Source of the DNA: an uncultured Chthonomonadaceae bacterium
Lineage (GTDB): Bacteria; Armatimonadota; Chthonomonadetes; Chthonomonadales; Chthonomonadaceae
Direction: 5' to 3'
Assembly: GCA_963835065.1 (NCBI GenBank)
Contig: CAWIEK010000048.1
Coordinates: 64,001 to 128,000 of the forward strand
DNA: 64,000 nt
The notes below the pieces were generated by a model. The model was given only the letters and a program-made list of their open reading frames with translations. It was not told the origin of the DNA and did no database searches. Positions 1-64,000 of this stretch are shown here, piece after piece (the stretch's first letter is position 1; the number at the start of each line of letters is the position of its first letter). Position numbers and translations under genes: made by a program.

Positions 1-1149
<1,149 letters not shown>

Positions 1150-1183
1150 GAAAAACGCCTCCCCTGAATGCGCGGGTTAAGCT

Positions 1184-1272
1184 GTGGCACGAAAAGGATG
1201 AAGACAAAAAGGACAAGAGAGGATTTCCGTAGTGCTGGGTTGCCTCTGTCGTCCTTGTGTGCCTTCATCCTT
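1184..1272. repeat. Imperfect palindromic repeat element in the rpoB leader
   Basis: aaggatgaagacaaaaaggacaagagagg pairs imperfectly with cctctgtcgtccttgtgtgccttcatcctt. The left arm recurs at about 2407-2441. Confidence 0.65.
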
Positions 1273-1338
1273 ATCTAAAAGGTAAAAATGCCGGTTCGCT
1301 CGGCAAAATGGCCTGCTTGTCCATACGCACGAACAGCT

Positions 1339-1368
1339 AGGATACCACACTTCTATACGCAGTGTCAA
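1339..1368 (-). promoter_or_regulatory. Putative sigma70 promoter for rpoB
   Basis: Minus strand reads TTGACA-18 bp-TATCCT with a TG just upstream of the -10. Confidence 0.5.
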
Positions 1369-1495
1369 GCGGTTTTTGTGCCCGCTCCCGCAAAATTTTC
1401 GGGAACGCCCATAATATAACTATAACATTAGACAACAGAAGGATGTGGAAAGTTGCAGCAGGCTGTTACCGGGCAGGCCATTCTATTGCTGCCCC

Positions 1496-1523
1496 TTGAC
1501 AAATCTACTGAATTTGCTATAAT
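1496..1523 (+). promoter_or_regulatory. Consensus sigma70 promoter for the 1543/1950 gene pair
   Basis: TTGACA-16 bp-TATAAT with an extended -10 TGn. Confidence 0.7.
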
Positions 1524-1542
1524 AGTTCTGTAAGTATGCGTT

Positions 1543-1938
1543 ATGAAGGAGGTCAGAGAAATGTCTGTTTTGGACGTTACCCAACCAATTAAGGAAGCAG
1601 TAAAATCTAAAACTTCTTCGCCTGCTGGATTGCAGGAGGAAAATCACAGGCTGGATTTCGCAGAACAACTGCCTTTGCCGGGCGAACACGTTGGGCCGAC
1701 ACAAACGGAACTGGCGAATTACCATTTTTATCTTGATGCCAAAAAGATAGAGGGCGTACAAGTCAGCGCTTCCGGCGGCGAAACGTGGAACGAAACAACC
1801 ATTGTCGTCACCGTGCCCGATCTACTGAAAAAAGAGGCCGATGAAGTTTTCAGCTTGAAACTGCGTATATACGATGATTTCCCGGGGGCCAGATTGAATG
1901 TACACGTACTGGAAACTGCCCCGGCTATCGGCGCATAG
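1543..1938 (+). CDS. Hypothetical protein, possible degenerate MNT-like partner of the HEPN protein
   Basis: 131 aa ORF (possible start 1561) after a consensus promoter and 11 bp upstream of the HEPN gene. No clear GS or DxD motif. Confidence 0.55.
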   Translation: MKEVREMSVLDVTQPIKEAVKSKTSSPAGLQEENHRLDFAEQLPLPGEHVGPTQTELANYHFYLDAKKIEGVQVSASGGETWNETTIVVTVPDLLKKEADEVFSLKLRIYDDFPGARLNVHVLETAPAIGA

Positions 1939-1949
1939 GAGCGGAATAC

Positions 1950-2369
1950 ATGCCCGCCCCAAGAACAACCAACTCGAAATCCAGAGAGTATTTGCAGGAA
2001 GCCTACGAGAACTATCAACGCTATGAGAAATCTCTTGACCAGCAAGAGTATCTGAATTGGGCGATAGTTTTTCTTTTCTACTCTGCCGTCCATCTGATCA
2101 ATGCGTATGCCATCGCCAAACACCCGAACAAGCAGTTCCACTCACATCAGGAGAGAGATGAGTACGTCAAAGATAATTTAAGAGTCATCTACAATCGTTA
2201 TGATATACTGGAAGGGGCTAGCCGCAACGCCCGTTACGAACTGGTGCGTTATGGCCGAAACAGAGCGCTACAAATACATAACAACGCATTTAACGGCATC
2301 CGCGTTGAGCTGAAAACATTAGGATTTGAATGGGAAGTTGGGGATACCCCGCCGAATACGCAGCCCTGA
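1950..2369 (+). CDS. HEPN-domain-like protein
   Basis: Pattern WAIVFLFYSAVHLINAY...HSHQER...SRNARY is typical of small all-helical HEPN proteins. RBS aggag present. Confidence 0.65.
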   Translation: MPAPRTTNSKSREYLQEAYENYQRYEKSLDQQEYLNWAIVFLFYSAVHLINAYAIAKHPNKQFHSHQERDEYVKDNLRVIYNRYDILEGASRNARYELVRYGRNRALQIHNNAFNGIRVELKTLGFEWEVGDTPPNTQP

Positions 2370-2609
2370 GCGTTTAGCAGGCGCGCTCTTGTACAGAGCG
2401 CGAGTTCACGAAAAGGATGAAGACAGAAAGGACAAGACGGGAGCATAAACCGCTTTCCTGCCTCGTCGGGAAGGCAGGAAACGCCTGCGCATTACACGCA
2501 AAGAGTTTGACAACAGGGCAGGGTAAAAGTTGCAGTTCCCTGCTTGAAAGCAAACTTCTGGAAGCCGATTTCACTTTGCGTCTGAACGCCGCTTTGCCAC
2601 TGTTTGCCG

Positions 2610-3632
2610 TCACTCGCCTTTGTTCGCCGTTACTACGACATAAGGCAGGGGCGGCGGCAGGGTTTGCGCGTGGATGGACAGGAAGTTGGCTTGCGCCAGC
2701 CATTCCGTACACTCTTCGGCGGCAAATACCGCGCCCTCTTCGCTTGTCAGCAGCATTTGCAGGGAAAACAGCGCGGCAAAGGGGGGCTGCGTTTTCGCGG
2801 CGTTCAGCATGATGTCACTGACAATGAGTTTGCCGCCGGGACGAAGTGCTTTATACGCTTTGGCAAACAACCTTTGAATCGTTTGGGGAGACATCTGGTG
2901 CAGAACGCCCGAAAACAAAACGCCGTCGTACTCCGCTTCGCCCCAGTCCGTATCCGTCGCGCTTCCGGCAAGTGTCGCTACGCGGTCACTTAACCCGGCC
3001 AGCGCGATCAATTCCTGCGCGACGGCGGCAACGCCGGGCAAGTCCAGTACGGTCGCGCGCAGTAGGGGGTACTTTTGCGCCAGCAGCATGGCGTAGGTTC
3101 CCGGCCCACCGCCGACATCCAGCAATCGGGTCGCGTCCGCAAAATCCAGAAAGCGCAGGACGCCCCGCGCCACGCCCTGCGCCCGGTTGTGCATGCCCAA
3201 TACAAACTGCCGCGTCTGCGCCGCGTCCCGGCCCAAATGATCGGAAGGCGGCACGGCAGGGGCATCCATTCGCACAGCCTGCGCCAATCTTCCCCATGCC
3301 TCATACTGCCCCGCGCCCCAGCGAATGGCGTTCCCCAGATAGCCGGGACGGTCCGGCACGAGAAACGCGGCAGCGGCAGGCATGTTGGCATACGTCCACT
3401 CCCCGGCTTGTTCCTGCTTGCGCAGCAAGTCCAGCCCAACGCAGGCGTTCAGCAGCATTTCGGTGGAGCGCAGGGACGTTTGCAGCCGGTCTGCAATCTG
3501 CCGCGCGGTCAGGGCGGCATCCGCGAGTATGCCGAAAAGGTTCAGTTCGTTGGCCGCAAGCAGCGTGGCGGAGTTCCAGTAGCCGGTCGCTAACTGCATG
3601 ATGGCGGAAGGGTCGGGACTGTCGTTGGTCAT
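2610..3632 (-). CDS. SAM-dependent O-methyltransferase (Methyltransf_2 with dimerisation domain)
   Basis: LLDVGGGPG motif I, ATVLDLP, VLH, ALRPGGKLIVSD. N-terminal helical dimerisation region. Confidence 0.9.
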   Translation of the reverse strand: MTNDSPDPSAIMQLATGYWNSATLLAANELNLFGILADAALTARQIADRLQTSLRSTEMLLNACVGLDLLRKQEQAGEWTYANMPAAAAFLVPDRPGYLGNAIRWGAGQYEAWGRLAQAVRMDAPAVPPSDHLGRDAAQTRQFVLGMHNRAQGVARGVLRFLDFADATRLLDVGGGPGTYAMLLAQKYPLLRATVLDLPGVAAVAQELIALAGLSDRVATLAGSATDTDWGEAEYDGVLFSGVLHQMSPQTIQRLFAKAYKALRPGGKLIVSDIMLNAAKTQPPFAALFSLQMLLTSEEGAVFAAEECTEWLAQANFLSIHAQTLPPPLPYVVVTANKGE

Positions 3633-3812
3633 GGTGAAATTCAAGGATGAAGGATGAATATTCTTTCTGATTTCCGTCATTGGTGTTGGGTGACAATGTG
3701 AGTTGAAATAGGAAGGCTGAAGTGAAACTTGTTGGGAGAAGAGACACATTCGTAAAGCCGCAGTGTATTGTACACTGCGGCTTTTGCGTTCAAGGCGTGT
3801 TCTGAGATGGGA

Positions 3813-4193
3813 TTAGTAACGGTCGCGTCCGCCACCACCGCCGCCGTAGCCGCCCCGGTCGCGTCCGCCACCGCCACTGCCGCCATAACCACCCCCGCCA
3901 CCATAGCCACCGCCACCGCCACCGCGCGGACGATCTTCGCGGGGCTTGGCCTCGTTGACGGTAAGCGTCCGTCCGCCCATCTGTGTGCCGTTGAGGGCGT
4001 TGATCGCGGCTTGCGCTTCCGCGTCATCTTCCATTTCCACAAAGCCGAAGCCTTTGGCCTGGCCGGTGTAGCGGTCTGTAATCACGGACACTTCTTTAAT
4101 CGCGCCCAGTGGAGTAAACAGGTTCTCCAAATCTTCCTCGGTAGCCGAGTAGGGCAGCCCGCCCACGTAAATACGCTTCGCCATTGGTTCCAA
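3813..4193 (-). CDS. Glycine-rich RRM RNA-binding protein
   Basis: RNP2 IYVGGL, RNP1 KGFGFVEM, LTVNEAKPRE, Gly/Arg-rich tail. Confidence 0.95.
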   Translation of the reverse strand: MEPMAKRIYVGGLPYSATEEDLENLFTPLGAIKEVSVITDRYTGQAKGFGFVEMEDDAEAQAAINALNGTQMGGRTLTVNEAKPREDRPRGGGGGGYGGGGGYGGSGGGGRDRGGYGGGGGGRDRY

Positions 4194-4282
4194 ACTCCTC
4201 TTTCAATACTGCAGCGTAAGTTTTGTGGCTTACGGCTCGCCATCTTCCTTCGACATAGGCCAAAGGGTTGAACTACTATGTC

Positions 4283-4311
4283 AGTATACAGTGACAAACG
4301 CAGGCTGTCAA
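4283..4311 (-). promoter_or_regulatory. Sigma70 promoter for the RRM gene
   Basis: Minus strand reads TTGACA-17 bp-TATACT. Confidence 0.7.
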
Positions 4312-4530
4312 GCGGATTTTCAACCTGTGCTTGCATAACATAGCAGATTCTTTGCGATTACGCGCAGGCGAGGAAGGGTTTTAGGGTTTTAGGGTTCTAT
4401 GGTTTTAGGTTCTTAACTTTGTATTAACATCCGTGTGTCATAATGCCCCTGGCGTCGTCTGCCGCAGTTCTCGTTATGTATCCGTCTGCGATTTCCTGCC
4501 ATCTTTATTTGCTGCCGAAAGGTTTTTGAT

Positions 4531-7524
4531 ATGACCACTTCCTTCCGCTTTTGCCGGGGCGTTTTTTCGACTGGCTGCCTGTCCCTGCTTGCCATCGGAA
4601 CCGCTTTCATGGGAGGCGCGGCGGCAATCAAGGCCCAAAAAGCCGTGCCCTATCTCCATGCTCCTTCTGTCACCACGTATGCCAAACACGATCCCAACGG
4701 CCTGACCATTTTGCCCACCGGACGGTATTTGAAACCCGTCGGAAAACATTTGCCGCTTGCCCGCTGGCCGCATGGCCTGACGCTTTCTCCTGATGGCGAA
4801 ACCGTCTTTGTCGCTAGCGCGGGCGTGGGGCAGTTGATTACGGAATGGCAAAGCGACAAGCCAATTGTGACGCCCATTAGGATGGAAGCGTCAGAAAACA
4901 GCGTACCCGGCAGCCGCAGGCGGCGCACCAACACGGGCGCGGCGGTGTTTTCACCGGACGGCAGAACGCTTTATTGGAGCAGCGGCGAAAGCGGCGAGAT
5001 TTACATTGTGGACGTGTCTGCGCATCAAGTGATCGGCAGTATCGCGCTCAACAGCGAACTGAACGGACGCGCCTGGACCGACAGTTTTGCGATGGACATC
5101 AAACTCAATCAAGCGGGAACGTTTTTGTACTGCGCGGACGTGACCAATTTTCGCGTAGCCGTCGTGGATGTGGCGCAACGCAAAGTTGTCGGCGCTGCCG
5201 GCGTGGGGCGCTACCCTTACGCGCTGGCCGTGCAGGGTTCGCGCGTTTACGTCGCCAACATCGGCATGTTCGCGTACAGCCCGGTTCCGCTCCCCACTTC
5301 CGGCGCGTTCGACAAGCGCGGCCTGACCTTTCCGCCCTTCGGCTTTCCGAGCAAAGAAGCGGCGGAAGGCGTGGAGTTCGAGGGACGTTCGATTCCCGGT
5401 TTGGGCGACCCGAACGCGCCCGAATCGTTTTCCGTGTGGGGCGTAGATGTTTCCACGCCCGCGCAGCCGCGCATTATCAGCCGCGCCAAAACCGGCCTGC
5501 TGATCGGCGCTCCTTCCGACAACGGCAAAACGGTCGGCGGCAGCGCGCCCAACTTCCTTGTCATGGGAGCAAACCCTGAAGCAAACCCTGCATTAAAAGT
5601 AATGCATGGACAACAGGGACAAAACGCGCTCCAACAAGCCGGGATAAGCCAGAACACATCAAAGCAAGCCGCGCCACAACAAAACACGCCAAACCAAAAC
5701 GCGCTGTGGATTTCCAACGGCAACAACGACCTTATTGAGCGGCTTGACCTGCAAACCGGGAAAATCACCCGGCGCATCCCCTTGCGGCCTTCCAAGCTGA
5801 CCGCGAAACTGCGCGGCGTCGGGCCGTCCGGCATGGCCGTTTCGCCGGACGGAAGCCGCCTGTATGTGGCCGAGTCGGGCCTGAACGCGATTGGCGTGAT
5901 TGACGCTCACACCGGCAAGGTCATCGGGCATATTCCCACCGCCTGGTATCCCTATCGCGTCGAAGTTTCCCCGGACGGCAAAAAACTGCTGTGCATCTGT
6001 TTTCGCGGCTTCGGCAACGGACCCAATGCCGGCAAATCCAAACCCGACAGCCCCTATCTTGGCTTGAAAGGCGTTCTCACGGTACTGGATGCGCCGACTG
6101 ACGCGGAACTCGCGCCCATGACCCAAAACACGCTCGCTTACAACGGGATCGCAGACCGCAGCGATGACCGCGCCGACCTGTCAACTCCCCTCATTCCCGC
6201 CGTTCCCGGCAAACCCTCCGCGCAAATCAAGTACGTCGTCTTCATCACCAAAGAAAACCACACTTACGACACCATTTTCGACCACATTCCCGGCGCGAAC
6301 GACGATCCCACGCTTTTACGCTGGGGATTGCATCAGACCATCGCCGCGCCCGGACAAGCCACTCTGCAAGACGCGCCCGTAATGACGAACCACAACGCCC
6401 TTGCGCGGCAGTTTACGGTCAGCGACAACTTTTACATGGAACCGGAAGCGTCGGGCGTGGGGCATCGCTGGCTTGTCGGCGTACAGCCGGACAACTTCTG
6501 CCAGATGCTCTATACATTGGGCTGGAGTTTCAAGGCTGACAGTTCGGCTCCGGGCAGGCGCGCGGCCTTCGGCTCCAATGGCTCCCTCGCCCCCGAAGAT
6601 TACCCGGAAGCCGGTTCGATGTGGGAGCATCTCGCGCATTACCACGTTCCGTTCCGCAATTACGGCGAAGGGTTTGAATTTGCGGGCGTGGAAGAAGGCG
6701 ACAACGAACGCCGCACCGGGGCGCGCGAAGTCATCAACATGCCCATGTCAAAGGTTCTTTACGACAACACCTGCCGCGATTACCCCATTTTTAACATGAA
6801 CATCCCCGACCAGTACCGCGCCCACTGGTTCATGCAGGATTTTACGAGGTTGTTTCTGGAGGGAACAGGGGACAGGGGACAGGGAACAGGGAACAGCAGG
6901 AACCCAATCGGCAATCGGCAATCGTCAATCGTCAATCCTAACACCCCGCATTTCATCAATATCGCCCTTTGCAATGATCACGGCACGGGTCCGAACGCGG
7001 CGAAAGGCTATCCGTATGTGGCATCGTGGATGGCGGACAATGATCTGGCGTTAGGGCGGATTGTGGAATTCTTGTCGCATACGCCGTACTGGAAGCAGAT
7101 GGCGATTTTCGTTACGCAGGACGACGCGGGGGGCGAACCGGATCACATAGACGCGCAGCGCAGCGTCCTGCTGTGCATCAGTCCGTGGGCAAAGCGGGGT
7201 TATGTTTCGCACCGGCATACCACCATCGTCAGTATGCACCGCACCCTGTACGAAATTTTGGGACTGCCGCCCCTGAACATGTTTGACGCGCTTGCCAACG
7301 ACTTTTCGGATTGTTTCACAACGACGCCCGATTTTCGCCCCTATACCTGCCTGGGCGTAGACCCGCGCATTTTCGACCCGGAAAAAGCCAAAGACCCCAG
7401 TGACCCGGAGTACAAAAAGGCAGGCCAAACTGCGTCTATCCTGCGCGACGACCCCGATGACGAGGAAGAGAGAGAAGAAGCCTTGCGCAAAACGCAAAAG
7501 CCGGCCAAGCCTGCGCATCCCTGA
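4531..7524 (+). CDS. Secreted YncE/YVTN beta-propeller plus phosphoesterase (alkaline phosphatase superfamily) protein
   Basis: Signal peptide; SPDG-type propeller repeats; IKYVVFITKENHTYD, VSDNFY, NDLALGRIVEFLSHTPYWKQMAIFVTQDDA, DHIDA. Confidence 0.9.
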   Translation: MTTSFRFCRGVFSTGCLSLLAIGTAFMGGAAAIKAQKAVPYLHAPSVTTYAKHDPNGLTILPTGRYLKPVGKHLPLARWPHGLTLSPDGETVFVASAGVGQLITEWQSDKPIVTPIRMEASENSVPGSRRRRTNTGAAVFSPDGRTLYWSSGESGEIYIVDVSAHQVIGSIALNSELNGRAWTDSFAMDIKLNQAGTFLYCADVTNFRVAVVDVAQRKVVGAAGVGRYPYALAVQGSRVYVANIGMFAYSPVPLPTSGAFDKRGLTFPPFGFPSKEAAEGVEFEGRSIPGLGDPNAPESFSVWGVDVSTPAQPRIISRAKTGLLIGAPSDNGKTVGGSAPNFLVMGANPEANPALKVMHGQQGQNALQQAGISQNTSKQAAPQQNTPNQNALWISNGNNDLIERLDLQTGKITRRIPLRPSKLTAKLRGVGPSGMAVSPDGSRLYVAESGLNAIGVIDAHTGKVIGHIPTAWYPYRVEVSPDGKKLLCICFRGFGNGPNAGKSKPDSPYLGLKGVLTVLDAPTDAELAPMTQNTLAYNGIADRSDDRADLSTPLIPAVPGKPSAQIKYVVFITKENHTYDTIFDHIPGANDDPTLLRWGLHQTIAAPGQATLQDAPVMTNHNALARQFTVSDNFYMEPEASGVGHRWLVGVQPDNFCQMLYTLGWSFKADSSAPGRRAAFGSNGSLAPEDYPEAGSMWEHLAHYHVPFRNYGEGFEFAGVEEGDNERRTGAREVINMPMSKVLYDNTCRDYPIFNMNIPDQYRAHWFMQDFTRLFLEGTGDRGQGTGNSRNPIGNRQSSIVNPNTPHFINIALCNDHGTGPNAAKGYPYVASWMADNDLALGRIVEFLSHTPYWKQMAIFVTQDDAGGEPDHIDAQRSVLLCISPWAKRGYVSHRHTTIVSMHRTLYEILGLPPLNMFDALANDFSDCFTTTPDFRPYTCLGVDPRIFDPEKAKDPSDPEYKKAGQTASILRDDPDDEEEREEALRKTQKPAKPAHP

Positions 7525-7549
7525 CAAACATTGTCTTGCGCAATGTAAG

Positions 7550-7780
7550 TCACTCGTGTGCAGAGGATTTGGAACGCGGCAGGCCGAACTGCTCCCAATT
7601 TTCCAGAAAGCGCATGGCCTGCTGACAGGTTTGGTATGCTTCTATGGCCGCATCGCCGCGTTCGCCCGTAAAGGAAGCCGGCAGGCGTTCCAAGTCGCCG
7701 CGCTCGATGGCTTCGATGTTTTCATGCAGCCAGGTTTTCAGCCTGTCCCATTGTTCTTCTCGCGTCAATGCGTCCGGCAC
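7550..7780 (-). CDS. Hypothetical protein (76 aa)
   Basis: Compact ORF with gaggagg RBS, follows the DUF1990-like gene on the same strand. Confidence 0.55.
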   Translation of the reverse strand: MPDALTREEQWDRLKTWLHENIEAIERGDLERLPASFTGERGDAAIEAYQTCQQAMRFLENWEQFGLPRSKSSAHE

Positions 7781-7875
7781 GTCAGCCTCCTCATTCCAAA
7801 TTCACATTGAGCCGCCGGGTATGGGCGCACAGGCATTGATAACACCGGCAAAATGCGTCCATTCGTAGCGCAATA

Positions 7876-8646
7876 TCACTTTGTTCCACCCGATGATGGC
7901 CCCTGTGATGCCTGCGTTCGCTGCGGCTCAATGTCGCCCCGGTGCGCCAACCCGTCCGGGCCTGCCGTTGGCTTGGAAAGCGGCTTGCGCGCCAGTTCCT
8001 TCAAGCGTCCCGGCGCAAGGTTACGCCACCAGCGGCGATAAAACTGCCCGATGAGCAGAAACCCCATTTTGCTCCACCAATTGGGAAACAGGCCGACGCG
8101 CCAGTGCGCTTCGATTTTGAACCGCACCTCGCCCGTCGCATGGTTTTTTGTCAGCAGAAACCACTCGAACCCGCGCTCGAAATGGCCTTCCAGCGTATCG
8201 TACCGAAAGCCGAAAACGCTTTCCGCTGCGGTATTCTCTTCCCGCGCATCCATCACGCGCGCCCCGCCCAAAAACCGCAGGCCAAGTACCTTGATTTCCA
8301 GCGCGATGTTACGGCCTATCAGCGGCGATTTCGGGTCAAAATGGCCTACCACAATGCGCGGGTCGGAAAAGTCGTAGTTGAGAATGCCCTGCTTGGCGCG
8401 TTCGAACAATCCATCCACAACCGGAGCGCCCGGCGGCTCGAAACCCAACGAAGACTCCGCGCCGTCTACCGTCCACCCGGCCTCCTCCGTGAGATTTTCC
8501 GGCGGCTCGCCATAGTTGGTTTTCCGCTGCGCCAGTTCGGCGATAAAGGTCCGCAAATAGTCTGAAGGCCAACTGGAGCCAAACCGCCACGGAGCCTGCG
8601 CTTCCCGCTTCGCCAAAGCAGGTTCCCGCGTTTTCACTGGTTGCAC
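7876..8646 (-). CDS. DUF1990-like protein
   Basis: FGFRYDTLEGHFERGFEWF motif resembles the DUF1990 GFxYGTLxGHxExGEE pattern. RBS aaggag present. Confidence 0.7.
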   Translation of the reverse strand: MQPVKTREPALAKREAQAPWRFGSSWPSDYLRTFIAELAQRKTNYGEPPENLTEEAGWTVDGAESSLGFEPPGAPVVDGLFERAKQGILNYDFSDPRIVVGHFDPKSPLIGRNIALEIKVLGLRFLGGARVMDAREENTAAESVFGFRYDTLEGHFERGFEWFLLTKNHATGEVRFKIEAHWRVGLFPNWWSKMGFLLIGQFYRRWWRNLAPGRLKELARKPLSKPTAGPDGLAHRGDIEPQRTQASQGPSSGGTK

Positions 8647-8822
8647 CGCCGTTCTCCTTATCTCTATCTATACGCCCCATCCGTTCCCTGCTGAGTTCAT
8701 CCCAAAACGCTTGTGCAGGATGCGTGTTTGCACACCTGCATATCTATGCCAACCAATCCCCAATCACCAGCCACCCTTTCGCCGTATGACAGCAATTGTT
8801 CGCGCGTTGTTCCGGCAAAGGA

Positions 8823-8911
8823 GGGAGGGTGTCGGGTGTCGGGCGTTGGGTATTAGGAGAGCCGATTTTCCTAACACCCGATACCCAATACCCGACACCC
8901 GACACCCTCCC
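8823..8911. repeat. Palindrome built from GGGTGTC/GACACCC heptamers
   Basis: gggagggtgtcgggtgtcggg...tattagg pairs with cctaacacccgatacccaatacccgacacccgacaccctccc. Confidence 0.85.
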
Positions 8912-8983
8912 CCGGAACTTATCCGCCGCTGCCTGCGTGTATCGTCAGCAAGCGGGGACTAACCACAGGGGAGGCGGGACACT

Positions 8984-9472
8984 ATGGATAAATGGGCGGG
9001 GCGATTGCTGCGCGGTGCGGTTGCGGGACTGGCGGCAAGCACGGTGCAGGTGATTATTGGGAAATTAGAGGAGAAATTGCTGCCGCTGCCTCCTCACGAA
9101 GATGCGGACATTGCGCCGCGTCTGGTCGGGAAGGTTGCGGAAAATGTCGGCATTGAAACCACCAAAGCCACGCGCTGGACATTGGGAACCCTGTTTCACT
9201 TTGGCTATGGCGCGTTATGGGGCATGGGCTATGCCGCCACTGTGGAAAAAATCAGCGAGAAAAGGCCGGTAGACCCGCTGTTGGGCGGAACGCTCTTAGG
9301 CACATTGATTTACGTTATCACATTCCCGAACTGGGGCGGAGCCGTAAAAACGCGCACGGAACGCCCGCCCGAACAGCGCAGTCCGGGCTATCAGCTCATC
9401 ACATGGTCGGTAGCCCTCACGTATGGCATCGCAACCGGGCTGTTTTATGGCCGCCCGCGTTCGCGTTCCTAA
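8984..9472 (+). CDS. Small membrane protein (DUF1440-like)
   Basis: GAVAGLAAS, HFGYGALWGMGY and several hydrophobic helices. Confidence 0.7.
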   Translation: MDKWAGRLLRGAVAGLAASTVQVIIGKLEEKLLPLPPHEDADIAPRLVGKVAENVGIETTKATRWTLGTLFHFGYGALWGMGYAATVEKISEKRPVDPLLGGTLLGTLIYVITFPNWGGAVKTRTERPPEQRSPGYQLITWSVALTYGIATGLFYGRPRSRS

Positions 9473-9609
9473 TGGGGTATTTGCCGGGAAGCATGGAAGT
9501 TCTTGGAATTGTCTGCGGAAACCAACATTAGTTTTGAGCGTATAAACTTCATACACCTACAATGTTCTACCTCTTATGCGGCGAACAAGAGTTTTGGGTA
9601 TGTATGCGA

Positions 9610-12600
9610 ATGAGTTCAAAAGATCGTAAAAACCAGTCGGGTGGCAGCGCGGGCGGCGGTGGGTATGACTACCAAGCGGAGGCATACGCGCTCGTTGCCG
9701 CTAAAATATTGGCTGAAGAGACATTAATTTGGGCGGATACAGGCTGTGATCGTGTTCCTGTATCCGTTCGCGTGGAGTCCGGCACTGGCGGCGATGATCT
9801 GCGTATTTTGCTCCGTAGTGGAAAGCGAATCGAGTTGCAGGCGAAGAGTGGACTACAACGCGGCAGAGATTTGTGGGATGCTCTGCTTGCCCTTGCCCGC
9901 TCTGTCAACCATGATGCAAACACTTATGGCGTGTTGCTCACAAATGGAAGCGCAAGCGGTACGGTCAAAGACGACTTGAAAGAAGGCATTGAACGTATTG
10001 GGCGAAACTTTGAAAATCTTGATGAATTGAGTGCCATCACCCAAGACTTCAGACGCCGCCTGAAAGAGCAGAATTTAGATGCGAGTGTTATCTGCAAACG
10101 CCTGTTTATTCGTGTGTGGGATTTTACCCCCGGTTCCCCAGGTGAAGAGGCAACATTTAGTGCGCTTCGTAAGGTGATAACGCAGCCCGAACAGGCGGGT
10201 GCGGCAAGACGTACTTTCGTCAGTGATGGTTTTGACCTTATCAAACTGCGCGGGAGTAGTGACGCAACGGATTTTGTAAGGCTTCTTCATCAAGATGGCA
10301 TTGCGCTTTCGCACAAGGTAGACAATACGCTTGTTGAACATACTTCTCATGCAAATGGGATTGTGTGGGAAGAGGTCTATCGTGCATTTCTCAAGCGGGC
10401 ATTTGCGGTGTTTCCGTTTCCTAAATTCGTTGAGGCAGGCACGACAGTAGACATTGCTGTCGAGTCACGTGTGATTGCACACATAAGTAAACAAAATGAA
10501 AAGCCAGCCACATTCGCTGATAGTGTCACTGTAGAAATGAACCTGTCTGAGTTTCGTAAACAAGAGGTGTTCGAACCACACTTCGTAGCAGACACGCTGG
10601 CAGAATTGAAGACGCAAGGCAAAGCACAACATCTGGTATTGATGGGAGAAGCCGGTGATGGTAAAACCACGTTGCTTCATAAACTACTGTTGCGGTGGTG
10701 CGATGAGGGAATGACACCACTCTTCATTCGTTCGTCTGACTGGAAGTACATTACCAATCTGGAAACTTGGATAGAGAACGGCGATTATGTACGTGGTAAG
10801 GATATGCCGTCTGAGTTTGGCAAGGCATTACTGGCGCAAATACGTATGGGAAATGCTCCCGTTCTAGTAGATGGTTTTGATGAAGTCCAAGAGCGCAACA
10901 AAGCTATAGGTGAACTTGGCATGTTTGCATCTGGCGCGGGTAAGGACGCCATAATTTTAGTGACATGCCGTACATCTGTTTACCGTAATGCACTCTCCAC
11001 GTTTGCAATACGCAATTTGCATCCTTTAGAAGTAAATGACATACGTGCTTATGTTAAAGCACGTATGTCAGCGGAGGCAGATACATTCCTCGCTGCTGTT
11101 GAGAGTGACCCGCGTACAAAGGCGCTGGCAGGCAACGGGCTTATGCTTGCAATGATGACCCATCTATATTCACGCGGGCATGTTGAATTGCCGGTTTCCA
11201 AAGATGAACTGTACTACCAAATCATTGCCCTGTTTTTAGATAGTCATTCTGATCATGACAGACCATTGCGCCATCTAACAACTACGCCGCTTCAACTCAA
11301 GTTGGAGGCTTTAGAAGAAATTGCCTTCCATACTTATTTTTGCCAGCATCGTAATCAGGAGATGCAGGAACGCTATATCCGTAAATGCCTGCAACGTCTA
11401 GTAATATCAGATAAATGGAAACCTCATTCCTTTCTGACTGATGATATTTTCAACGACATACTGTTGAACAGCGGTTTATTGTTTCAGGAGCATATAGGCG
11501 AACCAATCCGTTTTTTCCACCCGACATTTCAAGAATATTTTGCAGCGCGTTTTGTTGTGTCACGTTGGGAAGAAAACGACTCCGCTTACATCACTTGGCT
11601 ACCTAACCGTAACAGCTGGCAATGGGAGGATGCGACCGCGTTTACTTGTCCGCGACAGTGTGGGGGTACATTGCCAAGTTTCCCTATAATGGCTACAACT
11701 CCCGTTTACTATGAAATGTTACTGTTAATAATTGGGATGCTGAATGATCAGGAGAAAGCAAAGCTATTTCTGTATGGGCTTGCTGATGAAATGCCATTCC
11801 TCTATGGCTGGAGCGATCCACATCAGATACCCCAACGCTACCGTGTCTGGTTTGTAACACGGGGTAGTACGCATCACAGTAATATTGAAATAAATGATGC
11901 TACTAATACAATCCCGCTCCAGTACGACCCTAATCCTGTTAGCTATGTTGAATTATTCACACTACATGATCATATCCAGACACATCTGCATTTTGTATGT
12001 TCTGCTCTCAGCCGCACTATATTTTGCTTTCCTAACCTCTTTTTCAATGTGTACATAGGATTAGAGTTGGTGTCATGGCGACAGGATAGAACGAAAGCTC
12101 TGGCGACGATTGCACAGGCGCGCAACAAGCAGATGCGCGATGCAGCAGTTGCTTCTTATGCGACAATTCTTAGCAGTCAAGATTTACCTGAACAATCATT
12201 GGCTTGTGTGGCACAGGCATTGGGTAAAAGCGAAAATGAGCAAGCGATTACGCTGTTGTTGAAGACATTTATGGATCACCACGAAAATGATGCATTTTGT
12301 AGGATCGTGGCACAAGGGTTAGCCGAGAGTAGCAATGAGCAAGTGTTTATAGCAATGCGAGGTGTATTGGAGGACAGGAAAGAAAACTACGAGTGCCGTA
12401 TCAGGGCACTACATACTCTTGTTAAGATTGATAGTGAACGATCCTCTCCAATTTTGTTGCAAATTTTGCAGAACAATGCAGATGATACACACATTCGCCA
12501 TTTCGCAGCAGAGGGACTGAGCCACAGTAGTTGTGAAGAGGCGGTCGGAGTTTTGACTGATATACTGCAAGATATAGAGGAAGATTTAGGTATCCGTCAC

Positions 12601-13071
12601 GAGGCAGCACATGGCTTAGGTGAGATCGGTAGCAATCAATCTCTCGCAGCATTACGTGGTCTGCTACAAAGCGATAAATCGGATAGAGATATAGACTTTA
12701 CGGCTGCATATTCGCTTGCCCAAGTAGGTGATAGACAAGGTGTCAACGCATTGTTGGAGTTGCTGCACGATGACAGTATCAACGATGTCCATCGTGGGAG
12801 TGCTGCATGGGCGTTGGGCTTATTTGGGGATAGACAGGTATTAACAATTTTACAAAGTGTACTTTGGAACCAGCAAGAAGAGGAGGAAGTTCATCATTGG
12901 GCCATTGAGGGTTTGTGTTACAATGGTAGTGAGCAGTCACAAGAAATATTACTTAACATATTATGTAGTATCCAAGCAAGCGAGAAGGACAGAGAAGTTG
13001 CAGCATGGGCATTAGGGGAAAGCGGCAACGAACAAATAGTGCCAGTTTTACACCAGTTGTTAAAAAATTAA
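9610..13071 (+). CDS. NLR-like protein: N-terminal PD-(D/E)xK-like nuclease, NACHT NTPase, HEAT repeats
   Basis: GYDYQ...DDL...ELQAK N-terminal domain; Walker A GEAGDGKT; Walker B VLVDGFDE; ILVTCR; FFHPTFQEYFAA; repeated AAxALGxxG HEAT units. Visibly AT-richer than its flanks. Confidence 0.88.
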   Translation: MSSKDRKNQSGGSAGGGGYDYQAEAYALVAAKILAEETLIWADTGCDRVPVSVRVESGTGGDDLRILLRSGKRIELQAKSGLQRGRDLWDALLALARSVNHDANTYGVLLTNGSASGTVKDDLKEGIERIGRNFENLDELSAITQDFRRRLKEQNLDASVICKRLFIRVWDFTPGSPGEEATFSALRKVITQPEQAGAARRTFVSDGFDLIKLRGSSDATDFVRLLHQDGIALSHKVDNTLVEHTSHANGIVWEEVYRAFLKRAFAVFPFPKFVEAGTTVDIAVESRVIAHISKQNEKPATFADSVTVEMNLSEFRKQEVFEPHFVADTLAELKTQGKAQHLVLMGEAGDGKTTLLHKLLLRWCDEGMTPLFIRSSDWKYITNLETWIENGDYVRGKDMPSEFGKALLAQIRMGNAPVLVDGFDEVQERNKAIGELGMFASGAGKDAIILVTCRTSVYRNALSTFAIRNLHPLEVNDIRAYVKARMSAEADTFLAAVESDPRTKALAGNGLMLAMMTHLYSRGHVELPVSKDELYYQIIALFLDSHSDHDRPLRHLTTTPLQLKLEALEEIAFHTYFCQHRNQEMQERYIRKCLQRLVISDKWKPHSFLTDDIFNDILLNSGLLFQEHIGEPIRFFHPTFQEYFAARFVVSRWEENDSAYITWLPNRNSWQWEDATAFTCPRQCGGTLPSFPIMATTPVYYEMLLLIIGMLNDQEKAKLFLYGLADEMPFLYGWSDPHQIPQRYRVWFVTRGSTHHSNIEINDATNTIPLQYDPNPVSYVELFTLHDHIQTHLHFVCSALSRTIFCFPNLFFNVYIGLELVSWRQDRTKALATIAQARNKQMRDAAVASYATILSSQDLPEQSLACVAQALGKSENEQAITLLLKTFMDHHENDAFCRIVAQGLAESSNEQVFIAMRGVLEDRKENYECRIRALHTLVKIDSERSSPILLQILQNNADDTHIRHFAAEGLSHSSCEEAVGVLTDILQDIEEDLGIRHEAAHGLGEIGSNQSLAALRGLLQSDKSDRDIDFTAAYSLAQVGDRQGVNALLELLHDDSINDVHRGSAAWALGLFGDRQVLTILQSVLWNQQEEEEVHHWAIEGLCYNGSEQSQEILLNILCSIQASEKDREVAAWALGESGNEQIVPVLHQLLKN

Positions 13072-13460
13072 AATGATAACATCGGAGATGCATCAACAGA
13101 GTAGAGGCACTGGCTCATATTGGTAGCAAGTCTGCCGTTGACATACTGAACGATTTGTTCCAAGACGAGAATATTGCTTGGTCGTTACGACATACGGCCT
13201 TATGGCATTTATGGCGGCTCGGCATTCAAGACGCTATGCAGGCGTTAAAAGCATATATAGAGGCCGAAGGTATGGACATAGCTACAAGAAAAACACACAT
13301 GAAAACACTTGTGGAAAATTATGCTTTATACTAATTTAGCAGATACGATACAACAGAATAATGGTTGTCCTGCCAGCAACTGAAGGTACTTGTATGAGCA
13401 ATGCGAATTTAACTCTGAGCAGCACAACGTGAAGACTATATTCTTCATCAGGAGAGGCGA

Positions 13461-15163
13461 GTGAATGCAAGAATTGGCGCCTTTTTGTCTGGTTTTCTCC
13501 CGCCATTGCTTCTGTTATATTTATCTTTGGCAGCACGGCGGGCGGGCAGGGAGAGGCAGTACAGGCGGGCAGTCCGGCAAAACTTCAACCGCAAAACGCG
13601 CGCCTTGCCTATACCCTCGGCGCGGGCGGACTTGACACGCTTGTTTATAATGGACAAGCGCTGTTGCCGCAAGTTGAGAACGGCCTGCTTCGCGTTGCCG
13701 CCGACCCGGTTTTTCGACGCGCAGACGGCAGCATGTATACCCTTGCGAGTTATACGCCCGTCCGAACCGCCGTAGACGCTGCGCGGCGAACCGTTACGCT
13801 TACTTATGTGTGGGGGGCGATTTCCTGCGCGTATAGTGGCAAGGACGACCGGCTGAATTTCGCGCTCACCCTCCACAACGCCACGCCGGATACCCTGACG
13901 CGCCTGAGCCTGCAAATTCTTCAGCCGGTCTTCCCCACTGTGCCGCAAACTTCCGAACTGGACGCGGGCATGTTCGGCATGGGCGGCGGTTTGCGCCCCC
14001 TCCACGCTTATCCGCTGACGGCCAATCCTCGCGCCGCGCCGCCGCTTTGCCTTGTGGATTACGGCACGGGCGCGCTGGCCTTTTGCAGCGACAACCCGGC
14101 TTCACTCGCGGTTGTGAGCATACCCTACACGACCAATCCGCCCGCTAAAACGCAGTATCCGTTGTGGGTCACGCCGGATGCGATTGCGCCGGGGGCGGGG
14201 GCGCATATCGCCCTTTCCCTGCGGTTCGGGCCGGGTGGCGCAACGGCGAACCTGCTGGCGGGGGATGTTCTTCGTAAATATGCCACTGCGTTTCCGTTTC
14301 AAGTCCATTGGGAGGATCGCCGACCTATCGGAACGCTGTTTTTGTCGAGCGTGGGGCCGCATCCGGCTGCCAATCCGCGCGGCTGGTTCAACAATGACAG
14401 GGATGTGGACGTAACCACGCCGCAGGGTTTGGCAAACTTCCGGCAGAAATTGCTCAAGTATGCCGACGACAGCATCAAAATTCTGAAAGGCATGAACGCG
14501 CAGGGCATGATTACCTGGGACCCGGAGGGGCAGGAGTTCGGGCAGGTCACGTACTACGGCGACCCGCGCCTGGCAAGCCGTTTAGCGCCTGAAACCGAGT
14601 ACAAAGGCGCGGGCATTGCAGGCTGCATGGACGAGTTCTTTCAGAAGTTCCGGGCTGCCGACCTGCGCGTCGGCGTGTGCGTCCGCCCGCAGGAGATCGT
14701 CTTCGATGGCAATACTCCCCGCCAAACCGATTCCGAAAACCCCACTGCCACGCTAAAGCGCAAAATCGCGTATGCCCGCAAGCGCTGGAATTGTACGCTG
14801 TTTTATGTGGATTCAACCGTAAAAGGCGACGCGGCTCTGGATGCGGATGTGTTTCGGCAACTCGGCGCGGCGTTTCCCGATGTTCTGCTGATGCCCGAAA
14901 ACGAAACCCTGCGCTATTTCGCCTACTCCGCGCCCTTAAACTCTTTCCAGCACCACAAAGTAACGTCCACGCCACCCGGCGCGCGCATGGTATACCTTCA
15001 TGCCTTCAGCGTTTTGCTGGCGGGCGAGGGGGATGTGAACGCGCATCGCGCCGAACTCGTGGCGGCAGTGCGGCGCGGCGACATTCTGCTTTTTCACGGC
15101 TGGTGGCCCAACCCCAACAACGCCCTCATCAAAAGCATTTATGAGGAAGCGCGCAACCCCTAG
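13461..15163 (+). CDS. Secreted hypothetical protein, possibly glycoside-hydrolase-like (probable N-terminal frameshift)
   Basis: Signal-peptide-like start at 13461 is in a different frame from the 499 aa body (13664..15163), which has TWDPEG, FYVDS and MPEN acidic motifs. Confidence 0.55.
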
Positions 15164-15174
15164 CGGCAACAGCG

Positions 15175-15540
15175 TCATTTGCGCTTCTTGCCCTGGTTCC
15201 GCTTTTCTCCCAACCCGCTTAAAACCTTCGACACCATCAGTTTGGGCGGGCGCTTATGGGGCAGCGAACCCGGCGCGGCTTCCAGCAGATAGTCAATGCG
15301 CGTGGCGCGGTAGCGGGCGAGAAGCTGCGCGGCATCCATTTCAGGAAGTTCCAAAACGTTGTCGCGCAGGGCGCAGGCGGCGGTTTCCAATCCGGCGGCA
15401 ACCCCGAAAAGCACATTCCGCTTCATCATGTCCTTGTTCTTCGCGCCTTCTTTGCGCAGCGTTTCCGCCAGTTCGTCCAGCAAACGCGCTTGCGCCTGCT
15501 TATTGTTATTATTGCTTTCGGCAGGAGGTTGATCGCTCAT
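15175..15540 (-). CDS. Hypothetical protein
   Basis: ORF with gagga RBS before MSDQPP. Confidence 0.55.
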   Translation of the reverse strand: MSDQPPAESNNNNKQAQARLLDELAETLRKEGAKNKDMMKRNVLFGVAAGLETAACALRDNVLELPEMDAAQLLARYRATRIDYLLEAAPGSLPHKRPPKLMVSKVLSGLGEKRNQGKKRK

Positions 15541-15666
15541 AAAAGTATCCTCTGTTGTCTTGAACGAAGTTCGCACGAAATTAAGTAAAGGATGGTAATA
15601 TACAGTAAGACAAAATTTTAAGATTGTTATTTTACTCGTTTGTGCTTCCTGAAAAGGAGAAACCTT

Positions 15667-16152
15667 ATGGCAGCCGTTCCTGATTTAGATTTTGGCGGCA
15701 AGCGCGCCGAGGGCGTTCCCGGTGGCGAACGCATTCTCGTCGTAGATGACGAGCGGCATATCGTGCGGCTGGTTCAGGTCAATCTGGAACGCGCCGGTTA
15801 CAAAATCGTCACCGCGTTCGATGGCCGCGAAGCGCTGGAAAAGGTGGAGTCTGAACATCCCGATCTGGTGATACTGGATGTGATGATGCCATACGTAGAC
15901 GGCTTTGAAGTGCTGCAAACCCTGCGCAAAAACCCGGCTACGCAGCATCTGCCCGTGATTATGCTGACGGCCAAAGCGCAGGACGCCGACATTTTCCGGG
16001 GCTGGCAGTCCGGCGTAGACAGTTACCTGACCAAGCCGTTCAATCCGATGGAATTGCTGGGCTTCGTGCGGCGCATTCTGGACATCAGCCGAGGCAATGA
16101 CAATAGCCCCGCTCCCGCAGGCGCTCCTCTTGCCCCGGCTGCGCCAATGTAA
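15667..16152 (+). CDS. Single-domain response regulator (receiver)
   Basis: ILVVDDE, DLVILDVMMP, MLTAK, YLTKPF; no output domain. Confidence 0.95.
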   Translation: MAAVPDLDFGGKRAEGVPGGERILVVDDERHIVRLVQVNLERAGYKIVTAFDGREALEKVESEHPDLVILDVMMPYVDGFEVLQTLRKNPATQHLPVIMLTAKAQDADIFRGWQSGVDSYLTKPFNPMELLGFVRRILDISRGNDNSPAPAGAPLAPAAPM

Positions 16153-16313
16153 ACGCGAACTGCCTGTCGATACCGCAGCCGTATATTCGGCTGAAATTAT
16201 CCTACCGGAACGCGATTTCGGAAAAATCGGGCAGGAGGCGGGGCAGGAAAAGCCGAACTGTTACCCCTGACGAGCCTGACTCGCAATCACCTGACAGGAG
16301 GAACCTTCCCGCA

Positions 16314-17372
16314 ATGACTGCCGGAAACATTACCAAAGACAAAATCCGCGTGGGCCTTATCGGCTGCGGAGGCATTTCCAAATCCCATCTGCCCCATTTG
16401 TCCAAATCCGAAGACGTGGAACTCGCCGCGTTTTGCGATGTGGTCGTGGAGCGCGCGCAAAAACGCGCAGAAGAATACGGCGGCAACGTGTACGACGATG
16501 CGGCCAAAATGCTGGCAGCCGAAAAACTGGACGCCGCGTACATCCTGATTCCCACGTATGCGCACGGCGCTCCCGAACGCGCGTGTATCGCGGCGGGCAT
16601 CCCGTTTCTCGTGGAAAAGCCGCTGCACATTGATCCCAACGATCTGCGCAAGCTGTCCAAAGAAGTGGAAGCGTCCGGCCTGATTACCGTCGCCGGGTTT
16701 ATGAACCGCTACCGCAAATCCGTCAGCCGCGTCAAAGAGATTCTTGGCAGCGATCCGCCCATTCTGATGGACGGCGCGTGGGTCAGCGGCCCGCCCGTGA
16801 AAAAGGAAGGCGATTACTTCGCCAACAATCCCATCGGGCAGTGGTGGCCCGTCAAGGAAAAAAGCGGCGGGCAGTTCGTGGAGCAAGTGATCCACACGGT
16901 TGACCTCGTCCGCTATCTGGGCGGCGAAGTGACGGAAGTATCGGCGTTCGCGGCGCGGGGCTTCAACCAGAAACTGCCCAACATCGTGGACAACTACACC
17001 AACGACGACGCGATGGTCGTGTCCGTGAAATTCGCGCATGGCGGGGTGGGCAACATCTTCGCCTCCTGTTCCACGCCCGCGGGCGGCGGCGTGTTTCTCA
17101 ACGTGTGGGCGGGCCAGCACACGGCCAAGTTCACCGATTGGGCGCACCACGTCAGCATCTACACCGCCGGGGAAAAAGAACCCGAAACCATCAAGGGCGA
17201 CATTGACGACATTTTCCCCGCCGAGGATCGCGTCTTCATTGACGCCGTGAAAACCGGCGACCGCTCCAAAATCAAATCCACCTACATGGATGGGGCCAAA
17301 ACCACCCTGCTCTGCCTCGCCGCTAATGAGAGTTTGGAAACGGGTGGCCCGGTCAAAGTGCAATACGAATAA
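16314..17372 (+). CDS. Gfo/Idh/MocA family oxidoreductase
   Basis: GLIGCGGI, VEKP, GGQFVEQVIHTVD. Confidence 0.93.
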   Translation: MTAGNITKDKIRVGLIGCGGISKSHLPHLSKSEDVELAAFCDVVVERAQKRAEEYGGNVYDDAAKMLAAEKLDAAYILIPTYAHGAPERACIAAGIPFLVEKPLHIDPNDLRKLSKEVEASGLITVAGFMNRYRKSVSRVKEILGSDPPILMDGAWVSGPPVKKEGDYFANNPIGQWWPVKEKSGGQFVEQVIHTVDLVRYLGGEVTEVSAFAARGFNQKLPNIVDNYTNDDAMVVSVKFAHGGVGNIFASCSTPAGGGVFLNVWAGQHTAKFTDWAHHVSIYTAGEKEPETIKGDIDDIFPAEDRVFIDAVKTGDRSKIKSTYMDGAKTTLLCLAANESLETGGPVKVQYE

Positions 17373-17377
17373 AAACC

Positions 17378-17671
17378 GCTTTCACCACAGAGGCACAGAG
17401 ACACAGAGGAGTCACAGAGGGAAAGAAACGGAGAAAGGAGAGTGGAGAACCGCGAAACACACGAAATAAACGAAAAAAGAACAAAGTGAAGGAAAAAGAA
17501 TGGAAAACATCCTGCAAAGTGGCTGTTCCTCTTTGCTAACTTTGCCTCTTTGCGGTTCTTTTTGTTTTCCTTTTTTCGTTTTGGTTCGTGTCTTTCGCGG
17601 TTCCCGCTCACTCCTCTTTCTTCCGTTCTTCTCTGTGACCCCTCTGTGTCTCTGTGCCTCTGTGGTGAAAG
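17378..17671. repeat. About 295-bp nested palindromic element between convergent genes
   Basis: Outer arms ctttcaccacagaggcacagagacacagagg / cctctgtgtctctgtgcctctgtggtgaaag. Inner arms gaaccgcgaaacacacgaa / ttcgtgtctttcgcggttc. Confidence 0.92.
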
Positions 17672-17674
17672 TTC

Positions 17675-18712
17675 TTACAGTTCTACTTTCACGAACTGCT
17701 TCGTCTCACTGGATTTCAGGCAGGCGAGGATGATGGCGAGGGCTTTGCGGCCTTCGTCGCCGCTGATGACCGGGGGCGTGTTGGTCAGGATGCTTTCGAC
17801 GAAGGCACGAATGACGCCCGTGTCGCTTTGCCCGCCGCCTTCATTGGTTTGCAGCGCCCCCACCTCGAAATACTGCTTTTCGCCCGTTTTCAGGAAGCAG
17901 GTCACGGTGAAACGGGGATCGGCTCCGATGCGAATGTGTCCCTTGCTGCCGAAGATAAAGGTGGCGTTGTCCTCGCCGGGATAGTGCGTCCACGAGGCCG
18001 TCAGGGTTCCGACTGCGCCGGTTTGCGATTTCAGCAGGCACACGGCGTTGTCGTCCACGTCGCCCATCGGCTTTTCCAGATGCTCCACCATCGAAGCCAC
18101 TTCCACGATCTCCTCGCCCAGCAGCCAGCGTATCAAATCCGCCTTGTGAACGCCCAAATCGCCCATTGTGCCGACGAACGCCTGCTTTTTGTCGAAGAAC
18201 CAGCCCGTCGCGCCCTCGATGCTCCAGCTTTCCGGGCCGGGGTGCGAGAAACTGGTGCGGAAACTGATGATTTTACCGATTGTGCCGTTGGAAATCAGTT
18301 CTTTGGCCTTGATGTGCAGGGGCGCGAGACGCTGATTGTGCCCGATCATCAGGAATTTGCCTGCCGCCTGCGCCGCCGAAATCATGGCTTTGGCTTCTTC
18401 CGCCGAGGTTGCCATCGGTTTTTCGCACAGGACGTGCTTGCCCGCCTGCAACGCGGCGATTGTCAGGGGCGCGTGGAAAGCGTTGGGCGTACACACGCTT
18501 ACGGCGTCAATGTCTTTGATGCCGATGATGTCTTCGGCCTTGCTGTAGGCTTTGGCGTCGTACTTTTTGGCGAGTTTTTCCGCCCGCTCCGGTACGCGGT
18601 CGGCAAACGCGACGATTTCCACATCGGGGTTGAGGGCGTATTCGGGGGCATGGCGGTGCGTGGCGATGCTGCCGCTGCCGATGATGCCCACGCGGAGTTT
18701 CTTGTCTGGCAT
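17675..18712 (-). CDS. Gfo/Idh/MocA family oxidoreductase
   Basis: GIIGSGSIA, HVLCEKPMA, GDLGVHKADL. Confidence 0.93.
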   Translation of the reverse strand: MPDKKLRVGIIGSGSIATHRHAPEYALNPDVEIVAFADRVPERAEKLAKKYDAKAYSKAEDIIGIKDIDAVSVCTPNAFHAPLTIAALQAGKHVLCEKPMATSAEEAKAMISAAQAAGKFLMIGHNQRLAPLHIKAKELISNGTIGKIISFRTSFSHPGPESWSIEGATGWFFDKKQAFVGTMGDLGVHKADLIRWLLGEEIVEVASMVEHLEKPMGDVDDNAVCLLKSQTGAVGTLTASWTHYPGEDNATFIFGSKGHIRIGADPRFTVTCFLKTGEKQYFEVGALQTNEGGGQSDTGVIRAFVESILTNTPPVISGDEGRKALAIILACLKSSETKQFVKVEL

Positions 18713-19107
18713 AAAATTCATCCTTCGTCGTTGAGATTGAGCGCTGTCGAGACTGGTGATTGGGAAATGGAAACCCGTTTGGCGCAAACGCGGTAAACCG
18801 GCCGCGTTTGCAGGCTGTACAGGCAATTCTCCACACGCCGGCGCAGTTCCTCCCTAATTTCTGCCTTAAAGCGCATTGTCAGATTTAAAGCGTTCATGCT
18901 GGCCCCGTCTGCCGAAGATTGAAAATCCTTAGGTTCTGTAAATCAATAACTTCCCGAACCAGCGGGAATCTCGACCTTTGCAAGCGGGAAATGAGGAAAG
19001 CAAAGGATGAGGGATGAAGTGACCTACTCCCCAAAGAGTAGGAGGAAGAAACAGCATAGGACGCGAATCCTGATTGCACATAACATTTATCGCGCTGGAG
19101 TAACACC

Positions 19108-20133
19108 GTGCCCGATTATCCGCATCACCGCCATTTACAACTGACAAACTTCACTGTATTTCAGGAAGCGGCCTTCGAGTTTTCGCATAGCGTCAATGCG
19201 TTCATTGGGGAGAACGGGTCGGGAAAGACGCATCTGCTCAAAGCCATGTACGCTTATCAGCGCCCGCCGTCGCGTGAAGTGCCCGATGTCAGCACAGCCC
19301 TGAAGCAACTCTTTCAAACCAACCATTTAGGTGACGTGTTGCGTTCCTCCGCAAAGCGGGGGCGAATATGGAGGTACGCGGCCTTTACGGTGAGAGCGAA
19401 TGGAAGTATGATTATGGAAGCAGCCCTTATCTTGAGGAACAGTTTACGTCACGTAAGCCGAATATGGCGCGTCCCGTGTTCATCCCGGCAATGGATATGC
19501 TGGGGCATACGCTTCAATTCAATCAAGCGTACAATCAGGCGTACCTCGACTTCGACCTGACCTGCTACGATATTGTCACGCTGTTTACGCTGGAAAACAA
19601 GACGGACGTACCGCCGTCAGAACGCGATTCAGCGTTGACCAATCTGTTGGGAGGAAATTTAGAGCTTGAGGAAGGGCGATTTTATCTGCGAACGGCAAAA
19701 GGACAGCAGGCCATGCCGATGGTCGCGGAAGGCATTCGTAAACTTGCTTCGCTGGTGCGCTTGCAGCGCAATGGCTGGCTTGGGCCGGGAACCACGCTGT
19801 TTTGGGACGAGCCGGAAACCAACCTGAACCCTGTCCTGATGGATGAACTGATTGGCGCGATACTCGGTTTGGCGCGGCAAGGCGTTCAAGTTTTCCTTAC
19901 GACGCACAGTTACGTGACGACGCACAGTTACGTGATTCTCAAGGAACTGGATTTACAGGCAACCCCACAAGACCGCGTCCGCTTTCTTCAGCCTGAAAGC
20001 AGACAAAGCGGGTACGCAAGTCATGTCCTCAGACAATTTCACGACCCTTGAGCCTAACGCCATCCTTCAGCAATACGGGTCGCTATATGACCGTGATATT
20101 CGACGCGCTTCGGGAAGGAATGGCCGCCCGTGA
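19108..20133 (+). pseudogene. AAA_21/AAA_15-type ABC-like ATPase (defence/TA-associated), frameshifted
   Basis: Walker A GENGSGKT, signature-like AEGIRKL, Walker B LFWDEPE, TTHS. Split over three frames, with an 18-bp duplication. Confidence 0.8.
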
Positions 20134-20273
20134 AAATATGCATGGAAGGCGACATTGAGTTTGACTTGCAAGTAGTGAACACCGCAGGCAGGCTGAACAT
20201 TGCGACTTACGTGATGCCCCTGGATGGCTGGAACGCTGTTTTTGACTACTTTCCAGCGCAAAAAAGACGCTAA
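20130..20273 (+). pseudogene. Short, probably internally deleted partner gene of the ATPase
   Basis: GTGA overlap with the ATPase stop; 47 aa MKICMEGDIEFDLQ...FDYFPAQKRR. Confidence 0.4.
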
Positions 20274-20355
20274 AATATGTAACACTGCTGACAACAGGTT
20301 CCATGGGAAACCTTTCGATAAGAATAAGACGAACATACATTAGGAGCGCAGCGCA

Positions 20356-21378
20356 GTGGCGGAAAACACGACAACGGAATGGTGCGCGGGCTTGCCTTTG
20401 ATTGGACAGCGGCCTTTTGAACCGGAAGAGCAGGAATATTTGCAGCGCCTGGCGCAGCGGCTGCGCTGGTATGGCCTTGTGGCGCTGCTGCTGTACCCTC
20501 TGCTGATTGCGGTTTCGGGCGTGATAGCGTGGGCAACGACTTCCTCTGCCGCGCAGGGGTTGGCCGGAATGGTTTTGGCGGCGGTTGTGCTGCTGTGCTT
20601 CTATGGCCCTTTCCTGCTGATTATTGTCCGCGATACGATGGGGCGCAGCAAAGTTTTGTTGGAGGACTTGCGCTGCGGTTATGTGAAGCAGTTTGCGGGG
20701 ATGATGTCGCCGGATGTGGGCACAGAGGCAACCCTGATTAAACTGCGGCAGGCGCGTATCGTACCGAGAACGGGAACCGGGCACTGGAGCCTGGAAATGC
20801 TGCCCGCGTCCCGGCGCGTGTGGCGCGTACAGGAACAAAGGGTAAAGCCCTGGATAATTGCCAATGTTGTGGAAGTGGCGCAAACCCCGGAAATGGCCGC
20901 CATTGCCGCGCAGTGGCTTCAGCCTGTAACGCGGAAAGACGATGAAACCCTGCTTGGCGGGCGGCGGGCCTTGTCACAAGCGGAACGAGACGAGTTACTG
21001 CGCTACGCGCGTCATGCCTGGACGCGCCCCCTGCCTGGCGCGATAGGCTTTACGCTGTGGGCGGGGGTACGCATCAGCAGCCTGCTGCTGCATCCGCTTC
21101 TGAACACCGGCATAAATTGGATATTCTTCACGCTGTTCGTGTTCTTTACACTGCTGATGGATGTGGCTCTTGTCATGCAGGTTCTGCTGTCACGAAAGTT
21201 ACGCCAGGACGCGCAGGCGGGACACGTTATCATTGTCGGCGTGGAAAAGAACGCTCAGTCGGTTTCGCCGGAAACGCCTGCAAACACCGTTCCAATGATT
21301 CGGGAAGTTCTGCCGCATGCAAAACGCGAGTGGACACAGGAAGGGCGGCCTGCCGTCTGGCGCACAATCCGCTCATAA
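20356..21378 (+). CDS. Membrane protein with an internal two-fold repeat
   Basis: Two units, each RP/RAL-E-E-L, two TM helices, then LxxD...G...E(M/V)LP..xR.W. Confidence 0.7.
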   Translation: MAENTTTEWCAGLPLIGQRPFEPEEQEYLQRLAQRLRWYGLVALLLYPLLIAVSGVIAWATTSSAAQGLAGMVLAAVVLLCFYGPFLLIIVRDTMGRSKVLLEDLRCGYVKQFAGMMSPDVGTEATLIKLRQARIVPRTGTGHWSLEMLPASRRVWRVQEQRVKPWIIANVVEVAQTPEMAAIAAQWLQPVTRKDDETLLGGRRALSQAERDELLRYARHAWTRPLPGAIGFTLWAGVRISSLLLHPLLNTGINWIFFTLFVFFTLLMDVALVMQVLLSRKLRQDAQAGHVIIVGVEKNAQSVSPETPANTVPMIREVLPHAKREWTQEGRPAVWRTIRS

Positions 21379-21567
21379 AACTCTATACGAATGTCCTGAC
21401 GAACCGCCGTGAAATAGTAAGTTCAGTGCCGCATCGCGCTTTACAATCCGATTTCAAGACGGGTCGTAAGACGAGTACCTCTTTAACAAAGTGTTTGTGT
21501 TGCACAACGAAATGAATTTCTTTGCTTCTACGATGGTCAACATCACGGTATCCGCATTAAGAAGGCA

Positions 21568-22716
21568 TTAGATGCCTTCCCGCAGAGTATGCGCGGCCTG
21601 ACTGAGCGCTTTCAGTTTCGCTTCCACATGCGCCAACTCGTTCATAGGACGCGCCGCAAAGGTTCCGAAGCCGCAGTCCGGGTTTAGGAACAGTTTCTCT
21701 TTGGGGATGAACTGCAGAGCCGTTTGTACCCGCGCAACGATTTCTTCAACCGTTTCAATTGCGTCCGTGCGCGGGTTGACGACGCCCAGACCAACCTCCT
21801 TGTTGCCAAATGCCAGCATCTCGCCCGCGCGGGGCGTGGCGTATTCCAGCACCATCTGCCGCAAGGCCAGCCGCTCGAACCAGGGCTTGAGCGGGGCATA
21901 GTTTCCGCGCAATAATGTAGCCTCGTTGCGGCTCCAATTGCCCCGGCAGACATGCAGCCCGGTGCGAACGTCTTCCAGCCCCTCCACCACGCGATTGATT
22001 AAGCCGACTGCGAATTCCAACTCTTCGGCGGGGTCGTTGCGCGCCGCCAGTGCCGCGCACATGAACGTTCGGGTTTGCCCCTGCGTGAAGACCAGTTCCG
22101 TCAGCACCGGCTCATCAAACTGAATGAAGTCCGCTCCCGCTTCCTGCAGCGCGAACGCCTCTTCCCGCAGGATACGTACCACGTCTTCGGCCAGCGCCTC
22201 TTTGTCGGCATACACCTTGCCCGTGATTTCAGGAACCCACATCGCCCGCGTCAGAATATAGGGGCCGGGGAGGGGAACCTTAATAGGCTTATGCGTGTAA
22301 TTTTTGAGAAACGCCACCTCATCTACGGCAAGCGGTTTGCGCCGCGCCAGTTTGCCCACGCAGGTCGGGTTGTTGATGGAGTACGCGGGCACATCCAGCG
22401 TTTGCAGCAGTTTCTCGAAACCCGCTTTGTCCTCGACGTAATCCAGCATTTCGGCCAGCGACATCAGCCGAACGCCGTCCAGTTTGTCGGACACGAACGA
22501 GTAGAAGTTGTCCCGGCGCTGCTCCCCGTCCGTCACGATGTCCACGCCCGCTGCTTCCTGCATACGCAGGGCGTCCCGTACCGCGTCGTCTGCGATACGC
22601 TCGAATTCCGCTTCCGACAGGTCGCCGCGTTTTCTGGCTCGGAGCGCGCGCAGCACGGATTGAGGCCGGGGCAGGCTGCCAACCGTTGTCACGGGAAACA
22701 GGGGAAGCGTTGTCAT
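21568..22716 (-). CDS. Cobalamin-independent methionine synthase II (MetE C-terminal-like) family protein
   Basis: VGSLPRP, TDGEQRR, IQFDEP, Zn ligands HVCRGN and NPDCGF. Confidence 0.92.
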   Translation of the reverse strand: MTTLPLFPVTTVGSLPRPQSVLRALRARKRGDLSEAEFERIADDAVRDALRMQEAAGVDIVTDGEQRRDNFYSFVSDKLDGVRLMSLAEMLDYVEDKAGFEKLLQTLDVPAYSINNPTCVGKLARRKPLAVDEVAFLKNYTHKPIKVPLPGPYILTRAMWVPEITGKVYADKEALAEDVVRILREEAFALQEAGADFIQFDEPVLTELVFTQGQTRTFMCAALAARNDPAEELEFAVGLINRVVEGLEDVRTGLHVCRGNWSRNEATLLRGNYAPLKPWFERLALRQMVLEYATPRAGEMLAFGNKEVGLGVVNPRTDAIETVEEIVARVQTALQFIPKEKLFLNPDCGFGTFAARPMNELAHVEAKLKALSQAAHTLREGI

Positions 22717-23537
22717 TGGCCTGCCTCCGCAAAGAACTTCTGTCGCTGCACGGCCTCGGTCAAGGCGCTGAAGCCAGATGTACGCCCCGGCAGCCAGGCT
22801 TTCAGCCCCTCCATGTCCATCATTTCCCGGTGCGCGGGGTTGTCATAGTTCATGGAATACAGCGTTTCGAGCCAGGGACGCTCCCGGTCTTCGGGCAGGT
22901 CGCCGCGTACCGTAAACACGCAATGGTCGAAACGATCCGTAGTTGCCAGAACGCGGTAACGGTTGGGATCAATCGTGCCATCCGCTGTCCAGAGTTGCCA
23001 GTTCAAATCCAGCATAGCGCAGGCGTCGGCCTGGCCGGACTGCATCGCAGCCAGCGCGTCCTTTTCCCCGCCGATGTGGTCGCCGTGCTTGCCGACGAGA
23101 ACATCAAAGCGTTTGACCTGCACATCGCGCCCCGGTTCCAATCCATGACGCTGTAACAATCCCAGGGGAATCAGCGTGGCCTGGGGCGAGTCTTTCGCGC
23201 CCGTAGCGATTGTTTTGCCCGCAAGGTCGGTGACGTTCCGAACCAAACTGTCCGCCGGGGTTACGATATGCGAAACGCGGTCACGGTCGGTGTCGCGCAT
23301 CGCAATGGCGCGGCACGTATCGCCCGAACGCCGCTGCGCGTCCAGCCAGGCCAGGGGCGAGTTCCAGGCAACGTGGATTGTGCCGTCAAGCAAGGCTTTC
23401 ACCTGCAATTCGTAGTTGCTGAAAAACACATAATCCATCGGGCAGCCACTGGCCTCGAAAAACTCCTTGATAATTTCCCAGATCACAACCACTTTCGGAT
23501 CATAAACCACTGCGCCCACCAAAACCGGTTCGGTCAT
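22713..23537 (-). CDS. PhnD/SsuA-type substrate-binding-fold protein, no signal peptide
   Basis: DLAGKTIATGAKDSPQATLIP, FDHCVF. N-terminus MTEPVLVGAVVYDPK is not a signal peptide. Confidence 0.8.
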   Translation of the reverse strand: MTEPVLVGAVVYDPKVVVIWEIIKEFFEASGCPMDYVFFSNYELQVKALLDGTIHVAWNSPLAWLDAQRRSGDTCRAIAMRDTDRDRVSHIVTPADSLVRNVTDLAGKTIATGAKDSPQATLIPLGLLQRHGLEPGRDVQVKRFDVLVGKHGDHIGGEKDALAAMQSGQADACAMLDLNWQLWTADGTIDPNRYRVLATTDRFDHCVFTVRGDLPEDRERPWLETLYSMNYDNPAHREMMDMEGLKAWLPGRTSGFSALTEAVQRQKFFAEAGQ

Positions 23538-23627
23538 TTCTATTGCTTCCTTTAGCGCGATTAGTAAAGGATGAACGATGAGTGATGAGTGATGAGTAGA
23601 ATCCATTCATCCTTCATCCTTCATCCT

Positions 23628-24797
23628 TTAGAATAACTCCATGCCGCACAGGGCGCGGCCTATGAAATCGTACAGCACATCGGTCGTGGGAGCCATGACG
23701 CTTGCCGCCCGCGCGTCGCGGAAGTTGCGCTCCAAACTGAGATGTTTGCTGAAGGCTGCGCCCCCACACGCCTGCATTCCCAGGTCGGTAACGAGAAGGG
23801 CGCTTTCCGCCGCCGCCGCTTTAGATTCCAGCACCATGAGCATGGCGTTGGGCGCGGACGTTTCCACCGCTTCTAATGCGCTGACGAGATGGGCGCGGGC
23901 GCGGTCGGTTTCGATCCGCATTTTGGCAAGCCGCGCGCGCAGGGTCGGCAGGTCGGCCAGCTTGCTGTCCAAATGTTCAAAGCGCTTGCCCGTCAGATGC
24001 CGCGTGGTCGCCTGGACAGCCGCCTCGCAAAGCCCGACGGAAATGGCCGCGTTCCCAAGCTGAAAAACAGGCAGCACGACGCCGAGCATAACCTCGAAGC
24101 CTTTGCCCGGCTCACAAAACGCGCGGTCGGCAGGGAGTATGCAATTTTGCAGTGACATGGGAGCGCTGCTGTTGCCGCGCAGTCCGAGCGAATCCCATGC
24201 GCCGCTCGTCGCCACCCCGGCATCGTTTTTATAAACAAGGTACAGGATCGTGTCGGTTGGACTTGCGGATTGGGGCGAGCGCGTGGAAACCACATAGCCG
24301 TCCGCGTGTCCCGCCGATGTTACCCAGGACTTTTCCGCGTTGAGCGTAATCTGTCCGTCGTGTTCCGCTGCCTGACTGACGGGCGCCCAGAAGTGGCTGC
24401 GCGACCCCTTTTCGCTCCACGCGAGCGTGGACAGATGCTGTCCGGCAGCCGCTTCGCGCAGATTTTTGGCGGCGGTTTGCGGGGCGCTGACGTAACAGGC
24501 GACGCCGCAAAGGTGCATCAGGAAGATCATGCCGACGGAAGCGTCACGCTGGCCGATTTCGTCCAGAATAGCCGCTGATGCGCGCAGGTTCTGCCCCATT
24601 CCGCCGTACTCTGTGGGAACGGTCAGCCCCATCAGCCCGGCCTTGCCCAGCGCGTCTACTGCTTCGGCGGGAAAGCGGCTTTCCCGGTCCACGTCGGCGG
24701 CATGGGGCGCAATCGCCTCGTCGCCAGCCTGCCGCGCTTTTTCCACAATGGCGGCCTGCTCTTCGGTCAATCGGTACAATGGTTTACTCCTGTTCAA
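23628..24797 (-). CDS. Acyl-CoA dehydrogenase-fold flavoprotein
   Basis: VPTEYGGMG, AWSEKGSRS, KSWVTS, GLRGNSS, GGAAF...LERNFRDARA. Confidence 0.92.
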   Translation of the reverse strand: MNRSKPLYRLTEEQAAIVEKARQAGDEAIAPHAADVDRESRFPAEAVDALGKAGLMGLTVPTEYGGMGQNLRASAAILDEIGQRDASVGMIFLMHLCGVACYVSAPQTAAKNLREAAAGQHLSTLAWSEKGSRSHFWAPVSQAAEHDGQITLNAEKSWVTSAGHADGYVVSTRSPQSASPTDTILYLVYKNDAGVATSGAWDSLGLRGNSSAPMSLQNCILPADRAFCEPGKGFEVMLGVVLPVFQLGNAAISVGLCEAAVQATTRHLTGKRFEHLDSKLADLPTLRARLAKMRIETDRARAHLVSALEAVETSAPNAMLMVLESKAAAAESALLVTDLGMQACGGAAFSKHLSLERNFRDARAASVMAPTTDVLYDFIGRALCGMELF

Positions 24798-24833
24798 AAA
24801 ATTAGCGCGAACGCTGGTATAAAAATGATGGTA

Positions 24834-25283
24834 TCAATTGGTCGGCTGCAACCGCAGGGAGAGTTCGACGGCGTTACGCAGCGTGTTGTAAAGCGGGGAG
24901 CGCAGCAGGGTTGTCTCCCAAAGCGCGGCCAGTTCGGACTCGCAGGCATCGGAAGCGACATACAGGGTTCCTTCGATGCGCTCGATTCCCGGATGGCCTT
25001 CTTCGCCAATCACGCCGACGTGAACGAGGGGATTGTTCAGGGTACAGGTTGCGGAAAATTCAAGCGCGTCCAGAGGAAGGCGTTGTTTGGCGGCGAGGGC
25101 GCGGAAGGTGGCGGCAAGGTCGGCGGCAAACGCGCCAAGCATCAGTTCGATAGCGGCAGGAAGCGGGTCGGTGGGACGAAAACTCAGCGGCTCGCCCACG
25201 GGGAAGGCGTGGTTGCGGGCATGAACCGTGAGGGTTCGGGAAGCGTCGGCGCGAACTCGCACCGTCCAGGCAAACGTATTCAC
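24834..25283 (-). CDS. OsmC-like protein
   Basis: ARNHAFPVGEP, AIELMLGAFAAD, RSPLYNTL; the usual redox Cys residues are absent. Start uncertain (ORF extends to 25400). Confidence 0.7.
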   Translation of the reverse strand: MNTFAWTVRVRADASRTLTVHARNHAFPVGEPLSFRPTDPLPAAIELMLGAFAADLAATFRALAAKQRLPLDALEFSATCTLNNPLVHVGVIGEEGHPGIERIEGTLYVASDACESELAALWETTLLRSPLYNTLRNAVELSLRLQPTN

Positions 25284-26175
25284 GGCGTCTTCCTCCGTGT
25301 ACAGTAATATCGTTTCTTCCGCATGGTTCTTCGCTTTCAAAGGTAAAGAGCGTTCACGCGCAGATGTCAGGAAAGGAGATGTATTTTTATCCGCAAACAA
25401 TAAAGCTCCGGCATGGTTCCTACGTTCCTCTTTATTCTACCGTAGGATTATAGAATATCTGCTACGTTCTAAGGTCCGGGGCCTTGAAACGGGAAAAGAA
25501 AAAAGTATGTGAGACAGCGTCGAAATCTTGGCAATGCAGCGCTTCCAGCACAGTGTCTCGTTGTGTCAGGTTGTAGGGGTGAGGCGTCGTGACCTCGTGA
25601 GCGTCAGGGCGAACGGGGAGAGTGGACAGGCATCTTCTTGCACCTCCCTTCCAGGTTAGATTGTTGAGAGTTGATAAGAACTACGAACTTTAAACGTCCC
25701 GCCACCTGGCTAGTTAGCAGTCTCTAGAATGTAGACTTACATGTACATTTAGACGAGATGAAGTCAGAAAAGGTTCGTTTTTTCTGCTTTTTATGTAGAT
25801 TTATTTCTACTTTTTTGCACATTCTTCTTGGCTTGGGCAAACCGGAGGAGGGAGCAGGCGCAGCACAGGGGTGAATGACCTACGACGGGATACGTGTTGA
25901 GCATTTTAGATGCGCCGGTCCTGCCGTCCTGACGACTGGAAAATTTTTGTTGAAATTTCTGATGTAAGGGTTGCAGATATGTTTTTATGTTCATTTTAAC
26001 GGGTATACTGTATAAAATAACAGCCGGATAGCGAAAGGTGGCTCCACAAAAGAATAGCCTGGTTTGATTGAAGTTGTGCCGGAGCGCCCGCTGTTGCCGC
26101 CGGTAAGAAGAGGCTGAGGAAGTACGACGGCAGCCAACTGCGATGGGTCTACACGTTGTTACAAGGAGAAACCCT

Positions 26176-26795
26176 GTGAAAAAGAGTACGGCAGTCCTCC
26201 CTATCCTCCTGCTTCTTGGCAGCGCCTCACTGCGCGCTGCCGCCGATACGAACCTGGTTCAGAACGGCGATTTTGAAACCAACGATCTTACGTTTTGGAA
26301 CGTGAGCGATCCGAACACGATGTTTGTATCCACGAACCCGCACAACGGCAACTACGCCGCATGGCTAGGCACTTATCCCGCAACCGGCATCCTGTCCCAA
26401 TCGCTCACAACCGTTGTCGGCCAGCAGTACCTGATTGACTTTTTCGTGGCGAACGACTATTTGCAGGACCCCTTCCTGAGCAGTCCCAGCGCGCTTACCG
26501 TATCCTTCGGCAGCAAGGTTCTCTTTGCGCAAAACCCAGTTTCTTATGAAGATTACACCGAAGAAACCGCCATTGCCACCGCTACCGGTTCCACCACGAC
26601 ACTTTCGTTTTCCCAACAACAATCGCCCGGTTACTTATTTCTGGATGATGTCGGCGTGAGGCTATCGTAACCGTGCCTGAGTTGAACGGTACGCTGGCAA
26701 TGGGTGCTTTTTTCATCCTGTGCGGGCTGGTTCTGCTGCACCGGCAGGGAACGAGCCGCAAGAATAATAAAAATAAATTTTCGCTGCAGAAGTAA
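26176..26795 (+). CDS. Secreted carbohydrate-binding-like protein with PEP-CTERM-type sorting signal (frameshift near 26660)
   Basis: Signal peptide, NLVQNGDFET, LDDV. A second frame continues VPELNGTLAMGAFFILCGLVLLHRQGTSRK. Confidence 0.75.
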
Positions 26796-27033
26796 TAATC
26801 CAAATAAAGTTGAAAAATAGTATTTTCTTTTCACGAGTATGCTATTATATGGTGGATGCAATCACCGTTACAACATCTGCTCGCAAGCCGTAGTGGATGA
26901 AAACGCAGCCGCATTACAGCGTTCGAAATTCCAAGTTACCGCCGTCGCTTCTTGAGATTCGTTCAATACAGCCTACATCGGGCAGATTTATTAAGGCGTA
27001 CCAGGGCCTGAAGGATAGATCTTATCTTACCGA

Positions 27034-30000
27034 TTGAATTCCCGGCAGTCAGAAAAGGCAATCTCCATTCCTCGCGTCCTTCTCTGCGGCTTTTTGCTGG
27101 CAAACGTTTCCGTTTCGCAGGCGGAGCGGCCTCCCGTAACCCGCCGCGCAGCAGATCGCCTTCAGCTGCGGGCGCTTCCCGCGCGCTGCCAGGTGGCGGT
27201 CAAGCAGGAAACGAGCCTTTCCCTGTCCTTTGGTTCCCCTGTCAAAGTGGATTCTGCCGCCAATCTGCGGGTGACAGGCGTTCCCAAAGGCGTTACGGCC
27301 TGGTTCTATCCCTCCTACTTAAATCGTACCGGCAACACGCTGTTCGTTCGGGCTGCCGAGCAAACCGTTCCCGGCTCCTACGCGCTTTCGGTGGAAACCG
27401 TTCGCAACGGCCATATTGTTTCTTCCCTTCCGGTTCCCCTGCGCGTGTTGCCTCCGGGTACAGCCGATGCAAGTCAGCGCCCGTTCGATTTTCGGCAGGC
27501 CGCGCAACATCAAGCCGCCGTTCCTCTGCCTGCTCTCGGAACCCTGCTTGACAATGCGGGGCATCTGTCCCGGCCTGTGTCTCCCAATACGGTGCGGCAG
27601 TGGCTGCACACCCCGCATAGCCGCCAAACAAAGGATGTTTCGACGGCGCAGGCGCAGATATGGCTTGGCGAGTATCTTCTGGCGCATGATGAGCAACCGG
27701 AAAAAGCGCGGCGGCATTTCCGGCAGGCGCAGCGCCTGCTGCCCCTTTCGCATCCGCTTTATGGCCTTGCCGCGTATGACAGCGCCCTGGCGCTTTATTA
27801 TGAGGGGGCGTATGGCGCGGCCAAAGACGCTTTTCTTGCCCTGCTGACAAACCGGCCTGCCCTGCATGGTTTCGACCGCAAAACGTGCGTCTTGTGGAGC
27901 CGCATGGCGATTGGCTGTTGGGGCTACCATGAGCAGCGTTCCGCGATGGGCATCCCTGAGCCGTCCAAACTCGACCCGGTTTGCGGCGCGGCGGGGCTTG
28001 CCGCCTGCATCCACGAATTGAACGGCGCTTACGATAAGAAAACCCTGTTGGGCGCATGCCGGGTTACGGGCGAAGGCAGCGTGATGGCGAACATCCTGGC
28101 CGCCACGCGCCGCCTGGGGTATGCTGCGCATCTCCTCACCTGCGACGAAGAGGGATTGAAGGCGCTGCCCAAACCGCTGATCGCGTATGTGGAGCATGAC
28201 CATTATATCGCCGTCGTGGACGCCAACGAGCATGGAGTCTCGTATCTGTGCAGCGACTGCGGGGCATGGCCGGGCGGGCGCGTTGACCTGACGTGGAAGC
28301 AGTGGCGAGCGCTGGAAGCCTCGCAGTACGTCGTGGTGCGCCGCCCGGAGGATACGTGGGATCAGGCGCTCAAGTACGCCAGCGTTCAGACGCCGGAACG
28401 AGCAGGCGGCGCACAACTCACGCTCGCCAGCACATCGCCTACGGCTCCCACACTTTTGGCGCGGCGAATGGCTGGAGCGCTCAAGGGGCATTTCAAGTTC
28501 AAGGATCAGCAGCCGACCAATGGGCCTTGTGGCACCAAACCGACAAGCCCCGATCCTCCACCTGCCACCTGTTCGTACACAAGCACTGATAGCTCAGGCG
28601 GACAGGTCGCTTCGGATGCTGGAATGACAGACACTGCCGGCCAGTGCGGTCTCCCTACATCGTGCATGCAGCAACCCAATGCTTCAATGGCTGACCCCTG
28701 GCCCTGATCCTGTGCAACTTGCTGCCGGTGAAGAGAAGTATGGGCCGGTTGGGAGCTTGAACGTTTATAATCCTTATGGGCCGTCCGTCAACTGGTACCT
28801 CCATTATCGCAGCCTGCGGGGGTGTGGACAGTCCTTCGCCTCGATAAGGCTATTCCTTTGCCTAGGACTTCACTATACGAAGATTACGTTTGTGGAGTGG
28901 GTTGGACACAGCCCTACAATGTGGGGGTCTACGATCCGACGGGCGGAGGCACCGGCACAAAATATATCTTCTACCCGGATGGCGCGCGTGTTGCCTTTAC
29001 GATGCCCGCCGTCCCGACAGCGGCTAAACCCAAAGTACAGGGCAGTGTGCAGGCCGGCAATGCGCTGCTCGTCGAGTGGGACTACGATTCCGCCACACAG
29101 GGTGGCTACTACGTCATTACCATGCGCGACCGAACCCGCCTGGTGACGACGGGCTACAATTCAGCGGTTGGCTGCCATCTCTTGTCTCGAATGATTGACG
29201 GCAATGGTCACGCGCTGAATTTTACGTATGGCTCACCGGCGCATACGAACGGTTGGCCGCTGCTGGCGAAGATCACGAACGATGCGAACACAGCGTTGCT
29301 GACCATTGTTCGGGCGACGGACGGCACGGGCAACATCACCCACGTTGACGACGCTTATGGGCGTTCGATCTACTATCACTGCAGTTACTATCCCTGCACC
29401 TACACTCCCTATCCCTATCCACAGGGCTATCAGGAGGTAAACCACATTTCGCAGCTGGTGCAAACGGCACTTTGAAAGCGCCGGATCACTTTGCTTACGG
29501 CTATCAGGGTATTTACAATGGTGAGGGCGAACTAATCCCCTTTTTGCATACCTTTCCGTTCCCTCGCCCACCGGAAATGGAACCAGCACCTCGACCATCA
29601 ACTACAACAATTACGTTCCGCTCCTCACCAGTCTGGTTGATGCCAACGGCAACACGCGGACGTACACATCCTCGGACGCGAACGGCAATTACGCCTATCC
29701 TCGGCCTATACGAAGGTCGCGGTTACGGACAACAAGGGCAATCTGGGTTACAGCTACATCGTCAGTTATAACAGCGCGATGGAGGAGACTTCACGTAAAA
29801 ACGGCGCGGGGCAGGTACTTGCCACAACTGTCTATGCCGACGGGAACGATCCGTATCAGCCTTCCTCCGTCACAGATGGCAACGGTCATACCTCCTACTC
29901 CTCCTACGACACCTATGGGAACATGACGCAGGCGACTTCGGCGCGTGGAACTGTCACCCATAACAGCTTCGATTACACGAATTTCGCGCTCGGCGAACTG

Positions 30001-32491
30001 AAAGCGACTGAGCAAGGCGGCAAAACGCCGACCAGTTTCACCTACTACGAGCCAAGCGGCCTGCCTAAAACGATCAGTACGCCCAGGCCGGGAACGCAGG
30101 GGAGTGGAACCGTCACAACCGCGCTCACCTACGACGGCCTGGGCAATATCCTCACCATCATTGCGCCCGGCAACAACGCTACGATTGTCAACGGCGTGGA
30201 TCAGGGCATTACCACGACGTTCAACTACAGTCTGACCCGGCCTTCAACTATCTACAGGCCGCGCAGATTGCACAGCCGATTACGGTCACAGACAACCTGG
30301 GACACACCACCCACCTGCGTTACGATGCCAGAGGCAATCAGACAATCGTATAGACGAATGAGGAAATGAAACTGATTTACGTTCAATATCGCCAATCAAC
30401 TGCTGACCACAACCGCGCCTGCAACCGGCGAAAATGGGGCAGGCCGCGCTTATACGCTCAACGCCTATTTGTACCCGGAAGGGCCGCAAACCGGCACGAC
30501 GGCGTATGATGAAAGCGGCGTGGCGATGCGGCAAGTCAAGTACGGCTATGGCGCGGAAGGGGAGCGTTTGTCTACAACGGCGATTTCCAGCGGCGGAAAC
30601 ACCACGCTTGCATCGCAGACGTATGACTCACTGTACCGTGTCAAGACGGTTTCGGATGGCAATAACCATGCCACAACGTATACCTACAACGCGGCGGGAT
30701 ATGTGTCAAAAATCGCCTATCCCGGCGTCAGCGGCGCTTATGATACGGTCCAGTACCCATCCTACGATGCGCTGGGCAACCCCTTGCAGCGTATTGATGG
30801 CAGGGGAATTGTCACCAACTTTACTTACAATGACCCGGAAAACCGGCTGACCGACGTGCAGTACCCAACCTATCTATCCCTGAACATCCATCTGGCTTAC
30901 GATGGTTATAGTCGACGGTCCGGCATGACGGACGGCACGGGCAGCAACAGCTACACGTATGACGACGGCAACCGCCCGCTTTCCGCGACAACCGCATATA
31001 CGGGCATACTCACGCAAGGGATTACATACAGCTACTTTGCGGATGGCAGTCGCCAGACCATGACCTCGCCTGCGGGCGTTTTCAGCTACGCTTATGACGC
31101 CGGACAGCGCATGACTTCGCTGACTAATCCGCTTGGCGAAACGTCAAGCTGGAGTTATCAGGTAAACAACTGGCTGCGAACGCAGACGTTGGGCAACGGC
31201 GTCACGAGTGCGTACACCAACGATGCGCGGGGACTCGTTACCAACCTGACCACGCAGGCAAGCTTGGGACGCAACCTGTCCGCGTTCAGCAGCATGGCGT
31301 ATGACGGCGTGGGCAATCGCGCAACCCTGACGGCAACAATTGCTGGCATTCCGACCCTGAGCGGCCAGACGCGCTACGGCTATGACTACAAGAACCAGCT
31401 TGTTCAGGAACAGTCCACGCGGGGTGGCAGCTACAACAACGCCTTCGCCTATGATCCGGCAGGCAACCCGACAACGTTCCGGGGCGTGTCTTTCGGCTAC
31501 AACGCGGACAACCAGAACACTACGTTCGGGTACGACGGCAACGGTAATCCGACGAGCTACAGGGGCGCAACGCTGGCCTTCGACCCGGAAAACCATCTCA
31601 TTGCCTATGCTCAGGCAATGACTGCGGGCTACACTGGCGACGGACTGCGTGCATGGAAGCAGACTCCCGCCCCACGAAGCAAAACCTACTTTCTTTACGA
31701 CGGCCTCACGCCTATTTGTGAACTAGACAACCTGGGTAAGGTCAAGGCCATCAACACGTTCGGCGCAAACGGCCTGCTGTCGCGCCGTTCCACGACAGGC
31801 AACGTCTTCTACACCTTCGACCCACAGGGCAACGTTGCGCAACGCCTGGACGCGCAGGGCAATGTGCTGAATTCCGTCCTGTTCGACGCCTACGGCAACG
31901 GCAGTAGCATGGGTGCTTCCCTGATCTGACCCCTTCGGATACGAAGCGCAATGGGGCTACTACCACGACACCGAAACCGAACTCTATCTGCTCGGCTTCC
32001 GCTACTATGATGCTGCAACCGGGCATTTTCTGATACGTGATCCAATTGGGGTAGAAGGAGGGATTAACCTCTACGGTTATGTTGCGGGGAACTCAGTAAA
32101 AAATATTGATCCGGCCTGGCTTATTCCGACAGGTTCTGGGAATATGTCTGTGTGTCCTACAAATAGTGGCTCGTTGCTAACGGTTTATCGAGTTGGCAAC
32201 AAGGGTGGTCTATGGTGGTCTGCCGAAGATCCGACCAAGGATCCAGATTATTTCGAGCACTATGGTATACCCTCCGACAACAATCCGGGAACGCCTATTT
32301 ACAAAGGGGAGGTTGATTATTCAGACTTTGGGTCCGGTTGGTATATTGAACCCGCGATGGCACCAGACGGTACATGGTTAAATAACGGTAAATTTCAAAT
32401 TATAATACCAAACGCATTATTAACGGTTCATAATGAACAAAGATTACCAGACGTGCCACCAGGCTTCTTCAACCCTTACCATTACCCTTAA
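27034..32491 (+). CDS. Large Rhs/YD-repeat protein with N-terminal TPR-like and peptidase C39 domains and a C-terminal toxin-like domain (several frameshifts)
   Basis: Signal-like start; CGAAGLA...HDHYIAVVD C39 triad-like residues; many YD repeats; core GFRYYDAATGHFLIRDPIGVEGGINLYGYV...DPAWL; distinct lower-GC tip. Confidence 0.85.
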
Positions 32492-32522
32492 CATTGCTGG
32501 CCCACTTTGCCCTATCGGTTAT

Positions 32523-32654
32523 TCACGCCAGCCATAATTCATCGTGACTTCGGCCTGCATCCGACAAACCGAATTCCGTCCCGCAGGAAGGGCAAATCTT
32601 CCACTTCAAGCGCAGGGGCATTTCAGGGTATCCACATCTCGGGCAGGGTTTCAT
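32523..32654 (-). pseudogene. Truncated paralog of the 35161..35448 Cys-rich protein
   Basis: MKPCPRCGYPEMPLRLKWKICPSCGTEFGLSDAGRSHDELWLA*; its DNA is a close copy of 35329-35462. Confidence 0.8.
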
Positions 32655-32674
32655 GCGCAGTATCCTCTTGTCTG

Positions 32675-33043
32675 CTATGGCCGCTGCTCAACACGCATTT
32701 CGCCTTGATCAGCCCAATCAATGAACAAGTGGTTGCCATCCAGCAGTGAGGTTCCCAGAAGCGGGTCACTATCCATTGCAAGTACAGCCACCTTTAATGT
32801 TGCGCCGTGCCAGAGGATGCTTCCCCGATAAACGCCTACTTTCGTCTGACTGCCATCTGCTAATTTGGCGAAGATTTCCTGCTGTTTTGGCAGGCCCAGC
32901 GCCATAATCGTAGCAATCGGCAGGGTCAAAGCCCCTTGAAGCCCTGTATCAATGGCGAACACAAGACTTACATCGGACAGAAGAGGGGAGTGAAGCATGA
33001 CCGGCAAACGCGCCTGTGAGCCAACGACATGCCCTTGCATCAT
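32675..33043 (-). CDS. Clan AA (retropepsin-like) aspartic protease
   Basis: AIDTG, LADGS, PLLGTSLL. Confidence 0.85.
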   Translation of the reverse strand: MMQGHVVGSQARLPVMLHSPLLSDVSLVFAIDTGLQGALTLPIATIMALGLPKQQEIFAKLADGSQTKVGVYRGSILWHGATLKVAVLAMDSDPLLGTSLLDGNHLFIDWADQGEMRVEQRP

Positions 33044-33126
33044 TGCATTGTCCGGGGCAGCGCGCCGCCAACGGCGTAAACAGCGTCATAACCAATGCGT
33101 TCTCCCCAAATGGCCGCATCCGGGTG

Positions 33127-33324
33127 TCACGCCAATAGACGATCTCCTGCGGTAAGCAAGTCGGCATCTACTTCATAATCACCGGAATTGACATCAATGG
33201 AAACGATTTTGCCGATGTTCGCTTCTGTTTCCACCTGCGCGCGAATTTTGCCCTGATAAAGTTCGCGCCCCCGCTGTTCGACGGCATTATCCGTAGCGTG
33301 TTCTGGTTTCATTGTCTCTCCCAC
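33127..33324 (-). CDS. Small partner protein typically paired with clan AA protease genes (3' end probably frameshifted)
   Basis: RGRELY...IRAQVE...GKIVSIDVNSGDYEV directly upstream of the protease. Confidence 0.65.
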   Translation of the reverse strand: MGETMKPEHATDNAVEQRGRELYQGKIRAQVETEANIGKIVSIDVNSGDYEVDADLLTAGDRLLA

Positions 33325-33458
33325 TATCTCAGACAGTGTACCGATAGAGTTACGCAGCCGCGTTCTGCTTACTCCTGTGCCCGCCAGGCAGCGCGGGAAA
33401 ACGTAATCCTCTCCTGCAACTCCTGATGGATGTTATCCAGCCGTTGCGTGAAATGTTT

Positions 33459-33588
33459 TCAGCCGATCACAATGGTCTGCGCATCTGCTGAATCCTGTTC
33501 CCCCACAACAATGCGAACTTCGCGGTCGAGGGCGTTCAAGAAGCGCAACAGGCGATCCGTCGAATAGCCCTCCCACTGCCCGCGCAGG
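33459..33588 (-). pseudogene. C-terminal remnant of an XRE/HigA-like HTH antitoxin
   Basis: Minus-strand translation LRGQWEGYSTDRLLRFLNALDREVRIVV...; the 5' part is missing. Confidence 0.6.
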
Positions 33589-33738
33589 GGAGAAATGAAC
33601 CACGGAGGGCACGGAGAACACGGAGAAATTCAGGCTTGTTTCTGTTTGAGAGCCGGCCTGAACTTCACTTTTCCAAGGCTGCCTGAACGTGAGCCACCAT
33701 GTTTCTCAGGTTTTGATTGGTAGTCTCGTATCCAAGCC

Positions 33739-34150
33739 TTAAGGAATGACTTCAAAGGGCTGGTTGCCGTACCGCTGATACACGTAAAAGTCGCTATCAA
33801 GAGTGAAGATGCGGGAGACAGTTCAAGGTTTCAGCGGCGGCCACGAGAGAAGCATCCGCAAAGTCCATGGGAACGTTGCGATATTGCTCCATCAGTTCTG
33901 CCATACGCTTTTGCTCGGCTTCCCCGGCGAAATGAAAGCGTAACTGCCCGGTTAAGACATACTGCCAGAGCAAGCGCTGCAAAGGCCATCCGCCTGCGCG
34001 GTAGACCAGATACATCGCTTCGGTGAACGCAGGCCATGTCGTAATCAGTGGCCGCAAAAGAACAGGAAGAGCGGCTTTGCAGCGGGCGTTTGCTTCCGCT
34101 TGTTTTGTGTCCACCAGAGCAAAAAGGGGGCTGGCGTCGCAAAGCGTCAT
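33739..34150 (-). CDS. PIN-domain (VapC-like) toxin, frameshift near the 3' end
   Basis: LCDASPLFAL, TTWPAFTEAMY, PMDFADASLVAAAE, then IFTLDSDFYVY in another frame. Confidence 0.85.
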
Positions 34151-34429
34151 ATTTTGAACCCCATCTTTCGGTACTTTTCCAGCCATGATCTCACCAAAAG
34201 CAATTTCGCAGGAGTCGGTCTGAGGAACCGGCATTTCGCGTTCAATCCTGTCCGCTTCCGCCAGCAGAGCAGCCAGCGCTTTATCCAGCGTCTCGCCACT
34301 TTCGTTGGTGGAGACAGTTTTCAACTCTTCCAACATTAGAATGGCTTTAAATTTGCCTGTCAGGTTGCTGCCGCGAAGCTGCTCGGCAATCTCTTCTGTT
34401 GTTCCCTCATATATTTGCGGCAAAGCCAT
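34147..34429 (-). CDS. Putative antitoxin upstream of the PIN gene
   Basis: MALPQIYEGTTEEI... with RBS ggagg. Appears fused to the PIN gene, probably through an indel. Confidence 0.6.
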
Positions 34430-34542
34430 GTTCCTTACCTCCAGTTGGCTGCTATGGTCGCCGCTCACTATAGGTGATTGGACCATGAACAGTATACCAA
34501 TACTCCTCCGCCATGTCAAAGAACAAAACCTCTTTGTCATAT

Positions 34543-35118
34543 TCAAAGGTAAGAGCGCAGCCGCCGCAAGTTCTTGTTGAAACTCTCGACATCGAACATT
34601 TCCGGGTCGAATTTCCGGCCTGCCCAGGCCCGCATATCCTTGTATTCGGGATGAGTCGGGCTGCACAGTATCTTCAGCAGATTCGCATAGCCCCAAACCC
34701 CGCCACAGTCCTCCGGCGGGCAGGCGCGCTTTCCGTCCAGGCACAGAGGATACTTCGCATCCGGGGCGGCGGGGAGAACCTTTTCCAGGGTGACAACGTG
34801 CTGCCAGTTGTCGCCGAAGTCGTAATCGTATTCAAAAGTGGCCTTCGGTTCGCTTACCAACGCGGACAACTCCATAGTACGCTCGTCTTCCATCCGCAGC
34901 TCTTCCAATTCGCCTTCCCCGTAGGGCATTGTATATTTCTGCTCGCCGAAGGCAAACGAGTGCAGATGCGAGTTCGTCCAGCCCATCGCCGCCTGCAAAA
35001 CCAGATGCAGATCATCCAGCCGAATGTCGGCAGGAACCTGCACCCGACGCCAGATTTGCGGACGAACCCCGCCCAGGACAATTTTGAGCTGATACACGGT
35101 CGTTATTTGTTTTCGCAT
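34543..35118 (-). CDS. Plasmid pRiA4b ORF-3 family protein
   Basis: IWRRVQVP, LHLVLQAAMGWTNSHLHSF, YDYDFGDNWQH, RACPPEDCGG. Confidence 0.93.
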   Translation of the reverse strand: MRKQITTVYQLKIVLGGVRPQIWRRVQVPADIRLDDLHLVLQAAMGWTNSHLHSFAFGEQKYTMPYGEGELEELRMEDERTMELSALVSEPKATFEYDYDFGDNWQHVVTLEKVLPAAPDAKYPLCLDGKRACPPEDCGGVWGYANLLKILCSPTHPEYKDMRAWAGRKFDPEMFDVESFNKNLRRLRSYL

Positions 35119-35160
35119 GGTTTCCCCAATAACTCGCGCAACAGGCGTACCGAAGTCCGT

Positions 35161-35448
35161 TTACTTTGGGATGCTATCGCTTACCTGATCTGCCGCAACC
35201 ATGCTTTTCACGTCCTGGTCTGTGGCTTCGTATCCGACATTGCGTAATTGCGTAATCGGCGCCCAAAACGGCGGCTGAACAACAACGTTGCTCGTCCATT
35301 TCGCGCCGCTGGCTATCCATAATTGTCGTAATTCATCGTGACTTCGGCCTGCATCCGAAAGACCAAATTCCGTTCCACAGGAAGGGCAAATTTCCCATTT
35401 CAAGCGAAGGGGCATTTCAGGGTATCCACATACCGGACAGGGTTTCAT
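35161..35448 (-). CDS. Cys-rich Zn-ribbon protein, putative immunity protein
   Basis: CPVCG...ICPSCGTEFG; ATGA overlap with the upstream toxin-like gene. Confidence 0.7.
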   Translation of the reverse strand: MKPCPVCGYPEMPLRLKWEICPSCGTEFGLSDAGRSHDELRQLWIASGAKWTSNVVVQPPFWAPITQLRNVGYEATDQDVKSMVAADQVSDSIPK

Positions 35449-35792
35449 GCGCAGTTATCCTCGTAGTAGAGTTGATTCGTCGGAAAGTTGTGCGTCAACA
35501 ACAGTGAAAGACCGGGCGCAGCGTCGCAGTAAGGTATCGGTTTGAAGTAGGTGCGGATAATTCCAGCAGGAGAAACGACGCCAAATTTATCCGTCTGCTT
35601 GTTGAACCGTACAATGTCTCCATCTGCATCCAGACATTCTTGTGTAGAGTTCGCGCCACCAAGCGGGGCTTCCAGAAAAGCTTTCGCCAAATCAAGGTAA
35701 TCGTTCTCGCTTACAGTCCCAAATTGAGGACCGTGTTTAGCGGCATGTTCCGCCAACTTTAGCGCGTTCGCAAACCCTGTTGCTACCGACAC
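35445..35792 (-). CDS. Stand-alone polymorphic-toxin-like RNase domain (pyocin/colicin D-like)
   Basis: HAAKHGPQFG...YLDLAKAF...FGVVSPAGIIRTYFKP matches the HxxKHG...IxTxFKP toxin-tip pattern. Confidence 0.7.
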   Translation of the reverse strand: MSVATGFANALKLAEHAAKHGPQFGTVSENDYLDLAKAFLEAPLGGANSTQECLDADGDIVRFNKQTDKFGVVSPAGIIRTYFKPIPYCDAAPGLSLLLTHNFPTNQLYYEDNCA

Positions 35793-36026
35793 GGCAAATC
35801 CTCCGTATGCTACATCCGTTCGCTATCGCAGAAACAGTATACCAATACTCTTCTGCCGCGTCAAATAGCAGAGCCTCTTTTTCTCAAATGCTGCCCTGCT
35901 TTATTCCCCAATTTCTTTCCACAGCGCAGCCACAGCCGATACAGAGAAGGATTTTTCGCGCGTAATGGCGTATAAGCCATGCAGCAACCATCCGGTTACG
36001 GTGCTACCGTTCAGAAGGAGAAACCA

Positions 36027-36806
36027 ATGATGTCGAACCCAACGGCTTCCGTGCAGCTTATCGTTTTCGGGGCGCGGGGACAAGAGGATTTTGAGGGCGT
36101 TTTGCGCGACGTGTCGGCGGCGGGCTTTCCCGCAATTGAAGCCGGCAACCTGTTCAAGTCGCATGGCGAAGATATGACGCGCAAACTGCTTGACCAGTAC
36201 AACGTGCAGGTGTCGGGGGCGCATTTCGGGTATGGCGATTATGCCAACCCCGACGCGCTTGCCGGGCATATCGCGTATGCCAAATCCATCGGCCTGAAAA
36301 ACCTGATGTGTTCCGGCGTGTCGGACGCCAAAACCATTGAAGGTTACAAGCAATCGGCGCAGGTCTTCAATCAGGTCGGCAAGCGGCTTGCGGACGAGGG
36401 GCTTACGTTCAATTACCACAACCACGCCTGGGAATTCGACGACCTGGGCGGCACGAACGGCATGAAGATATTGGATGCGGAAACCGATCCCGCACTGGTG
36501 AAATACAACCTTGACGTGTTCTGGATACACTACGGCGGCCTTGATCCCGTCGCCTTCATCCAATCCCACGCCAACCGGACGGGGTACTTCCACTTCAAGG
36601 ATGGGCGCAAGGTGACGACGGACGGCAAGACGCAGCCTCACTTTTTGGAACTCGGCACGGGCGACGTGGATTTGAAAGCCGCGTTTGCCGCCGCGCAGGG
36701 CGTGGGCGCGCAGTGGATCGTAGCGGAGCAGGACCGCACCGAACTATCCCCCGCCGAATCCGTTGCCATCAGCCGCGCCTATTTGCGAGATGTACTTGGG
36801 GTGTAG
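36027..36806 (+). CDS. Sugar phosphate isomerase/epimerase (AP-endonuclease-2 TIM barrel)
   Basis: YHNHAWEF, NLDVFW, HFKD, ELGTGDVD, AEQD. Confidence 0.92.
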   Translation: MMSNPTASVQLIVFGARGQEDFEGVLRDVSAAGFPAIEAGNLFKSHGEDMTRKLLDQYNVQVSGAHFGYGDYANPDALAGHIAYAKSIGLKNLMCSGVSDAKTIEGYKQSAQVFNQVGKRLADEGLTFNYHNHAWEFDDLGGTNGMKILDAETDPALVKYNLDVFWIHYGGLDPVAFIQSHANRTGYFHFKDGRKVTTDGKTQPHFLELGTGDVDLKAAFAAAQGVGAQWIVAEQDRTELSPAESVAISRAYLRDVLGV

Positions 36807-37031
36807 GGGTGTTCAGTGTTCGGTACTCGGTGTTCGGTTTCGGTGTTGGGAAATGCGAAAAACGAGGAAGCAGGAGGTATACTCACCGATAGCGAATTAT
36901 ACCTTGCCGAATTTACAATATGGGTGTTAGGTGTTGGGTGTTGGGTATTTGGCTGAGGCACTTGCCGCACCAGAGTAAACTCCTGAAGTTTTGCATTTCC
37001 CAACACCGAACACCCAATACCCAACACCCAC
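36807..37031. repeat. Palindromic element of GGTGTTC/GGTGTTG heptamers
   Basis: ttcggtgttgggaaatgcgaaaa pairs with ttttgcatttcccaacaccgaa; internal gggtgttaggtgttgggtgttggg run. Confidence 0.85.
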
Positions 37032-37066
37032 CTTAATTTCCATTGCGAGGGAGCATTGAACCAGCT

Positions 37067-38230
37067 ATGAAACCAACGATGAATTTGATTCCGAAGCGTT
37101 CGCATCTGCTGCAAGGCATGGCGCTGTTGGGACTGACCGCCGCCCTGTTCGGCTGCGATCCCAAAAAAGGCGATGACGCCGGCGCGACTTCCAATGCCAC
37201 CACGCCGGCCAAATCCGCCACGTCCGACACAACCACGCCGACTGCCCCTGCCGCGTCCACCGCCTTTGATACGCCGCGCAAATCCAACGGCGATCTGACC
37301 TTCAAGGTGATTACGAATGGACGTGACCCGTTCTGGGACACGATGGGCAAAGGTCTGGATGTCGGCTTGAAAGAAGCCGGGGCCAAAGGAAGCTGGCTGC
37401 CGCCGGACAAGACCGACAATGTAGGCCAGAAAAACACCTTCGATCAGCAGGTGGCGGCGGGCGTGGACGGCATTGCGGTTTCGCCCATTATTGCCGACGC
37501 CTTCGCGTCCACCATTGACGACGCGATTGCCAAGAACATTCCCGTCGTCACCTTCGACTCGGATGCTCCCACAAGCAAGCGATTGGTGTACATCGGAACC
37601 AACAACTATCAGGCGGGCGTGGAAGCGGGGAGCGCCGCCGTGAAACTGTTTCCGAGCGGCGGCAATCTGGTTGCGTTTGTCGGCAACATGAGCGCCGACA
37701 ACGCCAAGCAGCGCTACCAAGGCTTTGTGGATACCGTCAAGGGCCACAACATCACGATGCTGCAAGACCCGTTTGAAGACAACAAAGATCAGGGCGGCAA
37801 AGCGCATACCAATGTCGTGGACGCCATGACCAAATACGGCGAAAAAATCAACGGCATGGTGGGCCTATATGCGTACAACGGCCCCGCGATTGTGGACGAA
37901 GTGGGCAAAGCCGGCAAGCAGGCCAACATCAAAATCATCTGCTTCGACGGCGTTTCCGCCACGCTGGAAAACCTGAGAAACAAGAAGATAGATGTGACCG
38001 TCGTGCAGCGTCCCTACGAGTTCGGGCGCGTGTCCGCCAAAGTGCTGACGCTCATCAACCGCAAGGGACTCAAAGCCGCACTGCAAGAACTCAAGCCCGA
38101 ACTGGAAAAAGAGGGCATGAAGGTAGACATTGACAAGCGCATTATTGACACGGGCGTTCAGGTAGTCACGCCGGAAACCTCCGCGCCGTTCCTCAAGGAA
38201 CTGGCAGACAAAGGACTGTCCTCAACGTAG
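37067..38230 (+). CDS. Sugar ABC transporter substrate-binding lipoprotein (RbsB-like)
   Basis: Lipobox LFGC; GVDGIAVSP, IPVVTFDSD, YIGTNNYQAG, VVQRPYEFG. Confidence 0.93.
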   Translation: MKPTMNLIPKRSHLLQGMALLGLTAALFGCDPKKGDDAGATSNATTPAKSATSDTTTPTAPAASTAFDTPRKSNGDLTFKVITNGRDPFWDTMGKGLDVGLKEAGAKGSWLPPDKTDNVGQKNTFDQQVAAGVDGIAVSPIIADAFASTIDDAIAKNIPVVTFDSDAPTSKRLVYIGTNNYQAGVEAGSAAVKLFPSGGNLVAFVGNMSADNAKQRYQGFVDTVKGHNITMLQDPFEDNKDQGGKAHTNVVDAMTKYGEKINGMVGLYAYNGPAIVDEVGKAGKQANIKIICFDGVSATLENLRNKKIDVTVVQRPYEFGRVSAKVLTLINRKGLKAALQELKPELEKEGMKVDIDKRIIDTGVQVVTPETSAPFLKELADKGLSST

Positions 38231-39289
38231 ATGGCTTCCAATCAAACCCCTCCCCAACCGCTGTCGCCCGCGCCTGTTCAGCCGCCGCCCTCCATCGGGC
38301 AGCGGTTGCTGGTGTGGCCGCAGCTTGCCACCAGTATCGTCCTGCTGATACTGGTGATTGTCATGGTGCTGTCGCCCATACGCTCGTCGTTTCTAAGTTC
38401 GGCGAACCTGCAAAACATCGCGCTGCAAACGTCGCTGCTGGCGATTTTCGCGATTGGCGAAACTGTTGTTATTATCACGGGCGGCATTGACCTGTCGCTC
38501 GGTTCGCTGATTGCCTTCACCAGTATGCTGCTGGCGTTTTTCGTAACCACTCTGGACAAGCGCATGTTTACGGGCGCGGCGGTGGCGTTGGGCATCGTCC
38601 TGACATTGCTGTTCGCGCTTGCTATCGGCTTTCTCCATGCCACCTTGATTCACAAGGTACGGCTGCCTCCGTTCGTGGTCACGCTGGTATCCCTGCTCGT
38701 GCTGCGCAGCCAGTCGTTTTTGATGAACCATGAGCAGCAGATTTCCATGCCGTCCAGCAAGTACCCGTTCTTCGATTGGCTGACCAACAGCAAGTTTTTT
38801 GCCAACACGCCCTTTGCCATTCCCATTCCCACCGTGCTGATGCTGCTCATTGCGGCGATTATCAGCATTGTGCTTGTTCGCACCCGCATGGGCCGGTATT
38901 TGTACAGCATCGGCAACAACGAGCAGGCCACTTTGCTGTCGGGCGTCAACACGTACAAGGTGAAGTTATTCGCGTATGGCGTCAGCGCTCTGCTTGGCGG
39001 CGTGGCGGGCATTTTGTACGCCGGGTACGCGCATCAGGGCGACCCGCAAATCGGCGTTGCGTATGAATTGGACGCGGTAGCGGCAGCCGTTGTCGGCGGC
39101 GCGAGTTTGAGCGGCGGGCGCGGCAGCGTGGCGGGAACCGTAATTGGCGCTCTGCTGCTGTTCTCGATTTCCACGACCATCAACCTGTCGCTGAACAACC
39201 AATCCTGGCGCGAAACCGTTGTCGGCGCGGTTCTGATGCTGGCCGTGCTGATTTCCGCCTTGCAGCAGCGCCGCCTCAAAACGCGCTGA
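38231..39289 (+). CDS. Sugar ABC transporter permease (RbsC-like)
   Basis: GGIDLSLGS, LPPFVVTL, YELDAVAAAVVGGASLSGGRG. Confidence 0.95.
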   Translation: MASNQTPPQPLSPAPVQPPPSIGQRLLVWPQLATSIVLLILVIVMVLSPIRSSFLSSANLQNIALQTSLLAIFAIGETVVIITGGIDLSLGSLIAFTSMLLAFFVTTLDKRMFTGAAVALGIVLTLLFALAIGFLHATLIHKVRLPPFVVTLVSLLVLRSQSFLMNHEQQISMPSSKYPFFDWLTNSKFFANTPFAIPIPTVLMLLIAAIISIVLVRTRMGRYLYSIGNNEQATLLSGVNTYKVKLFAYGVSALLGGVAGILYAGYAHQGDPQIGVAYELDAVAAAVVGGASLSGGRGSVAGTVIGALLLFSISTTINLSLNNQSWRETVVGAVLMLAVLISALQQRRLKTR

Positions 39290-39430
39290 ACGTCTAACGG
39301 ACAAACCACTTAAACATGGTACATTTTGCCGGTTACGCAGGACTGCCGCCAATTGTCCTATGGACACGGAGTGGGCTGTGTTTAAGTGGTTTGTCTGTAA
39401 TGATGGTTGTTTATGCGGATTGCGCTTTCT

Positions 39431-41661
39431 CTATGGCTTGCGCAGGGTTACGCCGGGCGCGACGATCCACTTGTATACGGCGCTGGTATTAAGGGGATGG
39501 ATGCTGTACGCGACATTGGGCGCGAGTTTGTTGCGGTCGGCGTCTGCAATGTGCGCCGTATACACCTGAAAATGGGTTCCGTAGTTGTTGATGCTGCCGC
39601 CGTCGAGCGTGAAGCGAACATCGGGATGGCCTGCGGCTTTCAGAACAAAATCATGGCTGGCATGTTTGTAGTAGCGCGTCATCTGGTTGCGGTTGTGCCC
39701 CTCAACCCATTCTTTAATCCCAATCAGAAAATCAACACTGCCGGGCATTTGATTGGCCGGGGGAATGTCGGACGGGTTTGTTGCCGCGCCCTTCCAGTAG
39801 ACGCCGTTGATGGTTACGGTTCGCAGTTCGGGAACGGGAACGTCGGGGTTGGCGATTTTGCTGTAGGCGCCGAAGTGATCGGAAACCGACAGTAGCGTAT
39901 AGGGATTTACCGACGTGAGTTTGGGCTGGTCCGCCGGGTAATTGGCGTAACGCCTGCCCCACGTTTCGGCAAGCGGAAGTTCGCTGATGTCCTTCACGGT
40001 GTAAATGTGCGTCAGCAGCCCGAAGTAATCCTCATCCAGAGTGTTTTGCCCCAGATTGTTATAGTTCAAGCGCGCCCAATGGTGGCCCACGTACACTTCA
40101 TTGAACAGGTGGTTGGCAAATCCGTCGTTTTCCACGCCCATGCCAGCGCCGCCCGGACGCCGTGATGGTGAATGGCCGTCAGGAACTTGTTCACCTGTGT
40201 GGAAACGTTGCCGTCAACCGGGGGAATACACACCACAATGCGCGTCGGAATGCCCAAAGCCCGGAAATTAGTCGTCAGGTACGTGGACGCGGACGTGCAG
40301 GAGCCGTGCGTTTTATTGTAAAACATGCCCTTGCCCAGCACTTCCCGCGCGAACATCTCCTCATCGGTCATGTTTTTGTCGGGTTTTTGCGCATCGAACG
40401 CGCTGCGCAGGCCGGGCGCGACGGTCGGAACGCCGTTGGGGTAGGTGACATACCAGACGCCAAACGCGGGATTGTACCGGGCGCGGCGCATCGCCCAATT
40501 CGAGACTTTCGTGACAAGTTGTTTGTCCGTGAGCGTATCGGGATCAATGCCGTCCTGCCGCAGTTGATCTAGCAAATCCGTTCGCATTTGCGCGTCCCAA
40601 TTGGCGGTAGGCGTGGGCGTCAGGTACTCGGCTGTGCCCGCGTCGTAATGTTTCCAATCGGCGTTTTCGCCAATCGCGTCCCTGTTGGTGTTGAGCGGAT
40701 AGTACGTCACTTCCAGCGTGTAAGAATCCTTGTCTTCGGCAAGAACGCGAACGTCCTGATAATCGTCGTTCATATCCGCAGGACGGCAGGGTTTCAGAAT
40801 TTTAAGCGTGGATGTAATCGTATAGGTAAACTCCCGCTTCTGAGCGCCCTGCCCGTCCGCAATCCCCTTCCCCGCCGTGTCCCTCTTGTTCGGATTGGTG
40901 ACGGCTCCCCAGGCGTAAACGCCGGGGCTTCATGTTCTCAGGTCTGCAAGGGCATTTACCACAGCCCTCTCGCTGAGGGCAGCGTCCCTGCCCTTCTTCT
41001 CACAAAGGGCCATCTTGCCCTTCTTCTATATATTCCGCGCGGCATTGCTGTCCCTGTGCAGCACAAGGCCACAGTAAGGACAACTGTGAATACGGCAAGA
41101 CAAGGCTTTGGGCACGTACTCGCCACACGCGGAACAGTTCTGACTGGTATACTGCGGCTGCACTTCTATAACCCGTCTGACGGCTCTTGCAGCCTGTGAT
41201 TTCAAGACGGAAAAGAACAGCCCCCAACCGGCATCCATAATGGCTCGTGCAAGGTGATGGTTCTTCAACATGCCCGTGATGTTGAGCTTCTCAATGTACA
41301 CGACATCGAAACGGGCAATCAGGTCAAGGACACAAGGCAGGACAACACTCGGCCTGAAAGCCGAAGTCTGAACAGGAAGTCCATTCCTCCCAATTGCTAA
41401 AGCAAGGGGCTTTCTGGACTTGCATTTGGTAAAATACTTGTGGATTTCCTGAAAATCGCTCAGGCCGTCGCCATCCGTATCCACTTCCGCGACCGGCACA
41501 GGCGCTGCCTGTTGTTTCGCGCTACGTGACGGAGCAGAGCGCGGGAACACATAGGCGGATACAGACGTGAAAACGCCTGCTCCGAACAGAAGCGTCAGGC
41601 CGACAAGTCCTCCATAAGTTCTGCGGCAAGTGGTTAAAAGTGAGTGTTTGCAAACGCGCAT
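39431..41661 (-). pseudogene. Secreted transglutaminase-like protein interrupted by an IS605-family element
   Basis: N-terminus MRVCKH...DTDGDGLSDFQEIHKYFT resumes as NPNKRDT after the insert. HGSCTS, RALGIPTR, NHLFNEVY present. Additional frameshift near 40140. Confidence 0.8.
40898..41428 (-). mobile_element. tnpB: Non-autonomous IS200/IS605-family element with truncated tnpB
   Basis: TnpB C-terminus (IEKLNI...TSQNCSACG...CPYCG...RDSNAARNI). Subterminal hairpins; right end ...CGTCAC; inserted 3' of TTAC with no target duplication. Confidence 0.9.
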
Positions 41662-41883
41662 GGCCTCTCCAAAATGAAAAGTTTCTCGTTCATAGATTGA
41701 ATATGAGTTTACCACAAGTCTGTATCTGCGGCCTAAAGGAACGGAATGCGGTAATTGTATCAGCCGCAACAAATATGAACGGGAGGCGTATACTGATTTG
41801 TGGCAGCCGCCAAAAGAGCGTTTTACGGGCCGGCTGTTGTTTGCGGAGGAAGTTGTTTGTGGATGGAAAGGAAACGTTTCCCG

Positions 41884-42831
41884 ATGAACCGACGAATTTT
41901 TATGCGGTCCCTGATTGGCGCGGGGCTGCTGACCCTTACGGCTGCGAGCCTGAGCGCGCGGCAGGAACCTAATGCCAGTAAGCCGACGCCCAACGATACC
42001 CCAAGCGCGATGGTGCGGATCATTCACGCTTCCCCCGACGCGCCCGCTGTAGACATTGTGCTGGACGGCAACAAGGCGCTGGAAGCCGTGCCGTTTAAGA
42101 AAGTCTCCGAGTATCTGCCCGTGACGGCAGGCAAGCACATTCTGCGCGTTGTGGCGACGGGCAGCGATAACGCCGTCATAGACACGACCATCAATCTCAA
42201 AGCGGGCGTGAATTACACCGCGCTTGCTGTTGGCAGGGCGTCCGACAAGAGCATCAAGCCCCTGATATTGGAAGACGTGACCCCGACCACGCCCAAAGGC
42301 AAGGCGCGCGTCCGCGTAATTTACGCCATTCCCGACGGCCCGCCCATTGATCTCGTGATTCCGGGTGACGCGACGAAAAAAGGCTCGCCCAAATACATCG
42401 CCAAAAACCTGAAAACAGGAACGGCGACCGCCTATCTCACCGCGCCTTCCGGTTCCTACGACGTGGAAGTGCGGCCTGCGGGCATGAGCAATGTGGTCAA
42501 AAAAATAAGCGTTACAACGGCTCCCGGCACGGCGTATTCCGTTGTCGCCTTCGGACTCGTCAGCGACTCGGCCAACATCGAAGTGCAGCCCCTTGCCGAC
42601 AAAACCCTGTCCGCCAAAAAGGTAAGCAAAAACAATGACCGCCTCAAGTTTGAACCCAAAGGCCGTCCCATTCAATTCAACGCCCGTGCCGCCAAAACTC
42701 TGACCGCGAATTTGGGCAGGCGCAGGCGAATATGGGGAGGAAACAAAGGGTCTGTAACAGAACAAGTTCCCAATTGTAGGGGCACAACATGTTGTGCCCG
42801 CCGGCCTCGTGTGCCCGCCGGGATGTTATGA
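41884..42831 (+). CDS. DUF4397-domain secreted protein
   Basis: Signal peptide; VRIIHASPDAPAVD and a second copy VRVIYAIPDGPPID. Confidence 0.88.
   Translation: MNRRIFMRSLIGAGLLTLTAASLSARQEPNASKPTPNDTPSAMVRIIHASPDAPAVDIVLDGNKALEAVPFKKVSEYLPVTAGKHILRVVATGSDNAVIDTTINLKAGVNYTALAVGRASDKSIKPLILEDVTPTTPKGKARVRVIYAIPDGPPIDLVIPGDATKKGSPKYIAKNLKTGTATAYLTAPSGSYDVEVRPAGMSNVVKKISVTTAPGTAYSVVAFGLVSDSANIEVQPLADKTLSAKKVSKNNDRLKFEPKGRPIQFNARAAKTLTANLGRRRRIWGGNKGSVTEQVPNCRGTTCCARRPRVPAGML
42776..42800 (+). repeat. GTAG-type REP-like hairpin
   Basis: gtag followed by gggcacaacatgttgtgccc, a perfect palindrome. Confidence 0.6.
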
Positions 42832-42858
42832 ATTTACAGACCCAAAAGGAAGTGGAAT

Positions 42859-43941
42859 ATGTTCGGCGGTGCGGGAAAAGCAACGGAATCGGAAAAACGC
42901 CTGCAGCGTTTAGAAGAACTGCGGCGCGACCTGTATGGCGAGAAGGACGCGCTGACCGAGTACGCCCTGAACACGTTGCTCTCGATGCTGTGGATGGAAG
43001 CCGGAGCGGAGCGCTTGGCCGTCGCCTGCGCCCTGAGCGATGCGCCGCCCCTGCTTGGCAAAGCGGAAGCGCCTTGCTTCGCCGCCCGGCTGTGCTATCG
43101 CGTACAGACGACGGGGGGCGATCCGCTGGCCGCGCCCCCATCAACGCCCCTGCTTTTGCCCAAAGGCGCGAAACTGCGCGAATGGGCGGAACAAGCCATC
43201 GCCGCCATTTTCACCGACGCGCTCAACACCATCAAACTCAGTCTGCGACAGGCATACCAACCCCGCGAGGACGCGCTGCAGCGCGAAACAGATACGTGCC
43301 AATCCACGCTGCGCCTGGCCTGCCGCTTGAAATCGCCCGCGCTTGTCGAGCCGACCCTGCGCCTGCTGCGCCTGTTTACGCCCGACAGGACCCGCGAACC
43401 CGGCGCGTTGGCGCGGCAAACGCCCGAATTGCGCTCCCTCGCCGCCCTGTATCTCGCCGCGCTTTCCCCGGATGATTTATTGCCGCTGTGGACGGCGCTG
43501 AATGTGGCCGATGCCGCGCCACGCCGCGATTTGATGCCCATTCTCGATTATTTCAACGATGCCCGCGCCGTTCCCTACCTGATTAAAATGCTGGAAAAGT
43601 ACGCGCAATGGCCGGATGCTGATATGGTAGGCTGGACGACCGTGCGCGCCTTACAGCGTTTGCGGGATCGCCGCGCCCTGCCGGTTCTGCGCCGGCTGGT
43701 TGCCGCTTTGGAGCGTACCGCCGTGTCGTCCTCCACCCGCGCCCAATCCGGCTCCAACCCGGCGCTGGCGCAGGCCGCCCGCCGCGCCATCGAAGCCATC
43801 GCGCATCAGCGCCCGCCCGCCGAGCGCTCGTTCCTGCTGCGCCCCTCCTCCCATCCCGATGCCGCACACTTGCTGCGCCCCGCGCAAACCACGACGGACA
43901 CGGACGCGACGGAACTGCTGCGCCCGGAAACACAGGAATAA
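42859..43941 (+). CDS. HEAT-repeat-like hypothetical protein
   Basis: DARAVPYLIKML, ALQRLRDRRALPVLRRL; C-terminal LLRP repeated three times. Confidence 0.7.
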   Translation: MFGGAGKATESEKRLQRLEELRRDLYGEKDALTEYALNTLLSMLWMEAGAERLAVACALSDAPPLLGKAEAPCFAARLCYRVQTTGGDPLAAPPSTPLLLPKGAKLREWAEQAIAAIFTDALNTIKLSLRQAYQPREDALQRETDTCQSTLRLACRLKSPALVEPTLRLLRLFTPDRTREPGALARQTPELRSLAALYLAALSPDDLLPLWTALNVADAAPRRDLMPILDYFNDARAVPYLIKMLEKYAQWPDADMVGWTTVRALQRLRDRRALPVLRRLVAALERTAVSSSTRAQSGSNPALAQAARRAIEAIAHQRPPAERSFLLRPSSHPDAAHLLRPAQTTTDTDATELLRPETQE

Positions 43942-44042
43942 ACCACGGGGAACACGGGGAACACGGGGGAGGAGAGGGAATAGAACCACTTCATCCGTAG
44001 TTCTATCTCTCCCCTTTTTCCTCCCCCGTGTTCCCCGTGGTT
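43941..44042. repeat. Palindrome of CACGGGGAA nonamers between convergent genes (possible bidirectional terminator)
   Basis: aaccacggggaacacggggaacacgggggagg pairs with cctcccccgtgttccccgtggtt. Confidence 0.85.
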
Positions 44043-44056
44043 CATACTCCTCGCTG

Positions 44057-45440
44057 TTAGGCCGCTTTGAGCAATGGCAGGGCGTCGCGTTCGCTTTTGG
44101 ATTCCGCGCAGGCCAGTCGGGAAAGCGTTTCCGGCTGGCGGGAATCGAGTGGGAAAACGGCGCTGCCGATGCCAAAGGTCAGGCGTTGCCGCGTCAGGTT
44201 CCAGCCTTTTTCCCGGAGCCAGGCTGCCATATTTTGCTCCATGCGCCGCGTCACCACGTCTACGGATTCCCCGGTAAACGGCAGTATCAGGGCGAACGTC
44301 TGCTCGTCGTAGCGCGTGAGAATGTCCACGCGGCGGACGCTGCGGCGCAGAATGTCGGATGTGCCGGTCAGCGCCTCGTCCCGCTTCAAGGTTCCCAATT
44401 GGCGCGACAGGGTTTCCAATCCGTCCAGGCGAACAAAGATAACCGACAATTCCGTACCCGTCCGGCTGGCGCGGCTCACTTCTTCCTGCAGGCGGTTGTC
44501 GTAGTAACGGCGGTTGTACAGGCGCGTCAGGTCGTCTACAATGGGCATCTGGTCCAGCTGCGCCTGCTGCATTTCCAGTCGCTGCCGCATGTGCGTTAAT
44601 TGCAGTTGCGAGGTTCGCAGTTCGTCCGCATGAAGGATGTTTTTTAGTTTTTTGGTCGCGTTGCGCAGGATGTGCGACACGTAATTGCACGAGATGCCCA
44701 TTTGCCGCGCGATTTCGGTCTGGTTCAGGTCCTTGAAATAAAAGGCATGAAGAACGTGCTGCTCCAAGCTCCTTTAATTTCAGCATCGCCGTTTCCAGCA
44801 CGATGCGGTCTTCAACCGGCAATTGGAAACTGGAAGACGGATCGACGCGCTGCTTGCGATCCATGTCTACTGTGCCGCCGTTGTCTTCCTCACTCTCCGA
44901 GCCGCCGTCAATGCTGGAAACTTTGAACACCTCGCGGGTCATCATCATTTCCGTGACCGCTTCTTCTGTCATGTCCATCATGCGCGCGATTTCCAGATGG
45001 GTAGGCGGGCGGCTTAGTTGCTGTCCGAGCGCGTCAATAGTGCGCGTCATGCGCTGGTTCAGTTCCTGCAGCCAGGCAGGCTCCTTGATGATTTTGCCCC
45101 GGTCACGCAAACAATGCTTGATCTGGCCGATGATAAAGTGCGTGGCGTAAGTGGAAAATTTAACTTGTTTGGCCGGATCGTATAAGTCAATGGCGGTCAG
45201 CAGGCCGATATACCCTTCCTGCGCCAGGTCCTCCACCGGCTCGGAAGCGGCGGCAAAGCGCCGGGCGATGCTTTCAACCAGATTGGCGTATTGCGCGACA
45301 AGTTGTTCCCGCGCTTTTTCGTCGCGGCTCTGACGATAACGTTGAAGCAGGATTGCCGTATTCTCCTCTTGACGCTTGCGCGCTACGGCAGCCTCGGTTG
45401 TCGTCATGTCCCGCGTCTGAGTTCTATTTCCTATCGGCAT
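44057..45440 (-). CDS. SigB/SigF-type sigma70 factor fused to a degenerate GGDEF domain (one +1 indel near 44767)
   Basis: Region 2 EDLAQEGYIGLLTAIDLYDP...FSTYATHFIIGQIKHCLRD; region 3 LSRPPTHLEIA; region 4 LNQTEIARQMGISCNYVSHIL, in the same frame as DDLTRLYNRRY...RRVDILTRYDEQTFALILP. Confidence 0.9.
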
Positions 45441-45944
45441 TGCTCCCCGGTGGACGCGCGCCTTCGTTCCCATCGTACGCGACGCAGTCCTGACGTTTCC
45501 GTCCTATCCTTAGGTGTCTTCGCCGTTTCCTCCGTGCTTGCGAAGACGAAAGGATTATTGCCAGAAGCATGGGAACGGCTAGAGACCTGCCGACATATTC
45601 GCGCAAAAAACAGAGCCGCAAGTTGAGGAGTATTTTGCCCCAACACTCAATTTTTCCTGTAAAATGAGGGAACGTCCGATCAAGTAAGGCGGGCTGATTA
45701 AGCTATTCAAAGGTTTTGCCCCGTATTGCCTACATGAACCTACGCCTACTGCCTGATTTATGCTGGTAAAATGAGTTGGCCATACGCGCAAATGCAAGTA
45801 TCAATTTGTTTTTGTTTGGTGTACTGATGCAGCGGCGCAATTTCCGCCAGGTTTGTTTAGCAGGGTTCTCCCCGGCGTTAGAGGTTTCTCCAAACCCGCG
45901 CCGCGCCCTGCGCGCCGTTTGTGCAGAAAGGAGTTCGTAACAAC

Positions 45945-46700
45945 GTGAATTTGCTTTTCACGCAGGTAGTTTCCGGCCTGGGCTGGATACTGTACGGCAG
46001 TTTCTTTGAGTGGTACTGGCATAAATACTTTATGCACCAGCCGCGCTTCCCCATGCAAGCCTTCAAGGGGCATACCATCGTCCATCACGGGCTGTACAAG
46101 GGCGAAGAGGAATACTTTTGCCGCGAAGACCGTCACCCGGAACACATCCTGCTCAAGCCCTACGCCCTCCCCGGCCTGATCGCCACGCACATTCCCCTGA
46201 TGCTGCTCATCGAGCATTTTGTGCCCCACACGTTCATCGGCGCGTTTGTGGCGACCCTGGGTTACTTTGTCGTTTATGAGTACCTGCACTGGAACATGCA
46301 CGTGCCGCGCAACCATTTCGTGGAGCGCTTCGGCTGGTTCCAGTTCCTGCGCAACCACCACAAACTGCACCACACGCATTACCAGAAGAATTTTTGCGTA
46401 CTGTTCCCGCTGGCCGATTATGTGATGGGCACGATGGTCACGGAAGCGAGTTTGGCCCGCGCCAAAGCCGAGCGCGAAGCCGCCATTGCCAGCGGCAGCG
46501 TCCGAACGGAGCGCAAAACGCGCAAGGGCCGCCGCGTTCGCGCGATGCCCGGACTGCGGCAGGCGCAGGAATCCAAACTGGCGCGCGAGTTCTTCAAATT
46601 CAAAACGCGGCGTGTCCGCGCAGGCCGCACCCGTCGGCGCGTCGGTGATCTCAACGATTTGCGCGAAATGCTGCACATTGGCAAGAAGCCCCGCCGCTAA
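45945..46700 (+). CDS. Fatty acid hydroxylase/sterol desaturase family membrane protein
   Basis: His boxes HKYFMH, HTIVHH, HWNMH, HHKLHH. Confidence 0.88.
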   Translation: MNLLFTQVVSGLGWILYGSFFEWYWHKYFMHQPRFPMQAFKGHTIVHHGLYKGEEEYFCREDRHPEHILLKPYALPGLIATHIPLMLLIEHFVPHTFIGAFVATLGYFVVYEYLHWNMHVPRNHFVERFGWFQFLRNHHKLHHTHYQKNFCVLFPLADYVMGTMVTEASLARAKAEREAAIASGSVRTERKTRKGRRVRAMPGLRQAQESKLAREFFKFKTRRVRAGRTRRRVGDLNDLREMLHIGKKPRR

Positions 46701-46704
46701 AAAG

Positions 46705-48324
46705 TTGATAGTTGAAAGTTCGTCAACTCCTGATACCACGCCACGCATTTATGCTGTTCTCGCGGTTGGCATTGCCGCGCTTGCGGTGGCAGTACGGGCG
46801 TGGATGGCGTGGACGACCCATTCTACAGCCGAAGATTTTCTGATTACGCTGCGCTATGCGGAAAACATCGCGCGTGGGCAGGGCTTCGCGTACAATCCGG
46901 GCGAGCGCGTATTGGGCACGACCACGCCCCTTTACACTCTGTTTCTCGCCCTGTGCGCGTGGCTGCGCCTGGACGCCGCAAGTTGCGGTAAAGCCGCCAA
47001 CATCCTTGCGGACGGCCTTACCTGCTGGCTGCTGATACGCCTGCCCGCCCGCCCGCCGATCCACTTGCCCGTTGCCGGTTTGTTCGCGGGCTTGCTGTAC
47101 GCGCTCGGCAGTACGCCCATCAACATCAGCATCGGCGGCATGGAAACGGGTTTGGTGACGTGCGCGGGACTGGCTGCCGTCACCGCGTTTCTGAACGGCA
47201 ATACCCGCGCCTTGTGTGTGCTGGGAGCCGTGTTGTTTTTGCTGCGGGTGGACACGCTACTGCTGTTCGCCTTCCTGCTTACCGCGCAGTGCCTTGCTTC
47301 GCGCCGCATCCCCTGGCGCAATTTGAGACTCGCGCTGCTGTTGGTTCTCCCCTGGCTTGTGTTTGCTCTTGCGTATTTCGGCTCCCTCGTTCCTACATCC
47401 CTGCTTGCCAAAGTGATTGTGTACGCGCATCCGCAAATGTCAAGCCGCGAAGCCGTTGTCGGCCCCTTCCGGCAGCAGTTCCTTTCCGGCGTCTTGCAAT
47501 TCGGGTTGACGCTGCTGGCTGTTCTTGGCGCGTTTCGCGTTGCCCGGCATGGGGAATGGCGGCTGCTCGCGCCCCTGCTCTGGATGCTGCTGTACTACGG
47601 TATCATGCTGGCCTCCCGCGTCCCTGCCTTCGCCTGGTACTTTCTCCCGCCCTGGCCGCTGTTTCTGCTGCTGGCGATGCTTGGTGTGGGAAGAAAAGGA
47701 GAAGAGGGAACAGGGAACAGGGAACAGGGAACAGAAGAAAATGCTGAATGCGGAATGATGAGTGATGAATTGGATTCTGCCTCATCGCTCATCACTTATC
47801 GCTCATCATTTCCCACCCTATCAACTATCAACTATCAACTGCCAACTATCGTCTCCTTTTTCCTTTTTCCTTTTTCCTTTTTCCTTCTGCTGCTATTCGG
47901 TATCCGACATCTTCCGAATGTGCGAACGGATATACAACGCGCGCAGGCATTGGAAGATACGGTTCGGCGTCCGTTGGGGCTTTGGCTGCGCGGGCAGGTG
48001 AAGCCGGAGGAGCGCGTCCTGCTGGAACCTATTGGCACAATTGGATATTACTCTCGTGCCCGGATGCTGGATATGATCGGGCTGACGTCGCCCGAAGTGT
48101 TTGCCAGTTACCGAATGCCATTTCCACTTACGGACATCACGCGCCGCCTGCGTCCCGAATGGCTGTGCCTGCGCCCCAACGAAATCGCGCGCCTGATGGA
48201 AGGCGATTCGTCCCTGTTGCGCGACAAATATCAACAGATACGCGATTTTCGCGCCCCAGATGGCCGCATCGTCTTTGTTTTGTACCACCGCAGGCAGGAA
48301 TTTACGCCGCCCGTCGCGCAATGA
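46705..48324 (+). CDS. GT-C fold membrane glycosyltransferase-like protein (start uncertain)
   Basis: EDFLITLRYAENIARGQGFAYNPGERVLGTTTPLYTL, GMET, DMIGLTSP; many TM helices. Confidence 0.8.
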   Translation: MIVESSSTPDTTPRIYAVLAVGIAALAVAVRAWMAWTTHSTAEDFLITLRYAENIARGQGFAYNPGERVLGTTTPLYTLFLALCAWLRLDAASCGKAANILADGLTCWLLIRLPARPPIHLPVAGLFAGLLYALGSTPINISIGGMETGLVTCAGLAAVTAFLNGNTRALCVLGAVLFLLRVDTLLLFAFLLTAQCLASRRIPWRNLRLALLLVLPWLVFALAYFGSLVPTSLLAKVIVYAHPQMSSREAVVGPFRQQFLSGVLQFGLTLLAVLGAFRVARHGEWRLLAPLLWMLLYYGIMLASRVPAFAWYFLPPWPLFLLLAMLGVGRKGEEGTGNREQGTEENAECGMMSDELDSASSLITYRSSFPTLSTINYQLPTIVSFFLFPFSFFLLLLFGIRHLPNVRTDIQRAQALEDTVRRPLGLWLRGQVKPEERVLLEPIGTIGYYSRARMLDMIGLTSPEVFASYRMPFPLTDITRRLRPEWLCLRPNEIARLMEGDSSLLRDKYQQIRDFRAPDGRIVFVLYHRRQEFTPPVAQ

Positions 48325-48336
48325 ACGAACATAGTC

Positions 48337-48456
48337 GGTGTTCAGGTGTTCGGGTGTTCGGGAATACAAAAGTACCGAAGTTTACTGTAGTGCGGCAAGA
48401 TCATTGCCCGAACACCTGAACACCTGAACACCTGAATACCCGAACACCTGAATACC
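48337..48456. repeat. Palindrome of GGTGTTCA/TGAACACC octamers
   Basis: ggtgttcaggtgttcgggtgttcggg pairs with cccgaacacctgaacacctgaacacc. The same unit recurs near 61316-61340. Confidence 0.85.
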
Positions 48457-48466
48457 GGAGAGATTT

Positions 48467-49543
48467 ATGAGCGAACTGAACTTTGATTTGTTGAAGCGAT
48501 TGTGCGAAACGCCGGGCATCAGCAGCCGCGAGGAGAAGATGCGCAAACTGGTGGCCGAGGAACTCAGGCCCTTGTCCGACAGCCTGGAAGCCGATGTGAT
48601 GGGCAATGTGATCGCCACCAAAAAGGGCGCTGGAAACGGGCCGCGCGTGATGATTGCCGCGCATACGGATGAAATCGGCTTCGTAGTCAAGTACATTGAT
48701 GAACGGGGCTTTATTCGCCTGACGCCCGTTGGCGGCTGGGACCCGCGCAACATGGTGGCGCAGCGCGTGTTCGTGCATGGTTTTGCCGGCCAGAGCATAC
48801 GCGGCACGCTCATGCCGGCGGGCAAGCCCATTCACCTGCTCACGCCCGAAGAAGCCAAGCAGGGGCCGAAGATCGAAGAATTCTTTGTGGATTTGGGGCT
48901 GCCCGGCGACAAGGTGAAAGAACTGGTCGAATTGGGCGACATGGTGACAATGGATCGGACGTGTGAGCGCATTGGCGATACGGTTGTCAGCAAAACGCTG
49001 GATGATCGCCTGAGCGTGTTCGTGATGATCGAAGCCCTGCGTAAATTGCAGGGAACAACCATACCGTCTACTATTCTCGCGGTTGCCACGACGCAGGAAG
49101 AAGTGGGGTTGCGCGGCGCGATCACGTCCGCGTATGCGCTGCAGCCGGACATCGGCATTGCGCTGGATGTGACGCTTGCCGTTGATTTTGCGGGCACGTC
49201 GGAAAGCGAGCGCGTCACGGCGTTGGGCGGCGGCGCGGCCATCAAGATCATGGACAGTTCGCTCCTCTGCCATCCGAAACTGGTGCGCCATTTCCGCGAT
49301 GTGGCGCAGGCAAAGAACATCAAGTACCAGTTGGAAATACTGCCGCGCGGCGGCACGGACGCGGGCGGTATTCAGCGCAGCCGGGGCGGCGTTCCCTCCT
49401 TCACCCTGTCCATTCCCACCCGCTACATCCATACCGTCAACGAAATGGCGCACGTCGAGGACATTCAGGCCGCGATTGACCTGCTGGCCGCGTATCTGGA
49501 AGAAGCCCACACGCGGCAGTACGGCTACGCGGATGAAGTGTAG
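48467..49543 (+). CDS. M42 family metallo-aminopeptidase
   Basis: AAHTDEIG, LDDR, QEEVGLRGA, GGTDAG, PTRYIHT. Confidence 0.95.
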   Translation: MSELNFDLLKRLCETPGISSREEKMRKLVAEELRPLSDSLEADVMGNVIATKKGAGNGPRVMIAAHTDEIGFVVKYIDERGFIRLTPVGGWDPRNMVAQRVFVHGFAGQSIRGTLMPAGKPIHLLTPEEAKQGPKIEEFFVDLGLPGDKVKELVELGDMVTMDRTCERIGDTVVSKTLDDRLSVFVMIEALRKLQGTTIPSTILAVATTQEEVGLRGAITSAYALQPDIGIALDVTLAVDFAGTSESERVTALGGGAAIKIMDSSLLCHPKLVRHFRDVAQAKNIKYQLEILPRGGTDAGGIQRSRGGVPSFTLSIPTRYIHTVNEMAHVEDIQAAIDLLAAYLEEAHTRQYGYADEV

Positions 49544-49790
49544 TGAGTAGTTGATAGTTGATAGTTGATAGTGCTGGTGGTTGGTGGTTGGCGATGGGCA
49601 AAAGCAGTGTGTCAAATCCGTCAAAGCAGCGAGGCAAACTCTGTCGTGGTATGATATATCTGTAACGATGCAGTTTGCAAAGTAACTTTTCCAAGTTTAT
49701 CAAGTTGCTGATGGAGGATCAGGCGCGGTGACATTGACGGGAAGACAACGCGGAATACGAGGCGAAAACAGGCAGACGGGGCGACAGCGA

Positions 49791-51098
49791 ATGTGGCGTA
49801 TTGGGCTGCAGGCGATAGTGTTTTGCGTACCCATACTGTTGATGGGCGGCTTGCTGTGGGCGCAGGATTACGCGGAAGAACCAATCAATTATCTGAAGGC
49901 AACGCCTGCCGATGCGGTTGCCGGCCTGCAAACCAAAATTGACAGCGGCGAAGCGCAATTAAAATTCGACAGCAAGCACGGGTATTTGTTGTCTGTACTT
50001 CAGGCGCTGCACGTTCCTGTTTCGTCGCAAATGTTGGTGTTTTCCAAAACCAGTTTTCAGCGTGACCGCATTTCGCCGCAAACGCCCCGCGCCCTGTATT
50101 TCAATGACCGCGTGTATGTCGGGTGGGTGCAGGACGGCAATTATGTGGAAGTGTCCTCGGCAGACCCGCAATTGGGCGCAGTGTTTTACATTCTGAAACA
50201 GGAGCCGACCGACAAGCCAAAGTTCATGCGGCAAACGTATGAGTGCCTGCAATGCCATGACTCCAATCTGGCCGGGAGTGTGCCGGGGAATTTGATGCGC
50301 TCCGTTTACCCGGATCGGACGGGCAATCCGATATTTTCCGCAGGCAGTTATGTGACTTCGGATCAGAGTCCCCTGGGCGAGCGGTGGGGCGGCTGGTACG
50401 TGACGGGCAAGCATGGCGGGCAGTTCCACATGGGCAACATGGTGGCGCAGTCGGAAGCCGCGCCGCAGCAGACGGATTGGGCAAAGGGCGGCAACCTGAC
50501 GGATTTGAGCAAGGTGATCAACGTCACGCCGTATCTGAGCAAACACAGCGACATCGTAGCCCTGATGGTGGCCGAACATCAGACACAGGTACAAAACCGG
50601 ATTACCCGCGCCAATTACGGAACCCGGCAGGCGCTTGAATACGCGCGATTGCTCAATAAAGACCTGGGCCGAGCGCCGGAGTTCCTGTCCGACAGCGTGA
50701 AAAGCCGCATCAAAAGCGTGTGCGAGCCACTGGTAAAAGCCATGCTGTTCGCGGGCGAAACCCGGCTCACGGCTCCGGTTACGGGCACGTCGAATTATGC
50801 GGCGCAGTTTGCGGGTTTCGGGCCGTTTGACCGTCGGAAGCGCAGCCTGCGCGAGTTTGATCTGCAATCCCGCCTGTTCCGTTACCCGCTCAGTTATCAG
50901 GTGTATTCCGCCACGTTCGACGGCCTGCCCGAACAGGCGAAACAGTATGTCTACAGCCGCTTTGAGGAGATTCTGACCGGCAAAGACAGGGGTGAGGATT
51001 GGGCACGCCTTTCCGACGCGGACAAAACCGCTATGCTGGAAATCCTGCGCGACACCAAACCCGATTTTGCCGACTGGGAGGGAAGGCAGAAGAGATAA
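49791..51098 (+). CDS. Exported hypothetical protein with one CxxCH motif
   Basis: Signal-like N-terminus; SQMLVFSKTSFQ, CLQCH, ERWGGWYVTG. Confidence 0.75.
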   Translation: MWRIGLQAIVFCVPILLMGGLLWAQDYAEEPINYLKATPADAVAGLQTKIDSGEAQLKFDSKHGYLLSVLQALHVPVSSQMLVFSKTSFQRDRISPQTPRALYFNDRVYVGWVQDGNYVEVSSADPQLGAVFYILKQEPTDKPKFMRQTYECLQCHDSNLAGSVPGNLMRSVYPDRTGNPIFSAGSYVTSDQSPLGERWGGWYVTGKHGGQFHMGNMVAQSEAAPQQTDWAKGGNLTDLSKVINVTPYLSKHSDIVALMVAEHQTQVQNRITRANYGTRQALEYARLLNKDLGRAPEFLSDSVKSRIKSVCEPLVKAMLFAGETRLTAPVTGTSNYAAQFAGFGPFDRRKRSLREFDLQSRLFRYPLSYQVYSATFDGLPEQAKQYVYSRFEEILTGKDRGEDWARLSDADKTAMLEILRDTKPDFADWEGRQKR

Positions 51099-51252
51099 GA
51101 GATAATAGGCACAGAAATACATGGTCATCTCTTTTTGTCATCAGGCACTCTCTCAACCGGAGGGCGCGAATGTGGTAAAATGTCCGAAAGCCGCCTCCTG
51201 AATGGGCGCGCAATTTTCACTTTCCGCCCTTGTCATCCACCTTTCCGAACGC

Positions 51253-52251
51253 ATGACCCTTTGCACCGTCGCCATTCCTGTTTATAACCGCCAGCACATC
51301 ATCCGCGCCGCCATCGAATCGGCGCTGGCGCAGGATGTTGCCGATCTGGAAGTTTTGGTGGTGGACGATTGCTCTACGGACGGCGCGTGGGACGTGATTC
51401 GCAGTTACAGCGATCCACGCCTGCGCGCCGTCCGCAATGAAAGCAATCTCGGATTGTTCGGCAACATGAATCGCTGCCTTGATCTGGCAAGGGGCAAGTA
51501 CATTCGCATCCTGTGCGACGATGACCGCCTGCTTCCCGGCTGCCTGCGGCACGAAACCGAACTAATGGAAGCGCACCCCGAAGCCGCCCTGCTTGCCACG
51601 CGCATTTACATTGTCAACAAGGCCGGAGAGCGCGTGGGCATGTTCGGTGAGCATCTAAAGCCGGGGCTGTATCACGGCAAGGACGTGATTCCCGCCGCGC
51701 TGTGGGTGTTGTCGCACTACGGGCATACGCTGTTCGGTTATCCGTCCGGCGTCCTGATGCGCGCCGAATCCGTACAAAAAGCGGGGCATTTCGACACGGG
51801 CTTGAAGCAAATCGGGGATGTCGCTTACTTTTTGAAACTGGCGCAGCAGGGCGATCTGGCCGTCACCGACCATGCGGGCAGCGAGGTTCTCGACCACGCC
51901 GACGGAACCACGCAGCAGATGATTAAAAACGGCACGATCACGCAGGAGTGGGCGGGATTGGCGCGGCAGTGGCGCGACGCGGTTCCTTCCCGGCGCATGT
52001 ACAAACAAATTTTGGGGCAGACGGCGATGTACTCGCTATTTCTGGCGCAATCTTTCTGGCGGCACAAGCACCCGGAAGCGGCAAAACAATATTTTCGAGC
52101 AGCGCGTGACGCGCAGGTGTCGCCCCTGGCCCTGCCCGTCGAAGCCCTCCGCTTTCTGCGCATACGCCTCCCTTTAATGAAACGCAACGTTCGTATTCAG
52201 CCCTTGCAGCCGTATCAGCCATTCCCACAGGAAATGAAACAAGGGTTATGA
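51253..52251 (+). CDS. Glycosyltransferase family 2
   Basis: IPVYN, VVDDCSTD, CDDD. Confidence 0.93.
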   Translation: MTLCTVAIPVYNRQHIIRAAIESALAQDVADLEVLVVDDCSTDGAWDVIRSYSDPRLRAVRNESNLGLFGNMNRCLDLARGKYIRILCDDDRLLPGCLRHETELMEAHPEAALLATRIYIVNKAGERVGMFGEHLKPGLYHGKDVIPAALWVLSHYGHTLFGYPSGVLMRAESVQKAGHFDTGLKQIGDVAYFLKLAQQGDLAVTDHAGSEVLDHADGTTQQMIKNGTITQEWAGLARQWRDAVPSRRMYKQILGQTAMYSLFLAQSFWRHKHPEAAKQYFRAARDAQVSPLALPVEALRFLRIRLPLMKRNVRIQPLQPYQPFPQEMKQGL

Positions 52252-53162
52252 CCCACCCGCAAAAAGCCAATATATGCGCAATTGTCGTCACCTACCATCC
52301 CGACGAAGATTTGGCGGCGCGGGTTCAGAGCATTGCGGCGCAGGTTGGCGGCGTAGTGATTGTAGACAATGGTTCAGGAGAAGGGACGCAGGAGCGGCTT
52401 CGCGGCATGGCACTCTCCTGCGCCTATCATTACATTCTCAATGCGGATAATCGGGGAATTGCAGCCGCGCTGAATCAGGGCATTGCGTGGGCGCAGGCGC
52501 AAAATTATGCGTGGGCGTTGACATTTGATCAGGATTCCCGCGTTTCGGAAGGCTTTACGGCGCTTTTAAGCGAAATTTACGAGCAGTACCCCGACAAAGA
52601 ACATCTTGCCATCTTGGGAGCCAATTACACCCATGCGGGCCAAAACCTGAGCGGCTATCCCGCTTCCGATCTGACGTATGGCAGCGGGCCGGGCTGGTAT
52701 GAGGTGGTCATGGCGATCACGTCCGGCAGCCTGCTGTCGCTGTCGGCGTATACGCAGATCGGGCCGTTTGCGGATGCGCTGTTTATTGACCATGTGGACA
52801 CGGAATACTGCCTGCGCGCCCGCGCAAAAGGGTTTCATATCCTTGTCACGGCAGCGCCGCTGATGGAACATACGGTCGGACAATTGACGCCCCGAGGTTT
52901 TTTGGGGCGGCAGGTCTGGACGTTCAATTACTCGCCCCTGCGCTGGTACTACCGAACCCGCAACCACATCTATCTTTTGCGCCGGTATCTGCGTCAGGAA
53001 CCGCGCTGGCTCGGCAGGACAATCAATGACCTGCTGCGGGGATGGATTAAATTAGTTTTGTTTGAACCGCAGCGACTGCGCAAAGTGGCTGCCGTCCTGC
53101 GCGGGGTGGCGCATGGATTGTTTTTCAAGATTGTTTGCAGGCAGGAACGCGCAGAACCATGA
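52248..53162 (+). CDS. Glycosyltransferase family 2, rhamnosyltransferase-like
   Basis: VDNGS, NRGIAAALNQG, FDQDS, ITSGSL, LFIDHVDTEYCLR, YYRTRN. Confidence 0.9.
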   Translation: MTHPQKANICAIVVTYHPDEDLAARVQSIAAQVGGVVIVDNGSGEGTQERLRGMALSCAYHYILNADNRGIAAALNQGIAWAQAQNYAWALTFDQDSRVSEGFTALLSEIYEQYPDKEHLAILGANYTHAGQNLSGYPASDLTYGSGPGWYEVVMAITSGSLLSLSAYTQIGPFADALFIDHVDTEYCLRARAKGFHILVTAAPLMEHTVGQLTPRGFLGRQVWTFNYSPLRWYYRTRNHIYLLRRYLRQEPRWLGRTINDLLRGWIKLVLFEPQRLRKVAAVLRGVAHGLFFKIVCRQERAEP

Positions 53163-54770
53163 CACCCTTGTTACGCAGCCCCGGTTTGGACACGCAGGCA
53201 AATCCTTCCCAAGCTCTGACGACGGAGGGGCGGCAAGCCCTTCTTTTACGGGCGATTCCCCTGCTGATTTTTGCCGTCCTCGCCATCTGCGTTTTTAGGT
53301 ATGCCGTTCCCATTCCCATTTTGGATCAGTGGGCGCTGCTTCCCCTGCTGGAAAAGTCGTATCAGCATCCATTGACATGGGGTGATTTTTGGGCGCAGCA
53401 TAACGAGCATCGGCTTGTGTTTCCTCGCCTGATTATGCTGCTTTGCGCGCGCCTGAGCGGTTGGGATTTGCGGTGGGAACTGGCGGTCAATTTGCTGTTG
53501 GGCGTGGGCATTTACGCCGCACTTAGTCTACCAATTGCGCCAAACCGAAGCCGCGCGAAATGAAATTACGCAAGACGGAATTGCGCAAACCCAAGCCCCG
53601 GAAAGCCATGCCGCGCAGCACGGAGCCGCGCAAAACGGAACTTTACCAACCGGAATCGAGGATACTCAAACCACGCCAAACACAAATATGTTTCGGTGGC
53701 TGAACCCGGTTGTGGCGCTGATTGTGTTCTCGTTCCGACAATGCGAGAACTGGTGTTGGGGCTGGCAGTTGCAGATATTCCTCAACGTGCTGGCCGTCGT
53801 TGTCGGTACAGTTGCGCTTACGGGGCGTCCCTTTAGCCTGCCGCGCCTCATGTTGGGCATGGCGTGTGGAATAGTCGCCACGTATTCCTTTGCCAACGGT
53901 ATGTTGTTCTGGATTGTGGGCGGGCTGGCATTGCTGTGCCTGCCCCGAACCAAACGCAAACCCTTTTATCTGACGGCGTGGAGTATTGTGGGCGGGCTGA
54001 CAATCGCCTCGTACCGCTACCACTACAGCGACAGTCCGGTTGCGCGCGAGTCCTTTGTTTACGCGCTGCATCATCCGGTCGCGTTCGGCCTGTACGTGGT
54101 CAGTTATCTTGGCGGATTGTTGAGCGTCGGCAATCTGGAAGCCCATCCGATGCTGGGGATGCTGGTACTCGCGGCTCCCGCTGGTCTGTTCGGACTTGGC
54201 GCAATCGCGTGGGCGATGTGGAGATTGCGCGCGCAAAACACGCCCCTGACGCTCCTGCTGCCGTATTACATTCTGCTGGCTTACGTGTTTCTCAGCGCCA
54301 TTGTCAGCGCGGCGGGGCGTATCAGCATGGGATTGCCCCAATCGCTGGCCTCCCGCTATACGACCATTTCTCAGTTGTTTTGGGTGTGCGCGCTGACGCT
54401 CGTATTTCTCGCCGCGCAGGGCAGAAAAACTCAGGCAGGAAGTAAGGAATATGGGAATAGAAGTGAGAAATATGGGAATACAGGAATATACGGGGCTTTG
54501 TCCGACGAGGGAGAAAGCAAAGCAGAAGCGTTGTTGGCGGCAACACAGGCTGCTCACGGCAAAGAATTGCTGATTGTAAGCGCTTTGGTGTTCGCGTTGT
54601 TTTCCGCCATCAATCTGCCCCGCGTACCGCGCCATCACCACGCCATACAAACGGCGCTGGAACAAATGGACGCTAACCCGGCAAAGGCAGACCCGATATT
54701 TCCGAATTACTGGTGGCTCAAACAGCAGCAGGCTACGCTGAAACGCCTTCATTTGAACATTTACCGATGA
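53159..54770 (+). CDS. Multi-pass membrane protein, GT-C-like (frameshift near 53530)
   Basis: PILDQW, WAQHNEHRLVFPRLI, then WGWQLQIF, GR...ASRYTT in the next frame. Confidence 0.75.
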
Positions 54771-55729
54771 ACACATTCCCGCCAACGCAGACGGGCGCGG
54801 CGCGCTCAGGCGCAAGCACACCCAATATGCCGTATCCGCTGGTACATATCATCGTGATTACGTATAATGGCAGGCATCATCTGGAAAAGTGCCTGCCTTC
54901 CCTGCTGCGTACCACCTATCCTAACGTTCACATCGCGCTGCTGGACAACGCTTCTTCGGACGGCTCGGCGGAATATGTAGCGGCGCAGTTTCCAAGCGTG
55001 GAAATCGCGCGGCATCCGGTAAATTACGGCTTCGCTAAAGGCAACAATTTGTTGATGGAGCGGGCGTTGCGGGCGGGCGCGGATTACGTACTGTTACTGA
55101 ACGACGATACGATTATTTTGGACCCCGCGTGGCTGACTCAAGCGGTTACGGTGGCGGAACAATCTTCTCACATCGGCATGGTCGGCTTCGATTTGACAAC
55201 AGACACCGAAAAGCCCCTGCCGGACGCGCTGGAAGTTTCCGACGCCAAAACCCTGCTTGGCTGCGCCCTGCTGATGAAGCGCCGCCTTCTGGAAGATGTC
55301 GGATTGTTTGACGAAACGTATTTTGCCTACTTTGAAGAAACCGATCTGGAAGCGCGGGCGGTTCGGGCGGGCTATGCGCTGAAAGAACTGAACATCCCCC
55401 TGTACCATGCCGGGGGCGGAAGTTTCGGGCGTATGCCGTTCAAGTTCGCCTACCTGTATCTGCGCAATGTGGTACGCTATTCCATCAAAAACGAAGACCT
55501 GACCCGCGCTCTGCTGCGCCCCCTGCTGATTTGGGATGTGGCGTACAATCCTTTCCCGCTCCAGAAGGGCGCAGAAAAAGCGCAATTGCGCCGCCGCCTG
55601 CATACGGGCAGTTTCCTCACCAATTATGCGGCTTTTTTTGCCGCTTTATTGTGGAACGCTGTGGCTCTGCCCCATACGCTGCTGTGGCGCGTTCGGCACA
55701 ATCGGCGGGCGCTTCGCGCGCATTTATGA
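54767..55729 (+). CDS. Glycosyltransferase family 2
   Basis: DNASSDGS, NYGFAKGNN, LLNDD, FAYFEETD. Confidence 0.93.
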   Translation: MNTFPPTQTGAARSGASTPNMPYPLVHIIVITYNGRHHLEKCLPSLLRTTYPNVHIALLDNASSDGSAEYVAAQFPSVEIARHPVNYGFAKGNNLLMERALRAGADYVLLLNDDTIILDPAWLTQAVTVAEQSSHIGMVGFDLTTDTEKPLPDALEVSDAKTLLGCALLMKRRLLEDVGLFDETYFAYFEETDLEARAVRAGYALKELNIPLYHAGGGSFGRMPFKFAYLYLRNVVRYSIKNEDLTRALLRPLLIWDVAYNPFPLQKGAEKAQLRRRLHTGSFLTNYAAFFAALLWNAVALPHTLLWRVRHNRRALRAHL

Positions 55730-55799
55730 GAGCATAAGCGTGAACGCCGCCGCGCATCGCGTTTCCGGCGTGTCTGTATTTGACGCACATTCTGGTACA

Positions 55800-57179
55800 A
55801 TGGGATTGATTATGGCAACCATCCCCGACAACAACACGCTCTGGCTGCTGACCCTCGTCAACATGGCGCTGCTTGTCGCGTATGTGACGCGGCATTGCGT
55901 TACCCGGCGCGGCATTGAATTCAATCATATCACCACCATCAGCCTGGGTTATTTCATGTACTGGATACTGCCGTTTTTGATCGGTCTGCTGCGGCTGTTC
56001 AGCGACAATCCCGTGTGCCATGTCTGGTACACGTTCTATGACAGCGTTCCGTTCAGTACCAAAGTGCTGTATCTGTGGTTCTGCCTGTTCACTTACGGCG
56101 CGTTTATTCTGGGAACCGAGTTGTGTACGCGCATGGAGGCCGGGCTTCCCAAACCTGTTTACCGCGCTATCAATTTTCCCTTTGTGTATCTCAAGGCACA
56201 ATTGCTGCTGTGTATGCTGCTCGTCTGCTACACCACGTACCTGGTGCGTCAGGACCTTTTTCACGGCTATACCACGATTGGCGGCGATGGCGACGTGCGC
56301 CGCTCCGTCTTTATCTCCTCAAGCGGCCTGCTGGAAGCCCTCGCGTTTCTGTACTGCATGAAGTGGGAGGAGCGGCTGCGGACGCAGGCGGGAATTGAAA
56401 AACCTACGTTCGGGCAGGTGATTTTCAATCGCGCCATGATCGCTTACGGCATTATTTCCGTGCTCGTGGTTTCCACCGGCCACCGCCTGAGCGCGTTGTC
56501 GAGCATCCTGATGCTGCTGATTTACTGCACCGTGTACTTTAAGCGCATCCGCTTTCGCGCCACGCTGCTTGTCGTCGGCGCGTCGCTTGGGGCAATGGGC
56601 GCGGTGGGACTGGCGCGCGGTTCCAACGCCCTCAGCACGGACGGCGTCCTGTTTCAACTGATTATGGAGCCGGTGGGAGCCAGTCAAACCCTGCTGGCCT
56701 TCCTGAAAGCCGGGCGGCTGGAACTGCTGAATTATCCGATGTACCTGATCAACGGCTTCTTCAACCTGATTCCGCGCCCCCTGTTTCCCGACAAAGCCAC
56801 CCTGCTGATCAAGCCGGCGTCTCAGGGGTACGTGATTTACGCGCCGGGTGGCAGTTTCCATAACTTTGTTCAATGTTGTATCAACTTCGGGCTGATCGGC
56901 ACGGTGGGCGTTTGGTTTCTGCTCGGCTACGGCATGCAGAAACTGAAACTGGCCGATAAATCCATGCTGCACCGCACGTCGTACATTATGATTTCAGGTT
57001 TTCTGCTGACGACATTTTTCCGGGATGATTTCTCCGGCTCGATTGTGAAAGCGATTGTGCAAATATCCATTTTGATTCCGATGTTTACCGCTATTTCCGC
57101 CAACGTGCTGCGCAACTACATGTACCCCCCCGCTCCTGTCAGCCTGCCTGTGGCCGCGCCGGAAGGACAAGCGAATTGA
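55800..57179 (+). CDS. Wzy-like polysaccharide polymerase
   Basis: About 10 or more TM helices, TGHR, IPRPLFPDK, INFGLIG; located among glycosyltransferases. Confidence 0.75.
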   Translation: MGLIMATIPDNNTLWLLTLVNMALLVAYVTRHCVTRRGIEFNHITTISLGYFMYWILPFLIGLLRLFSDNPVCHVWYTFYDSVPFSTKVLYLWFCLFTYGAFILGTELCTRMEAGLPKPVYRAINFPFVYLKAQLLLCMLLVCYTTYLVRQDLFHGYTTIGGDGDVRRSVFISSSGLLEALAFLYCMKWEERLRTQAGIEKPTFGQVIFNRAMIAYGIISVLVVSTGHRLSALSSILMLLIYCTVYFKRIRFRATLLVVGASLGAMGAVGLARGSNALSTDGVLFQLIMEPVGASQTLLAFLKAGRLELLNYPMYLINGFFNLIPRPLFPDKATLLIKPASQGYVIYAPGGSFHNFVQCCINFGLIGTVGVWFLLGYGMQKLKLADKSMLHRTSYIMISGFLLTTFFRDDFSGSIVKAIVQISILIPMFTAISANVLRNYMYPPAPVSLPVAAPEGQAN

Positions 57180-58525
57180 TGTCGGGGCCGCGAACCGCCG
57201 CTTATCTTCGCGCCCATCCTGTGTGGTTCGTGTTTGGGCTTGCCTTGCTGCTGCGCCTGGCCGCGCTGATTTATGCGGATACGCGGGGCGGCAGCCTGCA
57301 GCACGGTTTTTTCACGTATGCGGGGTCGGAATACGTCAGCATGGCGCAGGGCTTGCTGACGCGGGGCGATTTTACGCTGGAGTTTTTATGGGGCCACGCC
57401 ATGCCGTCCGCGTATCAGCCGCCCCTGTATCCGTTATTTCTGGCGCTTGTGTTTCACTTGCGCGGGCTGCCGTTTCCCGCCGCGCTGACGGATGCGCCGT
57501 CTCTCATCGGCGTTCAAGTGGTGAATTGTCTGGCCGGAGGCGCGTGGTGCGCGATGCTTTACGCGCTTGGAAAGCGTTTGTTCGGCTCGCGTATCGGCCT
57601 GATTGCCGCCCTGCTCGGCGCGATATATCCCGCGCTCGTTTATTCCGTCGTGGAAGTGCATCCGTCCAATTTTTTCCTGCTGCTGCTGCTCCTGTTTCTA
57701 AACGCGGCCTGCGCGATTATCGCAGAAAGAACGAACGAGACAATTCATGGAACGCGCGCAAAAACAACACTGGTTTTAGGAATTACGGGAGGGCTGCTGG
57801 CGCTGACGCGCTCCGAGTGCCTGCCCCTGTGCCTGCTGCTGCTGGCCGGAATTGCCGCGCAGAATTCCAAACAGCGCAGGAGCATGGCGCTGGCAATGCT
57901 GGTTTGCGGCGTGGCGTATGCGCCCTGGCTGATCCGCAATTACCGTGATTTTGGCGCCCTAGTGCTTACCAATACGAGCGGGGCCAATCTGTTTCGCGGA
58001 CAAGGACCGCTTGCCAATGGCGGAACCTATCGCGCCGACGGCACGGAAATTTGGCCCGCGTCCGATTTTCTGGCGCGGCGCAAAACGCTGCCCCTGACGC
58101 CGGAATGGGAACTGCGTCAGGACGCGCTGCTGCGGCGCGACACAATGGCCTACATCCGGCAGCATCCCCTGCGCCCCATACTGCTGATACCAAACAAGCT
58201 GTTTTTGTTTCTGGTTCGGGACAGCAACCATCCGAAAGGCCGCTCGGCGCTGGTGTGGGTTCCCGGCCTGCTGCTGCTGTTGTGCGCCCTTCGCGGCTTC
58301 TGGATAACGCGGGCGCAAGCAGGCCGCTATTGGCCTCTGGTTGCTGTGCCAATCTTTTACGCGCTGATCGTACTCGTGTTTTTCAGCCTGCCGCGCTACC
58401 GCATGATGATTGATCCTGTCCTGATGATTCCCGCCGCGTGTGGGCTATGTCCCACCGGCATCCGCGCGGTTTCCAAAGGCTTGCGGCCAACAAATGGATA
58501 CTCCAATTCAGCCATCGCGGGCTGA
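57179..58525 (+). CDS. ArnT/PMT-like (GT-C) glycosyltransferase
   Basis: SAYQPPLYPLFLA, ALTRSE, PWLIRNY, PRYR. Confidence 0.85.
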   Translation: MSGPRTAAYLRAHPVWFVFGLALLLRLAALIYADTRGGSLQHGFFTYAGSEYVSMAQGLLTRGDFTLEFLWGHAMPSAYQPPLYPLFLALVFHLRGLPFPAALTDAPSLIGVQVVNCLAGGAWCAMLYALGKRLFGSRIGLIAALLGAIYPALVYSVVEVHPSNFFLLLLLLFLNAACAIIAERTNETIHGTRAKTTLVLGITGGLLALTRSECLPLCLLLLAGIAAQNSKQRRSMALAMLVCGVAYAPWLIRNYRDFGALVLTNTSGANLFRGQGPLANGGTYRADGTEIWPASDFLARRKTLPLTPEWELRQDALLRRDTMAYIRQHPLRPILLIPNKLFLFLVRDSNHPKGRSALVWVPGLLLLLCALRGFWITRAQAGRYWPLVAVPIFYALIVLVFFSLPRYRMMIDPVLMIPAACGLCPTGIRAVSKGLRPTNGYSNSAIAG

Positions 58526-58542
58526 TACATAAGGAAGAACGT

Positions 58543-59382
58543 ATGCGCAGAACAAGTTGGGGGCTGCTGTGCCTCGTGTTAAGCATTTTGAGCAGCCTGT
58601 TGGGAAAGCCCCTCGCGGCTCAGGTCACTGCGGGGCCACCGGCGCAGTACGTTCCCACCGATCCTTTTTTGGGCAAGAACCAATACCCGCAGTACCGCAA
58701 CCTTTCCGGGTTGGCGGGCGGCGGCTACGGCACGGACGCGCAGGGGCGTCGCTCGGAATCCGGGCCGACCGCGTTTTCCACGCCCACCGCTTACGTTCTC
58801 GGACACGATTCCTTTTTCTTTGCGGATGGCGGGGCGAACTTCCGGGGCGCGCTGTCCCTGGACGAGCGGCGCTTGAATGGCACGGTTGTAGGCACGTATG
58901 GGCATACGTTCGGGCAGTTCAACATCGCGTTCACGGACTTTATTAAGAGCTACGCCCTGGATCAAGTGTACAATCTGCAAATCGGCCTGATACCCGTTCA
59001 CAAAAACCGTTTGGGATTTTCCATTGGCGTTCAGGACGGGCAGGGACGGGGCGGTTCGGCGGGCGCGGGACAGCCCACAGATCGCAACTCTTCCCAATCC
59101 ATCTTCGGCGTGTTCACTTATCCCGTAGATGTGGGCAGTATCCACCCCCTGTTTGTCAGCGCCGGGCTGGGTACGCATCGCTTCGGCAACGGTTTCGGTT
59201 CGGCAAGCTACTGGGTCGGCGGGCCGTTGCGCACATATCTGGAATACGATGGCTTCGGCTTCAATGAGGGCATTCTGCTTTACCAAAAAGTTGGCAGGGG
59301 ACGCGGCTCTTTCGATGTGAACGGCAATGTCGGCCTGTTGCGCGGCAAATTTTTGGCGTTTTCCCTGGGCGTCGGATTTTAA
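58543..59382 (+). CDS. Exported protein, probable outer-membrane beta-barrel
   Basis: Signal peptide, alternating beta-strand pattern, C-terminal FSLGVGF. Confidence 0.6.
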   Translation: MRRTSWGLLCLVLSILSSLLGKPLAAQVTAGPPAQYVPTDPFLGKNQYPQYRNLSGLAGGGYGTDAQGRRSESGPTAFSTPTAYVLGHDSFFFADGGANFRGALSLDERRLNGTVVGTYGHTFGQFNIAFTDFIKSYALDQVYNLQIGLIPVHKNRLGFSIGVQDGQGRGGSAGAGQPTDRNSSQSIFGVFTYPVDVGSIHPLFVSAGLGTHRFGNGFGSASYWVGGPLRTYLEYDGFGFNEGILLYQKVGRGRGSFDVNGNVGLLRGKFLAFSLGVGF

Positions 59383-59392
59383 TGGAGATTGT

Positions 59393-59545
59393 AACTCTTC
59401 ACCACCAAGGCGCTAAGAACACCAAGAAGAACGAGAAGAAAGACGTTGTGAAATTACAGGAGAGAACGAAAACGTTTTCGGTTCTGTGCCTTTTTAGTTG
59501 CCTGTCTTAATCTTGGTGTTCTTGGCGTCTTGGTGGTGAAGAGTT
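59393..59545. repeat. Long palindromic element (CACCAAG-type)
   Basis: aactcttcaccaccaaggcgctaagaacaccaaga pairs with tcttggtgttcttggcgtcttggtggtgaagagtt. Confidence 0.88.
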
Positions 59546-59556
59546 ATTGGAGATTT

Positions 59557-61161
59557 TTGTTGGCAGTTCGCGAACAAACGACAGCCATAACGAGCACGCC
59601 TTCGCCACCGTTCGCCCTGCGCCGAACAGCCAAAATCATCGCTCTGAGCGTGTTTCTCGCCATTGCCGTTTTGATCTGCTTTGCGCCGATTGAAACCGCC
59701 GTGCTGCGCTTGTTTTCCGATGACGCCTACTACTACATCGAAATCGCGCGGCGCATGGGCAACGGGCAGGGTTCCACCTGGGACGGCATTACGCAGACGA
59801 ACGGCTATCATCCCCTTTGGCTGCTGCTGCTGGTTCCGCTTGCGCCCCTGTTCAATACACTGCCCGAAGCCGGGGTGCGCGTGGTCTGCCTGCTTGACTT
59901 AGGGCTGCTCGGCGCGGCGGTGTGGACGGCGTACCGCAGCGTACAGCGCCTCGCGCCCCATTGCGCCTGGGTCGGTTTCCTGTACGTGTGGATGCTGGTC
60001 AGTTTCGCGTCGCTGTACGGCGTGGAAGCTCCGCTGCTCGCCCTGATTGCCGCCCTGCTTTTTGATAGGGTATTGCAAACCCGCGCGCCCCTGACGTATA
60101 AGCAGGCGGGATTGCTCGGCCTGCTGACCGGCCTGCTGTTTCTCGCGCGTATTGACAGCCTCCTGTACATCGTCGCGCTGGATGCCACGCTTGTGGCGCA
60201 AGCCTGGCGAACGCGCCGGGAACAGGCGGATAGAACGCCTCTCGCGCTTTGCCTGCTGCTGCAGGCGCTTGTCGTTGGCGGGTATTTCCTTTCCAACCTG
60301 CTGCTATTCCATCACCTGCTGACCATCAGCGCCACCATCAAAGCGGATCGGCGCGCGGGATTGAGTTTGATCTGGCTGCGCAATCCCCTGGCGATCACCG
60401 GCTTTCTCAGCGTTCCCACCGGATGGCTGGCGCTGCGCCAATGCCGCGTTTCATCCACGCGCGCTCTGTTGTGGTCTACCAGCCTGGGTTCCACGCTGTA
60501 CGCGCTTACCATGCTGGTCAGCGGCACACCGGAAACCCGGGTCTGGTACTTCACCCTGCCCGCGCTGTGCTTCGGCCTGCATGTCAGCGTGTTGGGCGAA
60601 AACCTGGCGGATAATCCCCGCGCATTGCGCCGGTTTCTGCATACGGGTTTTGTTCTTGCCATACTGGCCCTGCCCGTTACGCTGGTCGGCAAATTCGTCC
60701 TGAAAGTGGCGCGGCGCGAATACGACAACTTTGCCGCGCAGTACGTTTGCGCGCGGTGGGTCGCCCGAAATGCCCCGCCGGACGCCGTTTTTGCCCGCAC
60801 GGACTGCGGCTTGTTCGGCTATTTTGCCCGGCGTTCCGTACTGAACACGGACGGCCTGACGTCGGATTTTTCTTATCGCGCCGCGCTCAACGCTGATACG
60901 GTCAGCGAGTGGCTGCAAAAACACGGCTTGAATACGCTGGTATTCCCTGCCGACATGCAGCCGCAGCAGCGATTGGGCGAATCCTTTCTCCCGGTTGCGG
61001 CGTCTCCCAATCGGCAGGGGCATTACCCGGCTTTGTACGCTGTTGTGGTTCCCCTGCCCACTACCGAAGCCGCGCCGCCGTTTCGGTTATGGCGCGTCGT
61101 TACAGTTCGTGAAGGCTTGCCGCCCGCGCCAACCGTCAGCGCAGCCTCTTCCAACAAATGA
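59557..61161 (+). CDS. GT-C-like membrane protein
   Basis: DDAYYYIEIAR, TNGYHPLW, LARID, NTDGL. Confidence 0.8.
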   Translation: MLAVREQTTAITSTPSPPFALRRTAKIIALSVFLAIAVLICFAPIETAVLRLFSDDAYYYIEIARRMGNGQGSTWDGITQTNGYHPLWLLLLVPLAPLFNTLPEAGVRVVCLLDLGLLGAAVWTAYRSVQRLAPHCAWVGFLYVWMLVSFASLYGVEAPLLALIAALLFDRVLQTRAPLTYKQAGLLGLLTGLLFLARIDSLLYIVALDATLVAQAWRTRREQADRTPLALCLLLQALVVGGYFLSNLLLFHHLLTISATIKADRRAGLSLIWLRNPLAITGFLSVPTGWLALRQCRVSSTRALLWSTSLGSTLYALTMLVSGTPETRVWYFTLPALCFGLHVSVLGENLADNPRALRRFLHTGFVLAILALPVTLVGKFVLKVARREYDNFAAQYVCARWVARNAPPDAVFARTDCGLFGYFARRSVLNTDGLTSDFSYRAALNADTVSEWLQKHGLNTLVFPADMQPQQRLGESFLPVAASPNRQGHYPALYAVVVPLPTTEAAPPFRLWRVVTVREGLPPAPTVSAASSNK

Positions 61162-61180
61162 ATAACGTGACGCCCTCCAT

Positions 61181-61289
61181 GCGCTTTAGAGCCTCTCCCT
61201 ATAGGCCGGGTACTGAAAGTACCCGGCAGGAAAGTACAAGCGTCCGCAGGACGCAAATGCCGCGCCTATTGGGAGAGGCTCTAAAGCGC
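61181..61289. repeat. MITE-like inverted-repeat element with an internal hairpin
   Basis: 25-bp arms gcgctttagagcctctccctatagg / cctattgggagaggctctaaagcgc enclosing gccgggtactgaaagtacccggc. Confidence 0.75.
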
Positions 61290-61366
61290 TTCAGAGCATG
61301 AACATGCCGGATAGTCCGAACACCGAACACCTGAACACCGGCACTTTTGGATAGGTAAATAACATC

Positions 61367-62488
61367 ATGCGAGTCGGCATCAATTTGCTGTATCTGCTGC
61401 CCGGCGTCGTGGGCGGGACGCAAACATACGCGCAGGAACTTTTGCGCGCCCTGGCAAAACAGCGCGAGACGCACGAATACTTTTTGTTCGTCAACGAAGA
61501 ATCGCGCGATTTGCCGCTGCCGTCCGCGCCCAATTTTCAGCGCGTGATTTGCCCGGTTCGGGCGCACTCCCGTTCGGCGCGGTATCGGTACGAACAATTG
61601 GCGCTGCCGCATCAGCTGAAATCCTGCCATCTGGATGTCGTCCATTCGCTTGGCTATGTGGGGCCGCGCCGTTCCCCCTGCAAGCACGTCGTCACCATCC
61701 ACGACCTCAATTATCGCGCGTTTAAGGGAGCCATGCGCGCCGACAAGCGGGTTGTGCTGGGCTTCTTCGTGCGTCAAACCGCCCGCCATGCCGACCATAT
61801 CATCGCCGTGTCGCAGTTTTCCAAAGAACAGATCGTGCAGCATTTGCATATCCGCGCCGACAAAATTTCCGTTGTGCATGAGGCGGCCAAAACATCCGGC
61901 GAAACGTCAATGGAAGGGGAGTCACAGGCGATTTTAGAGGGCTACGGCGTAGGCAGTCCCTACATCACGGCCTTCAGCAGCCTGAGCCTGAACAAGAATA
62001 TGCCCCGGCTTTTAGCCGCCTTTGCCCAAGTTGCGCCCGAAGTGCCGCACCAACTGGTTCTCATCGGGCACGTTCCCCCCGAAGCGCATGTCGCCCGCGA
62101 TATAGAACGATTGGGACTGGCGGGGCGCGTGGTTTGCACGGGGTATGTGCCGGACGCCCATGTTCCCGTTCTGCTCAAAGGGGCCGAGTTGTTCGTGTTT
62201 CCTTCCTGGTACGAAGGGTTCGGCCTGCCCGCATTGGAAGCGCAGAGCGCGGGCGTTCCCGTCGCCTGCTCCAAAGAGGCGTCCCTGCCGGAAGTGGCGG
62301 GACAGGGCGCCATCTATTTCGATCCCTTTTCTATAGAGAACATCGCCCAATCCCTGCGCCAGTGCCTGAGCGACCCCGCCCTCCGCGCCCGCCTGCGCAA
62401 ACAGGGACTTGCCAACGCCCGCCGCTTTTCCTGGGAACAAACCGCTCTCGACACGCTGCAAGTGTATAGCCGTGTTATTGCGCATTAG
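61367..62488 (+). CDS. Glycosyltransferase family 4 (GT-B)
   Basis: VTIHDL, FVFPSWYEGFGLPALEA, FSWE. Confidence 0.95.
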   Translation: MRVGINLLYLLPGVVGGTQTYAQELLRALAKQRETHEYFLFVNEESRDLPLPSAPNFQRVICPVRAHSRSARYRYEQLALPHQLKSCHLDVVHSLGYVGPRRSPCKHVVTIHDLNYRAFKGAMRADKRVVLGFFVRQTARHADHIIAVSQFSKEQIVQHLHIRADKISVVHEAAKTSGETSMEGESQAILEGYGVGSPYITAFSSLSLNKNMPRLLAAFAQVAPEVPHQLVLIGHVPPEAHVARDIERLGLAGRVVCTGYVPDAHVPVLLKGAELFVFPSWYEGFGLPALEAQSAGVPVACSKEASLPEVAGQGAIYFDPFSIENIAQSLRQCLSDPALRARLRKQGLANARRFSWEQTALDTLQVYSRVIAH

Positions 62489-62609
62489 CGCCTGCTGCAT
62501 CCGACTGCGAACGCGCCTGCTCTAATCTGTACATCATTGGGCGTTCCTGTGCGGTGAGATATGGTATACTTGGCGAACAAAATACGCCTCTACAAATTGA
62601 GAATTGACA

Positions 62610-63608
62610 ATGAATGACCTTGAAACGGCTGCGTCACGCTCCCCTGCTCCCCGGTATTCCTTTCTGGATAGTTTTGCCCGCGCGACCATTCTTCTGATTG
62701 GCGATGTGATGCTGGATGAGTACGTGTGGGGCGATGTGCGCCGCATTTCTCCCGAAGCGCCCGTGCCCGTCGTGGAAGCGCGGGAGCGGAGTCACGTCCC
62801 CGGCGGCGCGGCCAATGTCGCCAACAATATCGCGCATTTGGGCGGGCATGTGCATCTGGGCGGCGTGGTCGGCCTGGATGACGCGGCGGCGCGTTTGCGC
62901 GGATTGCTGGAAGCCGTGAAGGTCAACACGCAGGGCTTGATTGCGGATGTTTCGCGTCCCACGACAACGAAACTGCGCATTGTCGCCCACAGTCAACAAT
63001 TGGTGCGCGTGGACTCGGAAAAGCGTCACGCGCTGGATGCGGCACAGGAAGGCGCGTTGTTGGCATGGGCGGATACGCAAATCGCTGCTGTCGGCGCGTG
63101 TGTGCTTTCCGATTACGGGAAGGGCGTTTTGTCGCCCAATCTGATTCGCGGCCTGATCGCTCTGGCGCAGCGCCATAAAAAGCCTGTCATTGTGGACCCC
63201 AAAGGCAGCGATTACGCGCGTTACGAGGGCGCAACCGTGATTACGCCTAACGTGCATGAGGCGGAACGGGCTACCAACATTGAAATCCAGTCTGAAGCGG
63301 ATGTGCAGACGGTCGGGGATAAACTTTTGGAGATGCTTCCGGGCAGCGCCTTATTGCTGACGCGGGGGGCGCAGGGCATGTCCCTGTTCATTGCGGGGCA
63401 AGCGCCCGTACATATTCCCACCGTGGGGCAAAGCGTGTACGACGTGACCGGCGCGGGCGATACGGTTCTCAGCGTCCTCGCGCTGGCAATGGCGGCAGGC
63501 GCGTCTTTGGAAGCCGGGGCAAGGCTGGCGAACCACGCGGCAGGTATCGTCGTCGGCAAACTCGGAACCGCGCCCGTCACGCTGGAAGAACTGAAACAGG
63601 CGGTGTAG
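62610..63608 (+). CDS. rfaE1: D-glycero-D-manno-heptose-7-phosphate kinase (HldE/RfaE domain I)
   Basis: GDVMLDEY, RISPEAPVPV, GGAANVA, SDYGKG, VDPK, DVTGAGDT. Confidence 0.93.
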   Translation: MNDLETAASRSPAPRYSFLDSFARATILLIGDVMLDEYVWGDVRRISPEAPVPVVEARERSHVPGGAANVANNIAHLGGHVHLGGVVGLDDAAARLRGLLEAVKVNTQGLIADVSRPTTTKLRIVAHSQQLVRVDSEKRHALDAAQEGALLAWADTQIAAVGACVLSDYGKGVLSPNLIRGLIALAQRHKKPVIVDPKGSDYARYEGATVITPNVHEAERATNIEIQSEADVQTVGDKLLEMLPGSALLLTRGAQGMSLFIAGQAPVHIPTVGQSVYDVTGAGDTVLSVLALAMAAGASLEAGARLANHAAGIVVGKLGTAPVTLEELKQAV

Positions 63609-63670
63609 GCATCAGGCATCAGGCGTATGGAGGCAGGGTTTTTCCTGGTGTCCGGGTGGTGAAAGAGAAT

Positions 63671-63907
63671 TCACGCGGGCACAAGCAGCACGTCAAGATT
63701 TTCGTTTTCCCTGAGTTCGTCTTCCACGACGGTCAGTTCGTCGTAGTAGCGATAGGTTCGCATCTCCGGCTGATTGGAGCGCACGGGAACGTACCACCAG
63801 GTAGATTCTTTGTGAATACGGCCATCCGCGACTTCAATTTTGACGTTATCGTACTCATGGTTTTGCAGATACTGCTTGACTAATTTGACGACTTGTTCTT
63901 CACTCAT
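63671..63907 (-). CDS. Hypothetical protein (78 aa), coupled to an upstream HEPN-like gene
   Basis: ATGAGTGA overlap with the upstream gene. Confidence 0.65.
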   Translation of the reverse strand: MSEEQVVKLVKQYLQNHEYDNVKIEVADGRIHKESTWWYVPVRSNQPEMRTYRYYDELTVVEDELRENENLDVLLVPA

Positions 63908-64000
63908 CTTCGATCTCCAGAATTTGCAGAACCCGGTTCATGTCACGCAACGCATTAATGGTGACACCCTCCCCAATAGTTACGAGAGGGCCATAATCCG
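63900..64000 (-). CDS. C-terminal end of a possible HEPN protein (runs off window)
   Basis: Translation (A)DYGPLVTIGEGVTINALRDMNRVLQILEIEDE*; the (A)DY resembles the HEPN RxxADY motif. Confidence 0.4.
   Translation of the reverse strand, partial: DYGPLVTIGEGVTINALRDMNRVLQILEIEDE

Follow-up and report, generated by a model that had tools for sequence, protein, structure and literature searches.

The sigma-GGDEF gene and the parts of its product

The window analysed here (a stretch of 64,000 nucleotides of DNA from an uncultured Chthonomonadaceae bacterium, to which all positions refer) contains a gene for a sigma factor fused to a degenerate GGDEF domain (44057..45440, minus strand, as are all features of the gene described below). 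It starts with an ATG at 45440, ends with a stop at 44057 and is split over two frames by a single extra base (44766..44768), which the initial annotation had correctly placed inside the sigma part. Read through this base, the product comprises 460 residues and is identical at 406 of 413 residues to an intact homolog of 449 residues, P0004 (98% identical to the window product), whose residue numbering is used throughout. A Pfam search assigns Sigma70_r2 and Sigma70_r3 to the 5' frame, and Sigma70_r4 together with GGDEF to the 3' frame; region 4 and the GGDEF domain are thus read in one frame and the fusion is independent of the indel, as had been suggested. The gene is neighboured by a convergent HEAT-repeat gene and a divergent fatty-acid hydroxylase gene, and no anti-sigma gene is adjacent to it, in agreement with the earlier observation.

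The extra base was compared with contigs of eight sequencing runs. Those of four runs from three studies (X1, X2, X3 and X5) cross positions 44766–44768 and have one base fewer there, the remaining four runs being without coverage at this place. Relative to the gene from the same genus (L061), it is the sole uncompensated indel. An open frame of 440–548 residues covers the match in 43 of 60 related genomes, and one more frame ends at a contig edge. The extra base is probably an assembly error; the frameshift is likely to be either such an error or a very recent mutation and to have no bearing on the fusion family. It is rather unlikely that the base is real and that the copy of this strain, and of this strain only, is a fresh pseudogene. 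Such a reading would fit the position of the base outside any homopolymer run, the lack of a demonstrated origin of the compared contigs in the source sample and the loss of the gene from whole genera, but decay is otherwise absent from the copy, as its residue identity with P0004 demonstrates, its promoter and leader are intact, and a screen of 52 genes of the assembly returned two further two-frame matches (one of them in an antisense frame and unclear). The decaying pseudogene that the initial annotation had kept in mind is likewise at variance with the intact genes of the relatives and the intact 98%-identical protein. Programmed frameshifting was rejected: the relatives have the gene in frame, and three other records of the C-terminal part only begin at differing places.

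The sigma part, which belongs to a group 3 sigma factor, is formed by region 2 (45093..45302; PF04542, E 1e-17), region 3 (44865..45065; PF04539, E 3.7e-8) and the region 4 helix-turn-helix (44642..44789, with an approximate start as it spans the frameshift; PF04545, E 1.4e-8). The description of a complete SigB/SigF-like sigma factor given earlier therefore stands as to the three regions; the family assignment has to be loosened, the protein being divergent and lying under every listed named-subfamily cut-off. The best NCBIfam match of P0004 is TIGR02980 (SigB/F/G; 180.7 bits against a cut-off of 234.35), the second-best is cyanobacterial SigF (PRK07408; 161.6 bits against 261), and FliA/WhiG (TIGR02479) reaches 116 against 189.6. 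Fusion sigmas score 180.7, 184.1 and 180.3 on TIGR02980, compared to 293.2 for a stand-alone paralogue. In a tree of 62 rows the fused sigmas are found on the SigB/F side, apart from the two FliA/WhiG proteins of this genome, and do not form one clade: a GGDEF-less sigma of family f32 is nested among them (98/97). A flagellar sigma factor proper was rejected by the TIGR02479 score, by the tree and by the 7 of 33 fusion-bearing genomes that have no flagellin. The key columns of regions 2 and 4 are kept in 60–69 of 69 aligned sequences, and this strong conservation suggests that the sigma part is likely to function as a sigma factor. The recognition helix is also conserved and reads ISCNYVSHILR, or ISVNYASYLLR in some families; in stand-alone paralogues it is of the ISQMHVSRL type. 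An anti-sigma protein of the RsbW type (PF13581) is absent from two of the three fusion-bearing genomes searched, one of which consists of a single contig and is 99% complete, and was found in one of the two fusion-lacking genomes searched; in the present genome the PF13581 match is an unlinked frame of 187 residues.

The linker (44537..44632) is predicted to be helical, continuous with the region 4 recognition helix and terminated at the DxLT turn. In the AlphaFold model of P0004 (mean pLDDT 86.7, pTM 0.47) the sigma domains are separate and one helix (residues 240–285) runs from the recognition helix to just before DxLT. The structure prediction proposed in the initial annotation thus yielded the sigma domains and the long helix; with a pTM of 0.47 the arrangement of the domains is not resolved. 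A fold search with this model gave chains of sigmaB and sigmaA holoenzymes as well as PleD, WspR and a T. maritima GGDEF protein, each match being partial; the closest solved sigma chains are 1L0O_C and 8X6G_H. The linker is 45–46 residues long in 46 of 69 fusions, and its overall range of 29–62 residues argues against one rigid coupling everywhere.

Degeneration of the GGDEF domain and retention of the I-site

The GGDEF domain (44111..44539; PF00990, E 3.6e-24) matches WspR, PleD and other solved cyclases. All sequence features reported for it initially (the linker, DDLTRLYNRR, VRLDG, RRVD and RYDEQTF) are present in the translation, and RRVD is separated from the motif position by ILTRY, which is indeed the five-residue spacing. 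The position of the GG(D/E)EF motif is occupied by DEQTF (44294..44308). Among 69 aligned fusion sequences (31–86% identity) the motif occurs in none, and the metal and substrate columns are variable; the features of an active cyclase (GG(D/E)EF, metal-binding Asp, Lys and Asn) are thus not found in the fusion GGDEF domain. The control set consisted of 55 further GGDEF domains from the phylum (40 spread along the list of genome GGDEF matches and 15 of this genome), and in the 46 active ones the catalytic-type columns are kept in 40–46.

The primary I-site is formed by the RxxD motif (R358 and D361; 44324..44335) and by R388 (44243..44245; the position of PleD R390 and DgcR R237), and the secondary positions are R312 and R315 (44462..44473). 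In the alignment of 69 sequences R358, D361 and R388 are the only invariant columns of the GGDEF domain. Among 119 close homologs R358 and D361 are kept in all 119, R388 and R315 in 118 and R312 in 117. An independent set of 73 deep representatives (fused representatives of 50% clusters) has D361 in 71, R388 in 68, R358 in 67 and R312 in 66, all among the six best-conserved columns, and R315 in 52; R358, D361 and R388 occur together in 64 of the 73, and together with R312 in 59. The corresponding numbers for the 46 active cyclases of the phylum are 30 and 16, and there the catalytic columns come ahead of the I-site columns, whose ranks are 18th to 73rd. RxxD alone is common in active cyclases (R358 in 36 and D361 in 41 of 46), yet here it is kept amid catalytic decay, and its retention is therefore specific. 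Structural columns of the fusion domain vary more than the I-site (P376 in 61, T378 in 57 and D291 in 56 of 73).

The RRVD motif aligns on the RKSD motif of DgcR, for which two other DgcR chains have AKSA. Counted by offset from DxLT, DgcR R206 and D209 fall on R358 and D361, DgcR R163 falls on R315 and PleD R390 on R388; R312 presumably takes the position of PleD R313. In the accessible part of the DgcR study (bioRxiv 10.1101/2020.08.28.271692) R206A/D209A is the I-site mutant, a c-di-GMP dimer forms a cross-link between R206xxD209 of one protomer and R163 in its partner, PleD uses R390 and R313, the secondary I-site arginines act across two protomers in both proteins, and the helix preceding DxLT is a coiled coil in DgcR. 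Since the arginines acting across chains are kept and the helix before DxLT is a coiled coil in DgcR, the fusion protein may reasonably be expected to form a dimer, and its cross-linking geometry is likely to be that of the product-inhibited dimers of DgcR, PleD and WspR.

The domain has the fold, the motif loss, the RxxD at five-residue spacing and the supporting arginines of a degenerate receptor, and it very probably binds c-di-GMP. The proposal of the initial annotation, a one-component c-di-GMP-sensing sigma factor, is supported as a prediction from the sequences. The further I-site arginines, and the C-terminal AA, the upstream promoter and hairpin and the association with pili described below, are additions to it.

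Distribution, genomic context and candidate promoters

Within the phylum Armatimonadota the fusion is widely distributed. Regions 2, 3 and 4 together with GGDEF are present in 109 of the 120 homologs listed (Pfam); the expectation that homologs would carry the fusion and keep RxxD while losing the catalytic motif is borne out (R358 and D361 in 69/69, GG(D/E)EF in 0/69). The names of the homolog records (best 80 of 402) are Chthonomonadaceae, Chthonomonadales, Capsulimonadales, Armatimonadota or simply "bacterium"; a record named Chthonomonas calidirosea carries the fusion (L320). Armatimonadota is the taxon in which the three top-ranking ESM Atlas clusters occur most often, and no name outside this phylum was seen among the ten clusters looked up, nine of which have no taxon. 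An alignment profile gave one match each in 31 of 46 genomes of the class that are at least 90% complete. In the whole phylum, with five candidates scored per genome, 226 of the 301 genomes have a match at E 1e-40, an overcount since about 19 of them are probably sigma-only: families f32 (16 genomes) and f4 (3 genomes) were matched through sigma-only proteins, as judged from one genome checked of each family. The related sigma of f32 has no GGDEF domain. A recheck of ten GGDEF-rich genomes scored as absent revealed fragments of the fusion in one (G140, dropped from the count). Full-length fusions were cut from 43 genomes in 22 families, so that at least 22 Armatimonadota families have it.

The fusion co-occurs with large GGDEF repertoires. 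The 72 genomes with the fusion (picked from the 226 to cover families, several being assigned by the E 1e-40 match plus family) have a median of 9 other GGDEF matches and a minimum of 3, only 4 of them having three or fewer, against a median of 1 in 74 genomes without the fusion, 64 of which have three or fewer. As the genomes are kin, these counts are not independent and kinship would inflate any test, for which reason none is given. The contrast is also seen within families f1, f3, f11, f16, f20, f23 and f27, with exceptions. Three of three f32 genomes, with their GGDEF-less sigma, have just 2 GGDEF matches. Nine fusion-lacking genomes still have 6–14 matches; two of the nine (G049 and G179) consist of hundreds of contigs and have congeners with the fusion.

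Outside the order to which the window belongs, 22 of 28 fusion loci have pilC as the immediate upstream neighbour on the same strand, frequently in the layout secretin-pilB-pilT-pilC-sigma, and one further locus follows a pilM-pilN-secretin run. Within the order pilC is beside the fusion gene in none of 12 loci. The linked pilC paralogue (at least 55% identical) is found outside the order in 19 of 21 fusion-bearing versus 2 of 35 fusion-lacking genomes, five more genomes having it at 49–54% identity; inside the order it was not seen, with or without the fusion. The co-loss of fusion and pilC can stem from adjacency alone. Generic PilC was tried as a profile marker and proved uninformative, being present in 80 of 80 genomes. 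MshEN domains (Pfam) are present in the PilB proteins that the linked clusters encode. Flagellin accompanies the fusion inside the order (12/12 with versus 1/12 without) and over 80 genomes (26/33 fusion-bearing versus 12/47 fusion-lacking).

Upstream of the fusion gene lies a sigma28-type promoter-like element (45554..45584) with a -10 box GGCAATAAT at 45562–45554 and a -35 box CTCTAG at 45584–45579. Of 34 upstream regions, 25 have the -10 box without mismatch and 31 have it with at most one; some 15 nt ahead of it stand bases resembling CT(A)AAG. The same layout precedes flagellin genes, many of the 30 loci having a -10 box similar to GCCGATAA, and TAAA / GCCGATAA is given as the sigma28 consensus in the available text of PMC8325347. 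A matrix scan of this genome for the promoter yielded 60 hits versus 33 in the control, fliD and flgM included, and two frames of the genome are FliA/WhiG-like. Of 17 sigma28-type sites in 40 loci, 15 lie within 500 bases before a sigma, pilB, pilC or pilin gene, versus 7 control hits in all, a comparison which is partly circular. The GGCAATAAT pattern does not separate fusion-bearing from fusion-lacking genomes, and a looser sigma28 pattern is found in 15 of 28 genomes lacking the fusion. Autoregulation, with GGCAATAAT as the own promoter of the fusion sigma, is not supported, given that genomes show the pattern whether or not they carry the fusion and that fliD and flgM share the layout. The fusion gene is fairly probably transcribed by a FliA/WhiG-type sigma and would hence stand on the second tier of sigma factors in the motility programme.

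Another motif, CTCANA-N14/15-TGGAATAA, was matched 10 times in four of five genomes and never in the reversed control, and in these four genomes it precedes the pilin gene behind the sigma gene. It was not found in the fifth genome, and the comparison has no fusion-lacking kin to serve as a control. The other genes behind it encode a 485-residue protein of unknown function (two cases), a GAF-GGDEF protein, a kinase, an ExbB-like protein and a G5/3D protein. This candidate motif differs from the SigB-type -10 GGGTAT. Genome G228 (one contig, 97%) has it without flagellin and without a FliA/WhiG protein over the cut-off, and the fusion sigma would therefore be the simplest reader of the candidate pilin motif there, ECF sigmas being other possible readers. 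Pilin and pilus genes as targets of the fusion sigma appear somewhat probable.

Between promoter and start codon a hairpin is predicted beside the ribosome-binding site (45446..45496, core 45462–45480). Its core, located about 40 nt before the start, is found with no more than 5 mismatches in 21 of the 33 relatives. In an alignment of 20 sequences (19 of these 21 relatives plus the window, the structure being drawn from the same related sequences) a nine-pair hairpin is 83.9% paired and 7 pairs change on both sides, a score reached by 0 of 500 shuffles, with slid controls at 44% or less. Taken alone, the window copy folds no better than its shuffles (z 0.08), the others giving z of -0.95 to -3.28. 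The region 45400–45950 has no match in Rfam 15 up to E 5. A dispersed regulon element was rejected: 14 of 24 matches are at the fusion gene and the other 10 in coding sequence.

At the other end of the gene the product terminates in Ala-Ala (44060..44065), a candidate ClpXP tag, as C-terminal AA is a ClpXP degron. All 119 close homologs have it, as do 52 of 69 aligned fusions and 19 of 73 deep representatives, against a background of 72 of 4307 long frames of the genome (1.7%). Of the other GGDEF frames of this genome, 8 of 15 also end in AA.

Possible mode of action and comparison with known systems

That the ligand controls either the activity or the amount of the fusion sigma is quite probable. 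In the mechanism we propose, FliA/WhiG would transcribe the sigma-GGDEF gene and c-di-GMP would occupy the I-site, cross-linking two sigma-GGDEF chains. The locked dimer would have both region 4 domains on one stalk and keep them from the polymerase; upon a drop of c-di-GMP the fusion sigma would transcribe pilin and related genes. There is about an even chance that c-di-GMP at the I-site holds the sigma off RNA polymerase in this manner, with pilus and surface-motility targets on at low c-di-GMP. Every step of this mechanism is one that we infer, and the sign of the c-di-GMP effect is the weakest; by analogy with the systems discussed below, off at high c-di-GMP is slightly favoured over on.

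It is possible, though unlikely, that the same receptor acts with the opposite sign, c-di-GMP releasing or assembling the active sigma so that a surface-contact rise turns on pilus and attachment genes in cells loaded during the motile phase. The I-site conservation fits this equally well, motile cells would be stocked with the protein in advance by a sigma28-type promoter, and the MshEN domain of the linked PilB recalls the Vibrio pilus extension ATPase MshE, which is c-di-GMP-regulated according to the available text of PMC8325347. The same text reports RsiG-WhiG and Myxococcus pilA to be repressed at high c-di-GMP, and I-site cross-linking immobilises the domains in DgcR and PleD in the accessible part of bioRxiv 10.1101/2020.08.28.271692; both speak for the off sign. 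A control resembling that of PopA, in which c-di-GMP would expose the C-terminal AA or recruit an adaptor for removal by ClpXP, or would tether the protein at the pilus pole with its intrinsic sigma activity unchanged, is quite improbable. It would account for the tag being invariant in the close homologs at such a low background, and PopA connects c-di-GMP to ClpXP in the portion of PMC12564702 at hand. However, AA is present in 19 of the 73 deep representatives versus all four I-site residues in 59, and the tag therefore seems to have been added as a further layer in some lineages.

A domain that binds no nucleotide and serves as a dimerisation or protein-docking module, with Arg and Asp kept for structure or for a partner, would agree with the I-site positions being common in ordinary GGDEF domains. 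The greater variation of P376, T378 and D291 and the association of the fusion with large GGDEF repertoires make this highly improbable. Least of all do we expect another cyclic dinucleotide such as 3'3'-cGAMP as the ligand. Among solved GGDEF structures the top score is that of the Geobacter chain 6D9M, a cGAMP-making enzyme; this match reflects general similarity, and the described I-site receptors bind c-di-GMP.

Taken together, it is somewhat likelier to be right than wrong that this phylum-wide sigma is gated by c-di-GMP through its own fused receptor and without an anti-sigma, cross-linked chains deciding on the reading of pilus promoters, one tier below FliA/WhiG, and that the structured leader RNA and the C-terminal protease tag are extra controls in Chthonomonadales. 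The nearest counterpart is RsiG-(c-di-GMP)-WhiG of Streptomyces and Rubrobacter, in which c-di-GMP likewise acts on a group 3 sigma. There the ligand is bound jointly by the sigma and an anti-sigma that is a protein of its own, whereas in the fusion the predicted GGDEF receptor belongs to the same chain, and WhiG is a sigma of the flagellar clade in contrast to the fusion sigma on the SigB/F side. In a paper from 2021 RsiG-WhiG is described as the sole sigma/anti-sigma pair known to be a target of c-di-GMP (PMC8325347, available text), and the predicted targets of the Rubrobacter pair include type IV pilus and DGC/PDE genes (PMC8325347, PMC12871210, available text). PopA and PelD resemble the fusion in having lost the catalytic motif and kept RxxD; their outputs as given in the accessible parts of PMC10333796 and PMC12564702 are proteolysis and polysaccharide synthesis, and neither is a sigma factor. 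DgcR, PleD and WspR share the helix leading into DxLT and the primary I-site with a secondary arginine, but in the available text of bioRxiv 10.1101/2020.08.28.271692 they are active cyclases with Rec input domains, while the N-terminal domain of the fusion is the output. Cyanobacterial SigF is also a SigB-related group 3 sigma and transcribes the major pilin gene (pilA1); it differs in its promoter (TAGGC / GGTAA) and in that no fused sensor is described in the accessible part of PMC2758279. SigB, SigF and SigG with RsbW/SpoIIAB correspond to the best family match, TIGR02980, but the fusion sigma lies under its cut-off, has another region 4 helix and is without a linked anti-sigma kinase. In ECF sigma factors with C-terminal extensions, which are group 4 sigmas, a regulatory domain behind region 4 replaces the anti-sigma; to our knowledge there is no second-messenger receptor among them.

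The sigma-GGDEF architecture is visible in automatic annotation. The initial annotation knew of no characterised example, and in agreement with this a search of full-text literature returned no title or abstract describing a sigma-GGDEF fusion; supplements and most subscription journals are outside its scope, so that a mention in a domain-architecture table could escape it. The word "GGDEF" does not occur in the accessible text of PMC4072686. The fusion is real and conserved and seems not to have been described before, both of its parts being of known kinds and their wiring in one chain not.

If the proposed reading is true, a sigma factor with its own receptor would connect RNA polymerase to a second messenger in a new way, and pilus control would have been solved convergently. 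One protein, defined point mutants and the candidate promoters would suffice to test the idea, and the fusion may find use as a one-gene reporter of c-di-GMP. For the Armatimonadota, a poorly studied phylum, it offers a lead into motility and attachment.

Leader hairpin and neighbourhood of the sigma gene

The ribosome-binding site of the sigma-GGDEF fusion gene is adjoined by a leader hairpin (window 45446-45496, minus strand), which is conserved, with invariant loop bases and a covarying stem, and is restricted to this fusion gene. The Rfam search with the hairpin gave no match. The element is a candidate for a small riboswitch or a protein-binding site. Between the sigma gene and the convergent HEAT-repeat gene lies a repetitive purine/pyrimidine-rich spacer with inverted copies (window 43943-44045). 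It accumulates reads from unrelated places and is therefore likely a dispersed repeat or a two-way terminator. The end of a frame at about 41026-41500 of the window (minus strand) resembles by eye a TnpB-like zinc-ribbon protein of the IS200/IS605 type, and L113:15801-16088 contains a similar piece.

Several stretches are apparently duplicated across separate contigs of the window's own genome (C26/C55, C32/C63 and C16/C17); the identical hits on these contigs suggest that the assembly is redundant there. The listed homolog P0090, on a contig of 1.2 kb, carries the C-terminal half of the sigma-GGDEF family joined to an unrelated membrane-type N-terminus and is probably a chimeric assembly.

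Pilins and the pilin-type promoter motif

Tandem near-identical short pilin genes of the window's own genome (contig C53, L111:10527-11555, minus strand) are located after pilB-pilC in a cluster also containing pilM and a secretin, and a third pilin resembling this pair is found on contig C2. Dozens of prepilin-motif frames of ~250-300 aa, with a common N-terminal stretch, are spread over many contigs of the same genome. An expansion of prepilin-motif genes of this sort is noted for Fimbriimonas in PMC4072686.

The promoter motif found in front of the pilin behind the sigma gene is common to two related ~485-aa proteins of family f22 (L118:1573-3027 and L123:1579-3027, both plus strand), neither of which has a Pfam match. 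In another genome (G195) nine sites (L207) match a promoter pattern with 30 bases that are identical at all nine, and these likely represent the end of a mobile element.

Probable sensor loss and other GGDEF proteins

A sigma factor of family f32 related to the fusion sigma is devoid of the GGDEF domain (L034:1498-2313, plus strand). Since it is nested among fused sigmas and the f32 genomes have only 2 GGDEF matches each, the sensor has likely been lost secondarily.

A second degenerate GGDEF protein with the RxxD motif present (RTHD) is encoded on contig C9 of the window's own genome (L117:2687-3316, minus strand); its gene is preceded by a sigma28-type site and directly followed by an HD_5 domain gene. 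At L187, a membrane protein with a GAF domain carries a dead GGDEF domain that retains all four I-site residues (R358, D361, R388 and R312 in P0004 numbering), and L188 and L189 encode two related CBS-like-GGDEF proteins. A C-terminal Ala-Ala is present in 8 of the 15 other GGDEF frames of the window's own genome (L111-L117), as compared to a background of 1.7%. It is possible that these ends serve as a protease tag common to the c-di-GMP network.
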